The notes below the pieces were generated by a model. The model saw nothing but the letters and a program-made list of their open reading frames with translations. It was not told the DNA's origin and made no database searches. Source: Haliotis cracherodii (lineage: Eukaryota). Taken from it: a stretch of DNA of 64,000 nt. Each line of letters starts with the position of its first letter. The first letter of the stretch is position 1. The stretch covers positions 80,476,001 to 80,540,000 of the forward strand of contig NW_027266264.1 in assembly GCF_022045235.1 (NCBI RefSeq), given 5' to 3'. The position numbers were made by a program, and so were the translations under genes. This document shows positions 1-64,000 of this stretch, piece by piece.

Positions 1-12275: not shown

Positions 12276-15200
12276 ATGTTCCCATCAAGTTCTCCTCGTA
12301 TGCGACACGGCATACCTCAAAATGAGCTGAACGCACATATACACAGAGGGGTGCAGGTTACTCACCATGGTTTTACTCATGAAAATGCACCTCACGTTCA
12401 GCACATTGGCCTTCCGCCACCACCGAATTTCTCACAGGTATTCCAGCATGGCCCCCAAAACATGACAGTCGGGAGACCGTCGATGGCTGGACCTGATGTC
12501 CCCTTTTTTGATGCACAACCACCAACTATCATGGGTCCACCCCATTCTGGGCAGCCTGTACATCAAGCTATGTTTCAAACGTCAAATCCGAACTTACAGT
12601 TTCCTAACACATCGGATTTAGGGCCAAGGATGCCACCGCCCTTTCCCAATGTGAGAGAATCGCCTCACGAGACATTAGATTTTAATCAACGAGCTGATAT
12701 GAATATACGAAGTGCAGCACCTCCAGGGTTTAATCAACCACCTTTCTTGATTGGAGAGAATGGCATACCTAAAAGTAACAGTTCAAACAGTAACTATCAT
12801 TCATTCCAACCACCACCAATGACTTATGGAAATGTCACCTCCTCAAATATGAGAGGTCCTGGTAACATGTCTGCAGGGATGATGCCTGTACATTCAGCAC
12901 AGCACAGAATGGATCCTATGGACATGAGGAACAATAAACATGACCATATGCCTGGTCACAATATAATGCAGTATCTAACAGATGATGAAGATAAATCTGA
13001 CTCTTACTATGACAAATATCAAAGAGAAAATGATCAGAATTGGGTACAGAATTGGTTAAAGAAACATGGGAAATTGAAAACAATGCCATTACATAAGAAA
13101 TCTTCGGAAATATCAACAGTGGAATACAAGGTACATAACCATGCATCCATATGGATTGTTTTTAGCACATACTTCATGTACTTAGCTGAAATGATATCAT
13201 TGATCTACTGTTCATAGAGACGATAAGTCCAACTTACTCTCAAGAAACACTTGCAAAATCCATCTTGATATCAACAGCAGTGTTTCATATTGCAGGAAAT
13301 ATAAATAGGATTACTTTCAAGATCAAACAATAGGATGTTTTATTTTGGGGATTGAAAACTTGATGCTTGAACATGTTTAACACATGCTGAAATTAGATAT
13401 CTTGGGGATTCTAAGGAAATGGACATTGATAGCAGAGCTCAAGATAAGCTGCGTATCTGCGTAAAATTTGCTTCAGAAATGCAGAAGTACGCAGTAAAAT
13501 AAAATCCAAGCTTATCAAATACGTAATAAACTTTACAGATACGCTAAAAAAATTAAACTTGTGCTTATCATCAAAATATTGTGAAGTAACCCTGCGTATT
13601 CGATTAGCAAATCAGCAACTTATTTTGAAATTATGTACGGACATTCCATCAACCTTGCCAAACTCCACGATTACAGTTACATCATGATCATTTGCCATCA
13701 CACTTTCTTGTGGAAGTATCGCGTTATTTTTGAGTCCTATAAAGCTCTCGAACCCACACAACACCAGTTTGCAGGGACTAGATCATGTAGATGAATATCG
13801 TTTTTAAATATTTAACTTAAATACCCACATGTGTAAAAACTAGTGGGTAACAGAAATTTGAATACCCAGACAGAATTACTGATACTCAATGATTTTAAAA
13901 TGCACCAAAAGCCAAAAGCTTATCTGGAGCTCTGTGATAGCAAATATGTTTTTATGTTCATCTCATAGAGTACCTCTGTCTCCCTTATTTGGTATCTAAA
14001 TACCCTAAGCGCGCAAAGAATAGCTAACATAATTCATGTCAAATTGATAATTTCATGTATAACTAGTTCCCAGATGTCCAGAAGGCATTCCATCAGAGCA
14101 TCCTCCTCTTGGCCAAACTGCACCATCAGTATCAATCTCTGGAGACGCTGACCAACACAGCTGACCCCCAGGTGTGGGAGTCTGAGAAGAATCTGACAGA
14201 GGAGTATAAGGTAAACCCGGAATAGTGCAATGTCATCATGGATATTCAAAACAATGATACTTCTTGACTTAGAGTAGTGCTAGTAGTGGGGACCTTGAAG
14301 ATCCAGGGTAGAATAGGTCTTCAACAACCCATGCTTGTTAAAAAAAGTTGACTATGCTTGTAGTTAAAGTGACTAACGGGATTTGGTGGTCAAGCTTGCT
14401 GACTTAGTTGATGCATGTCATCTTATCCCAATTGCATGGATCAATGTTCATTACGTCAATCACTGGATTGTATGGTTCAGTCTCGATTATTTAGAGACTG
14501 CCATCATAGCTGAAAATTTGGTTTTCCAGCTGCTTTTCCAGCTGCTTTTCCATTGTTTACAGATCTTACAATATATTGTCACAAACTTTATTGGACATTG
14601 TTGGAAGTAAGATGCAATGTCATGTTTTTTTCTCAGTTATTTTCTTTATTATCTTGACAAACAATTATAGTTTTGAAGAAAAAAAATTGTGTAAACTCCA
14701 AATAGGCATAAGAATATGAAGAAGAGGTCAAACTAAGCATGGTGTAAGTCAGCATGGTGAAGTGCAATGAAACTAATTTTCATGATGAAATAATTATCTG
14801 TGTTCTGTATACTAGAAATTTAGTTTACCCATGATGAATGATGGAACTCGATTCTGAAGCAATGAACCTATTGAAAGTCTTCTGAGCTGGATAATCAGCC
14901 TTTTTGGCATTCTGTGGCAGAATAGATCCCCTGTACCCCATTGTAACAGCAGATTATCACATGGATAAGTTGTAGCAATGTGTGACTTGGTTGATTCAAC
15001 TTGATTGTCCCTGTACTTCGATGCTGTCAGCCATCTGTTGCGTTAGCAGGGGCGACTTCCTGTGCAGAGTTGCGTCCCTTGGGCACTCCAGAAACCTATG
15101 ATTGTGGGTTCGAATCCTGGTTCGCCCCGATTATGTTTCAAGGTTTGTCAGCACCATACCCGTGCTCGTGGGTTTCACCGAAGTGGTAAACGTCTGTGAC

Positions 15201-18200
15201 CTGCATCACTTCGGGCTTTCCTCCCACATTAAGCTGACACGCCGTGATATAACTGGAATACTGTTAAAAGCAGCGTTAAACCCTACTCACTCACTCACTC
15301 ACTGTTGCGTTAGCCAGACTAACAGCTTGCAGTAAGAACAGGGCACTGCATTGTACTGTGTAGCTGGGATTTGCTTTCTTTCATCATAAGACAACTCATC
15401 CTTACCCTGTTTCATGTACTAAATCATGAGTAAATAGTAGGTATTGACTACTTCTGGATAATGAAGTTTATCCTTTTGAAATTGGAATGTCATAAAATGT
15501 GTAGATGCTATGATTTGTGTTTTACTCAGGACAAGTGCATGGATGTCTACAAGTATCTCAACAACGACGAAATGTTGGCAACTATCAAGTCAAAAACACA
15601 AGCAAGACGGAGAAAGAGGGTAGGTTCATAGCTTCATTTGATGAAATTGATGACACTTTGTCTACTAACTATTTAATGAACTGTGAACATGTTTCTTGTA
15701 TTCATTATTGTTCATCTTTGTATTCTCAAGTGATATTGATCATGTTGATAGCTGATCTTATTGATAATGCTATAATATTCTAGTGGAGACATCTTGTCAT
15801 GTTTTACCCTCATCATGCTCATAGTCACATAGTTAATGTACTGAAGAGTTATTCATTGGTTAAGACAATTTTGCGAAAATTATTTAAAGAAAGAATCTTT
15901 CATTGAGGATGCACTTCATGAAGTTTTGTCATGTTTACTAAGTAACATGTTGGGACATCTTGAAGCATTCACTGATTTATCATGTTTATGATTTTTTTTT
16001 CTTTCAGTAAGTGTCAACTTAACTGGCTTCAGTCTTGGTTGTGTTTCAGTATTGTTCTCTTGACTGAGACAACTTTTTGATCTAACCTACTGTATCCTTT
16101 ATGTTTGTATCCTTTATCATGTACCATGGATGTGCCGTGGACACTTGTATCTCAGCTCTCCATGTTGTACTGTTGGAAGGCTAAACCTTCCCAGGGGGCG
16201 AAATAGCTATGGCTAAACCTTTCTGGAGAAGGAACGTGCTAGATCTTCACTGCTCAAATTTATGATTTATCTTAGGGGGGAAAGGTTCATTCTAGGCCCA
16301 GAACTGGCCCATGATGAGATAGAACTGGCCCATGATGAGATAGAACTGGCCCATGATGAGATAGAACTGGCCCATGATGAGATAGAACTGGCTCATGATG
16401 AGATAGAACTGGCAGAGGTTGGAGTCAAGATAGGGGAAGATCTGGCCTTGGGTGACCCTTCCCCACCTCTATTCGAGACTATAACTACCCTGGGGAAGAA
16501 CTGGCCAGGGTGATGTTTCGTCCACTTACACCGGTACACAGTGGAATCTTTTTCATTTGGAAATGAAATTAGCGGTTTTCTAAACCCTCAAGCACTGGGA
16601 GTCTTTAGCACCTTACTGTTTTTGGTGTACATATTTTGTTCTCATTTGTTAAGCTTTGAAATATGTTAGCCCATTGGAATAAAATAAATAGGACTGAAAG
16701 TATTCACAGATCTATCTGTGATCGAATCTTGTTCCATAATTCACTTAGTTTAAGAAGTATCCTGAGGTCATCATGGTCATCCTATGTTATATTTTAGAGG
16801 TGTAACGATACGGCGATACATTAGCGTATCCCGATACAAGGCCTATGATACAAAACATAGATTTACAACCTGTATATCACAATACGAAAGATGCATTACG
16901 TCACAGTATATGTCGTAAAGCATGTGAATAACAAAAGATACTGCAGATTCTCTAGTATTTCTCAGTTGGCTATAAACAGCATAACATTCCTCATTTAGGT
17001 CCCCTCTAGTGTATTGCACCTATAGAATCGTGATTGACGGGATACATACATCGCAACCCCACCCAATTGCTAGACCTATATTACATATATCAGTACATGT
17101 TGCAGCACATATAACAAGAAGTTGGGCGGTCAGGTAACCTAGTTGTTAAAGCGTTCGCTCGTCACGCCGAAGACCCGGGTTCGATTCCCGACGTGTACAA
17201 TGTGTGAAGCCCATTTGTGGTGTCCCCGCCATGATATTGCTGGAATATTGCTAAAAGCAGCGTAAAACCATTCTCACTCACTTACTATAACAAGAAGTGA
17301 TATGACAATGAACTGTTCAGTGGTCTTGCCAGTGTTGTAGTTAGTATGACAGTCATTTGTGAGCCTAAGAACGGTTACAAGAAGTAGCTTCTTTCTCACT
17401 CTTACACACACACAATATTGATGTGTGTTGTAGACTAGTGTGCTTGACCCAGGATTATGTTGTCAATACCAAAACATTTTGGTGAACAACTCTGACTAGA
17501 GACAAACTAGTCATGGATCAACTTACGTCAGCTCACACTGACAACATTGACAGAAATATAATTAATTAACAAACACCTTAATTCAGTAGTCCTCAGAGTG
17601 TGGCTAGTCCTGCTTGAACAAATAAGAAATGTTTACATATTCTGTTTTATTCTAAATTGTAGCAATATTGAGAACTGTTTCAGAATTATAGCCATTACAG
17701 CTTTTGTTCAAATTTTATTTCCTATGGTCTACTGATGATGAAATAGGTTTTAATTTTTGTACTAGAACACGTTTTAGAATGTATGTAGTGTATGATCTCA
17801 GTAATCATATTGAGTAAGAATATTGACTTCACTGTATCAACAAGCTCAGCTGCATCTCACCCCTATTTGGGATAGTGTTCAGCATGTGCAACAGCAACAA
17901 ACAATAATGGATTATGGTTATGTGAATGCAACAATTGCCTTGTGGGTCAGGTCCAAGTGATCTATGTAGGCTTCATTGCTGTCTGGAGCTTGGTAATGAA
18001 TGGTCTAAAATCTTTAACGTCTCTGTATGGAGCTTGGTAATAGCCTGACATATACATCCCTGTATGGAGCTTTGTATGATCAAGACATGTACATCCCTTT
18101 ATGGAGCTTGGTAATAGCCTGACATATACATCCCTGTATGGAGCTTTGTATGATCAAGACATGTACATCCCTTTATGGAGCTTGGTAATAGCCTGACATA

Positions 18201-21200
18201 TACATCCCTGTATGGAGCTTTGTATGATGAAGACATGTACATCCCTGTATGGAGCTTGGTAATAGCCTGACATATGTACATCCCTGTATGGAGCTCAGTA
18301 ATAGCCTGACATATGAACGTCCCTGTATGGAGCTTTGTAAGATCAAGACATGTACATCCCTGTATGCCTGACATATGTACATCCCTGTTTGGAGCTTGGT
18401 AAGAGCCTGACATATGTACATCCCTGTATGGAGCTTGGTAATAGCCTGACGTATGTACATCCCTGTATGGAGCTTTGTATGATCAAGACATGTACATTCC
18501 TGTATGCCTGACTTATGTACATCCCTGTATGGAGCTTTGTATGATCAAGACATGTACATCCCTGTATGTCTGACACATGTACATCCCTGTATGGAGCTTG
18601 GTAATAGCCTGACATATGTACATCCCTGTATGGAGCTTTGTAAGATCAAGACATGTACATCCCTGTACGGAGCTCAGTAATAGCCTGACATATGTACATC
18701 CCTGTATGGAGCTCAGTAATAGCCTGACATATGAACGTTCCTGTATGGAGCTTTGTATGATCAAGACATGTACATCCCTGTATGGAGCTCAGTATAGCCT
18801 GACATATGAACGTTCCTGTATGGAGCTTTGTATGATCAAGACATGTACATCCCTGTATGCCTGACATATGTACATCCCTGTATGGAGCTTGGTAAGAGCC
18901 TGACATATGTACATCCCTGTATGGAATTTTGTAAGACCAGAACATGTACATCCCTGTATGGAGCTTTGTAAGATGAAGACATGTACATCCCTGTATGGAG
19001 CTTTGTATGATCAGAATATGTACATCCCTGTATGGAGCTTGGTAATAGCCTGACATATGTACATCTCTGTATGGAGCTTGGTAATAGCCTGACATATGTA
19101 CATCCCTGTATGGAGCTCAGTAATAGCCTGACATATGTACATCCCTGTATGGAGCTTGGTAATAGCCTGACATATGTACATCCCTGTATGGAGCTCGGTA
19201 ATAGCCTGACATATGTACATCCCTGTATGGAGCTTGGTAATAGCCTGACATATGTACATCCCTGTATGGAGCTTGGTAATAGCCTGACATACGTACATCC
19301 CTGTATGGAGCTTTGTAAGATCAGAACATGTACATCCCTGTATGGGTCGAATGTCGAAGCGCAATGGGCGCTTTGTGGATCAGGCTGTATTGAGACTGGT
19401 GTTACAGATGCGGGTAAAGAGACGCAAGAAGGAGGAGTATGAGATGAAGGTGGCAGCAGATGAAAAGCGAGACCAGCGTCATAAGCAGCTGGAGGAATGG
19501 AGGGAGAAGATGACACAGCAGGCTGAACAGGAGAAACAGGTGAAGACAATGATGGGGTTGTTGTAATCTGTAGATTTGGTGTGATACAATTTTCCTAATT
19601 TTATTTTGATACTGAACTGAACTCTGAATTGATATTGAACTTGAAAATATTGATTATTGTCAGCCAAATTTGCTGAGAGAGTGACGTCCAGGTTCCTCCT
19701 CAGTTACATCCTAGTCGACCCGTGAAGATCCAGGTTAGAATAGGTCTTCAGCATCCCATGACAGCCGTAAATGGCGACTATGCTTGACAGTAGAGGCGAC
19801 TAACGGGATCGGGTGGTCAGACTTGCTGACTTGATGGTTCATGTCATCGTATCCAAATTGCGTAGATCAAGGGTAGACCATCATACAGCTGGAATATTTC
19901 AGAAAGCGGTGTTAAACAACAAACAAACAAACATCCAGCTCCTCCCCAGTTACATCAAGGTCCTCCCCAGTTACATCCAGGTCCTCCCCAGTTGCATCCA
20001 GGTCCTCCCCAGTTGCATCCAGGTCCTCTCCAGTTACATCCAGGTCCTCATCGATTACATCCAGGTCCTCATTGGTTACATCCAGGTCCTCATTGGTTAC
20101 ATCCAGGTCCTCATCGATTACATCCAGGTCCTCATTGGTTACATCCAGGTCCTCATTGGTTACATCCAGGTCCTCATTGGTTACATCCAGGTCCTCATCG
20201 ATTACATCCAGGTCCTCATTGGTTACATCCAGGTCCTCATTGGTTACATCCAGGTCCTCATTGGTTACATCCAGGTCCTCATTGGTTACATCCAGGTCCT
20301 CATCGATTACATCCAGGTCCTCATTGGTTACATCCAGGTCCTCATTGGTTACATCCAGGTCCTCATCGATTACATCCAGGTCCTCCTCAAATACATCCAC
20401 AGTCACGTCAAATGATATCATGGATATTTTTCAGAAAGAAGAGTTGAAGAAGTCAGCTGATGCCACTCTGAGTTCTGTCAGGAAGAAGATCTCTGATGCC
20501 AAGAAGACACAGGACTTCTTGAAGGCCCTCCAGAAGCTGCGGAAAGTCAGGAGAGTTGCCGCCATAAACCAGGGTGAGTGTGAGGCACACGTAGGAGTCT
20601 TCACCTCTAGCCACAGGCCATTACCAGAGTTGAGATATATGTCATTTGCTTTAGTCATTTCATGAGTCCATATATTAGCACTACCAAATACCAAGAGAGA
20701 AATGTGCTGACAATCAAACTTTTTTCAAAGACTGCCCAAGGACACCATGACAACATTTAGGAACTTGATGTCATATGCAATGTAAACATTTTGGGAAGTC
20801 TGAGACTTGAGCCACGTGCCAGAAGTCGAAGTCTTTTCAAATTTCATGAGCTCAGCTTATGGCAACCAATATGTAATGTATAGAATTATTCTTGTTGTTA
20901 TCTTGACAATCTGAGATGGTAAAACACAATGTAATCTTGACAGTGTGATGTGATACATTCATGGTCATCTTGTGTTATTGACAGTGTGATGTGGTACATT
21001 CATGGTCATCTTGTGTTATTGACAGTGTGATATGGTACATACATCGTCATCTTGTGTTTTTGACAGTGTGATGTGATACATTCATCGTCATCTTGTGTTA
21101 TTGACAGTGTGATATGGTACATACATCGTCATCTTGTGTTATTGACAGTGTGATGTGGTACATTTATCGTCATCTTGTGTTATTGACAGTGTGATATGGT

Positions 21201-24200
21201 ACATACATTGTCGTCTTGTGTTATCTGCAGGCCGCTATGCCTCGGATGTATATGACAACAACTTTGAGAAGAAGATGAAGCTGCTGACCTCACTGATAGA
21301 GACGCAGCAGACAGTGTACGAGAGTGAGGAGAGGACGCTCAAGGTGCTGTCTGGTTTCGTAACATTTACGTAGATCGTAGTAATGTTTCAACAGTGAAAG
21401 TGTCTGACGTAGTCCCCTCCGACATCATTGTCCAAATGTACATTGCCACGGATAAGTTCAATGACTGATATGTTGTAGGTGATGCTGGATACAGTGGAGG
21501 AGGAGACGATGGAGCGAGACAAGGAGATTAAACGCTTGAAGGAACTTGCCAAGGAGAAGCGAGACAAGAAACTTGCTATGGAAAAACTGTTTGGGAAAAA
21601 AGGCAAGTTGTTGTGGTCTGATAATATGTTGATCATTGTTAAAGGTCAGCCCAAGTTAGGTACAGGATATTTCTTACTTTTATTCAGTAATTTGCTTTTA
21701 TGTTAATAATATGTATTCAGTTCAGTTAAGGATTAAACTGATTCTTACATGAAAATATTGACTGGGTATATCTGTAGATCATAAAAATGATTTCAGTTCA
21801 TTCGAAATGAGTTCTAGCTATCAGATTTATATGCTATATTGACTGCCTGGGTCCTGTGAAGATTCCAGATTAGAATAGGTCTTCAGCAACCCATGCTTGT
21901 CGTAAGAGGCGACTAACGGGATCGGGTGGTCAGACTCGCCGACTTAGTTGATGCATGTCATCGTATCCCGACTGCCTGGATTGATGCTTATGATGTCAAT
22001 CACTGGATTGTCTGTTCCAGACTTGATTATTTACAGACCACTGTCATGTAGCTGAAATATTACTGAGTGGGGCGTTATGCAACAAACAAACTGCCTGGTG
22101 TGCAGTATGGTAACCCACGTCTCTTCACTGACATCTAAGATTCATCTCTATTGATTGCCACGTTTAACCCTCTTGGTGCCACGGGACCATATATGGTCCC
22201 TCACTTTTCACACCCGCATAGTGCCAGGGGACCATATATGGTCCCGAGAAAATGCCCTTTTTAAACTGTGAATTTTGATATTTAACACTCAGTGCGCAAA
22301 GTCAAAACTATAACCATCATCACCCCAATCATCTTAGCTTTAACATCGTATAACTCATACTTTATACAATGCTACGGATTGCGAAATATGGCGAGATTGG
22401 TAAAGTGGCTACCGCTCTTCTCGGCCTTTTTCTGCCATGTTTGAACAGCAAGCGAATGACGGCGAATTTTGATTATGCACCCATGTCACATACACGTAAA
22501 TATTTTCAGACAAAATCCTTGTTCATAAGAAAAAATATGACCTGAGTGATCAGAAAGACATATTTTTCCCAACTGTATACTTATTCACGTAAATACAATT
22601 CTGTTCACTCCTTATGAACAAGTTTATTTACACGTTTTGTATATTTTTATTGACTATCGGTAATGGCCGGTACACATGAGAAAACGACAGTGTATATTTC
22701 CATTACATTTATGACGTACATTGAATGAATTTATAACCATCATCACCCTAATCATCTCAGCTTCAATATCGTGTAACTCATATTTTATGCAGTGCTACGG
22801 ATTGCGAAATATGGCGAGATTAGTAATGTGGTTACTGCGCTTCTCGATCTTTTTCTGCCATGTTTGAACACCAAGCGAATGAAGGCAATGTTTATTATGC
22901 ACCCATGTCACATACACGTAACTATTATTATATCAGACAGCCAATTTGAAAAAGAAATCTGATCGGACTGATCAGAAAGATTTACTTGTCCCCACTGTAC
23001 AGTTATTGGCGTAAGAGTACTAACGTTTAGTCGGCCGCGGAAGTTTTTTGTTCAAGTATTGCATATGTTTATCGACTGTGTGTCATGGCGATTTAGCACG
23101 GCGATGCATACCAACCGACAGTGCAGATTGTCTTTTTGTTTATGATGCTGAATTACAGAAAATATTCAAATCAAAGATATGGAAATATAGCTATAATCGT
23201 TAATATTAAGTTGGTATTGTGTATATTTATGGGCAGGAGGTTCATGATCAAAACCTAAACATTGAATGGCCAAGCCCGAAGTGATCGACAGGGCACGTTC
23301 GCCTCATATCTGTGCCGCGATTTCTTGTTTACGGGTTGTCCTTCATACTTGCCCGTTCAGACAAATAACTGCTACTTTTTTCATATGAAATGACTAAGAG
23401 TCATGTGTGATTGCTCAAACTACCTGACCGTGTGAGTGACTTGCCCTAACTGTTTCACATTTTGTCGCAAATGGAGATTTCAGAAGTGTGGCCACGACAT
23501 CTAACGTGAGTCGACGCCATATTGTAAACAAAATGTGTCAAGGTCGGTTCCACAAGTGGTAGCTCGGGCCCCGTTTCTGTCGATAGTACACGCGATACAA
23601 ACATAATTCAACTACTGAAAACATCAACATAACTTCTACAATGATGACATCAATACCTTTTTGTATTTGGATTAACCGCTTATGGATACGATGTGCTTTT
23701 AAGTTCAATTTCGATTTGTTTTTCCTTTCATTGAAACTGTGATAATGGCGGTGTGATTGGTTTGCTGAAATAGTATTTTCCATGAGTCTAATGTACATGG
23801 TACATGTTGTGATTGTAGAAGATAATTGATAACCAATTGTGTATGCATATATATCATCAAATACACATTACTAATCTCTTCAGAAAATGGAATATATTAT
23901 AGCTCGTTTTCAAACATTCTGCTATGGATATTAGATCAAAAAATGATATTAGATTTACAAATTATTTATGCACACTGTACTCGCGATTAACGTATGATAA
24001 TCTATTGCAAGTCTTCAACTCTTATTTGATATGTCATCTGAAATGTCAGCAATGAGTACAATTAATTTTATTTCGTTACAATCTGCAATTTTATTCAAAC
24101 AGGCTAATAGACGGTCGGTGATTTCCCGCCGCTGTGAATTTGTCGTCTGGACAGGTGCGCGTGATTTGACCTCGCGTGTTGTGACGTGGATGACGTCACA

Positions 24201-27200
24201 TGAAACAGCTGATCTAATGTTGTGGTAGTATAATGGCAACACGTGGTTTCATTTTCCAAATAACAATATTCTCTTTGACTGAACTAGAAAGCATATCTAG
24301 TACATCACGATTGGAAAATGTCTACGAGTGAATGAGACCGCTTATCATTTGACTAACGGTGTTAGAATATTTGGCGCATTTTTCTAATTTTGGTATGTTG
24401 ACATGTGCTTTTCATATCTGTTTGAAGGCTTGATATTCCAAAAAAGTAATATGCATTTAGTTGAGTACAGCGAGAAAGCTGTCAAAATGCATCCAATATT
24501 AAACCACCTAGATTTTTGATATTTTAGCTTCATCTATTGGAATCTCGAATGGTTCAATTTATAACATAAACAGTAAAAGTAATTAGATCTTCTCACAATA
24601 TATAGATAATCAATTTCTGAAAGACAAAAAGTTTTTAGTGTAAATGTGACTTCGTTTTGATGTTTTATATAGTTATATGTATGTCTTTTTTCACTCTGCA
24701 TTATCTAAATTACCAAATACTTCGACCAGTGACATATAGTAGTAATTATATTCTACTTTGTTTTTTTATCCTAGGTATGAAATAGATTTTCTTTTTAAAT
24801 AAACATTTGTCTAAGAGCAAAATCAATACATTCTTGTGGGTTTTTTTCACCATTTTAATTTGTATATTTTCCCTCCAAGCTGTTGTTTAGCTAGGCCAAA
24901 ATTAAGAAAAAAAGGAAAGACATAATAAACCATTTTAAGTAAGATTTTGCTGGTTAAATTTTCGGAGTTCAATACCAAGTATATATTTTTCCTTTTATGA
25001 CAAAAAATTCCATTACTTTCATTTATCTACGATCATTATCTATTTCAAACTTTTCCTTCAGTAGAATATGGGATGGAATGGGAAACTAGTGGAAATAAAC
25101 TATCACGTATGTCCTTTAATGTACATGTACATACCTAGCTATAGGTGTAAATACACTTCTAAAGTCGTATTTATAAATCAAATGAATAAATGAAAGAAAA
25201 AGTGGTATTTCATGGACTGGCCATACAAGTATATTTTGAGCAAAGGTCTAAGTTAGGCAGCCAAGTGCGAAATACGAGCTTATACGAGGATGTATGTTTT
25301 CTGGTGTTCATAGTGAAACAATGACATATGGCGCGGCGGCGCCCGAGTTGCGAGTGATCGAAAATAGGTTTGTTGAATAGATTTGCTGCCCATGAAAACG
25401 TTTCAACAAATTTGATTGAATCTACATGTACTTACTCTTGGGTGGTATTACGTAAGTATAATCTTGTTAATTATTAAGAAATAACAATGATGCCCGATAT
25501 TGAGCGATGTCAATTTGAGTATTGTCAGGGCTGTTTAGCGATCTTTCACATTTTGTCCTTTGAAAATGTACGATGTCAATTACCCGGAAGTTGTTTTTAT
25601 CACTAATAAAAGAGCACGGTCATTGAAACATACATGGACGTAACCGGGATTTCTTCACGATATACATTCCAAACTGTCATTCGTTTTGTGACATAATCTT
25701 TGAAACAGTCTGCGTATGAATTAATCACGACCACTTCCATCAATTTTGTTTTGACGTCAAAAACATGCACAATTTCATCGGGGTTTTTTATCGGTAAATA
25801 TAACTCACGGAAAATTCTCAGTGAATGTGTACTTCAACATAAATATGATATGTCTATCACTGTTAGGACATGTACTTGCCAATGATATGAATTATTGGTC
25901 ACTTAGATTTCAAACAAGGGCGCTTACTTGACTTTGCTTGCCGTATTCGGGAGCGTCCATATTACGATTAATGTGGAAAAGTAGGAAACTTATAATACCA
26001 GCACATTTATCAATGGCTGGGCAGTGCATAGATCTTTGGAATTTTGTGATTTTAGATACTGTTGGAAAGACAATCAACTCGAGTTGCATGTTATACAATT
26101 TGGTTACATTGTGTGAAGAAATAAAGACGTTGCAACACTTTTGATACAATGTGTGCGTTTTTGTAACCGCGACGTCAGCACAGTGCGGCACTAAGCGGTT
26201 TGCAGGCTGACTGACGTCCAGGCACCATGAGGGTTAAGAAGATGGCTGTTCCTAAGTATTTGACAGAACGAGTTCTTTGTATTTGTTCGTATCTTGAATG
26301 ACCTATTTGTATTTCAGGTGCTGTGTCAGAAGACACAGAGTTATTTCCCTTCTATAGCTACTACACTCAGGCTGAACACAGCATAGAAGCACTGGTCCAG
26401 ATCAGGTCAGTACACTGCTCAAGGGGTTTGGTTTCAGCAGACTGGTCTGGTACAGATCAGGGCCCACTTGCACAAAGCGATCTTAGCGCTACGACTATTG
26501 TAAGCCTATGTTAAAGTATGGGAGTTACGATCATCTTAGCGCTAAGATCGCTTTGTGCAAGTGGACCCTGGTCAGTACACTGCTCCAGGGGTTTGGTTTC
26601 AGCAGAATGGTCTGGTGCAGATAAGGTCAGTACACTGCTGAAGGGGTTTGGTTTCAGCAGACTGGTCTGGTACAGATCAGGTCAGTACACTGCTCCAGGG
26701 GTTTGGTTTCAGCAGACTGGTCTGGTGCAGATAAGGTCAGTACACAGCTGAAGGGGTTTGGTTTCAGCAGACTGGTCTGGTGCAGATCAGGTCAGTACAC
26801 TGCTCCAGGGGTTTGGTTTCAGCAGACTGGTCTGGTACAGATCAGGTCAGTACACTGCTCCAGGGGTTTGGTTTCAGCAGAATGGTCTGGTGCAGATAAG
26901 GTCAGTACACTGCTGAAGGGGTTTGGTTTCAGCAGACTGGTCTGGTACAGATCAGGTCAGTACACTGCTGAAGGGGTTTGGTTTCAGCAGACTGGTCTGG
27001 TGCAGATGAGGTCAGTACATGTTCCAGGGGTTTGGTTTCAGCAGAATGGTCTGATCCCAGATTCATCTGTGTTACGGGCTTTGGTCTGACACACTGGGAA
27101 GTAACTGAAAGATACTACTCAAAAGAAGTTAAAGAACACCCGATTCTTTCATATTATTACACTTTGTCATGGTATTACAAGCTATAACTGGTCATGAAAA

Positions 27201-28090
27201 CATTGGATGGTCTTTGACTTCAATTGAGTAGTACATTTTGAACTGTGGTTTTAATCCAAACTAACTTACTGACTCATGCATTATAAACATATGCATGCAG
27301 TTTCGTTAGATCAACGTAGAGACACTTTAAACATTTGCTCAAAAGAAAATCTAAAGAATATGTACCATATTCACTGTAATAAGCGCCCTGCGTCAATACG
27401 TACCCCCTGACCAACACGTACCCCCTGACCAACTTCGATCCCATCTGTAAGTAATATTTATAAGTGTGCCCGCACGTTAAATATTTCACCTCATCCCACC
27501 TAGTATTATAAAAAATGTTTTAGTTTTATCACCGTTTGAAAGCGGTATTAAACCCAACTCACCCACTCACTCACTTACTTGTCGGGGGCACGGGTGGCCT
27601 AATCATCTAAGGCGCTGCGATTCGCTGTGCAGAGTTGCATTCCTTGAGCACGCCAGATACCAATGATTGTGGGTTCCAATCCCGGTTCGTCCTGATCATG
27701 TTTCTAGGTTTGTCAGCACCATACCCGTGGGTTTCACCGAAGTGGTAAACGTCTGAGACCTGCATCACTTCGGGCTTTCCTCCCACATTAAGCTGACAGG
27801 CCATGATATAACTCGAGTACTGTTAAAAGCGACGTTAAACCCAACTCACTCACTTACTCACTTACTTGTCAGTTTGTAAAACTGTTATGTTTCGTCATGA
27901 TACTACTGTCAGAGGCGAAGAATGAATGTAACGTTGGTTTGTGGTACAACTGGGCTTGTTGTGTTGCAGACATGAGTGGGACCTCCATCTGGTACCACCC
28001 AACATCCCTGCTGGGAGTCGTATCCCGGATGGCTGGATCATGCCTGCTGAACCCTCATCGGAGGCCTGGGCGTCCGCCTTGAAGGATTAA
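12276..28090 (+). CDS. PDCD7: Programmed cell death protein 7 / U11 snRNP 59K protein, 9 exons, 601 aa
   Basis: Exons 12276-13130, 14067-14210, 15530-15619, 19408-19539, 20435-20573, 21231-21343, 21479-21602, 26318-26405, 27970-28090 (1806 nt, in frame). Pro-rich N-terminus, then ELKKSADATLSSVRKK, LQKLRKVR, YESEERTLKVML, KLFG, YYTQAEHSIEALVQIRHEWD, IPDGWIMP, WASALK, matching the PDCD7 C-terminal domain. Exon 2 acceptor is the least certain boundary. Confidence 0.92.
13433..13934. mobile_element. MITE / non-autonomous DNA transposon (hAT-like CAG termini)
   Basis: 18-bp TIR CAGAGCTC(A/C)AGATAAGCT, flanked by direct TGATAG duplication. Confidence 0.7.
14291..14520 (+). mobile_element. SINE-like family B copy
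   Basis: GAAGATCCAGGGTAGAATAGGTCTTC...CACTGGATTG core shared with about 12 copies in the window. Confidence 0.75.
15049..15303 (+). mobile_element. tRNA-derived SINE family C (V-domain-like), 5' truncated
   Basis: B box GGTTCGAATCC, GGCTTTCCTCCCAC motif, (ACTC)n tail, TSD TGTTGCGTTAGC. Confidence 0.8.
16092..16115 (+). promoter_or_regulatory. Candidate USSE (U11 snRNP-binding splicing enhancer): tandem U12-type 5' splice-site motifs in PDCD7 intron 3
   Basis: GTATCCTTT atgttt GTATCCTTT. Upstream cryptic acceptor T9-CTTTCAG ends at 16007 and is followed by TAA in frame with exon 3. No U12 branch point seen before the exon 4 acceptor. Confidence 0.7.
16301..16412. repeat. 21-bp tandem repeat, 5 copies
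   Basis: GAACTGGCCCATGATGAGATA. Confidence 0.9.
17124..17286 (+). mobile_element. tRNA(Asp)-like SINE family A
   Basis: A/B boxes, GTC anticodon-like loop, shared tail GCTGGAATATTGCTAAAAG, TSD ATAACAAGAAGT. Confidence 0.85.
18020..19345. repeat. 39-bp minisatellite with two interspersed variants, PDCD7 intron 3
   Basis: TCCCTGTATGGAGCTTGGTAATAGCCTGACATATGTACA and a ...TTTGTATGATCAAGACATG variant. Confidence 0.95.
19717..19932 (+). mobile_element. SINE-like family B copy
   Basis: GACCCGTGAAGATCC...TAACGGGATCGGGTGGTCAG...TTAAACAACAAACAAAC. Confidence 0.75.
19933..20400. repeat. 21-bp minisatellite upstream of PDCD7 exon 5
   Basis: TACATCCAGGTCCTCATTGGT, about 22 copies. Confidence 0.95.
20932..21230 (+). 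repeat. 41-bp minisatellite running into the PDCD7 exon 6 acceptor
   Basis: Unit TTGACAGTGTGATGTGATACATTCATGGTCATCTTGTGTTA x7; the last unit ends TCTTGTGTTATCTGCAG|exon. Confidence 0.9.
21851..22090 (+). mobile_element. SINE-like family B copy
   Basis: Near full-length match to other copies. Confidence 0.8.
22168..26233. mobile_element. Non-autonomous piggyBac-like DNA transposon (4066 bp) in PDCD7 intron 7
   Basis: TTAA on both flanks; TIR CCCTC(T/A)TGGTGCC; subterminal IR CCGCATAGTGCC / GGCACTAAGCGG; no transposase ORF. Confidence 0.8.
26406..27055 (+). repeat. 55-bp minisatellite derived from the PDCD7 exon 8 donor junction (~10 units)
   Basis: Unit GTCAGTACACTGCTC...CTGGTACAGATCAG regenerates AG|GTCAGT. 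Confidence 0.9.
26461..26570. mobile_element. ~110-bp MITE; degenerate relatives at ~40475-40570 and ~52785-52883
   Basis: Long TIR GG(C/T)CCACTTGCACAAAGCGATCTTAGCGCT, with CAG/CTG at the ends. Confidence 0.8.
27584..27865 (+). mobile_element. tRNA-derived SINE family C, full length
   Basis: Head GGGGGCACGGGTGGCCTAATCATCTAAGGCG; flanking duplication ACTTACTTGTC. Confidence 0.8.
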
Positions 28091-28159
28091 ATACTTTCTT
28101 ACTTATATATATGCTGTGTTGTTTCCTTCTTTATAGTGAATATGTTTCATACTTGCCCT

Positions 28160-28440
28160 GACCGCCTCCGTGGTCTAGTGGTAGAGCGTCCGCCCGGAGA
28201 GCAGAAGGTCCGGGGTTTGATCCCCAGCCGCGTCATACCAAAAGACGTTTAAAGATGGTACTTGTTACCCTGTCTGGCGCTAGGCATTAAGGGGCTAAAA
28301 CAAGGACTGGACGGCTCGGAGTCAGTATACTGTGTCTGAGTGGGGTATTCATGTTAAACTGCGGCATGGTATCTCAGTGGGCTAGCACTATAAATCGGCA
28401 TCAGTCCAGACTAGTACAAGCAGCCACACAAACACATAAA
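28160..28440 (+). mobile_element. tRNA-derived SINE with Meta-like central domain, in the PDCD7 3'UTR region
   Basis: A/B boxes followed by GTCATACCAAAAGACGTTTAAAGATGGTA. A 5'-truncated relative lies at ~45790-46010. Confidence 0.7.
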
Positions 28441-29361
28441 CGTGCATGCACGTCACTATATAAGTGCAATAATCTTGGACGCGACCTTAGACCCAATTTC
28501 CCCTAACCTCATACTGCATGACCTGTTCTTCTGACCAGAGACACAGAACCTCCGTGGATTCAGGTGTCAGTGTGCTGGGCAGATCTGCATGTCTGCCAGG
28601 CCTCTGGGGCAGGAGGAGTCCCAAGTGTGTATGCTTGGACTGTGGGGCGGAATGGGTTAACAGTGACCCTCTCTGTCTCCCCGTGGAGATTGCAGGGCAG
28701 AACCCCTGTACCCACACTTGTCTCGCTGTGGGATTCTGGGACTCGAAGTGTCCCGTCATGACACCTTAACTTGAATAACCCTTATCCAAATGTCGAAGTA
28801 TATAACCATTAAGGTTTTGTTCATCTGTTGCTATTTCACTCATAATAACCTTCAAAAATAGCTTGGATGTTCACACCTCAAACCCTCTTCCAGTCTGTTA
28901 CATAATGATCACCACATGTTGAGAGAACTGTTTGACTGCCATTCTAGAAGTTAGTAAGTAGGAAAAGGCTAACTTTATGGACAGCAACTTCTGGTTTATA
29001 GCTTATAGCAAAGTTTCTTACACCCTTATCAAGCTGGATAAGGGTGCACGCTTGATAGCAGTGAGAATCTACTTCAAAACGTCTCTATATGCAATTGACC
29101 AGAAGTTGTTATCCATAAAGCAGTACGTTTTCCTAGGTTAAGATACTAATGGTGGAAATCTCCATGAACATTAAATAATGTCCCAGTAGGTCTGTAAAGG
29201 TTTCTCATGACACATCCTCGCTCCATAACATCAGGTTTTGTTTTTTGTCATTAGCGATAATCTACCTTTGGGCAGAGAAACTTGTGTCATATATATATAT
29301 CCTCTTGTGTCATATATATATCCTATAAACAAAGTCACCAAATCCATATGGTCTCCTACGA

Positions 29362-29553
29362 AACAGAATAGGTTTCCAGCACCCATGCGACTACCAGATC
29401 GGGTGGTCAGGCTCTCTGACTTGACTGATGCATGTCATTAATCCCAAATGCGTAGATCAATGCTGATGATGTCTGGTCCAGACTTGATTATTTACAGACC
29501 GTCGTCATAAAGCTGGAATATTGCTGAGTGGGGCCTTAAACAACAAACAAGCA
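29362..29553 (+). mobile_element. SINE-like family B copy (partial)
   Basis: GATCGGGTGGTCAGG...GTCTGGTCCAGACT...TTAAACAACAAAC. Confidence 0.7.
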
Positions 29554-29845
29554 AGTCCCTCTGTGATAGAGCACTGGCTCCCCACATGGTCATTGCACCA
29601 GTTTGTAAATCATGTACGACCTATACTCTGATAACACCCTTTACAACATAAGAAAAACACTGATTGTGTAGGTAGTTTATTTATGGTGGTGAAGTGACTC
29701 ACACATGAAAGTAAATTAATGTTCATTTATAATACATGACAAGACATCTCAGAAATGACTGACACCATTCAGAAAACGTGCGTTGTACATCATTCACAGG
29801 TGGCGTGTGTTCCCCAGAATGTATTGCATCCAATCCATGTCTCTG

Positions 29846-31056
29846 CTAGTTGAAGCCCTTCCATGCATACGATGCGACCACACCCATGTCTTTGTAGATA
29901 GACTTGACAACACGTCGGTCACTGTCGGGAATATCCTGAGCTTTGGTTAATCTTTCAAGCTGAAACAGGAGAAATGCTAGTCGGTTGATATAATACACTT
30001 TGGGGCTACTTCAGTATTCGTATGGGGATGTTGTGTTAATATTTAGTGTTTTGAAAGAATAATAAACACCAATCGATAGATCTATGTTTAACACCTATAG
30101 TTGCCAGAAGAAATACTAATGCATTTTGTAAGTATTAACAGAACAATGCAATGCACATAAAATTTGCTTCTCGATGTTCAACAGTTTAAGAAATAAAGGT
30201 AAAGAATGTTGCATCGTGTAGATCTGAACACAACAATAAAATAAAAATGCATGAACTTGTATCCCATGTAATGTCAATTTCACCCACAGGCAAGTTTTGT
30301 CTCTTCTTACATTGAGGGACTGGTCATATATTATGGGGGATGAGTGAGAGTACCTGGTCTTTGGCGTGGCGAGCAAACCCTTTAACCACTAGACTACCCC
30401 ACCACCCCTCATGTATTATGTGTATTAGGGGGTGGATGGGGTGGGGGGAGGATGTGTGATTGGTCTCAGAACTATCATATTTCACCGACCACCCCCTATT
30501 TTATGCAACATCTTTTCCGGAAACGAATACCACCCCTGTAGAACCTAAGTCCAACTTGTTGCAACTTGAAAAATAAAAATTTCTAAAATTCCTAAATAGC
30601 AAGAGGCACCAGTCCAGTATGTGTCTGGTAAACATGCAAAGTTTTTGTTGGAAAGTATTGAAAGGGTTTTGAGTTATGCTCCGGAAACAAACTCTACCCT
30701 ATAGAACCTAAGTCCAACTTGTTGCAATGGAAACGTAAAAAATAAAAAATTATAAAATTCCTAAATAGCAAAAGGCACCAGTTCAGTATGTGCCTAGTAG
30801 ACATGCAAAGTTTTGTAAGAAAGTATGTAACAGTTTTCGAGTTACGCTCCGGAAACGAACAACACCCTTATAGAACCTAAGTCCAACTTGTTGCCATGGA
30901 AACGTAAAAAATAAAAATTCATAAAATTCCTTAATAGCAAAAGGCACCAGCTCAGCATGAGTGTGATAGACATGCAAAGTTTCGTAGAGAAATATTTAAC
31001 GGTTTCTGAGTTATGCTCCGGAAACGATTTCGGGACGCACACATGCACACACACAT

Positions 31057-31099
<43 letters not shown>

Positions 31100-31611
31100 C
31101 GGAACCAATTTCTATATCCCCCGCCAACTTCGTTGGGACGGGGGATAATAACCAATCCCTAAATAATGTTCAAATTTATAATAACTAACATTTGAAAAAA
31201 AGACAACTGAAATTTGACCATGCCCACCACATTGCCCCTAAACACCCCCACACCCCCACACCCCCTACACAAACACAAACACATAGTGGTTACAGTTTGG
31301 CGACGTTTCTCGATCCCTCCCCGTTAATCCACCGCTCCCCCCTTTAATAAATGATCAGTCACTAAAACCAAACTTTTGGTACAAGTTTAAGAGCTCTTAC
31401 TCACCATTTCATTTATTTCATCTTGACTCATATTTTTGTTCGGTCTGTTGAAAGTCGGTTCCTTTGACTCCGAGACTTGGTTCAACCTCGCCACCACAGC
31501 CTCGATCTCTTCCTCGCTCAGCTTCTGGTGGCCTAGGCCGTACTTCGGCTTGAGGATTGTGCCCCAGGGGAGCTTACTGCTGGGGGGATTGACTGAAGAC
31601 TCGGACGTCAT
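29846..31611 (-). CDS. Uncharacterised 106-aa protein with two helical [LM]SxxEIxxxxxRL repeats; possibly ciliary
   Basis: Exon 31641-31405 (acceptor tttcag, ATG at 31611, donor ATG|gtgagt) splices in phase 0 to exon 29959-29846 (acceptor ctgtttcag; LERLTKAQDIPDSDRRVVKSIYKDMGVVASYAWKGFN*). Probable 5'UTR exon ends at donor AAG|gtaggt at 32624. Minus-strand AATAAA near 29677. Confidence 0.75.
30490..31151 (+). mobile_element. Helentron-associated/HINE-like element: ~165-bp core tandem repeats, (CA)n and 3' hairpin
   Basis: CCGGAAAC recurs at ~30516, 30681, 30849 and 31018; (CA)n/ACGG tract; terminal palindrome TATCCCCCGCCAAC-TTC-GTTGGGACGGGGGATA. Confidence 0.7.
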
Positions 31612-31777
31612 CCTTACACTAGAGTTATTTCCCTTATACCGCTGAAATGAAAACATTGACATGTACTCTAATGACATGTTACTAACAGCAAAGCAGCGAC
31701 TGGTGATTGACATTGTAAAGACAAGTCCAAGAGTTCTTAACGACGTTTTCTGTATCATGTAATGACATTAAATGTAC

Positions 31778-31791
31778 GTATCTATGGCAAC
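31778..31791. promoter_or_regulatory. RFX X-box motif
   Basis: GTATCTATGGCAAC fits GTHNYY-AT-RRNAAC. A second, one-mismatch motif GTTACCATAACAGC lies at 32641-32654 in the putative first exon. Confidence 0.5.
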
Positions 31792-31857
31792 GTTACATCT
31801 CCCAAACTTACAGGTCTAGGATCTGAGTACTGCATAGCATTAATTGTTGTAATCGTT

Positions 31858-32061
31858 AGTTGGTTGGTTTTACGCTGCACACTGCAATATTCCAGCTATA
31901 TGACGGCGGTCTGTAAATAATCGAGTCTGGACCAGACAATCCGGTGATTGACATCTTGAGGATCGATCCACGCCATTGGGATCAATGACATGCTTCAACC
32001 AAGTCAGCGATCCTTACCACCCGATCCCTTTAGTCGCCTCTTACGACAAGCTTAGTCGCCT
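31858..32061 (-). mobile_element. SINE-like family B copy
   Basis: Reverse-complement match to the family core. Confidence 0.75.
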
Positions 32062-32261
32062 AGTTGTAATCGACCAACATGGATCAGTGACTGATATCTC
32101 AAGTCGCGAGTATCTTGGGTGTTAGGTTTGAGTAAAGTATGACAATTTTAAGAAAACAAAATAGCAATTAGGGTGAAGGATGTAATTCACGTGTAGCATA
32201 TTTCACATTTGAACAATTTCACAGCAGTAAACCACAACCCAGGTGTAACATAACAACACTG

Positions 32262-32485
32262 ATAATAATAATCCATTTATTTTGCGCAATGTCCACACCA
32301 CACATGGGCATGCTCAAAGTGCTATTATTACCCCAGTCACTGAATGTGCAGTCAACAATCATTCTCAGCTCCCCGGGGAGTACACAACCCAAGCTGACTG
32401 TTAGTCGCTAGAAGGTTAACAACCACATTGCCATATCATCCTACCGGGTACCCATTCACTGCTGGGTGAACAGAGGCACATTTCG
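32262..32485 (-). mobile_element. 5'-truncated SINE with CORE-like motif and (TTA)n tail
   Basis: Minus strand CCTCTGTTCACCCAGCAGTGAATGGGTACC ... GCGCAAAATAAATGGATTATTATTA. Confidence 0.5.
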
Positions 32486-33323
32486 AACAACATCGACCCC
32501 GACGGCTGACAACGGAGATATCAAAACAAGCATACACACAGCACAGCTCGAAAACAAGACATACTATGACTGAATTTCATAAACATAAACAAACGAACAT
32601 ATGTTACATCTCTTCTAACCTACCTTTCTTGTACAAACTAGTTACCATAACAGCTATGTCAACACTTCACGAGCACTTAAATACCCGACTGCTCAACTCG
32701 AAGTGAAGCGGTATCTACCCACCAAACACTGTCGGTTCTGGCAGTGCTTCCACGGTAATCCCACTATTGTGGACAACGCGGGGAGGGTGTTACAGGAAGA
32801 ATTTCTATGGAGCCATAATCCCCCAAAAGGATTAGTAACACCAAAGTCGAATAAAACACTTTTCTTTGTGAGAACCCATTAACATGTAAACTCGGCATGT
32901 GATCGGATTGGATTATACTAACCCGCCATCTTAGTGTTCATCTATATACTGTTACAATAGGAATGCATGGACCAGGGGCCATGTCAATAGATAATTATCC
33001 ATTTATTCCAAATTAACAGGAGTGCTCAATAGAAGGAATAAGCTTGGCTAATAGTGGATTACATGGGGTTTGTTTGCTCTCGGGTGTTGCTTAGCGATTG
33101 GTCCGGCTGCGTATAGGAAGTTTTACTCGTTTCAGAAAACAAACAGTGATTCGGCTGCTAAAAAGACACACAATGTCCATTATGTAAGATAGGGATTGTC
33201 TGGCTGGAGTAGTGTCTAATTGTACGTCGACGGCGAGGATCGATATCCAGGTAATTGGCCACAGGTGTTTATTTTGTAATAGCTGCCTGTAGTAGGAATG
33301 GATTATCAGTCTACATTTGTAGA

Positions 33324-33835
33324 TGTAACTAATGTTATATTTGGGATAACACTTTCTTAATAAAGTACAGATTCTAGTACTTTTCCGTCCGGGATTCGAA
33401 CCCACACCTGCCAGGGTGAGGCACCTAATCGCCAGCACACAAAGTCAGCGATCTAACCCACTCAGCCACCGAGACTTCCACAAAAAATGAAAGTCCGACA
33501 ACTGGTAGTCTAGATCACGTACTTTGAGTACCCCCCTGACAAGTGTAAATTGGCACGGCTCCCATGGCCGAAAGCTATGAATACACAATGCCATTTAGAA
33601 AGAGGTCAAATGTAACTAATGTTATATTTGGGATAACACTTTCTTAGTAAGAAAGTTAGATCGCTGACTTTGTGTGCTGGCGATTAGCTGCCTCACCCTG
33701 GCAGGTGTGGGTTCGAATCCCGGACGAGACTCGACCCAAAAAAGTACTAGAATCTGTACTTTACTAAGAAAGTGTTATCCCAAATATAACATTAGTTACA
33801 TTTGACCACTTTCTAAATGGCATTGTGTATTCATA
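33324..33835 (-). mobile_element. tRNA-headed tandem-unit (~287 bp) retroelement insertion with inverted 5' segment
   Basis: A box TGGCTGAGTGG, B box GGTTCGAATCC; direct repeat 33324/33611; inverted copy 33654-33835; flanking duplication ACATTTGTAGATGT. Confidence 0.7.
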
Positions 33836-34480
33836 CATTTGTAGATGTTAAACATACATCGTGAACTGCGTCCACTCACTCACCCACTGGACCTGTCACG
33901 TGACATCCGAGACGACAATAACCCCATACACATGTTGAGACGCCCCCGTAGTATTGAATGCATGTATTGAAAGCTGGCATGAAGCCATGCTATTGAACAC
34001 ACCCTGAGATTGGAAATTGAGATGACTCCGTGCGTTAAGGCGACCATGTACTGAGCGATGACCCTGGCGGGACCGACCTACTGATTGCTGATTGTTACAC
34101 TCATGAATAAGGGTGTCACTGCATGGATGCACACCCAATGTAGGGAGGTCTACCCGTTTAACAATACCCGATGATAACCCCCGTGTCAGAACTAGTGACG
34201 ACATTATTGAGGTCAAATAGGTATAAATCGACGTACGCCGGATGTCCGAGCCATGTTAAGTGGTATTCCGGATACCACCGAGGTACGCTGAATGTCTCTT
34301 GGCTGTCAGGATCCGTTGGTCGATTCAAAGACTAGACCTTCTTAAGAACCTTGGTTTCGCTACACCCATGGCCGAGTGTTTACCAGAAAGGAAAACGTCT
34401 GCGGCCTGCGTCCGACATTGTCCCGCTTACTGATCTGACATGTAGTAATACTGCTTACAGCGACGCTAAACCCAAATAGG

Positions 34481-34738
34481 CCAGTGAAGATCGGGGGAGA
34501 ATAGGTCTTCAGCAACCCATGCTTGCCCTAAAAGGCGACCATGCTAGTCGTAAGCGACTAACAGGATCGGTTGGTCAGGTTCGCTGACTTGGTTGATGCC
34601 TGTCATCAATCCCAATGGCGTGGATCGATGCTCATGACGTCAACCACTGGACTGTCTGGTCCAGACGCGATTATTTACAGATCGCCGTCATATAGCTGTA
34701 AAATTGCTGAGTGCGGCGTTAAATAACAAACAAACAAA
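34481..34738 (+). mobile_element. SINE-like family B copy
   Basis: Full core plus (AAAC)n tail. Confidence 0.8.
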
Positions 34739-35309
34739 TTAAACCCAAATTACATTTCGATATTATGTTGAATGTCAAATGCCGCCTTCAAAACAGGAAG
34801 GAAACGTGTGGTGCACAATGATTTGAACTACAACATTAAATCGCGTGTCAGGTAAACTTATCACACAATCGTCTAACGGAAAGTCAATGCTTTTGCAGCG
34901 TTATCTCAGCGCTCCTGTATACAAAGGGCGATTGTTGTGCATATTCTTCACGGCGTGTAGTAACAGCCAGTTAACCCATGCTTTGTATAGAGCACCGCAC
35001 AATCGGCGGACATGTATTTGTGACATGTTCGGTCACTGTACTGAGTCACAGCTACAATTTCAGGCTTCATTAACCGGCTACCCCTGGCGCTCTTAGCACC
35101 AAGCACTTGTCATGATTATCTGTACATGTCCTTCCGCTGGCTACCACTGTGTTCAAATGGTTGTGGTGTCGTGTTGTGCTCTATTGGCCCAGTGGGCTTC
35201 GCTCTACCGGATTTCACTGGCTAAGTTCTGAAGTTAACCTATAGCTATAGTATAGTAATAAATACTGCTGCAGTATAAAAACTGTCTGATTACAGGACAA
35301 ATATTTAAA

Positions 35310-36260
35310 TGTTGTACACGTGTTGTAAATGACGTTACATGTACACATGTTTTAAATGACGTTACCCGTACCTGTACACGTTTTGAAAATGACGTTGCAT
35401 GTACCTGTGCACGTGTTGTAAAAGACGTTACCCGTACCTGTACACGTGTTGAAAATGACGTTGCATGTACCTATGCACGTGTTGTAAATGACGTTACCTG
35501 TACACGTGTTGAAAATGACGTTGCATGTACCTGTGCACATGTAAAAGACGTTACCTGTACCTTTGCACGTGTTGTAAATGACGTTACATGTACCTGTCCA
35601 CGTACTGTAAATGACGTTACATATACCTGTACACGTGTTTTAAATGACGTTACCTGTACACGTGTTGAAAATGACGTTGCATGTACCTGTGCACACGTAA
35701 AATACGTTACCTACCTGTGTACGTGTTGTAAATGACGTTACATGTACCTGTACACGTGTTTTAAATGACGTTACATGTACCTGTACACGTGTTTTAAATG
35801 ACGTTACCTGTATCTGTACACGTGTTGAAAATGACGTTGCATGTACCTGTGCACGTGTTATATTGACGCTACCTGTACCTTTGCACGTTTTAAATGACGT
35901 TACCCGTACACGTGTTGAAATTGACGTTGCATGTACCTGTGCACCTGTTGTAAAAGACGTTACCTGTACCTGTGCACCCCTTGTAAATGACGTTACATGT
36001 CCCTGTGCACGTGTTTTAAATGCCGTTACCTGTACATGTACACGTGTTTTAAATGGCGTTGAATGTAACTGTGTACGTGTTGTAAATGACGTTATATGTA
36101 CCTGTACGCGTGTTTTAAATGGCGTTGAATGTAACTGTGCACGTGTTGTAAATGACGTTACATGTCCCTGTGTACGTGTTGTAAATGACGTTATATGTAC
36201 CTGTACGCGTGTTTTAAATGGCGTTGAATGTAACTGTGCACGTCTTGTAAATGACGTCAT
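35310..36260. repeat. ~33-bp minisatellite (27-33 bp variants)
   Basis: TGTACACGTGTTGTAAATGACGTTACATGTACC. Confidence 0.9.
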
Positions 36261-36747
36261 GGTCAGTTAAGATGAGAACTCGCCAAAAAATGCACTGCGA
36301 TAACGCCTGGCACGGATATTATATAAAAACATATTTACATTCCATACATTTTTCGATGTTACTATTATTTAACTCCTTTTAAAGCCAGCTCGCTATACAA
36401 CCAGATTTACTTGCGTCCATTAACGATCAAACCCATTGTGCTGCTATCACCTCACACTACACCCTGTTACGTATCCTGGTGTAACTAACCCTCAATCCAT
36501 GAATAGTTGTAAATCGCACTCATGTTGTAAGTAGTAAATCCGCTTTACGTCTTATATCACACGTCACTGGAGTATTCCCCTGTACTATTCTCTAGCCTAG
36601 AAACACTAGATTTATTGCTCATTTAGATAGGATTGAAGAGTGATCAATAGCCAGGTCTCTGTATGTGTTATTATGTCGTCACCTGCATGTACCCGCATGT
36701 TGCTCTGACCGTTCTTCATACCCGTATCCGATTCACATACCTAAGTA

Positions 36748-36992
36748 AGAGCAACACTATTTCAATAAGGGAATTGCATAGCAACACTATTTGAATCAGA
36801 GAATTGCAAAGCAACATTATTTAAACAAGGGAATTGCAAAGCAACACTATTTAAATAAGGGAATTGCATACCAACACTGTATATAAATAAGGGAAATGCA
36901 TAGCAACACTGTATATAAAGAAGGGAATTACATAGCAACACTGTAAATAAAGAAGGAAATTGCATAGCCACGCTGTATATACATAAGGGAAT
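36748..36992. repeat. 30-32-bp minisatellite
   Basis: GCAACACTATTTAAATAAGGGAATTGCATA, about 8 copies. Confidence 0.85.
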
Positions 36993-38255
36993 TGGGAAAG
37001 TTACTGACAAAATCACGCACCAAATACTTCTCAGTAAGAAAACCATTTGTTCCTATGACTTCCGTTGATCGTGGGGTTCGAATCCCAGATCAGCCCCAAC
37101 ATGGACCCTTGGTCACTATGTCCGTACTCGTGTGATACACCAAGTGGTAATCATGCACCACTTTGGTCTTCCCTCCCCATTGAATCTTTCACTTCGTGAC
37201 AAAACAAAATACGGCTTAAAGCACCTCCCTCCCTCACCCCATCCCTCACTTGGGGACAGAGCTTCGGGTCATTGACAGTCCTGAAATGCTTTCGCATGTT
37301 TCACACGTGTCACCGCTGACAATGTCTAGGTCGAGGGTTGGCACTGGAAGCATACGCTGGAGCTGAACCCCCCTTTAAGGGTACAGTGGATCCGGACTCA
37401 TTTACCCCATGTGATTACAACGCGGCATATAATGTGCAATTCGTGCAAAGGATGTACCTATCCCCGGTTCGTATCGATATGGCTGAAACACTGCCGATGT
37501 GACTATATTTACCTCACTCACTATCTACAATGCTCCTTTGAATGTTTATATACTACTCAAAAGAAGATTAAAAACACACGGTTCTTTCATATCGCAATGG
37601 CATGACGGGTCAACTATAGTAATATGAAAAAATGGGTGTTCTTTAACTTCTTTTGTGTAGCTGTAGTATATTCATTTGTAAGACTGACTCTCTACTTACC
37701 AGACAGCACGTCACGAAAGTCACCCTGTTTAGACCGTGGTTGACAGTGCACACAGTCTATGTGGACAAATATATTTACATGGCTGTGTTGACATAGCAGT
37801 TATCTAACAATCGCTGAAGCCAAGCCAACATTGTCTTACTTTCCGTATTTGTTTTCTGTACGGCTGTCACTTAGAAAGCGATTATTTACAAGCACCTGTT
37901 GATCACATAGCAGGGTTGGTGCGTTTAGACCTGGGCAAAAGTGTTGACATTTTGATTGATATTGATGTATTCACAGCCTTGTCTGAACACTCAGATTAAA
38001 CTCGTCCATTGACAGGCAAGCTAAGCTTCTTGTAAGATCGTGCACGTATTGTTTACTGATATTTCCTGAAGATGGCAGTCGGTTTCTTACATGCACTGAG
38101 ATTTTGTAAATAAGGAAAGACACGGACTGCAATCGTTACTGTGAATTTCATCCATGGTCCGATTTGTTGAAGCACCCGTAAAATATTCGTACATCCCACA
38201 GTGACCCATTCGGGTGTCTGCCCACACGCCTCTCTTCCATGGAGAATTCCATCAT

Positions 38256-38645
38256 GTTTGTTTGTTATTTAACGCTGTACTTCACAACATTCCAGCTATA
38301 TGACGGCGGTCTGAAATAATCGAGTGTAAACCAAACAAGCCAGTGATTGACATCATGAGCATCGATCCACGCAATTAGTGAGTGAGTGAGAATGGTCTTT
38401 CGCCGCTTTTAGCAATATTCCAGCAATATCACGGCGGGGGACATCAGAAATTGGCTTCACACATTGTACCCATGGCGGGAATCGAACCCGGGTCTTCGGC
38501 GTGACGAACGAACGCTTTAACCACTTGGCTACCCGACCGCCCCTCCACGCAATTAGGGTACGGTGACATGCATCGACAAGTCAGTGACCCTGACCATCCG
38601 ACCACGTTTGTCGCCTCGTACGACAAGTATGGGTTGCTGAAGGCC
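38256..38645 (-). mobile_element. Family B copy interrupted by a family A SINE (38379-38543)
   Basis: 13-bp TSD TCCACGCAATTAG at 38366-38378 and 38544-38556. Confidence 0.85.
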
Positions 38646-39846
38646 TCTCTTCCAGAGAGAATTCCATCTACATATTATTAATTATTAATACTTAATACAG
38701 AATTTGTAGTAGGGAGCAACCATTGATTTTCAGGGAGGGATGGAAGTTTGGTTTGAGATCATGATTTTTATTACAACATAAACAGGTGATCAGTTATATA
38801 TTTTGTTAAATGAAAAATATAACGAACTGTTTTAGTTGGACGCCTGTCTGAAAAGGGAACATTATATTTTCCCTACAATGCGAGACATATGTAATTTCTT
38901 TTCAGTAACCCCTCCTAAAACGCAATAGTTGCTTCCCTACAGGGATGGTTACAGAAGTGACATGGAAGTACCAGGTGATCATGAATCATTGTCAACACTG
39001 GTTAAAGCCGGGACGAAATACGTTACAAATCCTAACACGTCAAAGGTATGGTGGATATGACAGTGTCCTTGCGGAATCAACGATATTGTTATTCTTAAGG
39101 ACGCTGAAGAGACTCCATGCCAGCTTGCAGTGCAAAAATATTATCTCTATTAACGCTCGAATAATCCCCTTGTAGAAATGAGCGCAACACACATCAAACC
39201 CCCGAGTGACACGGATCATGTTATTTATACATACATGTATTAATTAATGAACAATAAGTAAACAAAACGCTAGCGCGAAGGGGTTTGCTTTTTTCACGAA
39301 ACGACATTTTGAAATGTTGCGATCTTGTAATCAGAGATATCCCCAACCGGAAAGACACATGTTTAATAAATTGATTTCCAAATTAAACAGAAGTTGTGAG
39401 TTCTGTTACCAACAAATAAAATGTGATTTATGTATTTAGACACGTGTTGCTTTTATCATAATTGTTTCTGCATATTCACAATGAATTTTCCATATATGTG
39501 AAATAATCTCTCTGTTTCCATCACTGAAAACAAGCAGAGTAGACACCTGTATTCAATGCTTGAAAGAGCGGACTAAAATGGGGATTGGGTGGTTACAACG
39601 TGTGAGCTGGCTGATTGTTTGTGCCTTAACCCACTGGCCGTTGTTCTTGAGGTCCGGCTCAAAACGAACCTATGCTGACGGTTCAGGTATTTATCACTCG
39701 AGAATGGCGCTATATCCATAAACTGGACAATTGAGGATGTATGACTGCAGACACTTCGAGATAGAGAGAAATCTTTGTACAGCTGTCGACATTCGGCCGG
39801 TGTCTGAAAGCCCTCAAGAAAATGAAGAAAATAAAACCGTTCTCTA

Positions 39847-40015
39847 TGGAATACTGTACGGGACATTCTCGCGATCTCGCAATCCCGCGATCTCGACTTT
39901 TGGAAACGAGATGGTCAAATCTCGCGTTCTCGCGATCTCGCATTCTCAGGTTTTGGGCATATTTAGCTCGTTTCCAAAAAGGCGAGATCGCGAGAATGTC
40001 CCTTACAGTATTCCC
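39847..40015. mobile_element. Palindromic MITE (~170 bp)
   Basis: TIR GGAATACTGTA(C/A)GGGACATTCTCGCGATCTCGC with TA flanks. Confidence 0.75.
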
Positions 40016-40619
40016 TAGTTCTCAAATGCTCTGGCGTCAGTTTATACCTTGGGTAGACACCTTCTACAGTTTTCTTTGAAATCAGTTGTTTGCCAAATGC
40101 GTTCACAGAGTGAATGTGTGGTTCCACGCAGACTTGGTTCTACGCCAACAGATTCAAAGACTGCAGAAAAGTCAAATGAACAGGGAAATTTACACAACCT
40201 TTTGAGAAAAAATATAAATGTCATATGACATGAAACGAATCCCTCAAGCATCTGCTAATGACATTTTAAATGACATTAAAACCAGTTTCTTTTCATTTTA
40301 TACATCGTAGAATTATTGACAGAAGGATTTAGAAGAAATCAGTTGTATTTTTTCAGGAGGGTCGATGACAGGAGTGCAGCGTTGGAGACACGCAGCCAGG
40401 GATATGTTGGGACACGCTCGCTTCACAAGTAAACGATTGTCACACCAACAATATACATGTAGTTTCAGTGTTGAATGAAGCGATCTTAGCGTCACGATGA
40501 CCGGAACTCCCAGGCTTTCGAATAGCTTTACGATAGCCGTAGCACTGAGATCGTTTCGTGGAATGTGGTCTCTGGACCCTCTCCCCTTTATCCTGCCCCC
40601 GCTTGTGACCCCTTCAGTC

Positions 40620-41204
40620 CTACTACCGTCAGCTCCATCTGTCGTCAATCCGTCAGCTCCCTCTGTCGTCATCCTTTCAGCTCCAGCTACAGTCATCACT
40701 TCGGCCCCTACCATCATCACTTCAGCTCCCGTTACCGTCATCACTTCAGCCCTTACCGTCATCCTTTCAGCTCCAGTTACCGTCATCACTTCGGCCCCTA
40801 CCATCATCACTTCAGCTCCCGTTACCGTCATCACTTCAGCCCTTACCGTCATCACTTCAGTTCTAGCTACCGTCATCCTTTCAGCCCCTACCGTCATCCT
40901 TTCAGCTCCAGCTACCGTCATCACTTCAGCATCTACCGTCATAACTTCAGCTCCAGCTACCGTCATCACTTCAGCCCTTACCGTCATCACTTCAGCTCCC
41001 GCTACCGTCATCACCTCAGCCCTTACCGTCATCACTTCAGCCCCTACCGTCATCACTTCAGCCCCTACCGTCATCACCTCAGCTCCGACCGTCATCACTT
41101 CAGCCTCTACCGTCATCACTTCAGCTCCGACCGTCATCACTTCAGCCCCTACCGTCATTACTTCAGCTCAGATCGTCATCACTTCAGCCTCTAACGTCAT
41201 CACT
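40620..41204. repeat. 21/24-bp minisatellite
   Basis: ACCGTCATCACTTCAGCCCCT. Confidence 0.9.
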
Positions 41205-41725
41205 GTCACTGTTACCTTAACATCCTGTAGACAGAGGAGAGTCATTGTTACCCTTAAACCCTGTAGACAGAGGAGAGTCATTGTTACCTTAACACCATGT
41301 AGACAGAGGAGAGTCATTGTAACCCTTACATCCTGTAGACAGAGGAGAGTCATTGTTACCTTAACACCCTGTAGGCAGAGGAGAGTCATTGTTACCTTAA
41401 CACCCTGTAGACAGAGGAGAGTCATTGTTACCCTTTCACCATGTAGACAGAGGAGAGTCACTGTTACCTTAACATCCTGTAGACAGAGGAGAGTCATTGT
41501 TACCTTACATCCTGTAGACAGAGGAGAGTCACTGTTACCTTAACACCCTGTAGACAGAGGAGAGTCAGTGTTACCCTTACACCCTGTAGACAGAGGAAAG
41601 TCATTGTTACCTTAATATCCTGTAGACAGAGGAGAGTCACTGTTACCTTAATATCCTGTAGACAGAGGAGAGTCACTGTTACCTTAACACCCTGTAGACA
41701 GAGGAGAGTCGTTGTTACCTTACAT
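41205..41725. repeat. 36-bp minisatellite, about 14 copies
   Basis: TGTTACCTTAACACCCTGTAGACAGAGGAGAGTCAT. Confidence 0.92.
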
Positions 41726-43124
41726 CTGTTTTACTTTCAAGGCAAACACAGGTCTGGGTGCACAAAGTCAACGTTGCTGGTACTATTTCTTGAGATATTT
41801 CAAAGCTGCCATAGCCGGAAACACAATAAATGTACCAAATATTTGCAATTGAAACTTTAAGTAATTAACAAAGCATTGATTGGGGCGCTCTTTGGTTAGG
41901 AATGGGAACAAACCTGTGAGCCTGACTCACTAGATACTGACTCTGTGAGGACAGCACGGAGATTAGAGAGTTCAGTCTGCAAACAGCACTTTGTAATATG
42001 TGGAGAGTCCCCAGTCAGCTAATTACCAGGTGTTCCTCTCACTGGTGGCGGGCATGCTAAGGGGTGGTATGTTGTAGTTAGGTGGGACTGTTGCTCCATG
42101 TGTGGGGGAGATTAGGGCACTGTAGACGATGTCTGTGACGTGTCACAACAATGCGACGTGGGCAGTGTGGATCTTCGCTGACCACACGAGTAGGTAGATT
42201 AACAGAGGGTCGCATTTGTTTAAGCTGGGAGTGAGGCTGCGCAGAAACACACAAAATTTAATTAACAGAAGGGTGTGATTGTGTTTGTCGTTGTCTGTGT
42301 ACACGGCGCGATCAGACGCCATAATGCCGAAATCGAGCAGGGTACTGAGCTCATGAGGTGAGGAGTGACATGTAACTGTTCCCTGATCAAAGAAAAAGGG
42401 TATCGTTGTGGTCAGCCTGTCTGTGTGCCTATGCACCAGTTATAAGTCCGAATGGGTCAGTGGATGAATTAAAGGGATGAATCGTGGTTTCGAACTCACG
42501 ACTAGCGGATCCTGGCACGCTACTGGACGCAACTCCGTTCTCCGCCTTAGCCTGCTGGACCACCCGCATGTCTAACGTCACAACGAAAGAGTAACAGAGC
42601 TTCGGGACATGCGGCCACACCATTATCTTCTCAGACATAGCATTAGCTACCCGCAGATCAATTATAAGCTTCAGTCAATCGATGTTCTCTTTCCATATAA
42701 AATAGAATATTTGGGTTGTTTGTTTGTTGTTTAACGCCGCACTCAAAGTCAAGAAGTGTCGAGCTGAAATGGATTACTAAAGTGAAACGTATTGTAAGGA
42801 AACCATGGGTTGACTTTTCTCAATGGAAAAAATTCTCAAATCGCGCAAAATATTAACTCGAAGTCCCATTACAGTGGCCATACTCTAGGAGCCAGGATCT
42901 TAACGCTGTTGGAGAATTGTGATATATCTTGTCCAACATTGATCTTGTCTGATCAATCGACACTATGGCTGGGTGGAGTTATCTGTAGATATAGGACTAA
43001 TGTCACTCCGCACCAAATGAGGCCCAGGTGTGGTAATTAGTGGAGTCACCGGGGGCCGCGTCTGTTCACCTGTAGGAACACCTTCAGTTTTTGTGACGAA
43101 TATTTTACATCGGAGACGCACAGG

Positions 43125-43288
43125 AGTGAGTGAGTATGGTTTTACGCCGCTTTTAGCAATATTCCAGCAATATCACGGCGGGAGACACCAGAAATGAGCT
43201 TCACACATTGTATCCATGTCGGGGATTGAACCCGGGTTTTCGGCGTGACGAGCGAACGCTTTAACCATTAGGCTACCCGATCGCCCCC
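43125..43288 (-). mobile_element. SINE family A copy
   Basis: Reverse-complement match to the 44901 copy, including its 5' flank. Confidence 0.85.
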
Positions 43289-43614
43289 TCAGACAACATG
43301 AAAAAGCACAAGTATACAGTAGTATACAAAAATGAGTGTTGACGAGAGTGCCTCGCCTCGTTTGGGGTGATTGGAGTGAACCAAGTTTTACGCCGCTTTG
43401 AACACTATTTTTCATGGCGATCTCGCCGCAACCGGAGTTTGCAGTTGTGAGTGAGTGAAGTGTGTTCTACACCACTTTGAACACCATTTCAGCTAGACGA
43501 CGGCGCGTCTGTAACTCCGCACGAGCTCCGGCACTATAAACCTGTGAGGTACCCAACAAAGTGTTAATAGAATTGCAGCACCTTGCACGACTTGACAATA
43601 CGTGAGCAGCATTG

Positions 43615-43846
43615 ATTGGTTGGTTGGTTTGTTGTTTAACGCCGCACTCAGCAATATTCCAGCTTTATGACGGCGGTCTGTAAATAATCGAGTCTGGACC
43701 CGATAACTCAGTGATTGATATCATCATCATCGATCCACTCAATTGGGATCGAAGACATGCATCAACCAAGTCAGCGAGCCTGACCACCCGATCCCATTAG
43801 TCGCCTCTTAGGACAAGCATAGTCGCCTTTTACAGCAAGCATGGTT
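43615..43846 (-). mobile_element. SINE-like family B copy
   Basis: Reverse-complement match to the family core. Confidence 0.8.
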
Positions 43847-44902
43847 TGCAACTTCATCAAGTTGCGAGCGCATGTTCGAATTTCCAGAAATGACGTCATG
43901 ATAGAACAATGTTTTATCGTGAAATAAACCACGCTTCGTTCTTCACTGCTCTTTGCGATTTATGGCAAAGTGATTTTATATATGTTCATAAATAAATGTG
44001 TGCTGTGTCTAAGACACGAAAAGCTAATCATTAATGCCAAAAATCAGCAAGTGTGTTCATGGACTATTATGGTATTGCGGCAACTGCGGCCCTCAAACTT
44101 ACGAGTCTGCTTTTGTTTATTTTTAGTTGATTGTTTATAAAAATTCATTCTTCGTAAAGTTTGCCAAGATTTGGACTCGGAATAATATGTGTGATTCAGT
44201 ATGCCTTTATGTCATTGTACCCTCAACAAACCTGTGACATTTCTTGACCTTACATGACGTGCATCACACAAGTCCCGGATGCCGCGTCCAGTGCGACCAA
44301 TCTGCACCTGTGGGAGCACAAGGCGACAAAGCGCGGACCTGTGAGAAGACGGCATCACATTCACGTGACACGAGTTCCACGTGCTTGTCACGTCTCATCT
44401 GCCGAGTCATCCAACAGTGCGATACATATCACCCTCTTCCCAAACACAGCAGGGACGTATGATTACACTGTTTAACACAATCCGACAGACTCAGGACGTG
44501 ACCCCCTCCCAACATTTCACATGCCCCTGTCCTTTTCCGATTCGCCATCTTTACTCGGTTCAGAGGTGACACAAAGAAACGACCCCAGATACACGACAAC
44601 GATGTCAGCAAGGTTTGCACCTCAAAGAGCTCATATACCGTCAGACATTACATAACCATCCAACAGCCAGGTCGATATGGTGCATTTCACAGTGTTCTTG
44701 TCGGGAAAATGAACATATATTACGAAATCGAATGCTATACAACAAGTCTTACCTATTTGAAATACTAAACGGTAAATCATAGTGTCTAGTAAAGATTTAT
44801 CGCAAATTTCACATAATTATTAACGAAGTTTATGATCCCATATTCGTCCACCTGGAGGGAAACGAGGCGAGGCACTATTGTGCGCTTTTTCATGTTGTCT
44901 GA

Positions 44903-45070
44903 GGGGGCGGTCGGGTAGCCTAGTGGTTAAAGCGTTCGCTCGTCATGCTGAAGACCCGAGTTCGATTCCCGACATGGGTACAAATGTAAAGCCCATTTCT
45001 GGTGTCCCCCGCCGTGATATTGCTGGAATATTGCTAAAAGCGGCGTAAAACCATACCCACTCACTCACTC
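44903..45070 (+). mobile_element. SINE family A copy
   Basis: A/B boxes, (ACTC)n tail, TSD TGTTGTCTGA. Confidence 0.85.
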
Positions 45071-45506
45071 GTGTTGTCTGATTTCCTTCCGCGGGAAGTA
45101 CATTCGATTACAGGTAAATCTGGAGGATTACAACAAACACCAGATGTCTACAATGCCGCCACCGTCCCGCATGGGGAGTAGGTGCTGTTTCAACTTTGCT
45201 ATTTACCTGCCAGGTAATTGTCCCAATGTCAGGTGTGTTGATTGTCCCGAGAGAATGAAGCTTGTTATTCAGGTACATACATGTACGGTAATGTCAACTC
45301 ACTGGGTCATGACCACATTCGTTGTGAGGTTCATGCCGGCCTTGATACATACCAGTTGAATACAACACGTAACTTATACAGGACTTTGATTGCTGTCTGT
45401 CGTGTGTGAATTTTATAAATTATTATTTCGGTGTTGTAATATGCATTTTGTTATGAACTTAAAAACAATATAAGATAAACACATGTATATACATTACATT
45501 GAACTG

Positions 45507-45776
45507 GACCCGTGAAGATTCCGGTGTAGAATAGGTCTTCAGCAACCCATGCTTGCCGTAAAAGGTGACTATGCTTGTCGTAAAAGGCGACTAACGGGAT
45601 CGGGTGGTCAGGCTCGCTGGCTTGGTTGATACATGTCATCGATCCCAATTGCTTGGATCGATGCTGATGATATTAATCACAGGACTGTCTGGTCCAGACT
45701 CAATTATTTACAGACCGCCTTCACATAGCTGGAATATTGCTGAGTGCGGCGTTAAACAACAAACCAAACCAAACCA
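45507..45776 (+). mobile_element. SINE-like family B copy, full length
   Basis: Flanked by ACATTGAACTG duplication; (AAACC)n tail. Confidence 0.85.
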
Positions 45777-46829
45777 AAAAACATTGAACTGAGTTATACC
45801 AAAAGACATTTAAAGATAGTAGTGCTTGTTATCCTGCATAGCGCTCGAGATTAAGGCATAAAACAAGCACAGGTCGGCTCAGAGTCAGTATGCTGTATCT
45901 GAGTGTTGTATCCATGTTAGATCGCGGCTTGGTATCTTGGTGGGCTAGCACTCTGTAGTCCGGACTAGTACGTGAAGCCATGCACTCACTCACTCACGCA
46001 CGCACGCACACACTGCGGTCTGTGACACGGCGAGCCAGGCCATATAAACAAGAGGTTAACAACATGAACACTAAAGGGTTGTGATGATATAACATCAGAC
46101 AGCACGTGAAACGTTGTATCAGCCCCATCTTCATCAGTCGGCGGAGACGTTTACCGAGGGGAGGACCCCCGAGCACGTGCAGGTTGGCGCAGAACCACCA
46201 GGGATCAAAACTCACGGTCTACAAGCGGATCACTGGAGTACAAAGGGGCACAACTTTGAACAGTGACATTCTGACAAGATGGCCAAGTTGTTCAGTCGGC
46301 AGACGTTTGCTGAACATTCGTAATGGATTAAATCGTTTTGGTTTCTGTCTCATACTTGTCACTGGGTCGTAAAACTATTCTAGTCACGGTCTTGTGACCG
46401 CAACGCTTCAAATTTCCGACGCCGTTCGGCAAAGTCCGGCGGTTGTCGTTGTCCAGTGTCATCTCATTCTTTGTTTGAGACCCCACTATTTCATTCTCTT
46501 GTGATTTACTGGCATACTCTTATCATGTATTGACTTGATATATGTCATCGCATATATGTTTTCTGCCTCATTCTTGTATTGGAAGTGTTTTTGGGACTAT
46601 GATTTTCAATATTAGAGGGATTATCTGGTACTGGAAGATATTTTTATGTATTTATGATCATATGCCTCATCAGTAATTGTATATACCTTGTTTTAAATCT
46701 TTAGTGATACTGTTGGATACCTAATGTTTAGCGCTTTATTTTGGTATTCGCATCTTCCGTGCGGGTATAGTAGTTAGTTTGCTATTCGTGTTTTTCCCAT
46801 GTCAAGAAACACACTTTGGCTGATCTCCC

Positions 46830-46832
46830 CAG

Positions 46833-46871
<39 letters not shown>
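46830..46871. repeat. (ATC)n microsatellite
   Basis: About 13-14 perfect units. Confidence 0.95.
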
Positions 46872-46872
<1 letters not shown>

Positions 46873-49800
46873 CCCAGGCCTCGTTAGATTGTTTACGGGT
46901 CAATTTTTTACTGTGTGGTCACTCGAAACTCATGTTTCGGTAGTAAGTGATTACAGGGCACTTTTAATCTAGTACTGACTTACTCTGGTTGTATTGAGCT
47001 CAACTTATAAGCTAGCGTTTTCCTTATTCTGTTTTCTAGTAATGCGTGGATAACCAACCTTCCCGTGATTGTCTAGCTTTTGGGGAATTTTAGGATTTTC
47101 TTGCATAGTCAAAGAGTCTTTGGTCTATTTGACTAGTTTAATATTCAGACGTTCTCGTCTACTTTACGTTACGTCTCTACATCCTCGTTCTCTTCTCACA
47201 AAGTGACGTCAAATCCAGCTCACTTGAGCGCAATCAACTTTCAACTATTTATGGTTCTTTTAAAACGTATTTTCCCGCATTCTCTTTATATCTGTAAAGT
47301 AGTCCTAGGGTAATTGTCTGAATATGAACAACGTCAAACTCAAATATGTCTTGATTAAGCATTTATTCATGGTATTAATGTGAAGTCATGTGCCCACCCG
47401 TAAAGGTTGAGTATGTCTGTTCTGATTCCACCATAAACATTGTTAGTCGATTAAAACTCTCTGCCATGGCGTTCAATTAGCGTTTCAATATTTACATATA
47501 ATCGTCATTCCATTCTCCTATCGTATTAGTTACATGCATGTAGCAAACATCATATACTCAGGCGGAACCAGAATTTTGTGGGTGTGGGGGAGTGTTGAGG
47601 TGTGTGTGTGCACATAATCCCCAAGTCACGAACTCACTTGGGCAACGGCGCTGTTGACACGTAAGGTTTCTGAAATAGTGGATCCCACTGGATCCGCCAG
47701 TGATATTTGTCATATTTTGAACTAATTATTCCCTTCCCACGCTTAGCGTCTGCAGTCGTAATACCTGTAAAAAATAAACTTAAAAAGTACTTAATTGAAA
47801 TGCATGAGAGCGCTTGTTAACTGCTTCCGGCGACAAACCCTGTCTCGCCAGACGCTTTGATTCATGCCGTGTGGAACACTTACTCCATCATGTAAATACC
47901 TCCCCGATTAAAATCAAACGTGACTGACTTTTTAACAAAAGCACTGTTTTTAATACTTCTTGAATGAACTTTAAAGATCAAAACAGGCCATTTGGGAGAT
48001 AAACCTGTGATTTTGATGTACACTGAGGGGCAAAGGAAACCTCTCAGTTGGTTCTATCATTTGAATTTCAATTTAAAATATCTTAAGTTAGCGCGCTATC
48101 CGATATATACTGTACTGCCGTTGAATACTTCTACATAGATGTATTTTGAAAAATATGGTTTTCATTTAAATCTTTCAAAATCTAAAAAGAAAAAAATCGC
48201 ATGAGGCACCACTGCTGATGGGTAGAGTAGCTTAATCATCTTATCTTTAAAAATTAATAAAGTTCCTTTTTTCGGAACAAATTTACATTTCAAACATGGT
48301 AGGGGTCGTGTAGTTGTTTCTCATTTCTCTTCAAGTCACCATGGAAACAATTTGTGTTTACACAAACTTATTCAGCTACAGTTTGGTTTTTTACAAATAT
48401 TTCTGTTGCAGGTATGAGCGAAGGTTCAATAGACCTGATCAATTTTAACAACAGTTCTTTCAATTTTCATTTACATTAAAAATAGACTCGGTATACTTTC
48501 TTTTGCCCCACAGCTTGAGTTCGGTTTTTAAGAGAGTACCTAGAGCTCTTATTTAATTTTGGTTGCCATTCTGCCAAATGTTACAAAAATTCGAATATGC
48601 GCCTTCAAAGTGTTTCAGTATATGTAAAGATCAAGCATGACATTTGGGAGATAAACCTCTGATTTTGATGTATGTGCGGTTTTTGAGTGATAACAAACGT
48701 GTTAGCATCATGTCTTAATTATATGTTTAAGTTTTCATACATGGTAAATATTAATAATACATATTGTTTTAAACCTGTATGGTAATCAGTATGCGCGGTA
48801 TCATGTTAGTCTCATGTGGTACCAAACTCGTTTATATACTTAAACGCCCATGACTGGTTACTGCGCATGTCGGTGTTTCGCACGCATCAACAGCCGACAA
48901 GCCCTTCCGCAGCAGCTGCACTAATTGTTTATTAAGTGCAGGTGGTATTGGGTATACTTAGCCGATTTACATTTTAATTGTAAACGACACATTAACAAAA
49001 GCAAGATGGTCGAATGTGCAAAATCGCCTCCAGACACCTGAAAGTTCGCTAATCGTCGTAATTCTCCGGTAATCTCCGTACACATCACGTATTTTGTCTG
49101 CCACGTGGAAGAAAGAACAGGGAGACATTTGCAGATAGCCATGTTTGGTTTCAAATTAGCGTCTAACAGATTCACAAACATGACGTCTTCCGAGGATATT
49201 CCTCAAATATGTACTTGTTAATACTTCGAAGCGGAAATGTATAAATATGTATTCGGATTATAATTTCCATGAGGACTAAGGTCGTATTGATTTCCTATGT
49301 ATTAAATACATTAAGGTTTGTATGGATAACAACTTCTTTATTAACTGTAACGCCGTTTCAGGGCCGTTTCAGGGCCGTTTCAGGACTGTTTCAGGGCCGC
49401 TTCTTGCCTATGTATTAATGTTTGTGCAGCCATCTCTGACCACATGACCATGCTAAAACTTGAAAATTACTTTGATCTCTGCCCGAAATGATTTCGCTTT
49501 TGTGGCTGTAATTTTAATTTTGGTCGAATGCAAATTCTTTCTTATTTAATAAATACTTTCATTTTGATTTTCGTATATGTTGTAGAAAAGTCAGGCTTGA
49601 AAGGAAATACTTGTGTCCTTCCCAGTGCTGTTGCTTCCAGAAATGTATGATTTTTTAAATTGAAATAAAACTATATTCTTGTTTTATTAAGTGCTATTGG
49701 TTGCTACTCAGCACTATTCCTCCAAATCTACCAAAAGTAATTAGCCTCGAGCACCTCGTCAATCTTGACCATTGGTTTCAAACGAAAGCTCTAATGGTAA

Positions 49801-51477
49801 AACTAGACTGTTTACATGCAACCTAACACACCGCACCCTGTCTCAATACTTTGTTTAAGGGGAGTTTTGGACCATGTAGATAGTAAGTGATACTGTCCGC
49901 ATTACGCAGGGGAGCAGTCATTTCCCTTTACAATCATTGCTCGGGGAGCAGTCATTCATTGTCCATCACTGCACAGTGTCGAGTACATGAGATCACGTGA
50001 GGATGGGCCGGCGATAGTGAGGTGAGAACCTCGAAATGTGCTGTCGCGTAGTATTAAAGGTTTTAGAACACATCGCACATGATAAATTATTTGTTGTAAA
50101 TCAATACGTTCAAATTTAAATAAATAAATTGCAAGGGATTCATGGCATTTGATTGGCTAACCAACAGCTTTTTGCCACAGTGTCCCCTTGACATGGGTTA
50201 ATATCGTGGATTTATTTCCAACCTTTTGTGCAAGACATTGTTTTCTCAAATATATGTGTATTGGTTGTGAGGTAAGCAATATATATGATATTTACCAGGC
50301 CGTCACTTGACGTCGTCATGTGAACAGTTGTTACTGAAGTAGCTTGTAGTGTTATTAGCGAACATAGCGTCATTTCAGTTTAACTATTGAATTAGCCTAA
50401 ACCGCATATATCCTTTGTCACAAACAAACACCAGGCTCATGTACATCAAGCTATGGTGTTTACTTAAAGCTACACCTGTTTTAGTTTTAGAAGGACAACA
50501 AATAAAGGATTGCGTAGGGGCAAATAAACAAATCTTCTTATTCTTTCACAAACGGAAAGCGGACCAAAATGTTGCGAACGATCTGAAAAGAGTCGTTTCA
50601 AATATTTGTCTGTAATTTGGAGATGTAAATGAATTATTGCTGAGACTCGGGCCAACGTTACGTCGCATGCGGGCGTCGTCTCCAAAGCCGTCAGCATAAG
50701 TCAGATGGCAGGCATGATTAGTCTGTTTACAGAAGTGTAGCTCACCTGATTAAAGGATTTGATGCGATCTCCCTTTCGCCCCAGCCTATGTTACAGTCGG
50801 TTCAACTTGGAACTTAACAGATTCCCACTTGTTGAAGTGACGCACACTTACATCTGTAGTCTATGTCCACCTGACAATGCGGAATGAGGACGATGTTTAA
50901 ATGATTAGTTTTGAGATGAACTGTTTTATACGTATTAACGTCGCCACTAACTGATTTCAGATTAAGATCAGCTTGTCCTTGTGTATAAGCACCTCACCAT
51001 TGATGTGTGAGTTATCTGAAGACATCAGGATTCGGATCTTATGCTAGACTGACCCAACTGACACTAATACACCACTCAATGGTTGGATGTCTTTCCCTGC
51101 AGTCTTGGATCTTCATCGTTTGTTGTGATAAAATATCATTTGTAAAACAGTTAAATTGAACTGAATTAAAAGTCATTTTTTTACCTTATGCCCAAACCAT
51201 GTGGTAACGTACGGTCAATCCTACTGTAAAATCGTCTTATATCTATTCATAAACGAGGAAGGCAAAAATAGTTATCTGAAGAAATGTTGATGAATAGTAA
51301 TGTATTTTATCAATGATCTCAGGGTTCTATGATTCCATATCTTTGGTATCAACCCCTAATAATGGAAAATATTTTATATACATATATTTGGGGTTTGACT
51401 GAACAATTTCAGAACATGACCTGCCTCGTGGCAACATCAACACCCACTGTGGCCACAGGTAACCGTATTGTACCTTA

Positions 51478-51876
51478 AGGAGCACGTTTAAGGGACAAGT
51501 AAACCAAGATTCCACACCATCGCTTGTCCTGACATGTCTCAGACGACAAACCTTCTTGTCGTAAAACAAAGAAACGTATTTACATGGAAAAGCTGACTTC
51601 CGGTTTCACGAACCATTTCAAAGACATTTGGTGTAAACAATCGTCTGCGATCGCCGGTTTGTGATTTCTAGGGTCTGTGTAGGACTAGGGGTTAAATACA
51701 GGTCGATGTGGGGAGGTTCCCAAGCGACCCCCTGAGGTGGACTCACCTACCCCGCAAAGTCACTTCTAAAAGTACGTGATCCTGTAAAAAAGTGACACGC
51801 CGGAAAATCTATAAATGCCTGTTCCCTTATATTCCTCAGTCGCTTTCGTTCTCAAAACGTCTCTCAACTCAACGCA
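51478..51876 (+). promoter_or_regulatory. Promoter of chitin-binding gene copy 1, alignable with copy 2 promoter (60853-61243)
   Basis: Shared colinear blocks GGAGCACGTTTAAGGG, CATCGCTTGTCCTGACATGTC, CTTCCGGTTTCACGA, TGGTGTAAACA, GGGTTAAATACAGG, TCACCTACCC, CTATAAA. Confidence 0.65.
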
Positions 51877-54800
51877 ATGGGCTCAAAGGTCCACATCGTC
51901 ATATTCGTGTTTGGACTTGCCGCCATTTTGTTTTTGAATGCGGTCGATTCCGTCGATTTTCTCGACGACAATTTCGGAGCAGACCCCGGATGTAAAGACC
52001 CATGGACAACGGAGTGGACCAGAGATAACCAAGATTGCAGTAAAGTTCATTTCTGTGTACAGGGCAAGAAATACTGGAGTATAAACTGCAACGACAGTCG
52101 AGTGTGGTCCAATATCGGCCATGCATGCGTGGAGCCAATGTCCCAGTGGGATGACTGCAATCAAGTGATGACCACCCCCGCCATCAGTGAGTACACCAGA
52201 AGTTTGGTTTGCACTGTCATATATTTCAGCATTATAAGAAATATGACGTCATCAAGTGCCATGACGTCAAAGATATTTATATGACTTCGGTCAAAAAGGA
52301 GGTCTCACTAAACGGATTCATCTCCACTTTCTACTGAAATAAAGTGATTGAGTATGGTTTTACGCCGCTTTTAGCAATATTCCAGCAATATCACGACGGG
52401 GGACACCAGAAATGGGCTTCGCACATTGTACCCATATCGGGATCGAACCCGGGTCTTCGGCGTGACGAGCGAACACTTTAACCACTAGGCTACCCGATCG
52501 CCCCCTGAAATAAAGACAATGGCAATACATTCTCACTATGCAAAACTACAGGCACCAGTATTACACTGGGAAGCTCGCCAAGACTTTTTATGTTACATTC
52601 TATGGAACATTTAGCCATTGCAATGCGGCATATTACCCCAAATATCACACATTTGAGTTCTCAATCAAATTTCACGTTGGGTGATAATGCAAAAGGTCAC
52701 TGGGACTTACAGATTATTTCCCACCTAGTGAATTTATGATTGTACTAATGGCACTTCTTCATTCGGGTGTGATCGACCACAGAGTTCCACCAAGCGATCT
52801 TAGCTTTGAGACTATGGTAACTCCCATACTTTAACATAAACTTACGACAATCGTAGCTAAGATCACATTTGGCACGGGGCCCAGGATATGTGTCCCACGT
52901 GTATCAAAGAAAAGGAAAAATATGAATTTTGCTTGAAGTTGATTGGCTAATCCACTCCTGTGTTCATTTGTTTTTGAAAAAGCCATTACGACGTGACGTC
53001 ATATCAGTTGATTGTAAATAACATTAATATGACGTCATCCATTGTTCTTGATATCACGTGACGTCATTATTACAATAGCGGATTGAGCTGATGTCTCTAA
53101 ATATGATGCGGAAACCTACACTTTTCTTACAGTTTCTTTATATTGCATGATTTGCTCGCAATTCCGTATTACTGATAATATTTCCAAAATATATTAATTC
53201 ACGATCTCGTCATGATATTCCTCGTAGTTTGTCAGTTATTCCCACTTTAACATACAATAGTACGTGAGGAAGTACAATATTTAACACTGGAATCGATATC
53301 CTGCATCCCGCGACATTGATCCCCGTGAATAGCTGGAAAATTGTTGATGCGGCATAAAACACTATTCATTCATTCTAAAGAGATTGCTTGAATGGAATCT
53401 ACATTGACTAATATAGAACTGTGGTCTTCAAAAATATATGCACACTAATATCAAATAATTATTACAATTGATCTTTTATACATAAAAGCTACTATTACTA
53501 CCGCGCTGTGCCAACAGTTGGTGAGCTAGTGAGATCTATTTGTTTTGATGAAAAATGTAAATCGTCCAGAATATACTCAAACACTCAAAAATATTTATAA
53601 ACATACACTTCATTAGTATGTCCAACATGCCATTGTTTTGTTTTGTTTACAGAAGAAAGTCTTTTGAAACCAATCTTGTATAAACATAGAATTGCATTTT
53701 CCAGATTTAGATGTTCATCACATGTGTTAACTATTGAAACAGGAAAATATATTAAAATCCCGTTGGAATGCAGACTGTGAGAATGTGTAATTTACAGTTT
53801 ATAGAAGACAGGTACCACTTTGTTCTAATATTCCCATTTTATCAAAGTGTACGTTGTACATATCTAGCTCCATTATTATACCAATTCTAAATATTTGTAA
53901 GTTTAATGAATTGATGTCATCTCTTAATATCAATGTATTAATGTCTTAACAGCTTTATTTGTCACTTTGAGAAATCATAACACATGCGACATAAACAACT
54001 GAACACTATTTCTGTACAGGTACTACATGTATCCACACATATGTGTACGATAGACACGTGGTCTTTCAGTATATTTGTATATGTACTACCCACACATATG
54101 TGTACGATAGACACGTGGTCTTTCAGTATGTTTGTATATGTACTACCCACACATATGTGTACGATAGACACGTGGTCTTTCAGTATGTTTGTATATGTAC
54201 TACCCACACATATGTGTACGATAGACACGTGGTCTTTCAGTATATTTGTATATGTACTACCCACACATATGTGTACGATAGACACGTGGTCTTTCAGTAT
54301 GTTTGTATATGTACTACCCACACATATGTGTACGATAGACACGTGGTCTTTCAGTATGTTTGTATATGTACTATCCACACATATGTGTACGATAGACACG
54401 TGGTCTTTCAGTATGTTTGTATATGTACTACCCACACATATGTGTACGATAGACACGTGGTCTTTCAGTATGTTTGTATATGTACTACCCACACATATGT
54501 GTACGATAGACACGTGGTCTTTCAGTATGTTTGTATATGTACTACCCACACATATGTGTACGATAGACACGTGGTCTTTCAGTATGTTTGTATATGTACT
54601 ATCCACACATATGTGTACGATAGACACGTGGTCTTTCAGTATGTTTGTACATGTACTACCCACACATATGTGTACGATAGACACGTGGTCTTTCAGGATC
54701 TTTGTACATGTACTACCCACACATATGTGTACGATAGACACGTGGTCTTTCAGTATGTTTGTATATGTACTATCCACACATATGTGTACGATAGACACGT

Positions 54801-57800
54801 GGTCTTTCAGTATGTTTGTACATGTACTACCCACACATATGTGTACGATAGACACGTGGTCTTTCAGTATGTCTGTACTTGTACTATCCACACATATGTG
54901 TACGATAGACACGTGGTCTTTCAGTATGTCTGTACTTGTACTTTCCACACATATGTGTACGATAGACACGTGGTCTTTCAGTATTTCTGTACAGGTACTA
55001 TCTACACATATGTGTACGATAGACACGTGGTCTTTCAGTATTTCTGTACATGTACTATCCACACATATTTGTACGATAGGCACGTGGTCTTTCAGTATGT
55101 CTGTACAGGTACTACCCACACATATGTGTACGATAGACACGTGGTCTTTCAGTATGTTTGTATATGTACTACCCACACATATGTGTACGATAGACACGTG
55201 GTCTTTCAGTATGTTTGTATATGTACTATCCACACATATGTGTACGATAGACACGTGGTCTTTCAGTATGTCTGTACATGTACTACCCACACATATGTGT
55301 ACGATAGACACGTGGTCTTTCTGCAATAAGGTTAAAATTTCACATTTTGATTTGCATAGAATCACTAGACAGGACATTGTCGGCAGTTAATTTGAATTAG
55401 CTTTTTAATTAAAGATTTTTTGTGATTTTGCCCTTCGTTTGAAGCCATCGCTGACATTATGTTCAAGCCAACACGAATTTGCTCCGTTTCACATGTTCAG
55501 AAGAGAGAGGTATAAATCATTGCGACGCAGCGACGTGAACGGCTCACTTCGACATTTAGTGTTCTTACAGGTGTTCTGCAAACTTGGCTTAAACTACAAA
55601 TAGGTAACGCGTATGCAAACAGCTGTTAGTGTTCATATGTTGGCCCTGAGATCTATTAAACGATTCTCTATTTGTATTTTAATACAAATTTAACATTCAT
55701 ATTAGATAAATCACAAACAACTCTCGTTCTTCATAGCCTCAGTTGTTTGATCTTCTGACGCTTGTAGTTGCCTCGCTCACTTTAAAATATCAAGCGAACC
55801 AATAAACACTGAACACTGAATAGTTGAGCAGTCGTCACTTAGTTATAATTTCGCCTCGGTCATATTGTAACAAAAAGCAGCGAAATTCAACTTACAGCAA
55901 TATTCCAGGAAAAAAGTAAAGTGAGGTTTTATCTCAGTAATGTACGGTTTACCAACCCTTCGACATGGTGAACACGGATTCTAGCGCACAGCCGATTAAG
56001 TGACCTGTGGGTGTAATCTATGACGAGTTCTGTAACGTGTTCTATGGAGTGATCTGTGACTGTGTTCTATGACGTGTTTGATGACTGTTTTATGACGTGT
56101 CCTATGACGTGTTCTGTGTGTTTTATGACGTGACCTATGACGTGTTCTGTGTGTTTTATGACGTGACCTATGAAGTGTTTTATTGCCGTTTTATGACGTG
56201 TCCTATGATGTGTTTTATTATGTGTACTATTATGTGTTTTATGACGTGACCTGTCGCGTGTTCTGTGTGTTTTATGACGTGACCTATGACGTGTTCTGTG
56301 TTTTTATGACGTGACCTATGAAGTGTTTTATGGCCGTTTTATGACGTGTCCTATGATGTGTTCTATTATGTGTTTTATGACGTGACCTATGACGTGTTCT
56401 GTGTGTTTTTTGTCGTGTTCTGTGGTGTGTTTTCTGACTGTTTTATGACGTGTCCTATGATGTTTTATCATGTGTTCTATGATGTGTTTTATGACGTGAT
56501 CTATGACATGTTCTCTGATGTGTTATATGACATGTTCTATGATGTTTTTTATGGCGTGATCTGTGACATGTTCAATAAGGTGTTATATAAAGTGATCTGT
56601 GAGTGTTTTGTGATGTGTTTTGTGACGTGTTTTATTGCGTGCTCTATGATGTGTTCTATGATGTGTTCTTGTCATGATGCAGTGATCTATCTCTTCCCCA
56701 GATGACGAACGGTGCGTCCTCCCCAGTGGAATGAACCCTGACCCCGACAACTGTGCCCAGTTCCTGGCCTGCACCAACCGGACAGTGGTGGCCACGATGC
56801 AGTGTCCAGAGAACACGCTCTTCTCCACCAAGAACAACACGTGCGAACTCAGTTTCCTCGTGGCTGACGAGTGTCGTACGAGACTCATTCCTGACCACGT
56901 TGTTGTTAGTAAGTACACACACACACATGCACGTTCACACACACACACACATGTGCAGCATAAAGAGGTTTGTCTCAAGTCATTTAAACAACACAAAGCT
57001 TCCTTGGGTTTTGTGATTTCATTTTACGTTGCAACAAGAGATTGATCATTTGTTTTAGCAATCTCCCAAGTCCTCCTTTTATTTACCTTATGTTTTCTTC
57101 TGAGTTAGGTGATTATGAACGCAGGAGAAGGAAGCTTATTAAATCTAGAATTTCAAATCCGATCCTTGGACATTTTTAAAAATTAAATAAAAAGGTAGTG
57201 TTTAAGACACGATTCACTCTTTGCAGGCAATGGAGCTAATTTATACACGAATCAAATAATAATCGCTGTTGTGAAAAAAATTAACAAATATACCCTAGAA
57301 ATCAAATAGAGATGTTGTTTGTCTGCAAACTGTAGTTTCAGAATTTAAGCTAAGATTTCATTCCACGAGAAATCCTACACAAGCCTGAAGGCCTCTACTA
57401 GGTATTACACGGAAACATGTATGTCAATGCTAGTTATCATACCACCAGACATGGAGGTATTGCTGTCTTGTGTATGTTTCTTGAAGGTGTAATTAAGTTT
57501 CATTGATGTCAACCATGGCAAACTATGTATACGGTCTTTTAAACTTCAGATCACATATATTCATAAGAAACAATCGCTCTTTCTGTAACGTCAACCCCTT
57601 GCAAGACACCGATCTAGTATTAAGTGCAAGAGTAAAACAAAATATAACTTAATTGATTCAGAATTTTAGTTAAATATGTAGCATTCGAGTCTAAGTTTGA
57701 AATCAACTTTTTAATTCGTTCTTAACTTAATCTTAATGCATACAAATATCGTAGTCCAATTCAAGCTGCTATATTTGCACAGTCGTCCGCTGTTTACCGT

Positions 57801-58813
57801 CCCTGACATTTGCAACTTTAGCCAGTGTCCGAGTAAATTAGGTTTTGTGATCCTCACAATTCTGTCAAACAACACAAATATTTCTGTCTCAATATAATCC
57901 CGTGATCAAGCCGTTTCATAATGTTTGTCTGTCCAATAGAGAATAAGGTCAGAATGTCCCCTTGTGTCAAGTCCACTCTCAATGGTGTTTTGTGGTTCAG
58001 GTCAACCTCAAATATTAACTGTATTAACAGGCCAACGACAAGTTGATGTGTGGCTTTTTTTCGAAGCCAAGTGATGTATTTGATAGTAACAAGCCATAGC
58101 GACCTTTAGTGACACGTGCCCCTGATAGACGTGCTACGTGGGTAGATTTCAGCTGGTGTGTGGACTAAAGGAGAGACACAGGTGTGCGCGGAGAGAACTT
58201 GGGATAGATGTATGAGAGACACAGAACGGAATATTTGATACTGTTACGTTCTACATTTCAAAGGATAATTTCATACACTTCACTGGGGAATTAGTTTGAA
58301 ATCGACTTGTAAGCATGATATTTACCAATGTTATTGAGCGAGGGGATGAATATTGCTATATGCCTATACGTCCTACTAAATTAGGAATATGAGGCCATGA
58401 AGCTTTCATAATACTTCATTATTGTTTTTTATACGATTATTCAAGGTTACGTCTTGCCTAGTCTTCAGGGGAAATGATATTAGCATTGAAAGAGTAATAT
58501 TATCCTATTTTATCATTAAAATGCCTGTCAAAGATTTAACCATTGTAGTCATCATGCTCACTTCATATTGCATGTCTATTAACATTATCACATCTCGACT
58601 TCAGCCACTGCCAGTCCAATCATCGACAAACCTTGCGAGGGGACCAAGAACGGTGACGTCCATGACCCCACCCACTGTGCCCGCTTCTACAAGTGCAACT
58701 ACGGTCGCGTCGTCGCCAGAATCAAGTGTCCCGCAAACAGTGCCTTCTCATCCGTGAAGGTCAAGTGCGACTGGAGAGCAAACGTCGACTGCGAGGATCG
58801 TCCATTCTCTTGA
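51877..58813 (+). CDS. Secreted chitin-binding protein with 3 peritrophin-A/CBM14 (ChtBD2) domains, 241 aa, copy 1
   Basis: Exons 51877-52186, 56702-56908, 58605-58813; phase-1 introns, one 6-Cys domain per exon (e.g. CEGTKNGDVHDPTHCARFYKCNYGRVVARIKCPANSAFSSVKVKCDWRANVDC). Hydrophobic signal peptide, TATA box near 51811, AATAAA near 59289. Confidence 0.88.
52345..52504 (-). mobile_element. SINE family A copy
   Basis: TSD CTGAAATAAAG. Confidence 0.85.
54010..55322. repeat. 57-bp minisatellite (~23 copies) in intron 1 of chitin-binding gene copy 1
   Basis: CACACATATGTGTACGATAGACACGTGGTCTTTCAGTATGTTTGTATATGTACTACC; absent from the paralogue's intron 1. Confidence 0.95.
56018..56670 (+). repeat. 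Degenerate 12-bp (TATGACGTGTTY) array before the exon 2 acceptor; shorter homologue at 62408-62582
   Basis: Same motif at the same position in both paralogues. Confidence 0.85.
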
Positions 58814-59503
58814 GCTCCTCTGATCACGTGTCCGTCTATCGACCAATGGTTTTGCTTCCTCGTGTCATATGAGAATACACTAATCAATCACCCCAACTTC
58901 TAATTTCATTGAATATCATTTTTGTTTTTAAAGATACGTTTGTTTGGTTTTATCAATTGTCGAACCAATTTGTCTACTTGTGATGACATCTGAACGAGGG
59001 CTATTTTGATTTCAGAATGATAGTTCAATACACACCTCATCTTTCCTTTATTTCATTTTTGTTCAAAGAAGCTCGGATCGACATGATTTTTTTATAACTG
59101 TTCTTAATAACACACTGTCTCAGAAAAATGTGTTCAGTCTATAGGCATATTGAAATATGACGATTGACATATATGAACTGATAAGAGGATATGCTTAAAT
59201 AGTAACATTCTTCAGAATGCTTAATGGATATTAGAATAAGTTAGTGATCGGATGAATGACGTCATGCAGTGTATGTGTTTTGTGGAGAAATAAATTGTTT
59301 TCATTAAACATTGTGACTGTTATTGTCTTATTTTCGGATACATGTATATACATACATATTTACTTATACATCTCTGTCTTGGTGGCATTGTGGGTAAATG
59401 CGGTTGGAAGACACGAGTTATCTTTCTTCATTTTGTTGATTTGCTTTGTTAAATAACTGCATCGAATCGAATTAGAGTATATACCATTATTCAATTCAGT
59501 AAA

Positions 59504-59920
59504 AGGGTCTATTGCCTATCTCTTGGGTCTACAAGGGTCTATTGCTACTCTCTTGGGTCTACAAGGGTATATTGCCACTCTCTTGGGTTTGCAAGGGTCT
59601 ATTGCCACTCTCTTGGGTCTACAAGAGTTTTTTGCCGCTCTCTTGGGTCGACAAGGGTCTTTTGCCGCTCTCTTGGGTCTACAAGGGTATATTGCCACTC
59701 TCTTGGGTCTGCAAGGGTATATTGCCACTCTCTGGGGTCTGCAAGAGTCTATTGCCGCTCTCTTGGGTCTGCAAGAGTCTATTGCCACTCTCTTGGGTCT
59801 ACAAGGGTCTATCGCCACTCTCTTGGGTCTACAAGGGTCTATTACCACTCTCATGGGTCTACAAGGATCTGTTACCACTCTCTCAAGTCTACATGGGTCT
59901 ATTTCCACTCTCAAGGGTCT
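59504..59920. repeat. 30-bp minisatellite (~14 copies), followed by a family B copy (59921-60130)
   Basis: TATTGCCACTCTCTTGGGTCTACAAGGGTC. Confidence 0.92.
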
Positions 59921-61243
59921 GACCCGTGAAGATACGAGTTAGAATAGGTCTTCAGCAACCCAAGCTTGTCGTAAGAGGCGACTGACGGGATCGGGTGGTC
60001 TTGGTTGATGCATGTCATCATAATTGCGTAGATCAATACTCATGATATCAATCACTGGATTGTCTGGTCCAGACTCGATTATTTACAGTCCGACGTCATA
60101 TAGCTTGAATACTGCTGAGTTCAAACAAACCTCAAGGGTATATTGTCACCTTAATACACTTTCATACCACTTTTCTAAATACCCAAACTGGTCGCAATCA
60201 GTCAATCAATATATATGTATATATATCAGTATACATATATACTGAACATGTTCTTTGTCAGCACCTTACATGCGGCGTCACACAACTCACTCACTCTCTT
60301 TGTTAGCGACTTCATCGTCAACACCCACTGTGCGTCAAGTTTCAAGGTCGTTCTTTATATTCCTCTATCTCAGACTTACAATGAACCAATGTTAGGGTTC
60401 GATGGCTATTTAGCAAATAATGGCAATACCTTTGACATATACGGAAAGTGTGCCCCTCAATTCAATAGAATCTTTAGCTAAAATGTGACAGGTTGAAACG
60501 ACGAGATAGCGATTAACTTCACTTACATTTAGTTTTTCACGTGGCACTTCTTGCTGATCCACGCATTAAACATGTCATTGATCGATAAATGAATTATTTC
60601 CATGGCAGAGTCATGCGAATGACCTTGACCGTTACAAAAATGAGACCTTGGCCGACACGACCTTCTTCCTATGTTCACCTTTCTTCAATTCATTTCGTGT
60701 CTATGCTGCCAAGTGCTTGTACATCAAATAGGATTATTATTGTTCGGACGACTGTTGAGAGGATGACTGCCTGTTACACGATTAGGACCAACCTCGTGCT
60801 GAAGGCAATGCAGCCGTCAACCTTGACCACGGATCACGGTGTTTCGCCTGGAGGAGCACGTTTAAGGGGCAACAACTCTGTATCATCGCTTGTCCTGACA
60901 TGTCCCAGACGACAAACCTTGTCGTAAAACAAAGAATCGTATTTACATGGACAATTTGGCTTCCGGTTTCACGACAAATTACAAAGAAAGTTGGTGTAAA
61001 CAGTCGTCTGCGATCGTTGGTTTGTGGGGATAAGGTCTGTTTAGGACATAGGGTTAAATACAGGAGGTCCCCAGAGATCCCTCCTTGTGGATTCACCTAC
61101 CCAGCAAACATGACAAATCAGTTCCCGACGTACGTCTTTGGAGTCAACCTGTAAAAAGGTGACACGTTAGAACATCTATAAAGGCCTGTCCCCTCATATA
61201 CCTCGTTGGATTCCACTGCTCATACTTCTCTCAACTCAACGCA

Positions 61244-62821
61244 ATGGGCTCGAAGGTGCATATTATCATATTCGTGTTTGGACTTGCCGCCATTTTGTTT
61301 TTGAATGCAGTCGATTCCATCGATTTTAGTGACGAAAATTTCGGAGCAGACCCCGGATGTAAAGACCCATGGACAACGGAATGGACTAGAGATAACCAAG
61401 ATTGCAGTAAAGTTCATTTCTGTGTACAGGGCAAGAAATACTGGACTATAAACTGCAACGACAGTCGAGTGTGGTCCAATATCGGCCATGCATGCGTGGA
61501 GCCAATGACCCAGTGGGATGACTGCAATCAAGTGATGACCACCCCCGCCATCAGTGAGTACACCAGTAGTTCCATGTATTTAACCATGATTTATTAAAAC
61601 ATGTTTTAACATGGATGATATGAAACAAAATCTAGGACAGTTGTGTGACTGGTGTTGTCGGGTTAATAAGGTCATAACGTGTCTATTCACATGGTTAGCA
61701 TTGTGTCATAAAATAATATTTACAATTTGATAAATATTTTACACCCATTTTGTATTAGTTAGTCCAAGGTACAAGGATATCACTGCCGTTAATATCGTAA
61801 ACATACATACAACATACACTAATAAAAATAAGTTAAGGATCAGCGATTCCTTCATATTACTACAGGGAATCGGTCATGCCACAACAGATTGACTATATAG
61901 TAATATGAAAGAATCGGGTGGTCCTTAACTTTTTCCCCAGTTGTATACATGGACATAAGTTTTGCTGTTACAATTTATTGTTCTTCTAGGTGTGGAATGA
62001 GTTCAACAAAGGTTAAGACTGTTATTAAAGTATCAGAATAAGAATTCCAGTAATAAAATATGCAACAAAATGTAATATTCGTTACGATTCGTTTTGCATA
62101 CTTATAAACAGGCGTTTGGGAAACAAAATATTCATGCGATTTAATAATCGTGGGAAGATATGTTGAATCATTTCCTGCTGGAATCGTTATTAGGTGTACT
62201 CCCGGGATACTCAAAGACGCTAAACATGCCGGCAACCTAATGTTCAAAACAAGGGATAACAAAACATTTTGAAAAACTCATCCGTTTACACATATAACTC
62301 CTAATAGTAAATGAAACCAAAACAACTTTGGTCGCTGAACGAATCTGGCAGCTATCAAGAAAAACAACAATAATCATTTACATGCACATTCCAGGAAGCA
62401 GGTTAGGTTTTATGACGTGTTCTATGAAGTGATTTGTGACTGTGTCCTGTGATGTGTTTAATGACGTGTTTTATGGAGTGTTTTATGACGTGATTTATGA
62501 CGTGTTCTTTGAAGTGATTTGTGACTGTGTTTTATGACGTGTTCTATGAAGTGATTTGTGACTGTGTTCTATGATGTGTTCTTGTCATGATGCAGTGATC
62601 TATCTCTTCCCTAGATGACGAGCGGTGCGTCCTCCCCAGTGGAATGAACCCTGACCCCGACAACTGTGCCCAGTTCCTGGCCTGTACCAACCGGACAGTG
62701 GTGGCCACGATGCAGTGTCCAGAGAACACGCTCTTCTCCACCAAGAACAACACGTGCGATTTGAGTTTCCTCGTGGCTGCTGAGTGTCGTACGAGACTCA
62801 TCCCAGAACACGTCGTTGTTA
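61244..62821 (+). CDS. Secreted peritrophin-A/CBM14 chitin-binding protein, tandem paralogue (copy 2), exons 1-2; exon 3 presumably beyond the window
   Basis: Exons 61244-61553 and 62615-62821 have the same lengths and phases as copy 1 and are near-identical to it. TATA box near 61177. Confidence 0.86.
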
Positions 62822-63096
62822 GTAAGTACACAAACATGCAGCCCCGTGAAGATCCGGGCTAGGGCTGTCTGACTCGCTGATTTGGTGGAAGCTTTTAATT
62901 GTTTCCCAATTGTGTGGATCGATGCTCATGATGTCAATCACTGGATTGTCTGGTTCAGACTCGATTATTTCCAGAACGCCGTCATAAAGCTGAAATATTG
63001 CTGAGAGTTGCGAGAGCCGGAAGAATTTCGTTTTCATTTTGTCTACATGTATATACACCATAGCACATTATTTCTCACGCTCATGACATAAATTGA

Positions 63097-63377
63097 GGGG
63101 GCACGGGTGGCCCAGTCGTCTAAGGCGCCGCGACTCGCTGTGCAGAGTTGCGTCCCCTAGGCACGCCAGAAACCTATGATTGTGGGTTCGAAACCCGGTT
63201 CGCCCCGATTATGTTTCAAGGTTTGTCAGCACCATACCCGTGCTCGTGGGTTTCACCGAAGTGGTAAACGTCTGAGACCTGCATCACTTCGGGCTTTCCT
63301 CCCACATTAAGCTGACACGCCGTGATATAACTGGAATACTGTTAAAAGCGGCGTTAAACCCAACTCACTCACTCACT
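63097..63377 (+). mobile_element. tRNA-derived SINE family C, full length
   Basis: tRNA-Leu-like head, (ACTC)n tail, TSD CATAAATTGA. Confidence 0.85.
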
Positions 63378-63639
63378 CATAAATTGAATTGGGCGGCTAT
63401 ATTAAATAGTAGGGTCTGGGAAGTCTTTGTGGGGTAGCACATGTAGACTCTCCACTAGTGTTGTGTACATGTTACAGTCAATGTAAAAACGTTGGCAATT
63501 TACAAAATGTCTAAAGTTTTCGTTCACTTTACAAACTGATAAAAAAATCGGTCAGTGTTTTCGACAAATTGACGACAATTATCAAGAAGTTCAAAAGGGC
63601 TTACTATCATTACAATATACCAATCATGCAAGGATTATA

Positions 63640-63900
63640 TTGGTTGGTTGTTTTGTTGTTTAACGCCGCGCTCAGCAATATTACAGCTATATGACGGCGG
63701 TCTGTAAATAATCGAGTCTGGACCAGCCAATCCAGTGATTAATATCATGAGCATCGATCCACACAATTGGGATCGATGTCATGCATCAAACCAAGTCAGC
63801 GGGCCTGATCACCCGATCCCGTTAGTCGCCTCTTACGACAAGCATAGTCGCCTTTTACGGCAAGCATGGGTTGCTGAAGACCTATTCTATCCCGGATCTT
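63640..63900 (-). mobile_element. SINE-like family B copy
   Basis: Reverse-complement, near full-length match. Confidence 0.8.
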
Positions 63901-64000
63901 TACGGTTTGGCAAATATTATAAGCCAAAATTGACAATAATAATTTCTTTTAATCCTATTAGATGGTTATGAAATTCAACATCTAAGTCTATGGAATTCGT

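Follow-up and report, generated by a model that had tools for sequence, protein, structure and literature searches.

A candidate USSE-like U11 snRNP switch in intron 3 of the abalone PDCD7 (U11-59K) gene

USSEs are tandem U12-type 5' splice-site motifs that activate an upstream U2-type acceptor (PMC5473595, PMC8329584, PMC3584512, PMC6865273). The distance from acceptor to tandem is constrained (PMC8329584). In SNRNP48 (U11-48K), the tandem sits in a U2-type intron of a U11 snRNP gene, behind a U2 acceptor that leads to a premature stop (PMC5473595, PMC8329584, PMC3584512); the stretch from acceptor to tandem is conserved, and a U2 donor right at the acceptor delimits a mini-exon. In RNPC3 (U11/U12-65K), the tandem also activates an upstream U2 acceptor and yields an unproductive transcript, but it acts in the 3' UTR and through nuclear retention (PMC5473595). 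A different class of intronic acceptor is the ratchet point of recursive splicing. Its use regenerates a strong U2 donor for a second step to the next exon, and its AG|GT arrangement restores the reading frame (PMC8605326). Two reviews, from 2019 and 2021, give USSEs as known just in SNRNP48 and RNPC3 (PMC6865273, PMC8329584), and passages of PMC11874965 name no PDCD7 switch. No description of a USSE-like element in PDCD7 was found in the literature, with most subscription papers and supplements lying outside the search.

Intron 3 of the abalone PDCD7 gene contains an element that resembles these systems, and a USSE-like switch in a third gene, with functional U11 feedback on PDCD7, is the probable reading. 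As in SNRNP48, the tandem lies in a U2-type intron of a U11 snRNP gene, behind a U2 acceptor with a premature stop; the stretch between acceptor and tandem is conserved among close relatives, and a U2 donor stands right at the acceptor. The PDCD7 element differs in that acceptor and donor overlap, which gives a predicted exon length of -1 instead of a mini-exon, and in its spacing of 84 nt. As in RNPC3, the tandem would turn an upstream U2 acceptor towards an unproductive transcript; the PDCD7 element is in the coding region, however, and not in the 3' UTR. The acceptor, which ends at position 16007, also resembles a ratchet point in that its use would regenerate a strong U2 donor for a second step to the next exon. 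In PDCD7 the G of that donor would come from the upstream exon, so that one coding base is lost and the message is poisoned, whereas ratchet points keep the frame.

Coordinates are positions in the window, the 64-kb stretch of the abalone genome (1.18 Gb) that was analysed. By homology, the gene at 12276-28090 (+ strand) is PDCD7, encoding the U11/U12 di-snRNP protein U11-59K. Its coding span comprises nine exons and 601 aa and translates without an internal stop. Proteins of relatives that match exon 5 (Haliotis) are named PDCD7-like or carry Pfam PF16021, and one Haliotis relative found by exon 5 matches human U11-59K in PDB (E 2.8e-42). Exons 1-3 together make up 363 codons and end in phase 0. 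Exon 3 (15530-15619, +) ends in AAG AGG, the last G of which would complete the regenerated donor. Exon 4 (19408-19539, +) has a weak acceptor (9/18 pyrimidines); in the -1 frame it would reach TAA after three codons, giving a 365-aa product. Exons 2, 3 and 4 are joined at the modelled sites by spliced contigs, which have loose ends, in all three RNA runs. The Pfam PDCD7 domain covers residues 287-598, so a stop at 363 falls inside the domain and would remove about three quarters of it; the first-pass annotation had placed this truncation before the conserved domain.

The tandem consists of two copies of GTATCCTTT on the + strand, at 16092-16100 and 16107-16115. They are complementary to the U11 snRNA 5' end AAAAGGG, have a period of 15 nt and are part of an exact 12-nt direct repeat. 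There are no other + strand copies of GTATCCTTT in the 64 kb and none on the - strand. The poison acceptor, T9-CTTTCAG, occupies 15992-16007 (+), with T9 at 15992-16000 and AG at 16006-16007. It is the most pyrimidine-rich acceptor of the gene (15/18, against 9-13/18 for the constitutive PDCD7 acceptors). A predicted U2 branch point, CTGAT (15972-15976, +), is found 32 nt before it, and motif 1 follows 84 nt after it. An in-frame TAA comes directly behind the acceptor, at 16008-16010; exon 3 joined to 16008 would thus have a stop as its next codon and encode 363 aa. Two secondary acceptors, at 16032 and 16049, accompanied by a TTAAC branch-like motif at 16019 (16019-16049, +), are 59 and 42 nt from motif 1 and lead to 15 and 5 sense codons, respectively, before a stop. 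A predicted hairpin at 16031-16085 (-11.5 kcal/mol) covers the 16049 acceptor.

No U12 branch motif occurs in the 40 nt before the acceptors of exons 4-9, and CCTTAAC is absent from the + strand of the gene. The two motifs thus lack the mark of a true U12-type intron donor, a U12 branch point near the downstream 3' splice site. RNA contigs pass through both motifs without a joint there, a type of record that cannot show absence of donor use. The first-pass annotation had described the perfect pair 15 nt apart, the strong acceptor 84 nt upstream, the immediate TAA after 363 aa, stops within 16 and 6 codons of the weaker acceptors and the missing U12 branch point before exon 4; the sequence agrees with it on all of these. 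Spacing in USSEs is 25-50 nt from acceptor to tandem. The acceptor at 16007 falls outside this range (84 nt), 16032 is at 59 nt and 16049 is inside it (42 nt). At the level of sequence, the element has every property of a USSE except possibly the spacing.

The earlier reading of the element is partly supported. It overlooked a perfect U2 donor. GTAAGT at 16007-16012 (+) shares its G with the AG of the acceptor, and the in-frame stop TAA (16008-16010) lies within it. In the window, 6 of the 1872 YAG sites are followed by TAAGT. The acceptor reads CAG|TAAGT and exon 3 ends in AAG AGG, so a joint between exon 3 and 16008 would restore AG|GTAAGT, a consensus donor lying one base within exon 3. A second splice from this donor to exon 4 is predicted to lose one G and to give R-C-G-stop, a product of 365 aa with its stop 586 nt before the last junction. 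By our reasoning, no single splicing step that uses canonical alternative GT or AG sites could produce a one-base shift. Standard junction callers are likely to miss the minus-one step, since the net intron has non-canonical ends. If true, an off-by-one recursive site of this kind would be a novel means of poisoning a message without any exon sequence. The site was rejected as a ratchet point proper, because AG and GT share one G and it is thus not zero-length or frame-neutral; it may work like one. A cassette with CA|GTAAGT as its donor and an acceptor at 15832 was also rejected, as that acceptor region is altered in relatives.

Strict tandems are rare in this genome. The pattern GTATCCTTT-N4-9-GTATCCTTT has three matches in 1.18 Gb (four for the reversed control), a count that depends on the 4-9 spacer. 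One of the other two is antisense to a collagen-like Gly-X-Y exon and one is in a minisatellite; the PDCD7 tandem lies in sense orientation within a U11 snRNP gene. About 2e-5 strict tandems are expected by chance per gene of this size. Looser patterns have 229 matches genome-wide (control 175) and 361 (control 180; those listed are mostly minisatellites). For the loosest patterns, the chance expectation is about 0.002 per gene of this length and 0.03-0.045 over the minor-spliceosome genes (an assumed set of 15, at 20 kb each). A dispersed repeat holding a pair with an 11-nt spacer accounts for 4 of the 30 loose-pattern loci examined. These loci (L017, L018, L020 and L029, on G000 C2 and C5) contain GTATCCTTT twice, and dispersed repeats with such pairs could be seeds of USSE-like elements. 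A protein pattern run over metagenome contigs gave 427 matches with no relative among them. In a scan for the tandem pattern, 79 of the 120 stretches listed were screened by tblastn, and none of the 79 matched PDCD7, SNRNP48 or RNPC3.

Sequencing runs from close relatives show how the element is conserved. Seventeen runs from six organisms were found, none of them on record as RNA. Four were compared, namely X9 (organism C, DNA), X12 (C), X14 (D) and X17 (F); three of these hold spliced contigs. Among the changes listed for organisms C, D and F, with 31 substitution and 10 indel entries standing outside those listed, no substitution or indel falls within 15972-16133 (+). This block runs from the branch-point motif CTGAT, its 5' edge, to 18 nt past motif 2, and the nearest listed change is at 15971. 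Over the 109 nt from 16007 to 16115, X17 has 0 substitutions, compared with 20 in 397 adjacent intron positions (Fisher P 0.007); the interval for this test was fixed before the comparison. The X17 piece from 16007 to 16175 has one other letter in all, at 16134, while 12 of its 15 inserted letters are without location; organisms C and D have an insertion at 16142-16146. In X9, 0 listed substitutions fall in 126 nt of the block, against 20-24 in 601 nt (P 0.02-0.01). The list for X9 holds 21 of its 25 substitutions and every one of its 58 gap letters, the latter all outside the block; if the four remaining substitutions all fell inside, P would be 0.42 and the test would fail. Organisms C, D and F share most of their differences from the abalone reference genome, so the conservation amounts to one effective comparison at about 5% divergence. 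A lack of conservation had been named as a result that would refute the switch; the element is unchanged in these close relatives. Structured RNA or ncRNA was rejected as the reason for the conservation, given a folding z of -0.44 and no Rfam match over the element; the two sub-threshold Rfam matches in intron 3 are both outside it.

The abalone genome has three U11 snRNA genes, which start with AAAAGGG and are complementary to UCCUUU. By complementarity, the motifs can pair with this genome's own U11 snRNA. The three genes are near-identical and stand in tandem (G000:C34:72773349-72777125). It had also been asked whether SNRNP48 and RNPC3 keep their own USSEs; neither has one in this genome. 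The SNRNP48 region (C45, minus strand, about 44.712-44.719 Mb, without N) contains no perfect RTATCCTTT and no motif pair. RNPC3 (U11/U12-65K) is single-copy with an intronless coding region (G000:C12:2418133-2419515, L051; region without N), and the 50 kb around the gene contain no consensus pair, just weak ones at a distance from the gene body. Two weak RTATCY pairs lie 4.6 kb and 14 kb downstream of the RNPC3 stop and were dismissed as candidate USSEs. The intronless single-copy RNPC3 may result from retroposition or intron loss, and the intronless coding region could explain the loss of its USSE. A tentative and rather doubtful extension is that the ancient U11 circuit moved in abalones, perhaps in molluscs widely: SNRNP48 and RNPC3 would have lost it, and PDCD7 would now carry it and have its message killed through a minus-one-nucleotide exon. 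A third USSE host, in a genome where the classic two are without the element, would show that the subunit under control can be exchanged while homeostasis of the minor spliceosome persists.

The proposed switch would operate as follows. Plentiful U11/U12 di-snRNP would bind the two motifs, neither of which would serve as a donor, and the bound di-snRNP would recruit U2AF to the acceptor at 16007 (or at 16049). In human cells U2AF is bound by PDCD7 itself (PMC8034651), which would make the loop directly autoregulatory; if true, the U2AF-contacting subunit becomes a direct target of its own bridge. Exon 3 joined to 16008 would be a dead message, with two possible fates. The long 3' part of intron 3 may be kept as an extended exon, leading to nuclear retention or NMD. 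Alternatively, the rebuilt AG|GTAAGT may be re-spliced to exon 4, with one G lost and a stop three codons on; this stop would be upstream of five junctions and NMD is predicted. U1 on the overlapping GTAAGT may mask the acceptor before splicing, which is possibly why the strong 16007 site is normally skipped.

Protein records of other molluscs show alternative forms at the same junction. R363|M364 of the abalone protein corresponds to R|D in Patella and to R|E in both oysters and Sepia. Of 210 proteins, 193 were scored, and those with an intron-derived leader that ends in Q before exon 4 include nine from oysters and one from the Sepia cluster; the exon 3/4 junction is thus in phase 0 in other molluscs too. 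These assembly proteins from oysters and Sepia run on to a complete C-terminus, and their contigs measure 1-3 kb; we infer from them spliced RNAs in which the 3' part of intron 3 is retained. The arrangement resembles the extended exon that the USSE directs in the long isoform of 48K (PMC5473595, S8 legend).

Patella vulgata RefSeq isoform X3 (XP_055956441.1), an automatic annotation known here from the protein alone, has 377 aa in common with X1 and then T-D-stop at the exon 3/4 junction. The tail T-D is one of just eight peptides possible from a -1 reading of exon 4, and among junction shifts of 0-5 nt solely a 1-nt loss yields it. None of 260 control intronic YAG sites gives a peptide compatible with the Patella form. 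The truncated Patella isoform (R-T-D-stop) thus fits the -1 frame at the level of the peptide. Sepia isoforms diverge at the exon 3/4 junction into Y-V-W, either as a 31-aa in-frame cassette or with a stop after 34 aa. Their Y-V start (TAY GTN) fits the acceptor G+TAxGT design if the Sepia Arg codon ends in G. Within the first 105 nt, the Sepia peptide is compatible with a single RTATCYTT, at nt 48, and with none at the abalone offsets; the tandem is thus shown for abalones only. Intron retention starting at the normal donor was rejected as the source of the Patella and Sepia isoforms, because the junction is in phase 0 and retention would start with Val. H. rubra X5 and Patella X4 begin at a Met in exon 4. 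Going by these records, none of which shows the tandem, there is alternative processing at PDCD7 intron 3 in three mollusc lineages.

The same isoforms bear on an alternative in which 16007 is a real and old unproductive or recursive site under U1 or SR proteins, and the tandem is an incidental 12-nt duplication within the block. This accounts for the limpet and cuttlefish isoforms, which back events at the junction and show no tandem, for a spacing of 84 nt that exceeds the 25-50 nt of USSEs and for the exact 12-nt direct repeat in which the motifs lie. It is unlikely, however, as chance would place a perfect U12 pair in a U11 gene just 2e-5 to 2e-3 times per gene, and the unchanged block reaches just past motif 2, ending at 16133. 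The USSE-like reading is favoured by how rare the tandem is and where it lies, by its conservation in relatives, by the complementary U11 snRNA of the genome and by the mollusc isoforms truncated at the same junction.

Abalone transcripts provide no direct record of the poison junction. The first-pass annotation had named joints from exon 3 (15619) to 16008, 16032 or 16049 as a check; none is present in the contigs of the three RNA runs, which drop rare forms, and of the two joints listed neither leads into the element. The element and the intron downstream are covered by contigs of all three RNA runs. One contig of X12 runs unspliced across 16007. One of X17 begins exactly at 16007; this is the start expected from a branch in the assembly graph, as 16007 is the first base common to the spliced and unspliced paths. 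The cover of the element and the X17 start are a weak hint of acceptor use. RNA cover of 15620-16006 is thin and was left out of the evidence. No truncated abalone isoform of 30-370 aa was found among 24 candidates from the cluster representatives searched.

The missing junction is also what would be seen if the element had no function at all, that is, if a chance local duplication lies beside a cryptic acceptor and its conservation is luck over a short distance. Local duplications are indeed abundant (the loose patterns have 229-361 matches, many in minisatellites), and there is one independent species comparison. We regard this as quite improbable, since coincidence would have to account at once for the rarity of the tandem, the conservation (P ~0.007), the donor overlap (6/1872) and the same-junction isoforms of two further mollusc lineages. 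Least probable of all is that U11 binds the tandem but the output is retention of intron 3 or nuclear detention in competition with the weak exon 4 acceptor, or that a motif is a true U12 donor: the unspliced X12 contig, RNA contigs over the downstream intron, oyster and Sepia proteins that begin in the 3' end of the intron and the nuclear retention of RNA by USSE-bound U11 (PMC5473595) agree with this, but no downstream exon acceptor has a U12 branch motif before it, and the conserved block begins with the branch-point motif that serves the upstream acceptor, for which such an output has no need.

Several other features of PDCD7 and its surroundings were observed. A 1.3-kb minisatellite at 18040-19330 stops ~70 nt short of the weak acceptor of exon 4, which competes with the poison acceptor. 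The donor of intron 7 is of the GC type (AAG|GCAAGT, 21603-21608). The donor region of exon 8 has expanded into a minisatellite (26406-27089), and the annotated isoforms P0001 and P0167 read through it to give a form of 676-678 aa without the conserved C-terminal exon. An upstream ORF of 16 codons (12202-12252) has its end 24 nt upstream of the PDCD7 start codon, and the beginning of this ORF resembles a YY1-type promoter motif. On the strand opposite PDCD7, the ORF at 5293-5688 (-) resembles a prenyltransferase alpha-subunit repeat protein (PTAR1-like). Duplicated exons at 51796-52284, 56686-57045, 61163-61597 and 62544-62925 presumably encode a secreted cysteine-rich, chitin-binding-like protein.
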